DNA of 64,000 nucleotides from Phoronis australis (taxonomy: Eukaryota; Animalia; Phoronida), in NCBI GenBank assembly GCA_002633005.1, contig NMRA01000075.1:605-64604 (forward strand), read 5' to 3'. Positions within the stretch are counted from its first letter, which is position 1; each line of letters begins with the position of its first letter. Below, piece by piece: positions 1 through 64,000 of this stretch. A program made the position numbers and the translations under genes. The notes under the pieces are model-generated. The model was not told where the DNA came from and ran no database searches. It saw only the letters and a list, made by a program, of their open reading frames with translations.

Positions 1-260
1 TCGTTGAGATCCTGGGAGGAGGGTATCAGGAGATACAATGAGACAGAGCTGAGGGCAAATTTATACGTGTGGCGCGTGAATATGTGCTAGTGTGTGTTAT
101 GATTATCAAAAATGGTAACATTCTTTTCTTGTAAAGCAATCACCTGGCGAAATTATTATCTGAGTTTTCTAATCATCAACATTAACTTAAAGATATGTTT
201 GAAAACCGTCACTTCATTTACTGGTGTGTGTTGTAACAAGCGAGATTAACAAACAAATAC

Positions 261-348
261 CTGTAGCGTGTTCTCTGGATTTTCAAGATGTGGAAATTCC
301 CTCAATAACGCTCGTGCAATGAGGCCGTATTCCTTCTGGTCAGGGTAA
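261..348 (-). CDS. Exon encoding SAMD3-like domain segment (YPDQKEYGLIARALLREFPHLENPENTLQ)
   Basis: AG/GT boundaries, phase 2-0. YP...EY..IA.AL...FP.L resembles the conserved block of invertebrate/fish SAMD3-like proteins (recalled similarity, not searched). Confidence 0.6.
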
Positions 349-594
349 CTAAAAGAATAACATGAGACATTAGAAACACATAGAATAGCAAATGCCAACT
401 AAACTACGGTGTACCGCATTGTTCATTGGGACTGTTTTAAAGAGGTCCTTGAAAGCGAGAAATGGACTACATTTCACTAGCCAGAATAGTTCTCTGCCAC
501 TGAAACAGAATTCGTTCACCTGGAAAATATTTATTTTGGGAGACTATAACAGCCTTAGTTTGACTACGAAATCTCGTAGAGACAACATACTTAC

Positions 595-762
595 ATGTTA
601 TTGAACTTTTTATCTAAATCGTCCAATGCCGTGAGGATCAATGACGACTGTTCTGATTTACTCAACGGCTCTTTTTCTGTCAGCTTTTGTAACAAATGTT
701 TAGAAAGAGATTCCACTGGCCATTTATAATCTAAGGGAATGTGCTTCGTCTCTCCACTTGCA
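595..762 (-). CDS. Exon of the same gene (ASGETKHIPLDYKWPVESLSKHLLQKLTEKEPLSKSEQSSLILTALDDLDKKFNNI)
   Basis: ttttcAG acceptor, GTAAGT donor, 168 nt, phase 2-2, open frame joining in phase to exon 261-348. Confidence 0.6.
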
Positions 763-936
763 CTGAAAAGGCCAAAACACCAAATATATCATTCATTCAT
801 TGAAATCGAAATGAAAAACACAACAGGAGCCAGCTGCTGTAATTCAACAAGATGTTCTGCTACCTGCTATTGAAGTGTAGTGCTGCCCCTGAGACAACAG
901 CATGTCTTGTTTAATCAAATCAAAACTCTTACTCAC

Positions 937-966
937 ACGTTGATCCTGAGGTGGTGGGTACTTGCT
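937..966 (-). CDS. Possible 30-nt optional micro-exon (ASTHHLRINV)
   Basis: tttAG acceptor, GTGAGT donor, phase 2-2, compatible with neighbouring exons. Confidence 0.3.
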
Positions 967-3565
967 CTAAATAGTTTAAATAGTCATACTTTGCACTGAC
1001 TTTTCAAATTTGTACCAAACTGGTTTTTCTGCTGCTTCAGAGAATTGGTGACTAAATTCGCCGTAACATTGACAGATAGGTTGAAAAAGTTACCAGAAAA
1101 AATATAAACTGATCGTACAATCCCAAAACATTACATGACACTCATTTGACATCTTGGATTAGAAAATCAAGAGTGCGACAGAACCTTGCAACTTTCTTAA
1201 TACTTTGGTCAAAAGGATTTGTCATTCTTTAGTGACACCAAATTGAACAGGTGCTTAAGAAACGAAACGACATGACGCTGAGTATGCATCATATTTTGAA
1301 ATACTCACTGCTACTAAAAGACACTGTGAAGATGAACAAAAAATAGAAAAAACAACGTGTATTGAGATGTAAAATAACGATTGAGTAAATTCAAACACAC
1401 CCTTCCGTTAAAGCCTGAACAAAGGAAACACTCCTGGTGTCTCTACTGTAACTAATGGCCCAGTTCCTATAAAGGCAATAAATCGTTCGTGATGTCACAA
1501 TTTAAACATGCAATTCGTCATGTTTATCTTCATTAAAACGAAAATAAAGCAGGCGTTCTACCCGCTAGGAATAGATTTCTCTTTCATGGGAATTTTTTTT
1601 CCATTCCATCAGGGACCCACGAAAATGTTTAAGAGTTAAGTGTGTTTAGTCAACCTGAAAATTCTGAAATCGAAAATGACGCACCTAGCCGCATTGCTCG
1701 CGACTCAACTTGACTGGAAATGGAAATTGAACCATGTCACGATAAGTGATATTGTGAGACAAGTTTATGAGAGAAAAGGCCTAGTTCGATTAACTTTTTA
1801 GCCAGCCTCTCGAAATTTAGCTTTAAACAAGGGTATTTTAAGAAATGGAAATGGTAAAACAATTTGGTGGAACGGGCATATCTTTTAATTCATCACGTAA
1901 AATTTATGATTCCTGAAAAGAGTACGAAATAATTGTTTTATCCCATAAGCGTTGAACCTGTCAAATGCAATACTGCCATGAGATATTGTATTTGGTATCA
2001 CCTTCCCAGAACTAATTTAACTGTGGCCTCTGACATGGAAAGTTTTCAGAAGGTACGGGAGGTCAATGTCGAATTGACAACAATAGGCGGTTTGATCATC
2101 AAACTTTCCCAAAATAGTTTAAACTAGTAGCATTGCTGCAGTGTAAATAACAATGAGCATACAACCCGGTCTCTAACAGAACATCTGTTACATGTACGAA
2201 ACTGTTAATCATATGACACTTTAGTGTCAGTTTTATTTGCTAATAGTTATATCGTCTAAAACGCAGGCGACGATTCCACGGTAGCTACATTGTAAAATAT
2301 TGTTTTAATTTAATCATTTTCGGGAAATGTTACAACGTCGTGCACAATTTCCGTTGCTGTCATCTTTGTTATCTCGCTTCAAGTGATAAATCATAATAAC
2401 TGAAACTGTTTTGTTTTACAGGAGAAAGCATTTAATAACGCGCAAATACATGAGCATATAGATTTGAACAGTTTGAGTTAAGTATTTAAAAATCTTCCGA
2501 AATATTGAAACAGACTTAAATAAGGTCGATACGCGGAATAATGGCTCGTGGGATATGACTTTATTTACGCCGCTCTCGGTACATTTGGTGGATGTATGCA
2601 CAAACAAAGCAGTTTTAATTTATACATCAGTGTGTACATGTAAGTGATAGATGAAAATGGGTCAAGGCTTGAATTATGGAATTGTTTGTGAAGAATCAAA
2701 ATGGAAAAGGAATTTAGTAATGATTGACAGATGAACAAAGCTTTAGCACCGAAGTTAATTAATACTTGGTGCTTTACGTGTGGAAATCGCACATTTTTTC
2801 TACTAAAATATTTGTTTCCCCGATTCAAAACATTCCCGGACTAAGGAAAAATGTACCCTATTTGAAAACGCCCATGCTAAGCAAGTTCATCCCCGTGGCT
2901 CACCCTGGACATCAAAGAAAACATATTTTTTGGAATAAAACTGTCTCGCTTATTTAAATAATCTGATTTAGCTTGATTAGCTCATACACTGATTATCCAC
3001 AAAATATAACATCAGCAGCTTGTGGCTATGTAAATTATTACAACGAAATGTTGTCTTTGATAAAATTGTCATTGCCAGAAGTTCGAGGTACGCAAACCGG
3101 TCGAGTTGCCCAATTTCGATCGATGAGTGTATTGAACATGTGACTGTTTTTCTGATAGGTATCACATTAGTACAGTCAATGTAGATCAGTGGATCCGTTA
3201 TATTGCTGGCTATCGAATGTATCGCCATATTTTTGCTTTCACTGGGCGTCAGAGACAATGGTATGTTTAGTAATATGAGACGTGCGTACAAAAGGTTATG
3301 AGAACAGCACCCTTTCCTACAACCCTATCATTGCCATAGCAACGCCAGGCGGACTACATTTTCGGGATGAACCACTGTTGTGTTGAACGTCTTTGTTAAA
3401 TCAATAAAAACCTTGTCTCTGATGAATTAACTCAGTTTCTTTTATCAGGGTCACGACTCAGTAAAATCACGCCGATTAAAATCTAACGATACCACATCTA
3501 ATATGTATATGTAAGCACACTGTTCTCTAAATGGCTATAAGTAACACACATGTATCGCACTGTAC

Positions 3566-3960
3566 CTGTTTGGGTTACTGCATGAACTCACAGTTGCTGG
3601 TTGAGGGTCAACATGTTCATCCTCAGCAGGCAGCCGTGCATGACATGCACCCCTGAGAGTAATGTGTACTTTCGCTCTATCAGGCAACTCCTGAGGACTA
3701 TCCACCAAGACAATGTCGTTATCCCACTCAGGATCTTCATAATGCAGTTTCAATGGGGTGTCAGAATGGATTTTAAATAGTCTCTTAATTTCCAGTGGTA
3801 GCAGGCTTTTGTCACACACAACAATCTTACGTTGGTCTCCTTCATATTTCACCAAGTAGTTGAAACCACTTTTGTTCCCTGTTGTAAATGCAATGGTAGA
3901 TGTACTGTCACAGTTTATGACTAACTGTATCACGTGACAATCAGAACAAAGATCTAAGAA
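3566..3960 (-). CDS. Exon encoding PB1-like (ubiquitin-fold) domain
   Basis: Within ORF 3535-4011. ctgcAG acceptor, GTACAG donor, phase 0-2. VKYEGDQRKIVV...IKRLFKI...LKLHYEDPEWDNDIVLVDSPQEL resembles a PB1 basic strand plus OPCA-like acidic motif. Confidence 0.65.
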
Positions 3961-4126
3961 CTGCAGGAAAGAAACCTGGGCAGCAAGTAGATGGTGAAAC
4001 ATTGGCGGCAAGGTAGGTAGACTGCCTGGACCACAAGCTTCCGCATTTTATCAAAGGCTGGTAAATCTTCAACAGAAATAACGTGCGTAGGATAAGTTGA
4101 TCGAAATTTTGAATGCTTTTAATTTG

Positions 4127-4530
4127 GGCCCGGTCTCTAATCTTTGTACTCGAGACGAACTCGAAACTATGTTTTTTTGTAATTTCTCTGCTCCTTTTGT
4201 GCGAACTTAAGATAATTGGTTAACAGACTGTGCTCAAATACATTACAGTTAATGCATAGGAGTTTCTAGTTCAAGTTTGCATTTGAAGACACTTATATTC
4301 GTGCTACAAACTCGAGTAAAAACTCGAAATTTCGAGTTCAAACTCGAACTTATTGCTTTAATATTGGGTTTTCAAACTGTGAACTAAGGGCAATAAATTA
4401 TCTACGTAAGTTATTGTGTACTCGAGCATAGAATAATAGACACTTATCTTGATTTCGCCCAAAAGTAGAGTAGAAAATGCCAAACCTAATTTCGAGTTCC
4501 ATTTCGAGTAAAAAGATTGGAGGCCCGGCC
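4127..4530. mobile_element. PIF/Harbinger-type MITE (about 400 bp), same family as 58678-59078
   Basis: Imperfect TIRs GGCCCGGTCTCTAATCTTTGTACTCG / CGAGTAAAAAGATTGGAGGCCCGGCC, flanked by TTG/CTG. Near-identical copy at 58678. Confidence 0.8.
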
Positions 4531-5241
4531 CTGGTACACAGACGCATGCCCCCAACTTGGCCACCCCAGTGTCAAACACACTGAATCATTCAGCGATTAT
4601 GGCACTTCACGTATCTACTGAAGAAAGCTACATGCATGTACGCAGCCTAAAACGGGAGGCTTAAATTTTTGAGAATGTGAACTTTTTACTAAGATTCATG
4701 GGGTATGTTCAGAAATTTGCATTCACCGAATGTTGGTAGTTTCNAGTTAATGCATAGGAGTTGCTAGTTCAAGTTTGCCCTTGAAGACACTTATATTCGT
4801 GCTACAAACTCGAGTAAAAACTCGAAATTTCGAGTTCAAACTCGAACTTATTGCTTTAATATTGGGTTTACAAACTGTGAACTAAGGGCAATAAATTATC
4901 TACGTAAGTCACTGTGTACTCGAGCATAGAATAATAGACACTTATCTTGATTTTGCCCAAAAGTAGAGTAGAAAATGCCAAACCTAATTTCGAGTTCCAT
5001 TTCGAGTAAAAAGATTGGAGGCCGGGCCCTGGTACACAGACGCATGCCCCCAACTTGGCCACCCCAGTGTCAAACACACTGATTCATTCAGCGATTATGG
5101 CACTTCACTTATCTACTGAAGAAAGCTACATGCATGTACGCAGCCTAAAACGGGAGGCTTAAATTTTTGAGAATGTGAACTTTTTACTAAGATTCATGGG
5201 GTATGTTCAGAAATTCGCATTCACCGAATGTTGGTAGTTTC
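4247..5241. repeat. 497-bp direct duplication (4247-4743 vs 4745-5241) across a single-n contig join; probable haplotype overlap artefact
   Basis: Near-identical copies abut exactly at n4744. Confidence 0.8.
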
Positions 5242-6414
5242 TACCTGTTTTTTGACTTTCGTCTCGTTTCCTAATTTTCGCAGTTTTTGTTTTTCTGAGG
5301 CGGACTTTTTAGCCCACTTCTCCAAATGGGGGGCTGGCTCGCGCCTACCGAGCAAAGCCTGGATGCACTCAATAGCTTTTCAACATTCGGCGTGCAGCTT
5401 TACCAAATTTGCCGTTTCACGGTCCCCAATTGAGCTGTCATTTACAACGTTCCAACCGAATACACACAAGTCTTGTCTCACCAGATGGAATTCTTTTGGC
5501 GTTAACCACAATTCACTTCCGACACACTCAATTGTCAGATCCAGTTTTTTATCACAAATTGTATTCTTTTCTCTTGTACATGTATGATATATAGCCGTTT
5601 CTTCGGGCGTCTATAAGTTTGATTGACTTACTACACGGTTAAAGGGCTCATTTTTTACGTGAAGGAAACCGAGATGGGACTATTTTTATAGTATTGTTCT
5701 CGTCTCAAACATGCGACAACGAATCATTTCATACACAAAGTGAAGGTTGGTACACGGTTTGTCCCGCGTTGAGTATAGAAGTCGCTCGAGACGTAGTTAT
5801 GAAAAAAGAACCACGTCAAGAAAAATTGTGTTCTTTTGACATTGAGACAATTAACATGCGAACGTCCGTGAAGACCGTGAGAGAGGATGATTGACTGCTC
5901 ATTTTATTTACACCCATTATGACTGGGAAGTGTTCACCGTTTGAATTGAAGCACATTCATGGAGTTTAAGCTTTAAGCATAACAATTCATAAAATAACGC
6001 CTCAGACACGGGATGGGCCGTTAAAGGGATACTAAACACTGCTTTATAAAGAATGACACTGTTATTGCACAACGACATACGAAACCAGTTTTCGTAACCC
6101 ACAATGCCGCAGTATCAGTTAGAGTGTTGCAGTCAGCAACTCCGACGTGAGAAAGTTGAATTTTTACAAACAACCGCTTGATGTTAAGTTAACCGCCCTC
6201 TCAACATTAAATAAAATCCAAAAACTGCGAGTGAATCACGGAAACAATATTGTTATGTTAGTTATGAGCCGCAGACAATACACAGCACATTTCAGAAATT
6301 TAAACGGTTAAAATCAGGAGTACGTCCACAGCCAATCACCTCAACGTTATCGAACACTAACCTGCGAGATTGTACCTGATTCAAAAACTATGAAAAAATA
6401 AAAAGCTTCATTAC

Positions 6415-6434
6415 TTGCTGGCTGGTCCGGCAAT
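6415..6434 (-). CDS. Putative 20-nt micro-exon (D-CRTSQQ) linking ankyrin and PB1 exons
   Basis: ttccAG acceptor, GTAATG donor, phase 1-0, which is the phase needed between 8858-8885 and 3566-3960. Confidence 0.35.
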
Positions 6435-7559
6435 CTGGAATAGACTTCAACAACGTAGTGTAGCTCTAAAAAAGCTAGACTTCGCGAGATATAGCATGTA
6501 TTTTCAATCCGTTAGACAGTTATTGAACTCTACCCGGGAGAGCTATTTCAACCAATCCCTGTTCTGTTCTGTTCCCTGGTAACGTACAGGTTGGGGTGTA
6601 ACTTGTATTCTAACACACGGTTAATTGTGTATCGCCGCGAGAAAAAATCTAATCAAAATTACGTGCTCTAAACGATAATGCACGGCGATGTTTCGTAAGA
6701 TCTTGCTTTTCTAGCAAGCGTTATACATGTAGGATTCGACTAAGGATCCAGTGTGACGTCAGTGCTGCTGTCATCAAATGGATCACTTGATTGTTGGTGG
6801 ATGGTTTTTCACCGCAGTTTTGGAATAAGTCGTACAATTGCCGTTTTAGCACACTTTGTAAACGAGCTTTCAACTTTGTTGGTTGAGTTAGAATGCATCA
6901 TTCAGTTTTAGGTCAGATAGAAAATTCTTTATTCATTTCTGTTGAAATATGCCAAAACCGACTTCCGGTATTTTTATCTTGATGGCAAGCAAACCAGAGC
7001 TTAAAAAATAAGCATGATGTGTTTGGTCTCAACCAAATACTGACAGTGTTTATTTTGGAAAACCTTGAGAACTAATCAGAAGTACAACATTGGCTCCTAT
7101 CTGAAATAATGCGAAAATAGAGGCAAGATGTCCTCCAAGGACTTAAATTAACCCACGATCGCCCCAAAATGTTTTTGAAATAAATGTTTGGCTCGACAGT
7201 TGTGAGAAGTATGGCCATGCCTCTAAGCTACCACACGCTGTTGCAAACTGCCTGTTATGTGTTTTTGTTATTCACAGCAGCTTCCACCGATTACTAAAGT
7301 TTTCATCTAAACAAGTGAGTGCCCAAATGATGACATGTGTGCACTGACTTCACATATAGGTGCGTAGTTTTACCACAATGTGTGGATGTTCAGTTCTTTT
7401 ATGTTTGTTTTTTATCCCCACGTGCAGTGCCAGTAAAAGACACAATGTACTACCTATCAGCTTATAATCCACACTCGGTTGTTTCATCATCCCGCCATCT
7501 CTACTTTTCACTAACTCGCTAACACCCTCATCAACCATAGGTTCAGCTTCACCCGTTGA

Positions 7560-7700
7560 GTTTTCATGACTTTCCAGCTCCGACAGTAGTAACGGAAGCT
7601 GGGCTGACCGTACGCTTGCTCCCTTCTCCACAGCCGCGAGCTCTTGATCAATGCCTTCTTCCGAGAGATTTTGTTTCCTGCTCTGCCGCATGTAGTTCTG
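7560..7700 (-). pseudogene. Degenerate psq/CENP-B-type helix-turn-helix fragment, probably a pogo/Tigger transposase remnant
   Basis: RKQNLSEEGIDQELAAVEKGASVRSA resembles the psq HTH pattern (SEE.L..A..AV..G.S.R.A); the frame degenerates afterwards. Confidence 0.35.
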
Positions 7701-8857
7701 AAGCCAACATCGAAACATCATTTTATGTAACACAAATGCTCACAAGGCTCCGATCAAATGCCTTTAATCCACCAATATTTATTTCACAAATGGAAGACAG
7801 GACCAAGTATGTACGTTCAGGTGGAGTAGCCATATTGTTATTACCCGGCCTGAAGGATTGTTTAGTGGCTAATTAGCTGTCAATGGAACATTCTGGACCG
7901 AGGTGAGTGCTAAGGGTTTAAGACTGCATTGTTACCGAATGAGCACAGGCGATGCTTGCATGCACAATTTCGGAATCTCGGCAATATTAGGGTTCTTCAA
8001 TCCTGAATACGAAACATTTTTCTTGAATCGGTCATATAGTATAGGCAAAAGAAAACGGACAAAACGAACAGGTATTCCGCATTGTCACGGCTGAGTGCAA
8101 GGGTAAATCTGCGTAAAAAGTAGTGTGTGAAAATAGAATTGACTGCCGATAACACTCATCAGTCATGGCGCGTCAATTTAGGGAGAACTTATAAAAACAA
8201 AAAGGTTATATTTTGGGTTTTTATTGTTCGGATAAACAGTGTAGGCAAGAAAAATGTCTGACATCATTAAACCGCTCTTAAAAGGGGTATATAACACTTT
8301 GACGTATTAGTCCTCATGTAATTGCAATACTGTACATGTAAAATAAAAATGCAACTAAACTAGCACTTATTTTGAGAAATAATTGAGGAAATATGAAGAT
8401 TTAGAGAGCGACCTGGACATGTATTATAGAGACAGGTATGGAGATGTTGTGAAGACGACACTCGGGCCTTAGGTGAAACAGCTAATGAAGTGGAAACGCA
8501 AAAACAGGTAATGTGCTGGAAACGCAAAAACTGAAATATTGCCTTTCCGAGTGCTATTACTGCAATTTGGCACATGCAACTATTCATAATATTCAGTCGA
8601 AGTGATTTTGAGATCGCTACCTCTCACAGCCGAAGATTTTTTTGTCACAACTGGTGCGGAATACAATTGCGGAGCGGAATCCCCAGATGACGTCACACAT
8701 ATTCCATTTAGTTCATGATTAAAAGTACACCAATTGAAGAACAATATTTAAAACATGATACCAACATTATTGGTAACGGAATGCAAGCATTTATGACCAT
8801 TGTGTGAAGAGCAGACGACCTATACATTGTAGTCATAGGTAACGTATTGCCACATAC

Positions 8858-8885
8858 CTGTAATTACACGTGGGAGGCGCTGTAT
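8858..8885 (-). CDS. Putative 28-nt micro-exon (IQRLPRVIT)
   Basis: Pyrimidine-rich tract plus caacAG acceptor, AG/GTATGT donor, phase 0-1. Confidence 0.4.
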
Positions 8886-10373
8886 CTGTTGGAAGTTGCA
8901 TTGGATAAAAAACTTCCCCATCTACATCTACAGTGCATACATGCATGTGTGGTCAATTCGTGTCATTTATATGTTGCAGCGGGAAGTTTTTTTTTAACTT
9001 GGTTTTCGGGACTGTTCGTTGATTATGATTTTGCATCGTCTGAGTAGTAGCAGCAGGCATCGGTGTAGTAAAATGTGTTCAGTAAATTGGAAATTACCGT
9101 AGGTCAACTTACTCGATCGCTCTACATGATGGACTATTGCAGTGGCATCGGAAGATTGTGTTTAAGATTACAACACCTATAGTCCGTCATTTGAACAAGT
9201 GTCGAGAAAACTGCAGTCGAAACTGACCGCACGGAAGCGGAATTGTTTGGTTTATTTTGGCGTGTGCTGTAGTTTCTATGAGCTTAGAAATGAAATACAT
9301 GGCGATTCCTAGCGCGGGTAAAGCATATTGCATCACTAAACTGTTTATTAGAGTAAAAGGGCTTATGTGGTACTGGCATTACTGATTAGTGTTGAAACCA
9401 GCTAATCTGGGCGAAATACAGTTTTAATGTGATATATTATCGGTTACTTAAGGATATGCAAAATATTTGTTCCCTCGCAACACCAGTTCTGCACGCGACT
9501 ACGTTGACCGTGCAAGCAAATCATGGCACCCCTGCCAGTCTTCATGTTAAGCATGACGTCATTTGACGCTATGGATCCAGTCAAATGAAATTAAAATGAT
9601 GAAATTAAAAACAGTGATGGTCATGGGCAGAGTTAAGTAAAACATCAAACCACTTCAAACGTTAGGCCTATATTTCCTGGCCATGGACCTGATCATTCAC
9701 AATCCTTCTGAACTCCCAGGGAGCACAATGGGTGAAAGCTTTGTGCAAACCGCGTTGTCAGACCACATAGATTAATCCAAACACACGTACAGTTATGTCA
9801 AAAGAATCCAGTGCTCAATTAAATGAATCGGAAAAAGACCAGGAAAATTTTCGAAAATGTAATGTGTGTGTATATCAAATCGTTGTTGCACCTATTCACG
9901 TCACAATAGTGACAAATACTATGAATTTGAATTGATTAGTCCGACTCCAACCAGTTTTCTTTGGAACCACCATCTGTCCCTTCTGCCAACTAGGACCAAG
10001 TCATGTACAATTATAGCAATGTTTTCAACACGCGTGTACTACGCACCACATGACACTCACTTTGTTCATTGTGTGTGTCATTCTAGTGTTCGATTGTTCA
10101 AGTGTTCACAGTTTATCTGTTTGGATTCCCAAATGCGATATTTTGAGTCATGTTACGAAATTAAACATCTGGACTGATGTGGCATGGCTTGCTTAAACAC
10201 TTCTTTTTACCACTACACAAGAGAAGTGTTTCTCTCGGTAATCTGATGGCAGCAATATTAATGAAGAACGATAATGACGCCATGGTCACCATGTTAGTAA
10301 CAAGAACATTTAATAAACCATTATGATACTGCTTAAGTACTAACAGTTTCAAAAATATTTCACTGTTGCGTAC

Positions 10374-10523
10374 CTCAAGAATTTTCTTTATTTTTTTGAC
10401 ACGCTTAGGCTCCTCCATGTTATGGTCGCTCTCTTCCGTGTCATCGTCGCTCTCTTCCCCGACATCGTCCCTCAAGTATCCATAGTATTCCTTCCCACAG
10501 ACATCGTAAGCAGTTTTTCCTTC
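10374..10523 (-). CDS. Terminal ankyrin (C-cap) exon with acidic insert (EGKTAYDVCGKEYYGYLRDDVGEESDDDTEESDHNMEEPKRVKKIKKILE)
   Basis: tttacAG acceptor, GTACGC donor, 150 nt, phase 0-0. GKTAYD is a typical last-ankyrin-repeat start. Confidence 0.75.
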
Positions 10524-12264
10524 CTGTAAATTACATATTTTAATTCGCATCAAAATTAAAATGAGCAATACTTTCAAAAAAATAAAACTACATATAGCAT
10601 GCAACGGGTATCATAGACACAAGAATTAACGTTCACACGGGAACTTTTAGCCATAGTATTGTGCAATGCTTGCATGTGTAAGCTTGGCAAATTCAAACCT
10701 TAAGGAACTATCCTAGAACTAAGATGTACATGTATCAGCACAAAATACACAAACTGAAAAATTAAACTTGTGTCTTCAGTTGCAGCAGAATTCTTTGAAC
10801 TGGAAGATCCTTTCATGAACATTTATTGTTGATGTTCAAATGTAATAGCAGCCTAGTTTGCAACTAATCAAACGTTTAGATGCTATTGTAGTGTATACTG
10901 ACGGAAATGTTTCGATAATATATGTACATACATTACACATCAGCAATGACTTCCTTATATATACATACACACCATATGATTAATATACTTTTAAATGATT
11001 GACAGCAGTGGCACTAAGAACACGTTTTAAGAATAAGTTCGACAATAGGCAATTTGAACACCTTAAAGCTAACAAGCTTTCTCAACAACATTTCCTATAG
11101 AATTTATATCACTATTTTGACTTGAAAATATCAAGAAGTCTACTATCTGATATCTTCCCTATATCTATTTGATGGTCTTCAAATTTGCCAAACATTTTCT
11201 TACCGATTCCGTGAAAAACTATATCTTGTTAACTTGTACAGAATTAGGACTATAGCTATTAAGGAATATGGTCCCTATGTGTCTTATGTATTTCTGTAAT
11301 ATTTTACATGATAAACTGCTTACGTTTGACCTACATGTATTGATTTGGCACGTGTCAGAACTCAACTGTCTCCATCAACATTCAACTACGACGACACTCA
11401 GTTCAAAAGTATCCTGCAGCTGCATGCCACAAGGTCCTCTAGCAAATACGCTGACCATGGTACATGTATATAGGATATATTGACTTGCTTGGTGACTACA
11501 TGTACTAGAGAGTCCACATAGATAAATCACGATACATCGGCCAGATAGTGGCCTCTTAACTGGCCGCTAGGTTCATCTATATAAATTAAGAGTAACTCAT
11601 TATACATGTATATCGGATACATTGACTTTTCTATTGGCCGTTAGGATCGCACATACAAAGCCTCCTCTTTATGGTGAATTTGGAAACATTTAATATACTG
11701 ACCTCTTTACTTATCACCAAGAACACATATAATATCGGATGCATTGATTCCCGTAATGGCCACTAGGATAGTACATGCTTTTTCAAGGCCATATTTACAA
11801 AACATTATTTAACCAGTGCCACCAGAGGGTAAGACTTCTAGTTCGAACTTACGGTATAACGGATACATTCTATGCATGTATTTCTTAGGGTTGTGGCCGG
11901 TACGCCGCCTGTTGGTTTGATCGCAAAAACAAGGAACTCTTTAATGTAAGATTGATAGGAAATAAAATCTGATCATATTATGGGAACCATGGTTTTGGTA
12001 TCAATGCACCTTTCCTTCTTTCTTAAACCTTATTAACGATATGTTCACGTGACTCAAATAATGACAGATAAGTAAACGGTGACAAATCAAATTCAGCAGT
12101 TCCCTTAATGAAACCCAAATGTGTGTGTAAACACGACTGATACGGAACAAGTTGAAACCATTTCGACACCTGCTTGAGAAGTAGAGTGAGTTGCACTACA
12201 TCAGTAAGTCTGGAGAAAGACAATGATAACATACTTCAGAATTTGATTGGCACACTTATCTTAC

Positions 12265-12363
12265 CGTATTGGGAGCTGTGGCATCGACACCCTTTTTTAG
12301 AAGGAGTTCAACAACAGCTAGCTTGCCACGCCTAGACGCGAAGTGCAGGGGCGTGTCGCCTTC
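12265..12363 (-). CDS. Ankyrin repeat exon (EGDTPLHFASRRGKLAVVELLLKKGVDATAPNT)
   Basis: 99 nt = 33 aa, phase 0-0, AG/GTAAG boundaries, canonical G-x-TPLH-x-A...G...VV-x-LLL-xx-G-x-D. Confidence 0.92.
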
Positions 12364-12940
12364 CTACAACAAGCATTAAAACGACTGACAAACCATAAAT
12401 ATAATTACACCATTTCCATGTGTTTGGTGAACAACTCGTGTAAATGAAAGCGAGGTTGACCTATTTGAAGTCAAAATGTCAAAGAATATTATCAAAAATA
12501 AAACTGAGTTCAACACGAAGCATATATGATATCAAACATTATATGATTATTTTCATGCACATAGTAAAAGCAAAAGGAAAATATTTTAGAAGATTTTAAC
12601 AACATTTTTGAAATCTCGTGCTCAAGATGGATAGGAAATAAAATCTGATCATATTATGGGAACCATGGTTTTGGTATCAACACACCTTTCCTTCTTTCTT
12701 AAGCCTTAATAACGATATGTTCACGTGACTCAAATAATGAAAGATAAGTAAACGGTGAAAAATCCAATTCAGCAGTTCCCTTAATGAAACCCAATTGTGT
12801 GTGTAAACACGACTGATACGGAACAAGTTGAAACCATTTTGACACCTGCTTGAGAATTAGAGTGAGTTGCACTACATCAGTAAGTCTGGAGAAAGACAGT
12901 GATAACATACTTCAGAATTTGATTGGCACACTTATCTTAC

Positions 12941-13039
12941 CGTATTGGAGGCTGTGGCATCGGCACCCTTTTCTAGAAGGAGTTTAACAACATCTAGCTC
13001 GCCATCCTTAGACGCGAAGTGCAGGGGCGTGTCGCCTTC
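12941..13039 (-). CDS. Ankyrin repeat exon (EGDTPLHFASKDGELDVVKLLLEKGADATASNT)
   Basis: 99 nt = 33 aa, phase 0-0, AG/GTAAG boundaries, canonical ankyrin consensus. Confidence 0.92.
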
Positions 13040-13086
13040 CTACAACAAGCATTAAAACGATTGACAAACCATAAATATAATTACAN

Positions 13087-16000
13087 AGTGCAGTCTTCAC
13101 TTGACTGTGTAATGGATGGAAGGGGCTTTGAACAGCCTTGGCTACAGTAATACCTTGTAGAAGAAATTGTCTGTCTGCAATGCTGGGACACTGACAAGGT
13201 AACGTAATGCTGTGACTGACGTAGATCTCGTACATCCAGTGATGACGCGAAGACCAATGTTTTGGAGCCTCTCAAGTCTTTTGATTTGATTTTTACTGAT
13301 GTTGATCATGGTGAGAGCGTAGTCGAAGACCGAAGTGACCAGGGCTTTATAAAGCATGACGAGGTGCCTTTCCTCCGCCTTCCGACCAGCCGCAGCCCTA
13401 AGGGCATTAATTCCTCTGTTAGCACGGCTGATCATACTGTTAACTTGAGTTGTGAAGTTGAGCCTGTGGTCGAGTTCTACACCCAAGTGACGCATGTGGT
13501 CAGATGTTGCAATCAACTTCCCATCGTAGGTAGGGCAAGGGAAATCATCAACACTGAGGCGATTGTCCAGAGTACAGAAGAGAGCTTCACATTTGTCTCC
13601 ATTGCAGCTCATTCCGCTGGTAGCACAAAACTAGCAGATTTTCATCAATGAAGACTGTGCTTTGTGGAGAATCTCATGATGTGTTTGTCCTTGCGATGAC
13701 AGCAGCATGTCGTCTGCAAAGGAGCGAAGTCAGCAGTCAGCGCGGTTCAGTCTGGCGAGTGGGAGGGTGTAGATATTGAACAGCACTGGGGACAGAGATG
13801 AACCTTGGGGTAAGCCTGTGTTGACAGATACCCATTCTGAACGCCATGTGCGATGTTTTAGCATGCATCGCCGGCTGTTGAGGGCACTCATCACCCATCT
13901 AATGCATCTTACAGGAATACCGAGATGAAGCATGCCATTCGCAAGTTTTGGAAGTTGAACAGAATTGTACGCATCTTCTAGATCAAGGCCAATGAGGAGA
14001 GTGTTTTCTTTGTTTTCAAAACCTTGCCATATCTCATCTGCAACAGAAGCTGCATTGGCCCATGAATCTCTACCAGGTCGATAAGCACCCATTCCTGGGA
14101 GGAGCCAGGGTTCAATTAACTTGGTGATTCTTTGCGCCATGATCCTTTCAGGGATTTTTCCAATGACGTTCTGCATCACTATGATTCGATATCCCTTGAG
14201 TGCACGATGGTCTTTTCCAGGTTTTGGTACAGGAATTAAGAAGGCATCAGTCCAGATGTGAGGGATGATTCCAGTGGCCAAACTGACGTTGTAGGACTTC
14301 ACAAGCTTGGCCAGCAGAAAGTCAGGCAAAGACTTGAGTGTCGGGACTCTCATGCCATCGGGGCCAGGGGCACCCTCTTTGCAAGTTTTGATAGCATCCG
14401 CAACCTCTGCTGTAGAGAATTGACTGTCCTGTTCAGCTGTCTTGCAAAGTCCATCTAGTTGTTGGATGAGGAGGTTTCTTTCAGATTCATCACTGTGGTC
14501 ACTTTGCTGGATGAAACGCAGGAGAAAAGCCTCACCCTGTTCCCTGTCATTCCTGAGAATGGTGTTGCTTGCATTCAGTAGGATGGATCTGGGGGGAGCA
14601 CGTCTCTTGTCCATGTTACGATGGAAGTGCCAGAAATCTGTAGCTGTCAAGTTGGATCGGCTGCAAAGCTCATCCCATCGACGATTGGCAGCCTCGGATG
14701 CTGAGCGTTTGAACAGGGCAGTGGCCCTGTTTCTGGCTGTTCTGACGACCGTGAACTCTTCCGGTGTGCAGTTTTGNNNNNNNNNNNNNNNNNNNNNNNN
14801 NNNNNNNNNNNNNNNNNNNNNNNNNNNNNNNNNNNNNNNNNNNNNNNNNNNNNNNNNNNNNNNNNNNNNNNNNNNNNNNNNNNNNNNNNNNNNNNNNNNN
14901 NNNNNNNNNNNNNNNNNNNNNNNNNNNNNNNNNNNNNNNNNNNNNNNNNNNNNNNNNNNNNNNNNNNNNNNNNNNNNNNNNNNNNNNNNNNNNNNNNNNN
15001 NNNNNNNNNNNNNNNNNNNNNNNNNNNNNNNNNNNNNNNNNNNNNNNNNNNNNNNNNNNNNNNNNNNNNNNNNNNNNNNNNNNNNNNNNNNNNNNNNNNN
15101 NNNNNNNNNNNNNNNNNNNNNNNNNNNNNNNNNNNNNNNNNNNNNNNNNNNNNNNNNNNNNNNNNNNNNNNNNNNNNNNNNNNNNNNNNNNNNNNNNNNN
15201 NNNNNNNNNNNNNNNNNNNNNNNNNNNNNNNNNNNNNNNNNNNNNNNNNNNNNNNNNNNNNNNNNNNNNNNNNNNNNNNNNNNNNNNNNNNNNNNNNNNN
15301 NNNNNNNNNNNNNNNNNNNNNNNNNNNNNNNNNNNNNNNNNNNNNNNNNNNNNNNNNNNNNNNNNNNNNNNNNNNNNNNNNNNNNNNNNNNNNNNNNNNN
15401 NNNNNNNNNNNNNNNNNNNNNNNNNNNNNNNNNNNNNNNNNNNNNTCAATTAACTTGGTGATTCTTTGCGCCATGATCCTTTCAGGGATTTTTCCAATGA
15501 CGTTCTGCATCACTATGATGCGATATCCCTTGAGTGCACGATGGTCTTTTCCAGGTTTTGGTACAGGAATTAAGAAGGCATCTGTCCAGATGTGAGGGAT
15601 GATTCCAGTGGCCAAACTGACGTTGTAGGACTTCACAAGCTTGGCCAGCAGAAAGTCAGGCAAAGACTTGAGTGTCAGGACTCTCACGCCATCGGGGCCA
15701 GGGGCACCCTCTTTGCAAGTTTTGATAGCCTCCGCAACCTCTGCTGCAGAGAATTGACTGTCCTGTTCAGCTGTCTTGCAAAGTCCATCTAGTTGTTGGA
15801 TGAGGAGGTTTCTTTCAGATTCATCACTGTGGTCACTTTGCTGGATGAAACGCAGGAGAAAAGCCTCACCCTGTTCCCTGTCATTTCTGAGAATGGTGTT
15901 GCTTGCATTCAGTAGGATGGATCTGGGAGGAGCGCGTCTCTTGTCCATGTTACGATGGAAGTGCCAGAAATCTGTAGCTGTCAAGTTGGATCGGCTGCAA

Positions 16001-18050
16001 AGCTCATCCCATCGACGATTGGCAGCCTCATATGCTGAGCATTTGAACAGGGCAGTGGCCCTGTTTCTGGCTGTTCTGACGACCGTGAACTCTTCCGGTG
16101 TGCAGTTTTGGCGTGCACGGTCAAAATCCCGCTCTTTGGAGCGCTTGTTGGCCCAGGCAGTGTCAACATCTTTATTCCACCAAGTAGTGGGGTTCTGCCT
16201 CCTGTGGTGGCATACGTGCTTATGTAAGCTTTTGGCGTGTCTGCACACTGATTTCCAGATTTTATCCCCTTCGGTATTATTGTAGGACCGTTTATAAGTC
16301 GTTACTGGAGCCTTTAATTGGTGGTGTAGTTGAACTTCACACAAGTAGTGATCGCTTCCAGCTTGACAACTCCTACGCCACTCAGCACGGTCGCGAAGAT
16401 TGTCGCTGCTCAGAGCAAGGTCAATGCACGAGTCCTTGTCAAACGGTCTCTCAGCCATCCTAGTGGGTTCACCAGAGTTGAGAACATATAAATCTAGTTC
16501 TGGAAGGCATTCGGCGAGACCTTTACCATTTGGGTTCACACCGTAGACATCCCAGCTGGAATGACGAGCATTAAAGTCACCAACAATGAGAATGTCGGGA
16601 TAGATGTGAAGCAGATTGTGAAGAAAATTGGTCGCAACTAGGGGAGGAGTTTCCCCGTATATTCAGATTGACTAGTGTGAATGGGTCGCGGAAACCAGGA
16701 TCAGTGACGCTTATTATCTGTAGTTGCCTGTCAGTGTTAGTGAAACTGAGTATTCACAAGCTCTACCATGGTGTGGCTGTCTTTGTTGATTGCGTACGCC
16801 AGGCCATTGGTGATGCCCTCTCTAGGAATAATGAAACCTTCGAGTTCAAAGTCTGTCAGGTCCTTAAGTTTGGTTTCTTGGAACAGGAGAATGTCGTAGC
16901 CCGCACAGATTTTATCCAGTATATGCTTGCTGCCACGTATGTTACAGTAACCAATCCTGAGACGGTTGAGTTGAAGTCTTTCGTACTTGAGTTGTCGGGC
17001 ACGTTTTCCAGCTTTTTTACCTCTGTGTTTCTTTCTAGGACCGCGCTTTCTGGTGCCACGGCGGATGTTCTGTCTGGCTGCACTTTCCCAGTCGCGCCGT
17101 CCAGCATCCGTATGGACATTTACTTCTGTAATAAGTCTTGAAGCAGGCGATGGAGTAACGATAAGCCTGTTGAGGTTGTAACAACCTCTAAGCCCCCTAC
17201 GCCCAAAGGGGCAGGCTAACTGCGGCGGGTCAGTTCCCTACTGGCCTGGGGCTGCCAGGCTTAAGGCGGGCGGCAGCTGACCAATAAGGGTTAAAGAACC
17301 CCTCCCACTGTCATGCGTGGCCCCTGATGCCCACCCGACGCTGATGAGGTGATGGCTTAGAATCGGTAAGCTGCCACGCACCGGTATGTTCACTGACACA
17401 ATGTGGCAGCCGGGAGTGACCTCTCCCGGACCCCTGACCAAGAAGACAATCCGTCGTCTCCTGCCCTTCTGAATGTTGAGTGCATAGGACAAGTAAGGTA
17501 TCCAACAGACACTTCGTCCGCTCTGATGGGGGGGGTCGGCTCCACCTGCGGCTCTCTGCAGTTCTTCTGACCGTTGAGTGCCAGGGATGTGGAGAGCATC
17601 TGAAAGGCACCACGTCCTCTCAGCCAGAAAAACTAGTATTTTACAGGACAAGGTAGTAAGTCTTGAGCCCAACCAATGAAGGGTGCTATTTGCCCATAGC
17701 TGGGAGTTAGGTTGGTGAACGCCAGAGCATATCCATACACCGATGGGTCATGCACGTTGCACCTTTAAGAGCCTAACCTCTTCCGAGATCCCTTGCAAAA
17801 TTTAGCCTGGGGCCGCAGGGTGCCCAGTTACCATGGTGTACCACAAGGAGGTACTGCAAGAGTCTTGATTAGAGGTAGTTAAAGGCCACCAAGGCGGGTC
17901 TTACACATGCCTTCCTAATTCGTCTCATAGGACTAGGTGGTCGTAGAAGGTGAAAGCTAGAAAGTGTAAGCGCTAACTACACTAAGCTACAATAACTACA
18001 CATCTAACCCTGTGTCTAAGACACCACACCACATTAACGGGCTCTCTACT
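13087..18050 (-). mobile_element. Non-LTR retrotransposon (APE endonuclease + reverse transcriptase; I/Jockey group-like), inactivated
   Basis: APE motifs YCNIRG, FQET, GDFNARH, IDLALSS, SDH (about 16340-16960). RT motifs PGPDG, LDLEDAY, GLPQGSSLSP, FADD (near 13700-13720), LGVELD. In-frame TGA at 13730-13732 plus frameshifts. The 5' boundary is approximate and the 3' end is cut at n13086. Confidence 0.9.
14112..16110. other. Assembly gap (14777-15445) flanked by a 665-bp overlap (14112-14776 = 15446-16110)
   Basis: Same RT segment on both sides of the N run, offset 1334, only a few substitutions. Confidence 0.9.
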
Positions 18051-19739
18051 GACAATAAGACAATCGATGCAGTCACTGAATGTCATTTCCCCATAATTTG
18101 TGCTAAGTTGAAAAGTTTTTGCCATTAGTATAAAGCCTTTCTTCTGAAAGGAAACGTTAATGTCACTCTGTGAGAAAGGACAGGTATTTATACCTATGGC
18201 CTATAGAAGCGCTTGTAAAAAAGGTCCAGTTTCGGCACATGACTTTCCTTCATGTAACCTCATTCAGCCTCAATAACATCCAAAATCAGATCCTTGAAGG
18301 TACACACAGCAGCATATCACTTGACTCGTTTTTGTGCCCAAAATCAGACCCTGAACTAGACCAGAGTGTCACTACGTCTTCTTTAGCTTCAGTCCCTCAT
18401 GTTTCTTTCAGGAAAGGAAATAAGCTATTGTCCACACATGACTCATTGCCTATGAAACGGCATCCTCACCAACGAGGCTGACTTGTGTAGCAGTCAGATA
18501 TAGTTCCTCTTCATACACAAACAATCCACTGGCACATTGTCTTATGGTAACTTAGTACTGCGATTCACATTTCTCCAGGGCCACTCACTTTTACATTGTG
18601 CCATGCAGCACTGCTGGGTGTGGAAATGCTGTGGGAAGAGAAAGGAGTAACAAAGCTTGTGTATGTTGCAGCTTGAAGTGGCCTTATAATGTCACTGAAC
18701 CAAATATTGAAACATGAAAAATTAAGTACTCCAGGTTGGGTGAAAAACGATACCCCTGTTTTTCAAAAATTTGATATGGTGACTGCTCTACAATTTCACA
18801 CAAAGTTAAATAATTAATATTTTCAGAAAGCAAGGGTGTATATAATAAGTATTGTATAAAACTGCGTCTTTATTTTCCATTCGTAGCCATAATTCTTTAA
18901 ACGCATCACTTGTCTGCAAAATAGGCAAGTTTTTTGAGACAATTTCAAACCTTTGTTACCCATTTTTAAGCCTTTTCATTTTTGATTCATTCAGCAATTT
19001 TAAACTCCGATTACAGAACCATGGGTCTGTCAAGCATACTTCTAGTCTAAGACTGAGTGAACCGTATCTCAGACTTTTTATTTTTCTTCTAATAGAAGAT
19101 ATGAAGACTTGGGTCATTTAAAAAATGATGGATAATCTTTCTGTTGTTTAAGAGTAATTACAAATCTTAAGTAACCATCAAAAACGGAATTTTCACAAAA
19201 AATGGCAGTCATTTGAATTTATAAACGACTTGCAACATTTCAGTTCATGAGTTAAGACTATTAAGTGACTGAGAATTCAGAAAATGTAATATATTTTTAT
19301 GGGTTTACAATTGATAGCAAAACAGTTTCATGAAATAAACTTGAAGGAACTTAAGGTTAAGAATTACCTCACCCAAACATGTATTACCTGTTATTTCTAC
19401 ACATTCAGTTGCACCAAATATTACAACCCCAACCCCCTATGCCAATCCCCCGCTAAGGACCTGCATAAGTAAATTAACAAAATGACTTTCATACCTTTCT
19501 TTAAAAATAGCTGTTCCTTTTCAAAGGCTTTGTTCGTTGTCTCCAAAAGTAGGCTTTGACAACATAACTGCACTGCATGAGAAGATCTTGCTAGTTAGCT
19601 GCAGTCAATTGCTTAAAACCAATTTTTGTCCATTCAGGGACGGTGCAGAAGCGACACGTATCTCCTCTGCACGGTACAAGCCCTCAGACCTAAAAAACCA
19701 AAGGTCACGTAAAAACAGACATGATAGATTCCATTTCCG

Positions 19740-19917
19740 GAAGACATAGGATAGGTAGTAAACAAATAGTCTAATGGATATTTGTCACATACCCTTTACC
19801 ATTGGGCTTGGATTGTAATCTTAACTCCCGAAGACATAGGATAGGGAGTAAACAAATAGTCTAACGGATATTTGTCACGTACCCTTTGCCATTGGGCTTG
19901 GATTGTAATCTTAACTC
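19740..19917. repeat. 90-bp tandem duplication (2 copies)
   Basis: AAGACATAGGATAGG...CTTAACTC at 19741 and 19831. Confidence 0.9.
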
Positions 19918-20524
19918 ACTAACCAATATAGAGTTGACAGCATAAACATTCAGCATTGATTTATGTAACTCTCACTGATAAACCTGTCAGAAATCATTCC
20001 AAACAATAATACTGCTTTGATGTACGAAAAGATCCCGAGTGCTACGTCAAGTATCGGAACACGCATCATAACAAACAAAGATTAACCCAACTGGTGACTG
20101 CAGTGAAGTGGACATCGGCGAGTACCTCACTTAACAGGCATCTGTAGAATAAACATGGAACAATTGTTAAAATAATCACAAACCTTACCTTTGTATAAGG
20201 GCGTGCTTACTTCCTCTCATAGAAGCACCCTGTTCACGCAATCTCAGATTCAGTTGGCACGGCTGCAAGCCATTTCACCATGTATTTAAAGGGCTTGCAA
20301 AATCAAGGCTGCTTATCTATCACCACTAGTACACGCGCGCCCTCTAGTTAATGTAAATTGTCCGAATAGCCCCATTAGTGCGGTTTTCCATTTCCATGCA
20401 GTTCTGTCAAAGCACAAGCAAAGAAAGGTCAGCTTTGTTTAATTTTATCTTACTTGGCATGATTCAACTTTACTTGCAGGTAAGCTGAGCTGCTATTTAA
20501 TATTTCTTGTTGATTTGACTTCAG

Positions 20525-20642
20525 GGGCAGCCATCCTTTGTCAAGTTGTTTAGATACCCTCATCTGGATGTATACAAAGATGCTGTAGCTCACAAGAGCT
20601 TCTTTAAAGCTGAAAAAGTTGAAATAAAGTGGAGCCATAATG
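20525..20642 (+). CDS. EIF2A: Eukaryotic translation initiation factor 2A, internal exon (GQPSFVKLFRYPHLDVYKDAVAHKSFFKAEKVEIKWSHN)
   Basis: Matches eIF2A PSFV.L..YP...A.KSFFKA.KV...W; AG/GTAACT boundaries, phase 0-1. Confidence 0.9.
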
Positions 20643-20665
20643 GTAACTGAAGCTTGTGTATAGAG

Positions 20666-20853
20666 CATGTGTGTTCACCATGTGTGTAGACCCTGNTGTG
20701 TGTAGACCCTGTGTGTAGACCCTGTGTGTAGACCCTGTGTGTAGACCCTGTGTGTAGACCCTGTGTGTAGACCCTGTGTGTAGACCCTGTGTGTAGACCA
20801 TGTGTGTAGACCCTGTGTGTAGACCATGTGTGTAGACCATGTGTCTAGAGCAT
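20666..20853. repeat. 13-bp minisatellite (TGTGTGTAGACCC)n, intronic
   Basis: About 14 tandem units, contains n20696. Confidence 0.95.
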
Positions 20854-21251
20854 GTTGGCTGATTATGGGACCGTGACTACAAACGGTGGCTTAAGGTGAC
20901 ATGTCAAATGTGATGTGTTGGTAATCTGATTGAAGGCTCAATTTGTCAGACCCCAATTCACTTTAATGGTGTTTAGTAAACTTTACGTGTTAGTTATAAT
21001 ACTGACTAGTGTTTGTTCAGTCAAAAATATATTTAATGCCACTGATAAAAACACGGCATAGGATTAAATGCATGAATGGGAAGTACCTTTTTACTAAGGT
21101 GATGAAACGTCATGTTACTAAGTGGTAGAATGTGGATTGTACATGTTTAAACTGAGGTAGACAGTTTTATACGCTGCATTGATTTTTGTCTTAATTGTCT
21201 GATTGGCCTATGGTCTTTACTGCAGGAGTAAAGTTAATTAATTTGTCCCAG

Positions 21252-21362
21252 GTAAAGGCGTGGTCATTTTAACATCAGTGGAGACATCAGAAACATCTTA
21301 CTACGGTGAACAAGGACTGCACTATGCATCAGTGGAGGGTGACAGCTCACTGGTGCCTCTTG
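21252..21362 (+). CDS. EIF2A: eIF2A internal exon (GKGVVILTSVETSETSYYGEQGLHYASVEGDSSLVPL)
   Basis: SYYGEQ.LHY signature; AG/GTGAGT boundaries, phase 1-1. Confidence 0.92.
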
Positions 21363-21524
21363 GTGAGTTCAGTGTTTTGATGAGTAAGTACTCTATACAT
21401 CAGTGGAGGGTGACAGCTCACTGGTGCATCTTGGTGAGTTCAGTGCTTTGCTGAGTAACTACACTATGCATCAGTGGAAGGTGACAGCTCACTGGTGCCT
21501 CCTGTTGAGTACAGGGCTTTGATG
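21320..21524. repeat. 71-bp tandem repeat (about 3 units) spanning the eIF2A exon end and its splice donor
   Basis: CAGTGGA(G/A)GGTGACAGCTCACTGGTG at 21330, 21401 and 21472. Confidence 0.9.
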
Positions 21525-22309
21525 TGTACACAGTTATGTGATTATATCCGTGTACAGTGGTTCAGAGTGGGCTGATCTTTGAGCAGATGATCAAATTTGT
21601 TGACAAAATCATGCCCCCCCCCCAGTTCCCCTCAGGACTGGAACATATAAAACCTACAGTAACTTTGGTAATCAGCATCAGCTGAAAACGAAGAAATGCA
21701 AGGATTTCAGTTGACAACTTGACAATTTCACATTTATCCATCCAAATGTAGAAGCTGGGAATTAACCTCAGCTTTCTTGTAACAGGCTGGAAGGCATCAG
21801 GAAGTGTGTCAACGGGTGCACTTGTCCTGTAAATGTAGCCTCCTTCCCTAGCCAATGACATTGCATGGTTGCTGCAAAAACGCATTGAACTTTGGCTTGA
21901 GAGACTGCTGTTATGCGTTCTTTACCAACTACACATGTTGGTGGATATTGTCGTCATCTCCATCTTTGTGTCTGGCTTGCACTGCTGTACCGTATTCTCT
22001 CTAATAATCGCCCATGGCGCTTAGAAAAATTCATTTCAGTGGGGCGCTTGTTGTAACCCAAGGCGTTTGAAACCCGGTCTCCGAAACGGGTATCATATTT
22101 ACGCTCTGTGACATATCTGTAACCTTTGACAGACTTTCTACAAATTTGTAGTGCATTGCTATCAAACTGCTGTTAAATTACGATCATTTTACAGAAAATT
22201 GTGCATAAATCTCAGGGCGAGAACTCTCCGACTGACTGGCAATCATCGATATGGCAACTTGAATGCTTGAATAAAAATATCTCCATGATAGCAAGTAACA
22301 GCATATGTT

Positions 22310-22845
22310 CACGAAAACAACAACGGTTTTAAAACTTGACATGTTTCGGTGTCATTTATTAAACACCATCCTCAGAAGTCATAATACAGTGGCCACCTAG
22401 CTAGGCCCAGCAACAAGTAATGAAGCACAGATACAGTCAGTTACAGGGAGTGACAATGAACTAGACCAACAAGGACAACCTGTGGTGTGTCAGTTGCCTA
22501 TTGAGATTGGGCTTGCACCAACTGATATGTAAAGCCTCAGGAATTTTAAGCTCCTTTGTTGTTACTGCCTGGTCTATTATTGCAAAATCATTGAAAGAGC
22601 ACTGCTGATAACAATGATTGGAGCTCTGCAGGTGAATATTTACATGTGAATTACTGTCAGAATTTAGGTGTTCCTTGGTCCTGGTTTTCAAATGGCGAAC
22701 AGTTTCGCCTATATAACTGGAGCCACATCCAGCACAGATAAATTTGTATACTACCTTGGACCGTAGACCCATAGAAATTTTGTCCTTAGGGTTAAATAAA
22801 CTCGACAGTTTTAGAGACTTGAATGTTAATACAACTCTTAAGTTC
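22310..22845 (-). mobile_element. 5'-truncated Penelope-like retroelement (GIY-YIG endonuclease C-terminus + pLTR)
   Basis: ORF 22461-22772 VVYKFICAGCGSSYIGETVRHLKTRTKEH...EALHI...KPNLNRQ, followed by the hammerhead. Boundaries approximate. Confidence 0.88.
22333..22380 (-). ncRNA. Minimal type I hammerhead ribozyme of a Penelope-like element
   Basis: Minus strand reads ACUU-CUGAGGA-U-GGUGU..ACACC-GAAA-CAUG-UC-AAGU: intact core, stem I ACUU/AAGU, stem II GGUGU/ACACC, short palindromic stem III. Confidence 0.8.
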
Positions 22846-23418
22846 CCCCAGGGGCAGTTTTTTTTACATTTACCTCTGTATATTCAAAGTTCTTTGACAG
22901 ATTGTCATGAAATTTTTACATTTGTATTTCTGTTATGGAGATGACAACGCATTTTTATTTTTGGGCAGATTAGATGTATTCTTTGCCACTCATTGGTCTT
23001 TTCTGCTATTTTTGAATCTGGATCTATGTAAGACATGACAAGTGCATGTCAATCCAGGTGGCAAGAGATGCTAATTTCTTTTAGATGAATCTAAGTACCA
23101 TTGTGCATCATAGTGGCAATGTTATTTTTAGGTTTGACTGTTTATCTTTGGAGTTCCTGTACAGATTTTCATGCAATTTGTGAAATCACTGTTTTTTGGG
23201 AGTTGATGAGACCCTCTCATTTCATTGCCAGACGGCTTCAATTTATTTTGCTCCCCCCAATGGCCCATTTTGATATTATCAAACTTCCCTAGAAGCATAC
23301 TGTTTGTAGTGCAGTGGTGGGCTCATTTCAACACTTTGGTTGCTCTTGTTAATGCAGTTATAAAGTGTGTTCTTGATCAAAGATTGCTGTGGCAACGTTA
23401 ACACTTTTCTTCTTTCAG

Positions 23419-23487
23419 CCAAAAATGGTCCTGTGTACAGCGTCGAATGGAATCCGTCTTTACCACAGTTCTGTGTTGTCTATGGTT
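23419..23487 (+). CDS. EIF2A: eIF2A internal exon (AKNGPVYSVEWNPSLPQFCVVYG)
   Basis: KNGP.Y.V.WN....F..VYG signature; ttttcAG-type acceptor; followed by GTATCTTT donor. Confidence 0.92.
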
Positions 23488-24070
23488 GTATCTTTTGTTG
23501 TGCAAACGTGTTATACAAACATGTTCAAACGTGTTGTTCAAACGTGTTCAAACGTATACAGCCAGGGATTACTATGTTGTATTTGCAGCTGTACGAACAT
23601 TGCACCGTAAACTCGCGGGTCAACGCCCATGCCTGTGTAATCGCCCATCCCCGACTTTTGGTCATTTTTCGGTTTAAGGGCCCACTGCTTGAGTAATAGC
23701 CCATCCCCTACTTTGTGCAAATTTCCCCTGAGTACCCACCTCTTGGGTAATCACCCACCCCCGACTTTTAGCCAATTGTTCATTTTAAGCGCCAACTGCT
23801 TGGGTCATCGCCCTCCTTCCTGCCAAAGGTTTTCCCAATTTAAGTGCCCAGGGCGTTAACCCACAAGTTAACGGTATTTAGAAGTGTTCCTTTGTGACAA
23901 TGTTGGATCACATTTTCTGTACTTGACTGATGTTCTAATGCTCATTTTTGTGCAGTTTCTTTAATTTCTTTCCTTTTGTTCTAGATAGTTGATATCTTTA
24001 GATGGTACATTTTTCATTAATTAACTTGTCACTGTGCACACAACACTGTGCTTCCTTAACTCATGCTCAG
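23488..24070 (+). other. U12-type (minor spliceosome) GT-AG intron
   Basis: 5' site GTATCTTT; branch site TTCCTTAAC at 24052-24060, 10 nt before the terminal AG; no polypyrimidine tract; splicing restores YG-F-MPAK. Confidence 0.85.
23603..23876. mobile_element. MITE with about 28-bp imperfect TIRs (ACCGTAAACTCGCGGGTCAACGCCC / GGGCGTTAACCCACAAGTTAACGGT)
   Basis: Inverted termini and internal short repeats (AATCGCCCATCCCCGACTTT-like). Confidence 0.7.
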
Positions 24071-24172
24071 TCATGCCTGCTAAAGCAACACTGTTCAACA
24101 CAAAGTGTGAACCAGTGTTTGACTTTGGCACAGGGCCAAGAAATGTCACCTCCTTCAACGCTCATGGAAACA
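24071..24172 (+). CDS. EIF2A: eIF2A internal exon (FMPAKATLFNTKCEPVFDFGTGPRNVTSFNAHGN)
   Basis: Near-exact eIF2A FMPAKAT.FN.KC.PVFDFGTGPRN motif; followed by ATATCCTTT, a U12 AT-AC donor at 24173. Confidence 0.92.
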
Positions 24173-25193
24173 ATATCCTTTGTAGTCTGTTGCACTGTTT
24201 GCTTGTGACATGAAATGCAGATTATATTTGTTGTGCATTTGAAGCTAATTAGGGATTTTTGGAAATCAATACCAACTGGAGTTCGTGATTTATAGTTTTT
24301 GACTAATTCCATCCANTCGGGAATGAAAACTTAAGTTTTTCAGACCAAAAACTTAAGTTTTTCGATGAAAACTTAAGTTCATTTTTGTAAGGGTGTGTCT
24401 AAGACACCACACTATGAGCCATGTTTTGATATTCTCCATGTTGTGCGCAACTCTACGCAACACCACATGTGGCTGGTCATTATCGAGAACTGTGGCTCGG
24501 CTGACGTGGCTGCAAGTTTGAACTCTCACTCGACTGTCTCTCAGTATTTCTCCTGTCTCCAAGTAAATCATTCTGCCCGGCATTTATGACCAGAAGCTGT
24601 CAGCATACCGGACCGTTTGAGACTAAAAGAGGGCCAAAATGTTTTGTTAACAACAAACACACATCGTTCCGATTGTCATTTTGCATTCACCCAATACAGG
24701 AGGTAATATTAGCGACATCCTTTGCTGCTCACGCTTTCACGAGTCATCTAAATTTACCGCAAGTGTTAATATGTCGCTATCTATGAAGAAGCAGGGGTTG
24801 CAATCTGCAACTATACTGAACCTGCTGACAATGATGGTAGATCCAGCTACAGTTGCGTTTCGATCGAGCACATCTTCAAGACATTGTTAAAGGGGCAGAT
24901 GATTATTGTGACCCACGTGAAGAAGTTCGAGGTTTTTGCTTGTGCTGAAAATTGACATCTCAATCGTCACATGTCAGCAGTCTTAACAGCATCAAATGCT
25001 CCTCAAGCACTTAATATGGATTCAGTTTTTCTGAGTTTCAAGGTCTCATTGGTCTGACTTGAGTTAACAAAAAGTTGGGAACATCAAGAGTAAGTTTGCT
25101 GAGAGTGCTGAAAGGCGTTTGTGTTGTTTTCGGTACTTTTATATCACGATAATAATGTGTGGGGGGTGATGTTCGTGTGTGTGAAACACTTAC

Positions 25194-25273
25194 CACGGCT
25201 AGGCAAGCTTTACTTTCCCGTACTGCGCCGCAACACCCAATTAGGGAAACAGCAAATATAATAGTTCCGACAC
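25194..25273 (-). CDS. Tetraspanin exon 2 (GVGTIIFAVSLIGCCGAVRESKACLAV)
   Basis: GCCGA..ES..CL tetraspanin signature; AG/GTAAGT boundaries, phase 1-0, in phase with exon 1. Confidence 0.9.
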
Positions 25274-25507
25274 CTTTAAATACGAAGAAATTATCATCAG
25301 CCTAACGAGATTTCCATGCTCATTCGTTCATCTTTGGAGACTCGGTAAATCGACAGAACTAGACGACGGGTATAGATAGCAAATGAATAAAGTTTTGCCC
25401 ACTTTGCCAGAAGATAGGTCAAGAATACTTTCTAAGGACTGTCTGCATGAGACAACTCGTACGCTAACATTTTGCCTTTTGTCGCTGCAACGCTATAAGC
25501 CAAATAG

Positions 25508-28083
25508 TATGATGGGCCGTTGGGGGGAAAGTGTCGCCGGAAAAATACGAGCGTAATTGTGTACATTACGCCGTTATTTACGCCGTTAATTACGCCGTAA
25601 AATTACGAGCGTACATGTAAGTTAATTCTTTACGGCGTAAAATTACGCTAGTAATTTAGTTTAAACTCTTAGCCAATGACGTCGGGTTTTACAATCCACG
25701 ATCGTGCGCGCTCATTGAAATACTTATTTACTGACGGATTTCATGTCTACGATACGAGCGCTGAATCATGGCGGATCAAATTGCTGCTGCTATGTCAGCG
25801 ATTGACCTATCGCCAAGATTATGACGGACGGCTTAATTGACTAATCAGAACGCAGCATTCTTGGCACACCTTCGTCTGCGTTTCCAAGCCGCCATTTTAC
25901 CCGACAAACCACACGTACATGTAGTCGAGTAAAACTTACTTTAGTTTATAGCTCAAGAAATTGTCCGCTAAGAATGAGGAAACGGTGCTGATATGGCGTG
26001 TGTAGCACCGACAGCCGTTATGCTGCTCCAGAATAATATCCCGTCATTTTTGGCATGTCCAAAGCCGAAAAAGATGTTGAAAATTAAAGCGTAAACTATG
26101 GATCAAACTGTACGGCCACACGAGCAGCTGAACTTAGCGATGTTGCTTGATAACTCGAAAGCTATAATAAACACAAATATATTAGTTCCAAGATACGTAC
26201 TTTTCGGCTTGGTGGCTATGGTGCAGGGCTATCTCAGATTGTGACTCCCGAGTTTCCTACGTGTTCTGGCCGCCTTTGTCTCGACACCTGCTGGATCTCA
26301 GCACTCTAGCGGTATAGTTCCCGGAAATTGTTGTTTTCGATGACATTTTTATTTTATGTTTTTCTTATTTATTTCAACCTAACAGAGGTTCATTTTTGTT
26401 ATTTGTTAAACCCTTAGGCTGGCGTTCAACTGAACTTCTCTCCCGGTCAAAATTCAGAGATTTGATCATCGGCACAGGGAGGGGCACTGGATTACTGCCG
26501 GTAACTCAAAGCCTTGGTCGAGCTGTTGTCACTAAAAATAAACTGTTGAATTACTTTTTGACGTGTACTTCTAGTATACACTATGTCTGTAGAGTTAGAC
26601 AGAGCTCGTTTTGAAGTTGTTCAAACATGATATTTAGATTTATGAAGCTTTAAAATAGAATTTGAGTTATTTTTGTAAATACCCTATTTTTGCAACTACC
26701 ACACCAGACTTGTAATCTTTTGTAACCATACCACGACTTAGTGATCATGCTACCTTCAAAATTAAATGAAAGTTACCTTTATGGAATGAAACTACAAAAA
26801 ATGCCAAGTTCGTAAGAAGGTAGGCCTAATTTAAATGTCTTAATGGTGCAAACGGACAATTCCATAGGCGGATTTAGGGGGGAGGGGGCAGGGGCTCCAG
26901 TCCCCCCCTCCTCCCGCAAGCAAAATGAAACAGCAAGAGCGTGAAGCATGAGGAAATATTGAGTTCAGTAACTAGGACCGATAGCGGTAGAGGGGGGCTC
27001 AGACCCCAGATCGCGGCGGAATCGTGTTCCTGTTTTTTTTTAGTCCACCGATAGATTTTCTGAACAGAAGGTCCAAACGTCTACATCCCCGGCCCTTGCA
27101 AATTTCGGGCCGCCTGTGCACATACAATTGCACTTTGCCCAATTCCTCGAGGCAACATGTTGGACCCCTTGTGGTATCCTAGATCCGCCACTGAGTTCCA
27201 GACATTAACTTGACTTAGACACAGCCCTAGACCTTCCGGAGTTAACTGTTTGCCTAGGACGAAATGAATGTGTACTTGAGCTATGAAGCTGAATTTTTTT
27301 ATCAAAATATTCCGTTACAAGATTAGAAAAGCGTAAACAGTGCTATCGAGTCGACTGCTCGAAGAAAAAGTTTGATAACGGGAGTATTTGCTCAAATTGG
27401 AAGGAAATAAACACATCGACAACCTCCTAAGGTGTTTCTCTATGCGCAAAAGGTATTTATAACATCGTGACTTTGATGGTTTAGTCGGTGCGAGGCATAA
27501 TTCGCCGAAAAGCTTCCGGCCTACAGAGCGCCTATAGGAGCTGCATCGCCTCTGGTTCGGGCCAACAGAGGCGATGGTCATTGCCTAGCCCCGAGGCAGA
27601 GGGGTTCTTCGGATTTTCGCTGGCTCCTCGAGCCATTTTTTCATCGTCACCTTTACAAATTCCCATATCATCAACGTACGATTCTCTGTTGAAAAGCATC
27701 GCCTCTTGTCTCTGTCGACGCGTTTTCAAATAGTACAAAAACACTCATCGATTCCACCAGCAACGTCGTTTAGCGACAGTGTATTTGCCTCTGACATCTC
27801 GTTCGAATGTCGGGTATCACGTGACTTTTCGCATAGGGGCGGAGCTTGCGATAGGTCAATTGTGCAAGAACGAGCTGCCCAGCAACAGTCGTGTATGTTA
27901 GGTCATCACTGATTGGTATAAGTTTGGATCGTTTTTAAGGTATTTTACGAGCGTAATTTTCGGCGACATTTCCCCTTTTAATTTACGGGCGTAATTTTAA
28001 TTCCACACTCATGCAATTTAATTTACGCTCGTAATTACGAGCGTAATTTTACGGCGACACCTTCCCCTCAACGGCCAACCATA
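25508..28083. mobile_element. Non-autonomous DNA transposon, IS3EU-like, in tetraspanin intron 1
   Basis: About 50-bp imperfect TIRs with TAT...ATA termini; 6-bp TSD AAATAG (25502-25507, 28084-28089); subterminal TTACG(A/C)GCGTAA-type repeats. Confidence 0.8.
26863..27193. mobile_element. GGCGGAT-type MITE nested in the IS3EU-like element
   Basis: Termini CATAGGCGGATTTAGG / CCTAGATCCGCCACTG; related element at 55912-56069. Confidence 0.65.
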
Positions 28084-28909
28084 AAATAGTGATTAACTCG
28101 TCTTTCACAAAAGTTAATGAATATACGTGGCTTGGCCGCTCTGAAGAAGAAAACGTATTCGCTAATTTTTCTTAAAGTGTACTGGTTATAAAAATTCAAA
28201 GACAGCTAATGCTTACTTTTCAATTTTAAAAACAGTTCAAGTTAATCGTTTGCTTTACTTATTAATTTTCATTTTCGCACTTTGAAACTGTACATTTAGC
28301 GGGCACGTTTTACGACTGTAATTATCCCATACAATACAAGCCCATGAATACCAACTAGCTCACTTAAATCTTCAGCGGCGCCATCAAACCTTTGATGTAC
28401 CCAGAACTTCGCTGGAGATTGTAGGGTGAAAGATGTACGCATTCTCGCCGATTTACGTGCAAATAGTGTTAGAGTACGACTTAGAGTTTAACAACCACAC
28501 AGGGATATTCCGTGACCGCGCCTTTGCGCCATTAGCGCATAAAAATTAAAAGGGACAATTTTTTTCACCAGGTCTGCCTAAAGGGTACAGGTTCAAACCT
28601 GGTCAGGGTATCACTGTTAGACGTGAACATGACTGTTCTTATTTGGATAATCCGGTCTTGGGGTTTCTGTTTCCTATGTCACATCTTAAATTGCACTAAG
28701 TCTGCAGGGCACAATTTTTTAAGAGACACACAAAGTGCGCAAAGGGCACAAGTTCAAACCTGGTCAGGAATATTCCTGCACAAAAAGGTTCTTTGTAGTA
28801 TTTCGACGATAGCATTCATACAGCAAGCTGGCTAGCTAATGGCATCGCTAGTTAACATTATCTGTATTGCAACATACTGTGACCTTAGAACGACTCGTCA
28901 TAAACGTAC

Positions 28910-29105
28910 CTTGTAGCGCAAAGGCGAGCTGCAGAAACAGATAAACATTTTGGGATTCCGTCACGAGAATAGTCAAGTTCAGCAGCGAAGGGTTGGTTCT
29001 AAACAATACTCCAAATCCCAGCAGCACGGCGCCCATCAGCCAGTAGAAACCGTTGAAATAGATCATGAAGCATCTGGCAACATTTGCTCCGCAGTTTATT
29101 GGCAT
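28910..29105 (-). CDS. Tetraspanin exon 1 (MPINCGANVARCFMIYFNGFYWLMGAVLLGFGVLF...)
   Basis: TM1 pattern FN..YWL.G..LLG.G; ATG start; AG/GTACG donor, phase 1. Confidence 0.88.
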
Positions 29106-32100
29106 AATGTAATCATTTTATATCCAAATTCGATCACATAGCCACGATATCTAGGACCAAGAATTCACGAATGTTTTCACGGAGCAGCGTTTTGCATAGA
29201 TTTGCTACGTTGTTTCACGTAACTTAACTTGTTTCGTAATAATGACACGAAACTAACTGATTGATTATAGTTTACGTCTTCAAACTGCACAGTAACTTGT
29301 AAAATCCTGACGCCACGCTAGATCGAGTGACTTCACTTATCGCATGCACGAAAAAAATATCACGAGCGATTTTCATAGAAATTAGCAATCTCTTTTACAG
29401 TTTTTATGTTAACTTTGAAAGATACTCCTTCCATTTCATTTTAGTACAGAAACTCATAAAATAGATTTAGTTGAATATTAAGTCCAAATATCGTTCAATC
29501 AACACAAGCCAAGTATTTTCAAACTTAACTGAGTTTAATACGAATTTTTAACTTCAATGTTGTTTTTGGTGATACACAACCACCGAAAATAGTGAGTGAA
29601 AGCTGGCTCATGCATTATGGATACTAACTCAACTGCCGCCGTATGTGAAAAGATTTTCGTGGAAATCCAGACCGTTTTCTAAAAAAAATATTAATAACGT
29701 TTAGTACAACAAGGCAAACTCAAACAAGGCTGAAATTTACCAAATTTTTAAGTATTAGTGATATCTTTCAACCGGCGACACTCACCCCGTGTTCTAAACT
29801 GGTGAATGTAAAGAAACAAAACTATTACCGTAAGCTCATGAAAATTCAGTACATACAACTGTATAACGCGTTTAGAATATCACTGTGACCACAGTGCAAC
29901 CTTCAATTGTCAATGCAAGGCCGTATGAAGTATGAAGCGCCACCCGCACACCCAACCCCTTCCCCAATAATTTTCGGGCGTCAGGCTTAAGCCTTCGCAT
30001 GGAACCGGGGGCAGTTGGGAAAGAGATGTTGCGAAACACATGGTAGACTTAAAATACAAGAGAACATTACCCCAGTCATTGATGTACCATTTGAGGAGCC
30101 TGGCTTACACCTTGTTGTCAGGTGGCCGATTTTTGCAGCAAAGATCGTCTAACTCCAATTGAAAACATGCGCTTCTACATTCCTGTATTTCCAAAAGTCC
30201 AGTGTATTTGTAAAGGTTAACTTTTGCAGAGCATACTAAATCACTTGATTTTTAGGGACTGTAAAACTATATTTCTGGAGGGGCACCTCTTTGACTAGAG
30301 ATAATGCAGTCATTTGTCACTCTCTTCTTTCTTTTTTTCTCGAAATTATGTAACTTGAGTCCTGTTGCTCATTTCCTGGTTTTTAAATTATGTTTGCAGT
30401 GTGAAGTTGGGAGGATCGGTGTCATCCGATCGCTAAATAGCAAAGTACACTAAACGATTTTTAAAATAATCACAAAGATATTTATGAATTCGTAAAATTC
30501 TGGTGTGTCCCAAAAACGGCGTACACAGACTGCACTGGCAGTTCAAATGGCAACAAATGCATTCTTGACTTATGAACACGACCAATGATTTGAAATATAA
30601 AAAAGAGGTCAAAAGAGAATTAAATCCTCAAAAATTTAATGCGCTGCTCATTAACTTCGGAAGATTAATTGTCTTTGTAATTCCTTGATGTCTTTTAGTT
30701 TCCAGTAGTATTGCTCAATAGGATTTTATTTTCCAAAACTGAGTCGTTTGTTTACCAATCCCGTGCGTACAGAGCATGTGATGGCCCATGCATGCGCACA
30801 GACACGTGATGGCCCACGCATTGTGTTTCACAACAAGACGTAACTTTACAGCAGGCCCGGGCGCAGAATCTGATCTGTGGGAACTGAATTTGAACTCCCG
30901 GTAACATAGTTGTACTGAGGTGTGAGTACATTTTGCTACACCTTGTGTATCATTTGTTTCTTGCCACCACTGCGTGTTTTATCAAAGAATTTTTAATTAT
31001 CCCCCCAGGCAGAGTACCAGAGACCCGGAAACCTCGCCCTTTCAAAATATAGCTTCAAAGTATGACCCTGATAAAATGAACTTTCCTCAAACTGATCTAT
31101 GGCGAAATCAAATTGACCTTAGGGCCAGAGCAAACTGATAGATACGAGCTGACCTGCCTATCTAGAGTGAATGAAAATTGAGCTGACCAGCAGCTAGCCT
31201 AATTCATCCAATTCCTATATAGAAACCTTGAGTTGGCATGAGGTGTTATCTCACAGCTATATTCATTGAGGCAGGCAGCGTAGTTCTCAGTTATCCCTCT
31301 GCGTTTGCCGTTAGGCCTCATTCTCCTATCCATGAAAATTTGTTGGAACACCATTACCCAAGTACTGATGGCTGCTTCCCAACCCCATTATGGCGTGGGG
31401 GTCGAGTATAAAATTGGTGACGTCCGGCAAATGGAGAGAAGGGACGGAGGTGGTAGCTGCGATAAAAAGGGGGGGAGCCAAGTGTGACGAAGTTGGGTCG
31501 GTTTGTGCTCCCCCCCTCCCCTTCCCCCCTCAGTTCTTTGCACACCTCCTTCCCATCTGAGTAAGGAACAAGTTGAAACCAACTTTGCGGCAGTATGTGG
31601 CCTAAATCAAAGGTTCTCTTTTTGAACGGTTTACAACCATTCTTACTTTTGAAACTTTCTGACGTAGTAGATCACGTGGCGATTCTCCGGGGCATTTTAG
31701 AATTCGGTGATACCCCATAAGATTTAATTAATAATTGTCTTGAGTGAGAAATTTATTAATTAATAAAGTTTAACATTTGTGACAATACTAACATGAAACA
31801 AACCAGCGTGCATGTATACAGGGTGAGAAAGAAATATGTTAAAAACTTTAAATAGCCAAAACTTCGTAAAAGTTATAAAACCAAGATGTTACACATTATT
31901 TATGGTGTCCTCCTTGCCTAAGCGACTGTTGTTAACGCATTGTTCAACGGAGATTCCTCAGCGTTACTGCCCCTGCTCAAAATGAATGACTGTGTTTTTA
32001 TGGTCTCTAGTGCAATTTGCTGCTGTAAAGTGTGTGAACTGTATCTAGTTGGATTCCGCTTTGATAACTGACTCAATTATATATGGTTTCATTCAAAATT

Positions 32101-32204
32101 TAATGTGCCTACTGACTGAACAATATACATACAACGTAGATGTACAATGGCACTGTTGGTCACCACATGTCGGGAGCGACTCGTGTACGAGTCAGCTCCG
32201 CACC

Positions 32205-32651
32205 TATCGGAGTTTTCCGTGGATAAGCCCATGGGCGTGTATTCGGAAAATGAAAAATTTCAGGCATTTCAGTAACACCAAATAAACGACCGGGCGTTTT
32301 TTTCGGAAAGAGGCATGTAAACGTAAAGTGATATCCTCACCTGATATGAAAATATCCGATTTTTTCATAAAACTGTATTTTTTATTTTAGTTGATAAATA
32401 CATAGTTCGCTAAAACTTTTTTCAATTTTATAAATGATAAATGCTCCACAAAAATGAAGTTGTGGCTAAAAGCTGACGCTAAGTGGGCTTTTAAGGGGAC
32501 ATTTTCCGAATGAATGCCCCGCTGTCTGGACACTTGACACCAGAAGTTTCAACACCAAATAAACGCCCACGGGCGTTTATTCGGCATAACTTTCCGAATA
32601 AAAGCCCATGGGCGTTTCATCGAATGGGCTTATCTACGGAAAACCCCAATA
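32205..32651. mobile_element. MITE with TIRs GTTTTCCGTGGATAAGCCCAT / ATGGGCTTATCTACGGAAAAC
   Basis: Inverted termini, TA flanks, internal palindromic GCCCATGGGC repeats. Confidence 0.7.
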
Positions 32652-33467
32652 GAACTGACACACAATGTTGCATGGGCTTAAAAACAGTTAAACAATATGA
32701 CTTGTCGAAAATTTACATGAAATGTAAGTGGAAGAAATTATCGAAAACAAAGATGGTGGTTTGGCGTTGATTTTACTGCTTGTATTTAAAAGATAATGGC
32801 GCGTGTTTTTCTGCTGAAAATACCTCGCTACACGTGCCGATAATCTGACCGGGTCTAAATGACACATTCTAGTGTTGGCTTGCGAAATAGTTCATGCCCG
32901 TGTAGCTATAGCTTTTTCGTATTGTTTATATGGAAATAGCGTGGACACTACCCACATGAATAAATCAACAAGCCCATGAATTAAAAATGGCGCTTGCCGA
33001 AAGTACAGAATTATCGGTGAGTACAGACTGCGAACAAACTGCGCGAATCGATTCACTCCATGGTGATCAAAACATCCGTACACGACTATGTTTTCCTTGA
33101 TGCATAATTTGAAGTTTTGATTTAAAATATTAAGGCCAAATAGTGTTCCACGAGGGTTTTTTCTGCAGCGTAACGTCTGCAAAACGTTATCATACAAACA
33201 AATTACATTCTTATATATAACCTCCGGTCATTTCAACTTTCTGTTTCTTCATGATCTCTTTTCTCTGTTGAACTTTCAACATTTGTCGTCGGCGTTCCTC
33301 TGTTTTGAGATGATCTACCATAACCAGTCCTTTCATCAAAATTTCGGTTTGCTCTTGATAGTTTCCAGCTAAATTTTCCTGCAAATGAGGAAACAATGTG
33401 AGAGGCATTATTTGTAATAGAATACCAAACTCGGATTTCTGGCCTACAAACAGATACTAAAATGACT

Positions 33468-33632
33468 TTACCATCCAGTTTTTTGAAACAAAATATTCCT
33501 CTGTAACCCTCACCGAACCTCAAAGGCCGGGTATGGAGCAAAATTTGAAAACTCCTTTCAAAGTCTCCTAAACGAGCAAACGTGACCAAAGCTTTTAGCA
33601 AACTACACGGCAACTTTGGGAAAAGACCACCC
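33468..33632 (+). repeat. Dispersed about 160-bp repeat family (CCATCCAGTT.TCTGAAACAAAAT...GGGAAAAGACCACC); copies near 52204-52350, 55735-55893 and 60955-61102 (minus)
   Basis: Shared termini and core in four places. Confidence 0.7.
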
Positions 33633-33831
33633 TCTAACTACCATAATGTCCAACCTGTGACATGGGGAGTATGAGTTTTTAATTGATTCCTGCGTTTAAC
33701 TTGAAAGATCGGCGTCAACGATGCATTCAGGAGAGAGGACGAGGATTCGTGGAAATCACCAAAACAAGGTTTAGTATCCTTTTAATAGTACTGAATCCAA
33801 ATGTCACGTCAAGTACGTATCAGAGTCATCA

Positions 33832-34267
33832 GGGCCTTTCATACTATCGTCGACGCGTCGATGGTTTGGGGAGTTGCGGTCAGTATGAACGCTTAACTCC
33901 GGTCCTGGATCGCAGTTAATAGCTCCAATTAACATCGCAGTTAACAGGTGGATTTAAGACCTCAGCATCGACGCTGCGGTGCAGTATGAACGCTTAGTCC
34001 GGTTCAATCGAAAATATCACCAGGTGCCACTGTTATCGTCAACAGTTACAAGGTAGTGCCGTCACTAATAGCTGCTTATATTTTGCTCTAATAACCAATC
34101 GATTTAAAATAAGTTTAATGTCACTTAGCACATGTAAATATTTCCAAATTGAAACATTGAAAAAAATCGTAGCGTGCAACGCTACCTTGCTATAACTTCG
34201 ATGACGACAGCGGCACCAACCGCTTACTTCGATGTTCATTAACTACCGAAGCCAGTATGAACGGTCC
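33832..34267. mobile_element. Probable Harbinger-type MITE just downstream of the Kv stop codon
   Basis: Termini GGCCTTTCATACT / AGTATGAACGGTCC with CAG/CTG flanks; internal CAGTATGAACG repeats. Confidence 0.5.
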
Positions 34268-34299
34268 TGTTAACTACGCTGTTTACGTCGACGCTACCC

Positions 34300-34674
34300 T
34301 CAGACCGGAGTGAAGTCAATATGAAAGGGCCTGTCATCGTTCCGGGCATCGCTGCCAAAACATCTCACCTTGTTTACGGCACCGAGTTGTTTCGCTGGCG
34401 TCTCAGGCCGGGGCTCACTGCGGCTTCTCCTGTGAGAGGATCTCTGCTGTCTTCTCCTCACTTCAAAATTGTTGTCATCCGGACTGCAAGGTTTCGCTTT
34501 GTTCATGTCGTTTTCTTTCACGAGGGGTCGACTGTGTGAGATATTCAAATTTCGCTTGATGACTTCATCGTCCGTCTTGCTACAAAGCGTATCGATTGGC
34601 AGATGAACCGAGGCCGGTGCTACGTCAATCAGCTTTGTTCTTTGAACAGACTTCTTTTTAAACCGCGATGGTGC
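34300..34674 (-). CDS. KCNC: Shaw/Kv3-type potassium channel, last coding exon (cytoplasmic C-terminus to TGA)
   Basis: tttcAG acceptor, phase 0, 125 open codons including ORF 34300-34548. Confidence 0.7.
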   Translation of the reverse strand, partial: APSRFKKKSVQRTKLIDVAPASVHLPIDTLCSKTDDEVIKRNLNISHSRPLVKENDMNKAKPCSPDDNNFEVRRRQQRSSHRRSRSEPRPETPAKQLGAVNKVRCFGSDARNDDRPFHIDFTPV

Positions 34675-34758
34675 CTGAAAAAGACGTGTTTATTGACATT
34701 ACTAACAAAGTGAAAAATATATATAGAATGCATATAGACGTATGCATATATATATATA

Positions 34759-35641
34759 GATAAACATTTTTATACCACAGTATTAGCGTCAAATGGCAGA
34801 TACAACGGTGTAATAACCCATAAAGTTATCTCATTAGTGAGATAACGATTTGGCGGGAAACCGAGGACGGAGTCGAACCCGGGACCCTGGATTTGCTATT
34901 CGCAGACTTTACCACTACACCACGCAGCGACTGACGTCATAAAGAGTGAAAATAAAATACTTAAATGAGCACGCGCAATAATCGCATGTTAAACAAACCG
35001 CATTGTACTGTACTTATGCGCTACGAAAAATAAGACACATAATTTCCATGAAAAATGATATCTTAATTCAGTGAATTTTTTTCTCTCATGTCCTCTTACT
35101 TGTAAATCACCGATCTACAGTTTGAATGCGGGTATCGTGTCGTCAGGATCTTTGACTTGAGAATTATATTCAGTAACCAGTGGTAACCTACTTTAGCAGA
35201 CGATAATTTCCCGGTCGAAGCTTAGCGTGAAAAAAACGTGTTTTAAGCTATAATAGTTGGTAAACCTTAATTCATAAATTCAATTTATTTCTATAATATT
35301 TAAGTTTTCAATTGGTTTTGAGTAAAAGCATTATTTGACAAAAATAGCCCGGCTTTTCTTAAAAGGTCACGACCTCCGACCCTTGGCCTCTGACATAGAA
35401 AGTAGTAACAAAGCCGTGGAGAGTCAGAAAAGGTAAATCGATTCATTGCAATGTTTCTCGTTTAGTATGTGGTATAAATAGATTATTACATGTTCTCAGC
35501 CGTTATACCCCTTATCTAGAGCCCTCGAGGATTTTGGAGAATGATCACCCTCGGGGCTAACGCCCCTCGGGCGATAATTCTCCAAAATCCTCTCGGGCTC
35601 TAGATAACGGGGGATAACGACTTCGTCATGTAATAATCTAT
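34759..35641. mobile_element. Non-autonomous element in a (TA)n site with a tRNA-like segment and a 164-bp terminal palindrome (Crypton-like, tentative)
   Basis: Inverted TTTATACCACA (34769) / TGTGGTATAAA (35468); long hairpin 35478-35641 with a CCCTCGGGGCTAACGCCCCTCGGG apex. Confidence 0.55.
34861..34928 (-). pseudogene. tRNA-like / Pol III A-box and B-box sequence (not a functional tRNA)
   Basis: TGGTGTAGTGG and GGTTCGACTCC at tRNA-like spacing; acceptor and anticodon stems pair poorly. Confidence 0.6.
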
Positions 35642-36900
35642 ACATGCATGCTATACATACATACATACATATATAAACTTCGTTAAAGCCTAACTTCAAC
35701 GGAATTGTGTTACTTCTGATGTATTAAGCTAACCAAATAGTCTTATCAAAGCAGTTTGTAAAAAAAGAAAATGCGAGTTCAATCGCGCAAGTGTAAGCCC
35801 GTCGAATGATAAGTGAAGCTGCCTTTTCGTGTGGCGACACCGCGAGATCCTAGCACAAACAACAAAAGGTTGTATTGAATAGGGGCCTGAATAGTGCGGG
35901 TGTTATTTGCAGCTGTTTGAATTTAAAGATGATTCTCGCGGTGACGTAGACAAAAGCAGGCTAATATGCCTAACAGTTCGTTACGTTTGGCAATTTATGG
36001 CACTAATAGGCTCAGAGGGATGTTCTTAACATACTGTAGGAACCAAATTTACAGGTGTTACCGTTGAAGATAGGCTTTAAAGACACGACTAGACTTTTTG
36101 TTAGCGAGCTTCATACTGGTACGTTCGTAATTTCAGAACAGTCTCCTTTCTTCTGGTGTGCAGGTATGAAGTAAAAGACCGAGAGACATAACAAACAAGC
36201 AAATAAAACCAGTAGCTATATTTCGTGACTTCATGTCACATCATCAGGCAATGACTGGAATGAACAAAACCAGAGCAAAATAAACAGTGAAATACACGTT
36301 ACAGCGGGAAGAGGCGCATACAAGCAGAGAGTGTGAATGCAACACACGGTAGAAAGCCCGCAACCCTATCGAAACAGAGCCAGCGTGCGGTAGACACGTG
36401 TGAGCTGTTCATTCAACGCAGGTTTTTCGTGACTGATCAATAGCCATTCCAATATCTTTAGCCGAAATATGTCATTTTCAACATAGCAAATTATGATATT
36501 CTCTACTATTTCTTGCCTAGTTATTTTTCGGCCATGTTAGTGTACAAAGTGATCTTGGATGGACCCCCCGCTCGGCAAATGCATGGCCAGCCGTCGCGAT
36601 AGATGAATCAGAGCTAAGTTCCGAAGATGTAAGAATCTTGCGAGTTAAGATTGTGTGACCCTATGGTGTTTGCTTGTAATCGAAGAATCACGTGGCACGC
36701 TGTGAATAATTAGCGGTGATATTATTCGTCCTATTTTCTAATCGAGTCTCGAGTAGGGCCTACAGTTTGGTGGTTACGGCCATGCTGACTATTTTTAAAG
36801 CTGTAAAACTTTACACGGGAAACGCAAAATTCAGCTTTCGTTGAATGGGAAATACTTGGTATATAGAAGCCACAAATTATATTCAAAAGTAAAAAATTAC

Positions 36901-37109
36901 CTGTGTCCGTGACTGTGCATGCGTGTAATACAACGCGAAGTTGTTGACAACGATTGGTACCGTGAAAGCAATGACCAGCACGCCAAAGTAGACGCACACT
37001 GTCCCTATTAAGTATCCGGTCACAGTTTTGGGAACTTTGTCACCATAGCCAACTGTTGTCATGGTTACAAGTGCCCACCAAACACCAAGAGGAATGCTGG
37101 TAAAGTTAT
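36901..37109 (-). CDS. KCNC: Shaw/Kv3-type channel exon 4: pore helix, selectivity filter, S6
   Basis: FTSIPLGVWWALVTMTTVGYGDKVPKT...GVLVIAFTVPIVVNNFALYY; phase 1-0. Confidence 0.97.
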
Positions 37110-37489
37110 CTGAAAGTGAATATTTAAAATGTGCCATTTATTTTATTCGCAAAATTATATCACAAGCTGTTGTTTGCTAACAAGTTTAAGAATTTTTCGT
37201 TTTTCCTGTTACGTTTCAGAGCACTTAAGGGCTGTCCCATTATGCATTTGATGCAGGTATTGAGGTATTGAGGAAACATTCGTCTATGACCCTTCCCTCA
37301 AGAGCCGGATGTAAACGTAAAAACAATACAACCAATGAATTATTCATACATCAAAGTAGCGCCACGGACAATGACTGGTAATCCTTCTGGAAGGAACGGC
37401 GCCAATTTTAAGGACGATGACTACTAGACTTACCGGAGAGACAGTCGGGATATAGTTGATTTTAAGGACGGTGTTGATGACAACAATAA

Positions 37490-37742
37490 TGAAGGCGATG
37501 GCGAAGATGACAGAGATGACAATGACGATGACGACGACATCGATGATAATGATGATGACGATGATGCGGATCACGATGATGTTGGTGATGATGATGATGA
37601 TGATGATGATGATGACGATGATGACGATGATAATGACGACGATGAGGATGATGATGACGATCACGATGATGATAATGATGATGATGATGATGATGAAGAT
37701 GATGATGATGATGAAGATGATGATGATGATGATGATGATGAT
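37490..37742. repeat. (GAT)n imperfect trinucleotide microsatellite, intronic
   Basis: Direct observation; explains the poly-M, poly-H and poly-I spurious ORFs. Confidence 0.97.
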
Positions 37743-37780
37743 ACGACAAAGGAAATGCACATCGAACACAATAGACCTAC

Positions 37781-38360
37781 CTGCTTCTGCGTAATAGATG
37801 ATTGTTGCAAAGAGTAACACGCCAGTGAATAAAAATATCAACATCAACAACAGCTCTTTTGTGCTAACTTTGATAGTGTACACCAAAATCTTGAAGGCTG
37901 TGTAGTGTTTCATAAGTTTGAAGATTCTTAACACTCGCACGATACGCATTATCATGACCACTTTCAGGAAAATATAGGGCGAATGAATTTGGTCTGTGGC
38001 GCGCAAGATCACAGTACAGTAGTGCGGTATCAAGCAGACGATATCAATCACGTTCAACGGCTGTTTCAGGAACTTGATTTTATCTGGACAGAAAATTATC
38101 CTGGCGATTACCTCTACCGAAAAAAATACAATGCACACGTAGTCCATGTGAATAATGGCGGGATGTGACACGAAATTGAGCACATCGTCTGCCGATATTT
38201 TGGAGCCATTTGCTTTGCAACAGCAGTCGACTGTGCCTGGGTCAGTGGCTTGGACATACGTTCCATTTACAAGTTCAACTACTTGAAAAAAGTAGTGTGT
38301 CTCCATGATGAATAAGGCAATCGACATCGCAACGAATATGAAGGACACAATTGTGATGGC
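37781..38360 (-). CDS. KCNC: Shaw/Kv3-type channel exon 3: S1-S5
   Basis: AITIVSFIFV...FFSVE...CPDK...LNVID...RIVRVLRIFKLMKH...KELLLM...YYAE; phase 0-1. Confidence 0.96.
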
Positions 38361-39036
38361 CTGAAAAAGAGAGAAGATACAACGACAATCACAAGACATG
38401 TGCGATTTGAAAACACTCCTTTCTTGAATGCTGGATTAAGGTTTTTCTGTACCCAAAGTTATACGAAATTTGGGGACCCCATCCCGGAAAATTCATTTCA
38501 ATTTTTACCGACCTACGCATTTAAAGTTCCTCTCTAAAACGATTTTAACCACCGGCCAAGGCGTTTCATCCAAGTACATGTACCTCAACAAGGCGGTGTC
38601 CATAATTTGAGCAGAGCCCAAAGCTTTCATGCTTTGACTATCCTCCTCTTACCCTGCAACAGCCACTGAATAGTTTCATAAGGAAAACAGAAACTGGGCC
38701 TGTATACATTGTCACGGCCACGACGGTGGGAGAACCGGTCTCCACCTCAGCCTAGAAATTTCAGATTTTACTTTAAAAGTGTAGTCTTTGGCTTGTTGAA
38801 CGAGGAACAGTAGCAGTGATATTTCCTGGAATGTTCTTCCATGCGTTAACTTCGCATACTTTGCTTCAGAAGGCTTCAGTTAGGATGATTACTACTTAAA
38901 TGGTAATCTACTAATTTGGTCAACAATAGGTTTTTTCAAATTTTCATTTTCATAGGCACATTTGGCCCTCCCCCGCTTTTACCGTATGAAAAATGAAATT
39001 TTCACGTTCTTTATCAAACGTGAAAAATGCGCTTGC

Positions 39037-39255
39037 CTTGGCCATTCTAGATGTCGCTGGATACTCCAAAAGCCGCCAAACTTTCTTCTGAAAGATCTTC
39101 CACTGGGAATCATTTTCGCTTATTGCTTCCTCCTCAGGAACCATGAAGTTGTCGTCTAAAGCCGCTAGGGTGTCTTTGTGTGACCTGTACTTGCTGTATA
39201 CTCCCCAGCAGCAGGGTTCTATGTCCATCTCCTCGAGACCCCAGTAGATTAGTTC
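39037..39255 (-). CDS. KCNC: Shaw/Kv3-type channel exon 2: end of T1 domain and T1-S1 linker
   Basis: ELIYWGLEEMDIEPCCW...KVWRLLEYPATSRMAK; phase 0-0; ends at an AAG/GCAAGC donor. Confidence 0.93.
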
Positions 39256-39739
39256 CTGAAATGAAGAAGAGGGTATACACTGTATAAGACGAGCTGGCCG
39301 CATCCGTTATTAGAGTCTTCCAAAAGTACATTGTAGACCTTTGCATCACAGGGTAGCGATTTATTGGATGCCTCAAAGCGGGTGTCACATCATTGACTAT
39401 GCGAGGAAGGTCAGGAGGGCTCTTTCCCCCAAGTGCAAACACAGAAGGGGCTATTACACGCCGTCAGACCTCCGATGCCTAAACAGTGCACAAAAGCGTA
39501 ACAAAGATAACCGTGTTGACAACACAGTCACTTGCTACATTGAGAATGATGAACACATGTTACGAACATTAGAGTCGCTTCTAATAATGTTTGAAAAAAA
39601 CTAGTTTGAATGAGCATCTAACTTGAACTCGAATTCGAAGGACCCTATCATTATTTAGGTGATCATTGCAATATGATGCACAGCAAAGCGTGTATAAATA
39701 TATGTGGGTATTTATATCGTCATAGTTGCGTATGACAGT

Positions 39740-40593
39740 TTCACGCGTTCTATTGTATTTGTCGTTTCTGATGTGCGTTTCACTGTGAACTAGTAGTAAA
39801 TACTAGCCTGAAGATGAGATGTGTGTCACAAAATATCGCTTTGTAAATTATGTTACCTACTGATGTCAGATGGATTTTCATTGCACTGTTGTGATGTTAA
39901 CACAAGATCTCTATTTAGAAAGATTACTGCCAAATTATAATATAAATAGGTAAATAAAACAACAAGAATGGATCAACTGAAATTTTTGGATGTAATAACT
40001 TCCTTTGTCAACAGAAACAGAAATAAAGTAAAATCAAACACTATGTGACAATTGACATTTAAGATATGGTGTAATGAATATGATACATTTTGGCGTAAAA
40101 AATTCAATGATATATTTTAAGAAGTTTTTATGTTCAATCTATGAGGTTCTAGTGTATTGAGCTTGTCTATCCAATATTGTTCTCTTTTGAGTCTGTGAGG
40201 GGTACTGGGGTGTTGGAGTTTTTCTACTATTTGTACAGAAAGATCTTATGGTTTTTGGAATTGAAATGATTACCTATAGTATCAGAAATGTTTTTATGTA
40301 TAACATTAAATCTATGATGCCAAATTATAGTGATACATGAATACACATATGGATGTATATTTCACTGAAGACGCGACTTTGTTCTGTTTTTACGAGTTTA
40401 ATTTCAGTTTTTTTCAAACTCTCTAAATAGAGATCTTGTGTTTGCAGTTCAATAAAAACCAAATCGACATCAGAAGGTAACATAATTTACAAAGAGATAT
40501 TTCGAGACACATATCTCATCTTCAGGCTACTATTTACAATTAGTTCACAATGAAACGCACATCAGAAATGACAAATGCAATATAACACGTGAA
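39740..40593. mobile_element. Penelope-like remnant with about 175-bp inverted arms (39740-39921, 40421-40593), each carrying a degenerate hammerhead core
   Basis: The arms are reverse complements of each other. The spacer encodes RLKREQYWIDKLNTLEPHRLN on the minus strand (about 40132-40195), the PLE GIY-YIG C-terminal motif. Confidence 0.75.
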
Positions 40594-40619
40594 GTTGGCA
40601 TGCGCAACTATGAAGATGT

Positions 40620-40640
40620 AAACACACACACAAACACACN

Positions 40641-40676
<36 letters not shown>

Positions 40677-40688
40677 ACACACACACAC
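40620..40688. repeat. (CA)n microsatellite
   Basis: Direct observation. Confidence 0.97.
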
Positions 40689-41869
40689 GTTACTACCAAA
40701 TTATAGTATATTATGTCTGTATACATTTGTATATTTGTCATTTTTGACCCCCAGATATAATGCTTTCTAGCACATTCTGGGCTCAACTTTTGTTATTCGT
40801 AGATTGTTTGTTTTTTGTAATAAACATTACAAAAACTCCTGATTGAGATCAGTTTCGTGCCTGCCCGGGTCGCCACCAGTCTTGCCCACAACCGACACCA
40901 GTTTCGCCACACAGTTTCGCATCCCCCGTCGGTATGAAGTTTCGAAATCTCTTAGAGCAAAGGGATACTAAACACAGTATACATTTTTATTATCAGAAAT
41001 ACGAAGGCGCTGGTCGGCTCAGTTTCATGAATAGGTGGCCCTTCTGCAGCTGGGGTTTTCAGGGAATAACCACACCCTACTACGGACTTTCAGGTGAAAA
41101 TTAGATTTTCTTTACGGATACGTTGCTTTTATTGCAATTGTCAAAATGTACGTTTTGTGACAGCTGCTCGCCCATATCCAATAGTTACACAATGAGGTGG
41201 ACGAAAGCTATTTAATTTTGTGAGAATAACCAAAAAGGTAACTATACTTGGCATCATTTAACAGGCTGCGAATCGCTACTTAATAACTGCAAACTGGTGT
41301 TATTTTTTCCTAATTTTCAAAAGCCTCAGAAAAGATTTCGAGTTAGTTCTTAACGCAGTGGCTTGTCCATTTATCTATAGTCGTAGTCTCACTATTAACT
41401 AGTAGCGTGGGGTTGTCCTTGACTAGGCAGGTGACGAAACTACGAACTCCACCCGGTCTACAGGAAGTAGCGTACCCCGCGGCCCGTCGACATCACTACA
41501 GTCACAAACTGGTTTGAGCTGAGTAAAAAGTATTACGTCTACCTCTTTAGCTGATATCGGGGGTTTTGTGTTTGTTTTTGAAAAGATATTAAAATACCAC
41601 AACTCTGCCTCAATAAAAAACAACCAGAATCAGATATGCTTGGTTTGAACGTTGTAGGTTCATAAAAACAACATTCGATAAGGCTCCATTCACTTGCAAC
41701 TGGGTAATCAGCCACTGAAAATAGAAAAGTGGCACTTTTAACAATTCTTTTGGAGAAAAACAAATGAAAAATTACTCTATTACATTTTTATAATGCTATT
41801 ACAATAAACGGACAATTATAAATGAACGAAGAAAAAATTCACATGCACACGCGCACGTCAACCTCCCTC

Positions 41870-42212
41870 TAGGAACAGAGTAATCTATACTTGTGTCAAA
41901 CTCAATATATATGTACACTAAAATTCTCCCATTTTTCAGCAACCACTGTTACAAGGTTCTTACAAGCAGCTGTTCTTGAATGTATATGACGAAGTTGTGA
42001 ACATAAGGTACAATTTTGTTACATCTCTCCCCATAAATGTATTGTTTCACTAGTGCTAATAATATCATTTTGTTGAATAGAAAATATTGTGTCTCGTGAA
42101 GTTCAAGTATAACAAGCTTGTAGGAAATTTGGATGTGACAATTTTGAAATAATCTTCTCAGCTCCTTCCAAAAATTCTCTACAGACCTGCATTCCCAAAA
42201 AATGCGTGACAA
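41870..42212 (-). mobile_element. L1/Tx1-type LINE ORF2 C-terminal fragment
   Basis: IFWECRSVENFW...FNKMILL..KQYIY..RC resembles the post-RT zinc-knuckle region. Confidence 0.65.
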
Positions 42213-43758
42213 TGTTCTCGGAACTTAATGACAAAAGAAAAATAAATCGGGTTTACAAACCTGGATATTTACTAAAACAGCATGTGTCGTGTTCCTGGTT
42301 TGTTTCAACAACTCGTTGTAAATATCTATTCTCCAATGTCAACAAAACCTACACTAAACAGATAAAATTGCCTTCATTACGGCTCAGTACTAAACTCAGT
42401 TTGGTAAATTGATACGACAAGCGAACTTCATTGAACAGGCATTCTGCTGTGATCGATACCCCACTGGTGCCGTCTCGTCAAATAGTAAATATTAAACATG
42501 ATGAGATATTTATTTAATCGATTTTAAACAAGTTGCGTCAGTTTTATCAAATACACAAGAAACGAAAACACGAAGTCCGCATTTGTTAGGCTCTATACGT
42601 TGCGTGTAGTTGCAAGTTGAAATGACAACATTCTGCTCTCAAATAGAGTTCCGTGAATCTGGAAACTTACGAAAGTAATTTTTCACTTGACAGGATGTGT
42701 TCTAACGTTTAAACGCAGATTTCCAAGGCTTAAAAAGAACCATTGGTGAGGGGCAAACGATTCATCGTTAAGTACCAAAGAACAGGTCTCAAAATGAGTC
42801 GGGCGCAGATTGTAACCTATGCTTTTTTTACCGAAGCAAACTGTACTTCCGCCATTCTCAAGATTTATTTTGAATTGACTCGCCCTCAAAACCATTAGCA
42901 GTAAAACAACGAGTGATACAGAAAAACATATACCAGTATTCAGCGTCAAGTATACCATGATAATGTTTGAGCAAAACATTGTATTACTTAAACGACTGAT
43001 CAGTACTAAATCCCGGGGATATTTTTCATTTCTTATGAGGCAATGACAATCATTCTCCAGCATACAAAAATCTCAGAATCAGTTTGTGGTGAAATTTGAC
43101 ATTGTCTACACCGTTGCTGGCCTGGAAAACATAAGTATTGCCACACATTAAAACTTTCGCAAAATATCTGTTTTTTAACCTTTGTCTTAGTTCATTCAAC
43201 ATGATCTCCGATGCATTGAAATTTGCATTCGCTCGAAAAAGGCGCTGTCAGATCACGTTGGTCACGGTACATAAATGGAATTTCGCTGTCAACCTTATGT
43301 TAACACAGACGTTCCTTTATAGGTTTTAAAAGACTTGAATGCATTCGACTCGTTGAAAACTAATAAGTCCGTGTAACGGCTACCCAACCATGACAATCGA
43401 TTCAGGAAAAGTGTGGTGGCGAATTACTTGTCTTCGTATATGTCGCGAAGACAAGACTGACACGCAATGACGACGTCTACGCCAGGGCATTATGTATTTG
43501 CTTTCATAAATCAAGTGTTTGCTTTTATTATTTATTGTACTACTTGCCCTTGTTGTCGGCACTACACAAATGTACAAGCATCTTGAGTCGTTCTAACAGG
43601 CCATAAATGAATGTCATTTTAACTGACGTTTTGCACAAACTAGCTAGTCTTGCAGTCGCTCCCAGTCAAGGGCGAGGTTCGATACTCTATCACCTGTCAT
43701 TTCTGTTTTTATATCGTTTTATATTTTTTTTCTTTTTTTGTAAATCTCAACTACACAC

Positions 43759-43944
43759 CTTATTCATCACAGTTGCCATTTTAAAAGTGAGCCTCTTTTC
43801 AGGTTTTAAAAATAATGTATTCTGCGCTTAATCACAACGCAACGCGCGATTTTTTCGCGTGCCTCGTTATATTTATTTCTCAAATGCATTGTTTTTTAAA
43901 CCTAAAAAGAGGCTCACTATTAAAATGGCGACTGCGTGAATAAG
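43759..43944. mobile_element. Palindromic MITE (about 65-bp inverted arms)
   Basis: GCCATTTTAAAAGTGAGCCTCTTTT / AAAAGAGGCTCACTATTAAAATGGC. Confidence 0.75.
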
Positions 43945-45339
43945 ATCTCTACATTTACGCGTAGTCTAAATGTTATTTTTTAACAACAATAACAAAAATA
44001 ATACAGCAGAAACAACAAAAACGATGGAGACATCGACAACGTTGGTGACGATTTTCAATTTTTTTCCCAAATTGCCATTTTAGGTGGAATCAATGCCTCT
44101 TTCCGTAATGCTTGTAAATAGCTAGCCAGCCAGCTAGCTGTGTGAAGACTATCGTATACAGCTTTGTACCAAGGCTAGTAAATAGCATGATGCCCGAGTT
44201 ATAACAACCTAAGGATGTACTCCCTGAAGAAATAGTATTGAAATAAACCAAATTTGTGTATCGTTCACATTTTTGATGAAAAATACTGAGCAAAAAGAAG
44301 TCATGAACTTTGCTAAAAGGATCACCTCAACCAAAGCACTCTTTATAGTAAAAACAAAAATCTATGCATTACTTGAAATGCGGGATTTTCGCAAAGACTG
44401 CATATATTGCAAATTTCAGTTACCTTTTGGTGGCTCTTTCTTAGCATTTAATTACAGGAAATTTTAAATCGACTGAAAGCTAAATTCTGGATCAGATGGT
44501 ATAAAAGCTATACATCACATTGTTATGCAACAGTCATTCTTAAGCTGCGGATAAATTTTAAGTTTCTGTAATTCAGTTTTCTAAAACAAACACACTAATC
44601 GTTTTCTTGTAATTTGCATCAATGTTGAAACTGGTTGCAGTAAAACATCTAGAGTAGCCAATATGAAGAACCGACATTTTGAAAGACCCGCTCTCTGGTG
44701 CCATGGTGCATCTTGGGATAGACCCGAGTAACCACTTTGGATTGTCCTGGATGTAAATGTTGGCTTGTAAACGTAGTGGTGGGAATTGACGACGGATTTA
44801 CCTTGTTGTGTGCCTGGATGTCTTAACTACAACCAGAAACAGCGGCATCTGATCTATTACGAGTTCCCGAAAAATCAAGAGGTAAGAAAGTTATGAATGA
44901 CATACAGTGGCAGAACTGGTTATAAGGGCAAGTTTAGTGAGTTCGTGTTGTGTATAAACTTGGGTCTTTCAAGTTGACTAATTTTCTAGAGAACAACATC
45001 ACTTAAAAGCCCGTAAAATATGTTAAGAGCTGTAGTAGCATAACTAGAAAATTTATATGGAAGTACAAAGTAGCGTGAAAAGGGTTCGAAAACTGTAATA
45101 CTAGCATTATTTGCCTTTCAACAAGTTCAAGTTTGACACCCCCCCCCCCTCACCCACCCCCGTGGTTACATTTCTACAGAGCAGCCAACGTTTGAGCTGT
45201 GTAACAGTGCAAACTTCAAAGGGCTTGTTTGCTTCAACTACTTCCTGACATGCGCACTACGTTTCTGTATACGGACCGATGCTGAAACTCGCTATGAGTG
45301 GTTTGAAGCAATACAACCCAGCTAGCTTCTGAACACCAT

Positions 45340-46662
45340 AATTACTGTGCGCGTGTAAGCGCAGAGTACTGTTGTTCCAGGGTTTTCTTCAATTTTATTC
45401 TTCTTATTACTCTGCGCGTGTAAGCGCAGAGTACTGTTGTTCCTGGGTTTTCTTCAAATTTATTCTTATTCTTATTCTTCTTCTTATTCTTCTTCCGACC
45501 AACTTTGAGGCTTAATAACTCCAAATTGGGTGCAGGTACGGTCTTTAAATTCAGCATATGACTTTTGACAGTATATAAATTTTGATTGGTTATATAATCA
45601 TATTCCATATTGCACCGGAAGAGGTCGTTTGGTGCAAAGGTCATATAATTTTCAAAATGCTACTCCTCCTTCAGTTTTAAAGCTATCTTTTTCAAATTCG
45701 GTGCACAGGTATAAGTCAACATGACAATTTAAAAAATTACTTTTCTAAGTAATCGGGTCATCCAATCAGGTGAAATAGGTCAAAGGTCATTAGGTGCAAA
45801 CTAAAATTTTGAGCTAGACACTTCAAATTGACAGGTCTGATTGCCACAGGTAAATCAAATCGGAATCCAAAGTTTCAGGTCATTTAGTGCAAACATGGGG
45901 TCATTAGGTGCATTTTTCTTCTGAAAATTTGACCTTTTCAATCAGCAAGTATTCTGATGTGTCAACCGTTAGACATCTGTGATTCTCAGCGTTAAACACA
46001 TTTTCCATGGGGTTTGCAATAATTCTCCTAAAGATGCTTAAAATGCACCGGATAAGGTCAATTAGTGCAAAGGTCATGTAACGTTCAAAATGTTATATCT
46101 CTTACGTTTTTCAAGGAATTCTTTTCAATTTCAGCACACTGGTGTAAGTCAACATGCCATGTGAATACCCTACTTTACTTCGCAATAGGCCTAACCAATC
46201 AGAGAAAATAGGTCAAAGGTAATTGAGTGCAAACTAAAATTTTGAGCTAGAGACTTCAGAATTACGTATCTGTTTACTAAGTGCGATTGAGTTTGAATTC
46301 TAAATTTTCAGGTCATTTGGTGCTCCCATGGGGTCATTAGATGAATTTTTTTCTGAAAGTTTGACCACTTCATTCATCTTGTATTCTGAAGTGCTTAAAG
46401 TAAAACATCCTGTGATTATTAGCATTAACAACACTTTTAATCGAGTTAACAATTACTCCCTCATCGGGGCTCATAATGCACTGGAAGAGGTCAATTAGTG
46501 GAAAGGTCATCAAAAAATTAATATGTAATTTCTCCTACAATTTTAAAGAATTCCTTTTCATATTGGTAAACGGGTTGCTGTCAGTAACTTCCTATAATAA
46601 TTCCAGTAATACGCACGCGCAGAGTCCGTTATTGTCACGCCGTGACAATAATCTTTCTAGTT
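45340..46662 (+). mobile_element. Helentron/Helitron-associated non-autonomous element (HINE/DINE-1-like) with 433-bp internal repeats
   Basis: 5' subTIR CTCTGCGCGTG vs 3' CACGCGCAGAG; (TTC/TTA)n microsatellite; repeats starting 45611, 46044 and 46477; 3' hairpin TTATTGTCACG-C-CGTGACAATAA (46629-46651), then CTAG/TT. Confidence 0.82.
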
Positions 46663-48233
46663 CATGTTGTAATTGGGGCGCTCAGGGATCTACCAAGTAC
46701 TGAGAAGCGCACTATGGAATTTCTCATTGTTGCCAACTAAAGGTTTCAAGGGCACAAATTAGATCTGGCAAGGTAAAACTATCAGACCAGGTCAGTGCGG
46801 AGGGTGACCGGGAAAAAAGTTTAAAGAAGAATTTACCCAACCATGAAACATTGTGAACGGAGGAAGAGGATGGCGTCACCGGAAATCAAGTTAGAAGCAA
46901 AATATGAGTACAAAGCCCCTAAATCCAGAAGTCACTTCTCATCTGAGTTGTCACCATGGTTTTACTCCCGCAGTGTGTCGTGTGCACTTCTTGCCGATGC
47001 TGGCCTGCTTCCCCGCGACCTCACGCTACGCCTCTGCTGAGGAATCATTGTCCGAAAATGTAGTTTCTTTTGCAATTTTTGGCAGTTGCTTTTCGAGTCC
47101 TCCTGTATGGCCTGCTCACAAAATGAAAGAGTACCCATAATTTTATTTCTGCCTACCTGTGAGGGTACATTACTTCCAATGCAATTCTCACTCGTTGATA
47201 TGCCGGAATAATGACATTGCTTTTCATTACAATGAAGTCCTTTTAATGATTATCGGACTTTCCCATGGGTTACGAAATCATTAGCAGATTAAAACGTTTA
47301 TAATTGTATTGAATGATATTCATCTCCTGACTCAGTTACTCAATTACAAAACTAATATATCTCTGAAGTATTGTAGGCTGGAGCTCTGGATTTTGATTTT
47401 CTAAAAGTAATCAAGTACTTTTTCCAATAATGTTTTAATGTGCTATTTGATTTAACATTTGTAGATTGGTATAATGTGGCCCTACGAAAATGCATTTTAC
47501 TGGGGCATAAAAACAACAGTGAGATGATTCAGCCATTACATCATGGTTTCAGGGTCAAAATAGAGTTTGACCTCCATTAAATTCAGCTGAAACCAGATTA
47601 AGAAAAGTGTGACGCTAGCCACGAAAGGGCAATGTTAGAGAAAAATCGAGAATTACTTATTTTGCGGCAATTTACATACAATCTTTTCTATATTTAGTTT
47701 AAGCCTGAGAAATTATGGAACTGATCTGGCAGGTCGAAAGGCCATATCGACAAGACTTTACAGTTAGCTAAATATGTACTAATTTATAGGACAAGGTTTC
47801 TCTCAACAAAAGCATTTACTTACTGAGAGAAAAAAATCCGCAAAATTTTATTTTTGAATTTATACCAATCTAACATTGATTAGGTCACATCATTATTCGC
47901 TGATACATTTTTTTCTTAATCGTCGTTTTATGTAACCTGGTATTTTTTCATAAAAAATCATATAAGTTTTTTTTGATGGTCCCTCATGAAAAAGTGGAAC
48001 ATTTTAAAAGCAATTCCTAAAAGCCTTTTTGACTTTTTAGAATAGTACATGAAACCTGAAATTTTTATGTCAATCTGATGAGCCATTACTTTTTCCGACG
48101 TTGGCCAAATTTAGACATGCATCTAGGGTACTAAATTACCTTAAAGACTCATTTGAACTGTCTAGACCCTGAGTTATCTGAATAATATTGCCAAAAGAAA
48201 ACATTTCACTGTTCCCAATGTTGACACCCTTAA

Positions 48234-49933
48234 AGGAGAATGCCACCCGATTTAATTATTCTTTCTTACCGTTTTAATCGGTCCATATCCACATCGCCAC
48301 TTATACGGTCGACCTCACCCTTCCGAGAGGTGTCGCGTTAACCTGTGAGGAAGGTGCGAAACGACGCAGCGACGTCAGTGGTTCGTCTGCAGAGTGAATA
48401 CCGCTATATTGTGGTGCATCGTTCCCGCTTGTCCGAACTATGAAGCTGCGAAGAAAGCAGGTATATCGTTTTTTCGACTTCCTCGAGAGCCAGAAATGCT
48501 TAGGAAGTGGCTCGCGGTAGTGAAGAATGAAAAGTACGCTGTTAATAGCAAATACAGGTATCTCCGTGTCTGTGGCCGGCATTTCGTCGACATTGATTTC
48601 TCTGACGAATTCCGGCTTACCAAAGAACTATCCATACGTTCCGTTGCCTGTGCATGTTCACGGCTCCTCTCTAGTATTTTTTGATCAGCGTATTCCGGTT
48701 CGAACTGATAGCCTGTGAAACCTAACGATCCGACCCGTGAAGTCTTCGTCGGATGAGCCCTTGACTAAGTCGGGATTGGCGCCGAGCGAGTTGCCATGTA
48801 GACGTTTATTATTCTGCGTTCTGTTTCAAAATGAATTATTCTCACCCTAACCAATGCGTATAAAACCGAAACAAAGTCTGTCTCATTAGATACAATTTGT
48901 AATGCCTTTGCAGCATTCGTAAGTGCAAATGTTGAAAAGCCAGCAATGAATAAACCACTGCGTTACCGGCTTTTGATGCCGGCAATAAAGGTAATAGACC
49001 GGGCACCGAGGTAGTGTGAGCGCATGCTAATTCAGTATTTGCTGACAGAAAGCTGTTGTGAAACAATTACTCGATTTTATATGCTATGGTCACATGTTCG
49101 GGGAATCTTAATTTAGAAATACAAATACATTATTCAAATCATTGTTACTGTACATCCTTTGCCCTGACGGTCTCTGGAAGGGGAACCCGACTTCGCGGCC
49201 CCCGACAAGTAAGTAGATTGTCAGTTTCGTGGTTAATTCACATAAATAGTTACATGCAAATTATTTCTTTGGCTCACTGTTATATTTTTTCGTGACTGGA
49301 GGTTTAGTTTACAACTCAATCTGGTTTATGTTCGTGTTAGTCCCGGAGGCCGCGACCGGCCTGGGTTCCAAGCCACTGGCCGGGATAACGAGTCAGTCCG
49401 GCCGCGACGGGCCTCGATCGGGTTCCGAGCCACTGGCTGGCCGGGATAACAAGCGTTTTGTGTGTTTAGAACTAAAAAATCAAAAGTCTTAACAACACAG
49501 ATCTAGGTTCTCCTGTCTGTATTTCACGGAAGAATACTTATTATTTATCTCCGAACAGACCCCAAACTCCTGCTACGGACCTTGGTAAATTGGCCTGCCC
49601 ATCAGTCTACAGTGTGTTCAAATACCAATAAATTCGTAACAGCGAAATAAAACAACACGTTTTTATAAGAACTTAGTGTATTTTCAAGGGTTTTACATCG
49701 ATATTTGATGATTTACTGGTGTGAAACGATGAATTCAAGCGATAAGCTGACACCAGTAACCCGTGTTGTGAACTGCTGAACACACTGCGTGTGAAGCCAA
49801 TGACGTCATTGGATAATTTCAACACCTCCGTCTGCCGTCAGGTGTCAAGTAACACAACCGAATATGGCGTTATCGAGTAGAACTACTCGATCTAAATTGA
49901 TACAAAATAGGTTGTTTTTGGTGGGATTCTCCT
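48234..49933 (+). mobile_element. Non-autonomous Kolobok DNA transposon carrying a THAP domain fragment
   Basis: TTAA TSD on both sides; TIR AGGAGAAT(G/C)CCACC; ORF 48394-48684 CIVPAC...FFRLP...WL...VCGRHF (THAP C2CH). Confidence 0.85.
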
Positions 49934-50299
49934 TTAATATTGTTGTAATTCCCAAACACCATAGACGCAGTTTTCACACAAAATGAGTAAATATGACGAA
50001 ACAGGAACACTCTGACGACATCCTCGGCTTATTCGAATGTTCAGTGATGACGTGTCATGGCAGTAGATTACGCAATTTGAACCCGGAAATAAGACTAGAC
50101 ATGCCCTCACACTGGGTCCAAAGCGTCATAATGACGTCAAAATAGCTATAGCCCCCAGCCCCCTATGGTGCGCCGCCCATGCTAAACATTCCTATAGGGT
50201 AGAATTTCAGAATTACACTGACGGCCAATGCCATTATTTAGCAGACAGACACACTGCACTAGGCAGTGCCCAAAATCAACAAAATAATGGATTTCAAGG

Positions 50300-50420
50300 A
50301 CTCAGAATCGAAAGCTTTTCCAAAGTCCACAAAGACTAACAGAGCAGGCATGTTATGACTTTCTGTGTAGTGCACAATATCGTAAGTAGTTCTGGTGTTT
50401 TCTCTCTTATACAAATCAGT
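50300..50420 (-). mobile_element. L1/Tx1-type reverse transcriptase fragment
   Basis: RTTYDIVHY...ALLVFVDFGKAFDS (D-F-x-KAFD motif). Confidence 0.7.
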
Positions 50421-52661
50421 TTGAATTTTGCTAACCAATGGCACTATGGCACTCTTAATAGGCTGAGCCACACAATTCGTCATTACTTTGTAAGTTGTAT
50501 CAAATATATTTCTACATGACAGTCTCTATTGGCTGTGCCTAAACAATGACGTATAAGCAGCGTCAATTTTGATCATGCTAAATAATTTAAGACATCATTT
50601 TTGTCTCGGAGTAACCAAATAGATTATCTACAGTTTAGATGGTGACCACAAAGTAAATGCTTTGGACTACTTTTGGTGGCTCACACCGGTACAGAAATTT
50701 GATAATTAAAACATTCCAAACTCGAGCTTAATTAATCTTTACGCCAATGTGTTGAACTGAAAGAGAACCTAAAGGCTCCTCTTAAGCTTCAAGCGTATGC
50801 CATGTTTACCAAACCATGAAGCGACACTGGTGATATCCGTCATTTTTTGACTACTCTTTATTTGAACACAGTTCTTTAATCGTGGCATGAGAACTCATTT
50901 GATTTTCACGAAATTACCAAGAATTTCTCACATATGTACTTAAAGATTATGAACATTGCTTCAATTTCTTGGAGATATAGGTAAAGACACACTTTTACTG
51001 TTTGAATAATTTACTGTTTTCTATTCAGGTTCCATGCGAATACAAGTCACTGTAAACCCTATGGGGCATGGAAACGTTTATTAGGCCTATACAAATATCA
51101 CAACTACGGGAAGGGAATTAATCGGAGTCCCGAAGGTGTCAACTGTTTGAAAAGAGTCTAATGTGCTCTATTAATATTTCATTCTCTAATGTATGTGTTT
51201 TTTGTAAAATCGCCGCCGAGACTATGTTGGATTAAGCAGATACACAAAAGTCATGCTTTGCAGCAAACATTAACTGGTGAAGAGTACTGGTTGACATGCT
51301 CTAGTTAGCGACAAAAACACGCAGAAAATTAATAAATAAAGTCCAAAGTTTATCGGGTACTAAACAAAGCAGGCGTAAAATTAGCGTCAAATTCGAACAA
51401 GTTTAATTATTGTGCAAGAAGTGACAGTTAAGCCGTAGTAATTAAATGGTATCCGTTCAGAGAGAAAAACATAGTTCTGCCGTTAACGCTATCGCTGTTT
51501 TTGTTTTTAAAACTCACAAGTTCCATCATGTATCACTAAGTTAGCAACACGTTGGAAAGTACAACCCTATGTCCTTTTGCTTATTATTGCTGTCTAGTAT
51601 ATTAATATGTAAATTTTGATGTATTGATTTATCGATGTCTACTAGTGTTTAACTCTTAAGAATGTTAAGATCGACGTCATTCAACCATATTACTGCTGCG
51701 CCACCGGAAATCAACTATTGACATGTAAGAATTAATTTCTACATGAACATTGCTTACTTCTTAAAAATCCCGTCACATCAAACATCACAGGATTGTATGA
51801 ATTACTTGTCGTTAAAATCCTTTCGTTGAAGTTTGTTAAGCCACGCGCACACCCCGAGTTATACTGGAAAAAATGTCCCCAGCCATGGAACGTCCCTACC
51901 GCACACCCTACATCTTGTGGCAAACACGGCACAAAAGGATTACACAGAGGTATATATGTATCTGAGCAGGCACCATGTTGGTACATTTAACTACTTCCGC
52001 CTCGTTTGAAGATTATCGTAAGCACTGCGACTTGCGCGAGGGCACGTTCACCTAGAACAGGTGCCACGTTATGTATTAAGTGTAAAGTTGACCCACCGCA
52101 ATTCATTCTATTGATACTGGATTGTTCTATTGTAACTCGTAGTGTGGACACAACTAAAAAGTGTGTCGGTTTTGGCTTATAAAAAGATAATGAAAACCAC
52201 CATTCCATCCAGTTCTCTGAAACAAAATAATGCTACGTAACCTTCAACAACCCTCCGAAATTTGCAGGAAAATTTAAAGAAAATCTTTACACTGTTTGCT
52301 ATATGCTTTTAGTTACACGACAACTTCCAGGGATAGCCTACCGACCAAGAACCAGGATACACAGTCTATAGGTGACGCGGAGAGTTTTGAGGCCTGTTTT
52401 TATCACTCAGCTGGGACGCCAACACTTTGCTTCAGCAGGTGACAGGCATAGAGTTGGTCGGAATCGCCAAAACAGGGTTTAGTATCCTTTAATTAAAGGT
52501 TGTTTAGCTGTCACTGTTGAATTCCTAACCGAAGCGCTTTAGGGTTTAAAATAATACCACGGTCATCGCATCTTGACTTTTTGCCGAATGATCGATTAAC
52601 TTAAATCACAGACAACACGTACATACATAGTTCGACTTTGCAACTTTAGGATTGACCAAAC

Positions 52662-52891
52662 CATGCGCGCACTCGGGGGGNGAGCCCCCCCCCCCATTTG
52701 GCGAAGAGGGTAAAAAGGTCCGCCTCCGAGAAAACGCGACAAAAGTTCACTAAAAAGGCGCAGACGCACGATTCTCACACATGAAGGTGGTACCCCGTTT
52801 TTTTTTAAATCCTCCCGCTTTTTGTTAGCAAAAGGTCCACTTCGCCAGAAATTCGAGCCCCCTCCCATATTAAAGGCTGGGTGCGCGCTTG
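52662..52891. mobile_element. Small MITE with TIRs CATGCGCGCACTC / GGGTGCGCGCTTG
   Basis: Inverted termini with adjacent G/C runs. Confidence 0.55.
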
Positions 52892-54071
52892 TATACACCA
52901 ATGATTTTTTTCTTGAGTCATTGATGGTTTCGATGTTTTGTTGGTAAGGGATATCATGTCCTATTAGGTTACGGAATATCACGTGACCGGTTTTATGAGC
53001 TTAAGCTACTTTTCGTTTTTTGCAGCTAAAACTAAGACGAAATGCTAGTAAAAGGCACCAAATATAAAGCGTAGAGCTGCAGTAACGCTAGTGACACGGT
53101 ACTAACGGCTACAGTGTATGTTTATGCGAGAATGCAATTATGTTTGAATACTCTTTTATAACTTCACGGCAAATGTTGGAATAGTCTTCAATAACGCAAG
53201 AGCCAAAAGTAAATTTGAGGCAGCTTTTTATCTCCATCATTTCCGGTTGTTGTACTAATGTTGTTGCTACGTATGAAACGACAACATTTGTCAATCCATC
53301 AACCCGATTGTCTCTACAAGGTAATTTTATGTTGGATGACGACTTTATTTAATACAAATGTCTTGAAAAGAGGGTAGTTTGTCCACGCCACATTTTAGAA
53401 TGTAAAAATTTTATTGCCTAAATGAGGTGTAACAAAAAGCGCTTTGTGTGACCACGAAGTACATGTAAATCAACTCTGTGTCAGGGCGACTATTTGGATT
53501 GCGTCGTTCCTTAACAGCGTCTTTTTAACGCATGTGAAATATTCTAAGGCAATTTCTTAATGATCTGGGGTTTTCGAGAGAAAATTTCCAAACCATGGTT
53601 AGCCTGCGTAAAGCTGGATAGCCTGCACCTACCATCCTCTTGGCTGTCACTAGTCAAAGAGTGGGCTGTGTCCAGATTGCTGGACCCTAGTTTGACGAAT
53701 AAGACTGATAAAATTCAAACCAAATTTTTTTTGCGTGTATTACATTGAAACAAGTCATGATCTTCGATCTCGCTCCAAAAATCCCCGAAATCAATTGTCT
53801 TTTTACATTATCTAATTTAATCGGTGTCCCTAGAAAATAGTCGCCAAGGTCTGCCCACTTTTTTTAAAAAACAGTCCGACATGTTTGTTGAAACAATTCA
53901 AAATTCGCCATATCTCATAAAATCGTGGGTAACTTCAATTTTAAACAGTTCAAGACCAAACAAAAATAGTCAAAAACAGACAATTAAACAAATTCAAAAT
54001 AACATAAGCACCATTACGCGATTCTCTGCTGATGAAAGCATGCACTGTTATCATTTTCTGAGACAACCTAC

Positions 54072-54341
54072 CTCCCTAAACACGTTCCCACAAACGTTGT
54101 GGTCCACGTGGAGTTCCTTGCTTCTGTAGAAGTGAAGGATGCTGTGAAAAGCAAGCGGGTTTCTGTCAAAGAAATATTCGTCTTCCTGGAAGTCATAGCT
54201 TTCATCGACTTCCTGCATTCGAGCCAGAAGAGCCAGTCTGCTCCCGGGTATCCGTTCCAACGTACTCAACCATGTTTCGTGGCGCGTGCCGCCAACGTTC
54301 AGGACGATCTTGTGATCGTAACCTGTCTTTCCTTCGTGCAT
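54072..54341 (-). CDS. KCNC: Shaw/Kv3-type channel exon 1: T1 (BTB) domain
   Basis: MHEGK...IVLNVGGTRHET...TLERIPGSRL...EYFFDRNP..F..IL.FYR..ELHVDHNVC; in-frame stop upstream of the ATG; GTAGGT donor, phase 0. H-x5-C-x20-CC zinc site is completed by exon 2. Confidence 0.95.
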
Positions 54342-55911
54342 CACGACACGGATGTAAAATTATCCAAAGTGTTCGCGGTAGGGAGAGGAGCGGCCAGTGT
54401 CACATTGCGCTATGCAGTTCACGCAACACTTGGAGATATGGACAATTCCACGGCTGTTATATACATTTTAAGGACATCACTATCAGTCACTTCAAATACT
54501 TCCTTTGGCAATTCGGTTTGTACCAAATAACGTTTGTCTTTGGTGAAAATATAGGCACTGTACTTCGTCTAGGTAATCACTAAAAGTTAACTTTCATCCG
54601 CTGGAAATACGACGTCCTTTTAATGAATTACAGTGCTGTAAACGGCATTGGCAAATAATGTACACTACGCATCAATACATTCTCGGAACAGAATTTACAA
54701 TTCCGATCGCTTCGCAGTAGCGTTTCTGATATAAAACTTCAGGCACACGCATCCATTCAGTTTTGACTGAAACATTGCCTCCGGATATGTTTCCTAGTGA
54801 ATATTTTATAAAGATTGCGTAGATTAAATATAATATCAACGTTGCCATGCGCGTCACTCGTAATTATCATCCGTTCAACCCGATGCCAATACATACAAAA
54901 GTATAGACGACCATTGTCTAAAATCAAAGATCGATGCGGTTCGAGTTACGCTTTACAAATTTCACAATCGACGGCGGATTTTCCGCTGAGTGTTTGGATT
55001 GCACGTTTGCACAAATATATTGACTTCCGTCTTTAACAGAGCACGTCGAGCATAAACTGCAGGCATTACCTGGGTCTCTAACACTGAGCTTGCTGTGGTG
55101 AAAAATCACAAATCAATAAGCATTGTGTTTCTTCAAGTCTTTTAACATAACGCAGTACCTACATGTAAACCGATAGCTTACTTATTTACATTTAGCTTGC
55201 GACATTCTGTTTAGACTAACAATATCAATTACTTGCAATAACAACGATACCCGTAACAGTCACTGTTCACGTAACAATAAATAAATGTTCATAATCATAA
55301 AGGTAATTAGCCAATTTCATTAAATGTCATAAGTCGATCGTAGCTGAGACGGTCGCAAGTATGTTAGGGCCGTGCAAACTTAACAGACAGAATCGGTTTG
55401 GTGGCGGAAAGCGCATCTTTGGGGGGATTGCTACGAGACGGAATATCAAGCTTTTGTGATTTATTTCGCTTTGTCTAAATTTACAAAATAACAAAACTGT
55501 TGTGTTTTGTGATTTTACTACAAATTGCCCTTCTCGTCATTCGCGGAAATCCAGGCGGCAGACTTTATCACTTGAAATACTCGGGTGAGGTTTAGCTGCA
55601 CTGGTAAAGTGTAAGACTGCAAGCGCTGTGGTCGTGAGCTTGAAATTCCGTGTGATCTCAGAAACAACTTTCTCGAGAAAGTCCATAACTTTAAAAGGAC
55701 GCTAAGCCCTATTGACTGATTTTAAAACCAATCTTCCCATCCAGTTCTCTGAAACAAAACAATACCCTGTGACCCTCGACAACTCTCAAAATTTTGTAGC
55801 TAAATAAGAAAACTTCTACCAAAATCTGCCAATTAGGAAACCGTGGCCTTCGCTTAAGGTGAGTTACACGACAATTGTAGGGAAAAACCACCATCCAAGA
55901 ACCATAATATC

Positions 55912-56069
55912 CAGTGGCGGATTTAGAGGGGGACCAAGGGGGCCATGCCCCCTTAAAATTCTCCCAGATTCCATTTGGCAGTTCGGGAGTGCGAATTTTT
56001 GACTGGCAAAATCGTGGCTAATACTCTGTCCTGCGCCCCCCGCAACTTAGAATCCTGGATCCACCCCTC
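55912..56069. mobile_element. CAGTGGCGGAT-type MITE
   Basis: Termini CAGTGGCGGATTTAG / CTGGATCCACCCCT. Confidence 0.55.
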
Positions 56070-58677
56070 ATATCTAATTTGAGACTCCAGATTTTTTAGT
56101 TGAATCCTGTTGGTTCGTGCTTTTTAACCTACTTTTGCAAATTAAAATCCACTAATGTCAGTTTAAACGGGTGACGAAACGATAATTTTGGATCTACATG
56201 TAGGTCTCTACTCCAAAGGCATCTTGGGCACTTCTGGTATTGTGGTTACCAAATTTCTCCCGAAGTGTAAGCTAGGTTATCTTCAAAAGTGAGGACTTCA
56301 GTCGTGCGGCTAGCTATGTGACTTTAGAACTGGAAATGTTTGGCCGTATGTCTGTAATCAGAGGGTTATAACTTTTGAACGAGAATCAAATGCCTACGAA
56401 ACAGACCTACATGAATGTTCCTAAAATAGAATGTAGCGTATACGTTTGTAAGCCCTATCTCCGACAGATTTTAATTACAGAAACTATTTGGTATTTTGTT
56501 GATGCATACCGAATGTCTGTCACGTAAAACCGGAATCTTAATTTGTGTATAAAATAACAGTGTGTGCTTTTGGTCAGAAAACTGTGTTTAAGGTCAGTGG
56601 AGTGTCTTCCATGTTTTCGGTTGCTGATATGGTGAAGGTCAGTGGAAGTGATTCGTATTCCGTCGAAAGACATGATTCGTATCACATTTATCACAAGCAG
56701 GACAGCTTTCTATCACTGTGTTCCGTGACCCTCTGGCCTTGCATCATCGAATGAAGCGACTCTATTTTAGACTGGTTTCGCGTGTTAGAATTTGAATGAA
56801 ATGAGTCTGCACATGCACGTGGCATAATTATTCAGTGTATATGTATATGTGTATGTATACATGATAGTTTTCCCGGATGAATGAATGCCCATGGTTTCGC
56901 ACAGTACATATTCGATGGTTCATGCTTTAGGCATTATCAGTAAGTAATTGAAATTCTTGTTTCCCGCGCAAATACAAAGCTCGACATATCGGCAAGGTTG
57001 TAATTAAAAAGAGAAGATATTTTAGGCTTTCTGTTCACTAACGAATGAAAAATTTAGTCACATCACCGATGTTTGATCAATCCAGTTCCGCAGGGAATAC
57101 AGGAAAATAAAACGAATGCATGAACTGATATCACAATCACCAATAGTCGTAAGATGTTTTGGATCGTACTTATTGTTCGAGCGTATAATTCAATGGTTCT
57201 GGCTTATGAATCGAAACTCCTGTGCAAGACTAGCCAACACTCAGCTCAAGCAGAGCTGAAGGTTCATGGAAAAATTTCCCCAGATTCTGGAAAATGGACA
57301 TAAATCAGAAGGGTAGAGTAAGGCCGAGCTAGAGTAGAAGGAAACTGCCATGTTGCAGACCTCGACGATCGATCGGGTTCCTTGTGCAAATATCAGTAAC
57401 TTGTTGTTTTTAGCTGGTAAACTTGCTGATCCAATATAAAATCTGGGCAAACTAACTGTTGTAACACGTCCATTTTTTCCCGCAATGGCCGCAGATGCAG
57501 ACGGAGCACCTAAACCTATTTGTTGATTCACTCAGGTCCAGTGGAGGTATTCCTAGTTTTTTTGTTGACATAAATTGTTTAACACCAGTCGTCAACTATA
57601 ATATTGTTGCCACTTGCTAGATCACAAACACTTCGGCTTAGCTGTCGTCGGAAGGAGATGGAATGATGATACGAAGGTCATCGTCGAAGTTCAAGTTGCT
57701 TTTGATTGACAATTCTTCCAGATTTTTTTGGCGACACCAAATAAATGTTTCCACGATTATTGTTAGAGAATAAAAAGACCTAAGGCGTTGGGGATTTTTT
57801 ATTCCAGGATCAAAGATCACGGTTCGTTTTTATGTACGCCATAATAAAATTCGGTTTAATTTGAATTTTGTCCGTCTTATTCGTCAAACTCGGGTCGATG
57901 GTTGCACTTGATTGACTTCGCTAGTTTTACCAAGTCAACCAGCTAAGACATCTTATTATTTGATAATGACGACTTTCTGCTAACAGACCAATCAGATGTC
58001 GTACAGCAGGATGGCTCTAATCGGCGGAAACGACAATGTTAATCAAATACAGCTAATTTTATGAACCTCACTTTCTCCCGCTTTTGCAACGAAGAAACGA
58101 TAGGGTCGACTTAAGACTTAAAAATGGGCGGCGACACACAGGGGGCTGGGGAGGCTATAGACCTACCTTTTTTAATGCTGCGCCGCCATTGTTAAAACAG
58201 AAATTTGGTCTTACGCTCCCACTTTGCAATTGCTAAATATTAAGGTTTAGACAAGTAAATTATGAGCGCATTGCAATCTAGAAATAATTCCTGGGGATTA
58301 TCTCAGTACTTCGTAGTTCTGTTTATATTCTCAGAAACTTTGCACTTTTGCTTAAGTGAGATCACAAACTATAGTAGGGCCTACATGGACCACTGGCTCC
58401 GTATATTTTTATTGGACGAAATCAGTGATCTTACGCCATGACGTCATTTTTCACTAGGGACACCTGGCAGACATGGCACGTTTTACTTCCGGCAAAGACG
58501 TCGTCTGCTAATCATGGTCATTTCGTCGGGATTTGTATCGACGATTTTGTCTAACCCGCATCCGTTTAAATAAATTGAACGCTCGTAGAGCGTTACTTTC
58601 TTAAATAAAGCTCATATTAATACTCCAGAAATAACCACCAGGCCTTAAAACCCAAAATTTCAAAATAAAAATTTCTG

Positions 58678-59078
58678 GGCCCGGTCTCTAATCTTTGTAC
58701 TCGGAACGAACTCGAAACTATTTTTGGCAATTTCTCTGCTCCTTTTGTGCGAACTTAAGATAATTGGTTATCAGACTGTGCTCGAATACATTATAGTTTA
58801 TGCATAGGGGTTTCTAGTTCAAGTTTGCTCTTGAAGACCCTTATATTCGTGCTACAAACTCGAGTAAAAACTCGAAATTTCGAGTTCAAACTCGAACTTA
58901 TTGCTTTAATATTGGGTTTACAAACTGTGAACTAAGGGCTATAAATTATCTTCTTAAATTATTGTGTACTCTAGCATGGAATAATAGACACATATCTTGA
59001 GTTCGCCCAAAAGTAGAGTAGAAAATGCCAAACCTAATTTCGAGTTCCATTTCGAGTAAAAAGATTGGAGACTGGGCC
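58678..59078. mobile_element. PIF/Harbinger-type MITE (401 bp)
   Basis: TIRs GGCCCGGTCTCTAATC / GATTGGAGACTGGGCC and a perfect CTG TSD (CWG type); homologous to 4127-4530. Confidence 0.85.
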
Positions 59079-59619
59079 CTGGACTCTACTGTTGGTTCAG
59101 ACCTCGAACCGCGTTTCAATGCCGAAGTTATTCTTTTCGTTGTTCTAGATAGTAAAATAGATTGAAGCATTTCCCGTCACAATACACTAACCGGAAGCTG
59201 AGCTTGCCATGTTAACAGGGTGGCGCCTCCTCTAGGATATTTTGCAAGAAAATGTTGGAGTTGACAATCTGTTGCCTATAATATATGAGATTTAATTATT
59301 TTTCAGAAAGAGCTGTGTGGTGCGTAAGAACAAATTTCTGTCCAAGTCTTGAGTCATTTTTCATGAAACAAACCTCAGACGTTGATTGCAAAACACCACA
59401 TTCGTGACGCACACGCTCCATTTGCTCGATTTTTGGTTTGGTAAGGCGACCTCCTTTGCTAGATGGTGATTAAACTTTGCTGAAGCAAATTTGCTCAGGC
59501 TCTCGAGTGGTGGAAAGTAAATATTCACGTTAAAAAAGGGAAGAAACTTTTGGCAATTTGTTATGAATTGTGAGCAAACGTGTGAAAAGAGCGAAATATA
59601 GGGATTGGCCAACATATAT

Positions 59620-60086
59620 GGCTCTCTATTTCATGGTGTTCAAAGTTGCGCAACGATATCTTCTACACACTCCTCGTTGCACTACATTATTTGCAGAAGA
59701 TTCAGTTCGCAATGCCTTACCTCATACCATTAATAACCTTCCTGAAAGTTTTTTTCAAAAAATGTTTACCCATTGGTTATCTTCTGCTATAAAATATTCT
59801 AGGAACGTTTGCTTTGAAAGTTATGAATTTGAGTGCACTATTCCCAATTGCTTTGTGTGTAAATATTTTGAATAAGCTCTCATATCACCAAGTTTTGTAA
59901 TTCTAGTTATCTGTAACAGTGTATTTTTTCTGGTGACTCCGTGGTTAGCGGACGCTTTGTGCCCTTCACGGAGTCTCCATAAGATTTAATTTGTATAAAT
60001 TGTACTTTTTGTCTTAACGTGAATAAACTTGCTGCTGCTGCTGCTGCTGCTGATGGTGGTNGTGCTGCCGCTGCCGCTGCTGCTGC
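59620..60086 (+). mobile_element. 3' end of a CR1/L2-group LINE with 3' UTR stem-loop and (CTG)n tail
   Basis: ORF end ...PHTINNLP...YEFECTIPNCFVC; stem GACTCCGTG/CACGGAGTC (about 59935-59976); AATAAA followed by the microsatellite. Confidence 0.7.
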
Positions 60087-62582
60087 ATTGCATTGTTTTC
60101 GTAACGCTAGCCAACTTAATTAACTCAATACAGAATGTAGATTTTAATGCCGTATGTTTTGCTCATTTTTTACTCAAATCATTACAAAGCTGTGTATGTA
60201 CACAGCTTTACACCAAGGCTAGACTGCCTGGTACGCAGTGGGCTGATCCTTTTTATAAAATGTCAGTTTACATGGACCAAATTTGCACATTTGAGTAAAT
60301 TTACTTATGAACAAAATGTGCACAGGTGTGTAAAAGTAAATTAACTATTCGTCGCTGGATTTGATGTTGTTAAAGTCGGTTAACATTAGTTTGTACTGCG
60401 ACTAACGGCAGGCATCCACTAATAAATTGAATTGGACTAAAAGGCTGCTTTACTAAAACACGAAGCTTACGCAAATGTTGAATACAACGCAAGGTAAGTT
60501 GCCAGGTCATTGCACTTTCAACGCTCTTAACGGTCTTTGTTACATACAAAGTTACTTCAATAACGTAATTAAGCAAAGCTCACTTGTGCGCCTGCTTAGA
60601 ATAAATTCAGTTTGAGAAAAACTGAATGACTAACTAGCCTACTGACAATACATTGAAGCCCTCGAATACGGTTACCCAGAGCCTGGTTAAGAAAATCACA
60701 ATGAACACCTACACCTGTAAAGAACATGTGCTCATTTGCACAGCTGACTGGTGGCTAGCGTAAAAAATCAAAATGAACACCAGAGGTCGTCGGGCTCATG
60801 AATGTTTGCTTAAAAGAATTCTGAACCCTGTTTCGATGATTTTCCCCAATCCTCGATCGCTCACTTGCTAATGCATCATTGGCGTCAATCTTCCAAGTTA
60901 AAGACTGAAATCAACAAAAGACTCTAATTCCTTATGGACATAACAGGCGTTGGTGGGTGGTCTTTTCCCACTGTTGCCGTGCAGTTCGCTAAAGGCGTAG
61001 GTCACGCTTGCCCGTTTAGCAGACTTTGAAAGGATTTTTCAAACTTTTGAGGGTTTTCAAAGGTTACAGAGCATTATTTTGTATCAGAGAGCTGGATGGG
61101 AAAGTCGTTTTTATTATTATTATTATCTGTTAATACATTTAGGCCAAAACGGTATCCTTTTAAGACATAAAACAGAAATTTGGCTTTACGAGACCCCCCA
61201 TTGGGCAAAAACCTGCTCCTCAGAGAAACAAAAACTCCGAAAAAAGTAGAGAACGAGACAAAAGTCCACTAAAAGACATTAACTATCAAAATTCGCTCTG
61301 AACATCGCCCGTGAATCATAGTAAAAGGTCCAAATTCTTAAGAATTCGAGCCCCCCCCCCCCTATTTTGTAGGCTGGGTGACTGGCTTAGTTTCCAGAAG
61401 AATTGAACATGCTTCAGAAATTTTAAATCATCAGATTGAGACCCAAAATAGAAAAAATAAGCAAACCCAACATTGTTTGCATGACAGGAAGGTCAGGTTT
61501 AGGAAGGTCAGGTTTGGAAAGGTCAATCTTTTTGCCATGGTGCATATTCTGCAAAAAGCAAAATACTTAGTTTGCTTTGTGTAGGTTTCTTGTTCGAATG
61601 CTCGTCTCCTTGACTTAAAAATGTCTGATTGACCGTGACGACACCGATGTGACAAAATTAATTTTTTACTCAATTTCGTTTTTCGCTTGTCAGGGCTGAA
61701 GGTTAGTATGTACTCAGCTGTTTTATTGGTTTTAAGTAGAGTATTGTGACGGCTAGATCTAAAAGTGCTGGCAGCATTATGGTCGGCATTCACCGGAATG
61801 ATGTTAACCAATAGTCGACTGAAGTCGGCGAGCACAAATACCCATAGTTTAATTTAATGCAATTAATTTAATCTAGTGAAACGAACCCACTAAGCAACCG
61901 CCATTAATATATATAACTCTCCCTTCCTTTCACTGTGAACTACCTTCAGATCACACAATCTGCAAATATGACCAACGTAAATATCACTCTTAACGTACGG
62001 GACTGTTTCATGCAATCCTAGTGGGATGTGAACTTTTAAAGTGGGTTTAAGGTTTTGTACATGTAGCCGCGAGCTTACTCAGATTTTACAGTCGAATTCA
62101 TAAAGGTGGTTCAAGGTTAAACCTGGTGTGAATTGGAAGAGGCAAGATTTTAAGATAATACACATTTCAAAAGGGTGGTTTACATTTTAGATCAGCAGTC
62201 TAGTAAATCCTGGTTTAACTCTGGTTTTAACCTGGTATAAATCGGTTTTCATGTCATCAAATAGGTCTAAATTCGTTAGGCCTGTATTTTGATACAGGAT
62301 CTTGAACTAGAGTAGCGTTCAATAACGCTGGGATCTCGCTAGCAAAACAAGACTTCGCGAAATTACGCGAGATATTGCCGTGTATTCTGAATGAGAACAC
62401 GTGATTTTGGCTAGAATTTCTAGCCGCGAGACAGCTACTGAACTCAAGTTTAACTTTAAGCCTGGTCAGACCCATGTTTGATTATCATTAAAAAGAGAAA
62501 GCAACCTTTTTCATGTCATGTTTAGTAAAAATACGGTTCGTTGATTATCCCAGACATTTTTAAATTAATTACAGCTTCCAGT

Positions 62583-63595
62583 AATTTAATTAATTAGTCT
62601 TGCCCTATTCAGGAAGTGGCGTTTAGGGGGTTGAAAAATTCCGCCATTTTGTTTTCAAATACCTGTAGTCCGACTGTGTGAGCTGTCGAGTCAGTCATTG
62701 TTTAACCTCGGTTGTGATAAGTTCGGCCGTCCAGTCAATCAACATGCAGCATGGTCACTGCGTACTGGGATGTGCTCATTATCGTCTCACGCGCACTTTG
62801 CGGTATACCATTACATCGCTTTCCGAAAGATGACACACTCCAGAGTACTTGGCTCGTTCTTGTGAAGAATGCAACGTTATCCTATCGTGAAAGGTACATA
62901 GCAGTGCAAATCACCGAGGATGTGGTAATCGTTTTCTGTCATTGGATTACGAAAGACATTTGTACGCGGAATTGATGAAGGTTCCTGCAAAACAACGCCT
63001 GAAGAAGGATGCCATACCGTTGCTGTTGATTCCCGGCGGTGCTTTGTCACCACCCCCGAGAAGTGTATTTTTGAAGCGAGAAGCCTCGCGAGCTGTGGCC
63101 TCTACAGTGACTGGAGGCCCTTCATCTACTGTCACCCGTGCCTCCGAGTGTACCATAGAGCGTGCTATTCCAGGAACTAGCAGTGATTCGCCCTGTGCTG
63201 GTGTTGTCTCCAGCGCAAAGCCTGTCAGTATCCCTGCAGCGATGTTGAGTAGTGGGAGTGAATACCGGCACAGTTCGACACCCAGTTAGGAGGACAGCTC
63301 GTCGTCGAGTGAACAGGCCGTCACTCACGTCGCTGTGATACGGGTCGCCGGTCCCAGCCATTTTCAGGCTATTACAAACTAAACGATCCCCTAACGTAAT
63401 TGAGTTCTATCGCAACTTAGCTTGTCACAGAATACTCGTCGATGGAGTATGGTGAAGACAATTTTAGGAAACCAGCAAGAAAACAGTAGTAGAGCATATC
63501 CTTACAGTAAACTCAAAGGCAGAAACAAAATGGCGGGAAGTTTTTAACACCGCAAACGTCACTTCCAGAGTAGGGCACGGCTAATTAATTAAATT
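62583..63595 (+). mobile_element. About 1-kb TIR element carrying a frameshifted THAP domain
   Basis: About 75-bp imperfect TIRs (AATTTAATTAATTAG..GCCCTA..GGAAGTG.CGTTT..CCGCCATTTTGTTT). THAP residues LHRFPKD...W and DYERHL..ELM...LKKDAIP are split over ORFs 62751-62975 and 62942-63289. Confidence 0.8.
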
Positions 63596-64000
63596 TAACT
63601 TGTTAAATGCATTTATCGTCATTATTTTGACACTTGTCTCTTTATTTTGATACCAGTCCTTGGGGTTTATTTTGCATTACTCATCTCTATTTATAGCTTC
63701 AAGGGCCTACTTTTGTATTCATACATTTCTCTACGCGACTCCTGATTGGTCGCCCATATTTCCTTTGTTCAGTTCAACGTGGTCTCTCATTCAGCCACCT
63801 ACCTCGTCGTCTACAAGACCTACGTTCGTTCTCTGCAGAATCTTCGTTGAGCTAATCCAGATCGACACACTAAGGTTTTACTAAACCCCCAGCCTGATTC
63901 TAACTAAACCAGACTTTCAGGCTTTTGAACTGCTATGGTGAAATGCATGTTAAGTCTAACATTAGGTTTAAGAAGACTGGGTCCAAGTCTTAAACATTTT

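What the first reader, a model, noticed from the sequence alone, without database searches (positions are those of the whole stretch)
11948..13085. Tandem ankyrin-exon cassettes whose exons diverge faster than their introns, almost only by amino-acid changes
Seen: two 676-bp cassettes each hold one 99-nt phase-0 ankyrin exon. By manual alignment the exons differ at 10 of 99 nt (9 non-synonymous, 1 synonymous; 8 amino-acid changes), while the alignable intron flanks differ at about 13 of 363 nt. Five of the eight amino-acid changes alter charge (R>D, K>E, A>D, E>K, K>E). The RR>KD change sits at the two positions after TPLHxAx. Established: those two positions are target-contacting variable positions of ankyrin repeats and are randomised in DARPins. 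Inference: a diversifying, modular binding array, with introns homogenised by unequal crossover and exons under positive selection or combinatorial splicing, possibly an innate-immune or non-self sensor. The second cassette is cut by the n13086 join, so more units may be collapsed. Only two copies are visible, so statistical support is thin.
Basis: partly seen in the sequence, partly recalled or inferred. Interest (0 to 1): 0.8.

Follow-up and report, generated by a model that had tools for sequence, protein, structure and literature searches.

The report
Animal DARPin-like ankyrin exon array
An expressed animal gene builds its ankyrin binding surface from near-identical one-repeat exon cassettes whose variation piles up at the positions engineers randomise in designed ankyrin binders, so it likely works as a fast-diversifying recognition protein, of a design published for brown algae and fungi.

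Summary
For the pair alone dN/dS 3.4 is not significant (p=0.28). Public reads from other individuals show the exon is transcribed and spliced both to another ankyrin exon and to the next exon, and that cassette DNA is roughly tenfold deeper than single-copy DNA, so more units exist. Across copies, amino-acid changes concentrate on DARPin-type binding positions (15 of 47 possible, against 10 of 81 synonymous, p=0.01), while 22 other codons show 2 of 137. RNA alone is not significant (p=0.42), and the reads pool paralogues. The gene continues downstream, likely into a ubiquitin-like domain; its 5' part is hidden at the contig join. Best reading: a diversifying recognition array (0.6). Immune role, unequal crossover and combinatorial splicing are inferred or untested. 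The design is published for brown-algal LRR/TPR exons and fungal ankyrin NLRs; this scan had already noted it in feather stars and on another piece of this genome.

The parts
11948..12623 (-). Cassette 1, full 676-bp unit (intron flanks plus ankyrin exon); carries a short dispersed repeat near 12116-12160
   Evidence: dispersed repeat from two-strand RNA depth and loose ends
12624..13085 (-). Cassette 2, 462 nt visible, 95% identical to cassette 1, cut by the contig join at 13086
12265..12363 (-). Ankyrin exon 1 (99 nt, phase 0-0), last full repeat before the cap exon
   Evidence: Pfam PF00023 36.3 bits; RNA joints at both ends
12941..13039 (-). Ankyrin exon 2 (99 nt, phase 0-0)
   Evidence: Pfam PF00023 38.2 bits; splice sites
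10374..10523 (-). 150-nt phase 0-0 exon: ankyrin capping start, acidic tract, basic stretch; not the last exon
   Evidence: RNA joint from the ankyrin exon (9 reads in X7); 52 reads of X7 leave at its donor
7454..7697 (-). Candidate next exon (244 nt, phase 0 to 1), linker-like; link to the gene inferred
   Evidence: splice sites and open frame; first codons resemble the paralogous RNA continuation; no read shows this joint
3592..3878 (-). Candidate exon (phase 1 to 0) for a ubiquitin-like/PB1/CIDE-N-type domain; link and fold inferred
   Evidence: ESM Atlas leads at 0.82-0.92; no Pfam or PDB sequence hit; low-confidence model
261..762 (-). Two further candidate exons (762-595, 348-261) in mutually compatible phase; the gene may run out of the window
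   Evidence: no family found
13086..13086 (.). Single-N contig join where further cassettes and the 5' part of the gene are likely collapsed or missing
   Evidence: depth; upstream ankyrin exons seen in RNA have no match in the window
13087..17900 (-). Non-LTR retrotransposon (reverse transcriptase) beyond the join; left end approximate to the join, right end approximate
   Evidence: Pfam RVT_1 E=5e-19; ORFs

Best explanation
This is the end of a multi-copy array of one-ankyrin-per-exon cassettes in an expressed, spliced animal gene, and the array likely acts as a diversifying binding surface whose target-facing codons are likely under positive selection while the framework is held fixed. Shown: symmetric phase-0 exons, transcription from the minus strand, ankyrin-to-ankyrin and ankyrin-to-cap splicing, many more copies in another individual's DNA, and amino-acid variation concentrated at codons 1, 3, 8, 10-12, 14, 16, 24 and 31. 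Inferred: near-identical intron flanks let whole cassettes be gained, lost and reordered by unequal crossover or conversion without breaking frame; selection then keeps changes at the concave face; each allele or paralogue would present a different row of specificities. Inferred further: the ankyrin arm is followed by a cap, an acidic linker and a likely ubiquitin-like domain that would pass the signal on or oligomerise, which fits an intracellular sensor of fast-changing non-self proteins.
For: Pair in the window: exon 10 of 99 vs flank 13 of 363, only 1 difference in the 46 nt upstream of the exon and 3 in the 117 nt downstream. RNA: ankyrin-to-ankyrin joints in X5 (8 reads, 7 starts) and X7 (2+3 reads); ankyrin-to-cap joint with GT-AG ends in X7 (9 reads, 8 starts). 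DNA contigs of X1: flank depth about 1100-1590 against about 125 in single-copy DNA, 9-13 fold. Variant table (40 of 45 rows shown): 39 rows in the exon, 1 in the flanks. Amino-acid-changing alleles 15 of 47 possible at seven DARPin positions vs 14 of 164 elsewhere (p=1.6e-4) and vs 10 of 81 synonymous (p=0.010); 2 of 137 at the 22 codons outside the DARPin seven and codons 8, 10, 14, 16. Ten of 20 positions that are tolerant in 1346 unrelated ankyrin repeats show no amino-acid row here, mostly on the second helix. Solved DARPins vary at the aligned positions 3, 8, 11, 12, 24, 31. Precedent: PMC3341825, PMC11378527, PMC4986451 (passages read).
Against: The pair alone does not reject neutrality (N vs S p=0.28). 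Whole-exon N/S ratio is 1.1 over all rows and 1.7 in X1 (p=0.37). In raw RNA reads alone the DARPin-site excess is not significant (8 of 47 vs 9 of 81, p=0.42; with codon 8, p=0.098). The variable sites correlate with positions that any ankyrin tolerates (rho 0.58). The reads come from other individuals (X1 differs at 16 of 459 and 18 of 420 single-copy letters) and pool paralogues; alleles are unphased and counted once; assembled contigs drop rare variants, which favours clustered exon changes over isolated intron or synonymous ones. No ligand, no immune induction and no effector domain of a known family was shown.
Confidence: 0.6

Rival explanations
1. Ordinary recent repeat expansion under relaxed purifying selection: young exon duplicates look homogeneous because they are young, and differences collect at positions that ankyrins tolerate, with no selection for diversity.
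For: N vs S not significant for the pair or for RNA alone; site pattern tracks generic ankyrin tolerance; Persi et al. report that paralogous repeats usually evolve fast with dN/dS below 1 and that most homogenisation reflects recent duplication (PMC5120217, abstract and passages).
Against: Relaxed selection cannot make exons diverge faster than their own introns (p=0.016 for the pair; 17 of 99 vs at most 5 of 127 positions in X1 at equal depth threshold, p=0.001); half of the generically tolerant positions show no amino-acid row; several codons carry changes at all three positions.
Confidence: 0.22
2. Exon diversity is imported, not selected in place: short conversion tracts from more distant ankyrin paralogues overwrite the first-helix segment, while flanks are homogenised within the array or conserved for splicing.
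For: Changes cluster at codons 8-16 with multi-base differences; diverged ankyrin paralogues are expressed (loose ends); synonymous alleles in the exon (5 of 81 in X1) also exceed the flank rate (p=0.018 at the worst-case flank count), though 3 of these 5 lie in codons with other changes.
Against: Imported tracts should bring many synonymous changes at framework codons; only codons 6, 15, 20 and 22 show them, and variable codons 1, 3, 24 and 31 lie outside the cluster.
Confidence: 0.12
3. Assembly artefact: two alleles of one exon joined head to tail.
For: This assembly has such-looking duplicates across joins (4247-4743/4745-5241 and across the gap at 14777-15445).
Against: The cassette junction at 12623/12624 has no N; those duplicates differ by about 2% (11 of 497, 12 of 660) against 10% for the exons; RNA reads join ankyrin exon to ankyrin exon; cassette depth is many times single-copy depth.
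Confidence: 0.03

Closest known systems
Brown-algal ROCO LRR and NB-ARC-TPR genes with one repeat per exon (Zambounis et al. 2012, PMC3341825; Teng et al. 2024, PMC11378527; passages read)
   Same: One repeat unit per symmetric exon in tandem, selection reported on the concave binding face, proposed immune receptors; alternative splicing of repeat exons reported there.
   Different: Ankyrin instead of LRR or TPR; animal; phase 0 instead of phase 2; no Roc-COR or NB-ARC domain seen in this window; no inverted intronic spare exons found.
Fungal NLRs with highly internally conserved ankyrin repeats, e.g. Podospora Pa_3_8560 (Dyrka et al. 2014, PMC4986451; passages read)
   Same: Ankyrin repeats under concerted evolution with positively selected sites on the inner helices and hairpin loop; repeat-number polymorphism.
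   Different: Here each repeat is its own exon inside conserved intron flanks; no NACHT domain seen; the visible pair is 76% identical in protein, under their 85% threshold. That paper finds highly conserved repeats rare in animals (0.8%).
DARPins (designed ankyrin repeat proteins; PMC4384111 and PMC8229355, passages read; PDB 6mol, 5leb alignments)
   Same: Fixed 33-residue framework with variable residues on the turn and first helix, flanked by a capping repeat.
   Different: Natural, and also variable at codons 10, 14 and 16; no binding shown.
Dscam and SpTransformer invertebrate diversification systems (PMC13428168, passages read)
   Same: Invertebrate recognition diversity from duplicated exons or elements.
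   Different: Dscam uses mutually exclusive exons, whereas here ankyrin exons are spliced in series; different folds; the review has no occurrence of 'ankyrin'.

Membership tests
Ankyrin repeat (Pfam PF00023) | Score above the curated cut-off over the full repeat | tested here: met
   38.2 and 36.3 bits vs 21.1, profile positions 1-32 of 33
Brown-algal exon-shuffling ROCO / NB-ARC-TPR receptors | Each repeat encoded by one symmetric exon, spliced in tandem | tested here: met
   99-nt phase 0-0 exons; repeat-to-repeat joints in RNA
Brown-algal exon-shuffling ROCO / NB-ARC-TPR receptors | Repeat type LRR or TPR | tested here: not met
   ankyrin
Brown-algal exon-shuffling ROCO / NB-ARC-TPR receptors | Roc-COR or NB-ARC domain in the same protein | tested here: inconclusive
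   No Pfam hit of that kind in the 5 same-strand downstream frames scanned; the 5' part is hidden and the gene may leave the window
Brown-algal exon-shuffling ROCO / NB-ARC-TPR receptors | Positive selection at concave-face sites | tested here: inconclusive
   p=0.010 pooled, p=0.002 in X1 contigs, p=0.42 in RNA alone; no site model could be run on unphased alleles
Brown-algal exon-shuffling ROCO / NB-ARC-TPR receptors | Spare or inverted repeat exons in introns; alternative splicing of repeat exons | tested here: inconclusive
   No extra ankyrin exon on either strand of the window; 151-nt reads laid on one unit cannot show skipping
Fungal HIC-ankyrin NLRs | Over 85% internal identity across at least 100 residues of repeats | tested here: inconclusive
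   Only 66 residues visible, 25 of 33 identical (76%), 89 of 99 nt identical
Fungal HIC-ankyrin NLRs | NACHT or NB-ARC domain upstream of the repeats | not testable with these tools
   Upstream part lies beyond the join at 13086; no genome held
Fungal HIC-ankyrin NLRs | Repeat-number polymorphism between individuals | not testable with these tools
   No long reads or second DNA sample offered
DARPin-like variable surface (works like) | Variation enriched at the library-randomised positions | tested here: met
   15 of 47 vs 14 of 164, p=1.6e-4; positions 3, 11, 12, 24, 31 checked against solved DARPins, positions 1 and 33 recalled

The most novel reading that the evidence does not exclude
An animal-wide, so far undescribed family of natural DARPin libraries: ankyrin exon cassettes with homogenised flanks that are reshuffled in the germline, and perhaps skipped combinatorially or recombined somatically, and that are bolted onto interchangeable output domains (a ubiquitin-like module here; a protease or ROCO-death-fold modules in other notes of this scan), giving invertebrates an intracellular variable-receptor repertoire.
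Probability: 0.22. Interest if true: 0.85.

Novelty: new variant of a known kind. Interest (0 to 1): 0.6.

Why it matters
If right, an animal uses the engineering logic of DARPins as a natural variable receptor, extending to animals and to ankyrins a design described in brown algae (LRR/TPR exons) and fungi (ankyrin NLRs). It gives a compact, testable locus for the open question of how invertebrates diversify intracellular non-self recognition, and a source of naturally selected ankyrin binding surfaces. Five literature searches for an animal ankyrin exon array of this kind listed no such paper, in an open-access library only.

Tried and rejected
No whole genome is held, so other cassettes could not be collected. 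No indexed RNA holder was listed; RNA came from three raw-read runs of the same species label. Protein searches found no close relative: cap exon 0 of 28 candidates; single-repeat search returned generic long ankyrin proteins, best 23 of 33 identical; three-row alignment search gave 372 generic ankyrin proteins, mostly fungal among the named; eIF2A-like exon 0 of 1 candidate, so the organism is not identified beyond an intron-rich animal. The downstream domain: no Pfam or PDB sequence hit, single-sequence model pLDDT 48 and fold search with best Z 2.8 are uninformative; the 762-595 exon gave no usable Atlas hit. I first read exon 10523-10374 as terminal and dropped that after finding RNA leaving at its donor. 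Three RNA loose-end motifs have no match in the window. The QRB Discovery repeat survey (PMC10392669, passages) has no occurrence of 'ankyrin'; a SAMD3 search gave nothing relevant; PMC8602657 gave no position list. Look-ups for look-alike DNA in earlier notes were empty.

Full report
Observation. The window holds a direct repeat with 676-nt spacing at 11948 and 12624. The second copy is 462 nt long and ends at the single N at 13086; the junction between the copies has no N. Each copy holds a 99-nt minus-strand exon with AG/GT ends in phase 0 (12265-12363, 12941-13039) that passes the Pfam ankyrin cut-off. Exon vs flank gives p=0.016 and non-synonymous sites vs flank p=0.005, but N vs S gives p=0.28, and an unplanned 99-nt window would reach 10 differences in 23% of shuffles. 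So the pair alone is suggestive, not proof.

Is it real and expressed? No genome is held. Four DNA runs of one sample hold 33-38% of the sampled words, and three raw RNA runs share their species label. I laid three RNA runs (about a fifth of each was read) and one of the four DNA runs on 9900-12623, which holds one cassette: 96, 69 and 171 RNA reads were laid. On the exons first mates lie on the plus strand, which in most stranded libraries means a minus-strand transcript. Reads join the ankyrin exon to the exon at 10523 with GT-AG ends (9 reads in X7, 2 more with one letter between in X6, none in X5) and join ankyrin exon to ankyrin exon (8 reads in X5, 2+3 in X7). DNA contig depth is mostly 106-174 over 9900-11173 and 1100-1590 on the flanks next to the exon, 9-13 fold; the tool warns that this is no copy number, and it sums paralogues. 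X1 differs from the window at 16 of 459 and 18 of 420 letters in single-copy pieces, so it is another individual or a close species. Mis-joined alleles are therefore unlikely: the duplicates that do straddle joins in this window differ by about 2% (11 of 497, 12 of 660).

More copies. Laying the same four runs on 12215-12440 (82% likeness, 5% share) listed 40 of 45 substitution rows: 39 in the exon, 1 in the 127 nt of flank. By the tool's tally X1 has 32 changes; 27 are shown in the exon, 1 in the flank, and 4 are not shown, which I counted as flank to be conservative. At a common depth threshold of 70, 17 of 99 exon positions vary against at most 5 of 127 (p=0.001). Amino-acid-changing alleles fall at codons 1, 3, 8, 10, 11, 12, 14, 16, 24, 26, 30 and 31; none is listed for G2, T4, P5, L6, H7, A9, G13, L15, V17-K23, G25, D27-T29, N32, T33, although the window's own pair differs at 19 and 23. 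Solved DARPins vary at aligned positions 3, 8, 11, 12, 24 and 31; reviews state seven randomised positions on the turn and helix (PMC4384111, PMC8229355, passages); that codons 1 and 33 belong to the seven is recalled. At those seven positions 15 of 47 possible amino-acid-changing alleles occur, against 14 of 164 elsewhere (p=1.6e-4) and 10 of 81 synonymous (p=0.010). In X1 alone it is 9 of 47 vs 2 of 81 (p=0.002); in raw RNA alone 8 of 47 vs 9 of 81 (p=0.42). Over the whole exon N/S is 1.1 to 1.7, not significant. Limits: alleles are unphased, classed one step from the reference, pooled over paralogues and individuals; contigs drop rare variants, which favours clustered changes. A control on 1346 unrelated repeats shows that the variable sites track generic tolerance (rho 0.58; four framework positions were fixed by my selection pattern), yet 10 of the 20 tolerant positions show no amino-acid row here.

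The rest of the gene. Exon 10523-10374 starts like an ankyrin cap and carries an acidic tract. It is not terminal: 52 reads of X7 leave at its donor and continue (by hand translation) KHMRFKQQSG; that sequence is not in the window, so those reads come from a paralogue or distant allele. The next in-phase candidate in the window, 7697-7454, starts NYMRQ and ends in phase 1; 3878-3592 picks up in phase 1. The ESM Atlas places the latter nearest an unnamed cluster (0.92) and then CIDE-N, TDP-43 N-terminal, PB1 and other ubiquitin-like families (0.82-0.88, leads only); Pfam, PDB sequence search and a low-confidence model add nothing. Further candidates at 762-595 and 348-261 recall SAMD3-like proteins, from memory only. 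None of these downstream joints was seen in RNA. Other reads show paralogues with a shorter cap and different ankyrin exons spliced upstream of the cassette exon; those have no match in the window, and a profile scan finds only the two exons. Beyond the join lies a reverse-transcriptase element. The 5' part is therefore unseen.

Mechanism. Symmetric exons within near-identical flanks can be added, lost or reordered by unequal crossover without a frameshift (inference from established exon-phase rules). Purifying selection holds the fold, and the excess of changes on the first helix and turn is best read as selection for new binding specificities (0.6). Rivals: young duplicates under relaxed selection (0.22; PMC5120217, abstract and passages), imported conversion tracts or flanks conserved for splicing (0.12), artefact (0.03). 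An immune role rests on analogy, not on any test here.

Comparison. It works like the brown-algal ROCO and NB-ARC-TPR genes (PMC3341825, PMC11378527; passages) and like fungal NLRs with conserved, positively selected ankyrin repeats (PMC4986451; passages). It is not filed as a member of either: the repeat type differs from the first, and no nucleotide-binding domain was seen. Searches for an animal ankyrin exon array listed no such paper (listings only, open-access library; no supplements read). Earlier unchecked notes of this scan describe the same pattern in feather stars and on another piece of this genome; I did not test them and they are not counted as support, but they mean the scan has met this design before.

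Verdict. Real, expressed, multi-copy and probably under diversifying selection; a new variant of a known design, with a possibly different downstream module. Interest 0.6.

Noticed in passing
window 13087-17900: Non-LTR retrotransposon on the minus strand; about 660 nt of it (14112 onward) recur at 15446 across the 669-N gap with 12 differences, likely two alleles or copies joined by the assembler.
   Followed up: partly
window 4247-5241 and 58795-59094: 498-nt duplication exactly across the single N at 4744 (11 of 497 differences), with a third 91% copy at 58795: a dispersed repeat at a contig join, used as a control.
   Followed up: partly
window 20525-20642 and 23419-23486 (+): eIF2A-like exons (weak Pfam PF08662 hit, E=0.0015, for the second; the first by recall). 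The 5' part of this gene was not seen on the plus strand.
   Followed up: partly
window 19496-19687, 20125-20148, 20186-20260 (-): Exon-like stretches with donor and acceptor signals on the minus strand upstream of the retrotransposon; could be untranslated 5' exons of the ankyrin gene or a local inversion. No reads were laid there.
   Followed up: no
window 37344-39463 (-): Ion-transport (PF00520) gene with motifs of a voltage-gated potassium channel and a long acidic trinucleotide tract at 37457-37754.
   Followed up: no
window 1323-1309 and 966-937 (-): Candidate 15-nt and 30-nt microexons with good splice signals between the ubiquitin-like exon and the 762-595 exon; frame not resolved.
   Followed up: partly
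window 10391-10495: The acidic tract of the cap exon is replaced or absent in paralogous RNA reads (27 and 38 reads with other letters in X7; a short cap in 14, 10 and 20 reads of X5, X6, X7), a second variable region of the family.
   Followed up: no
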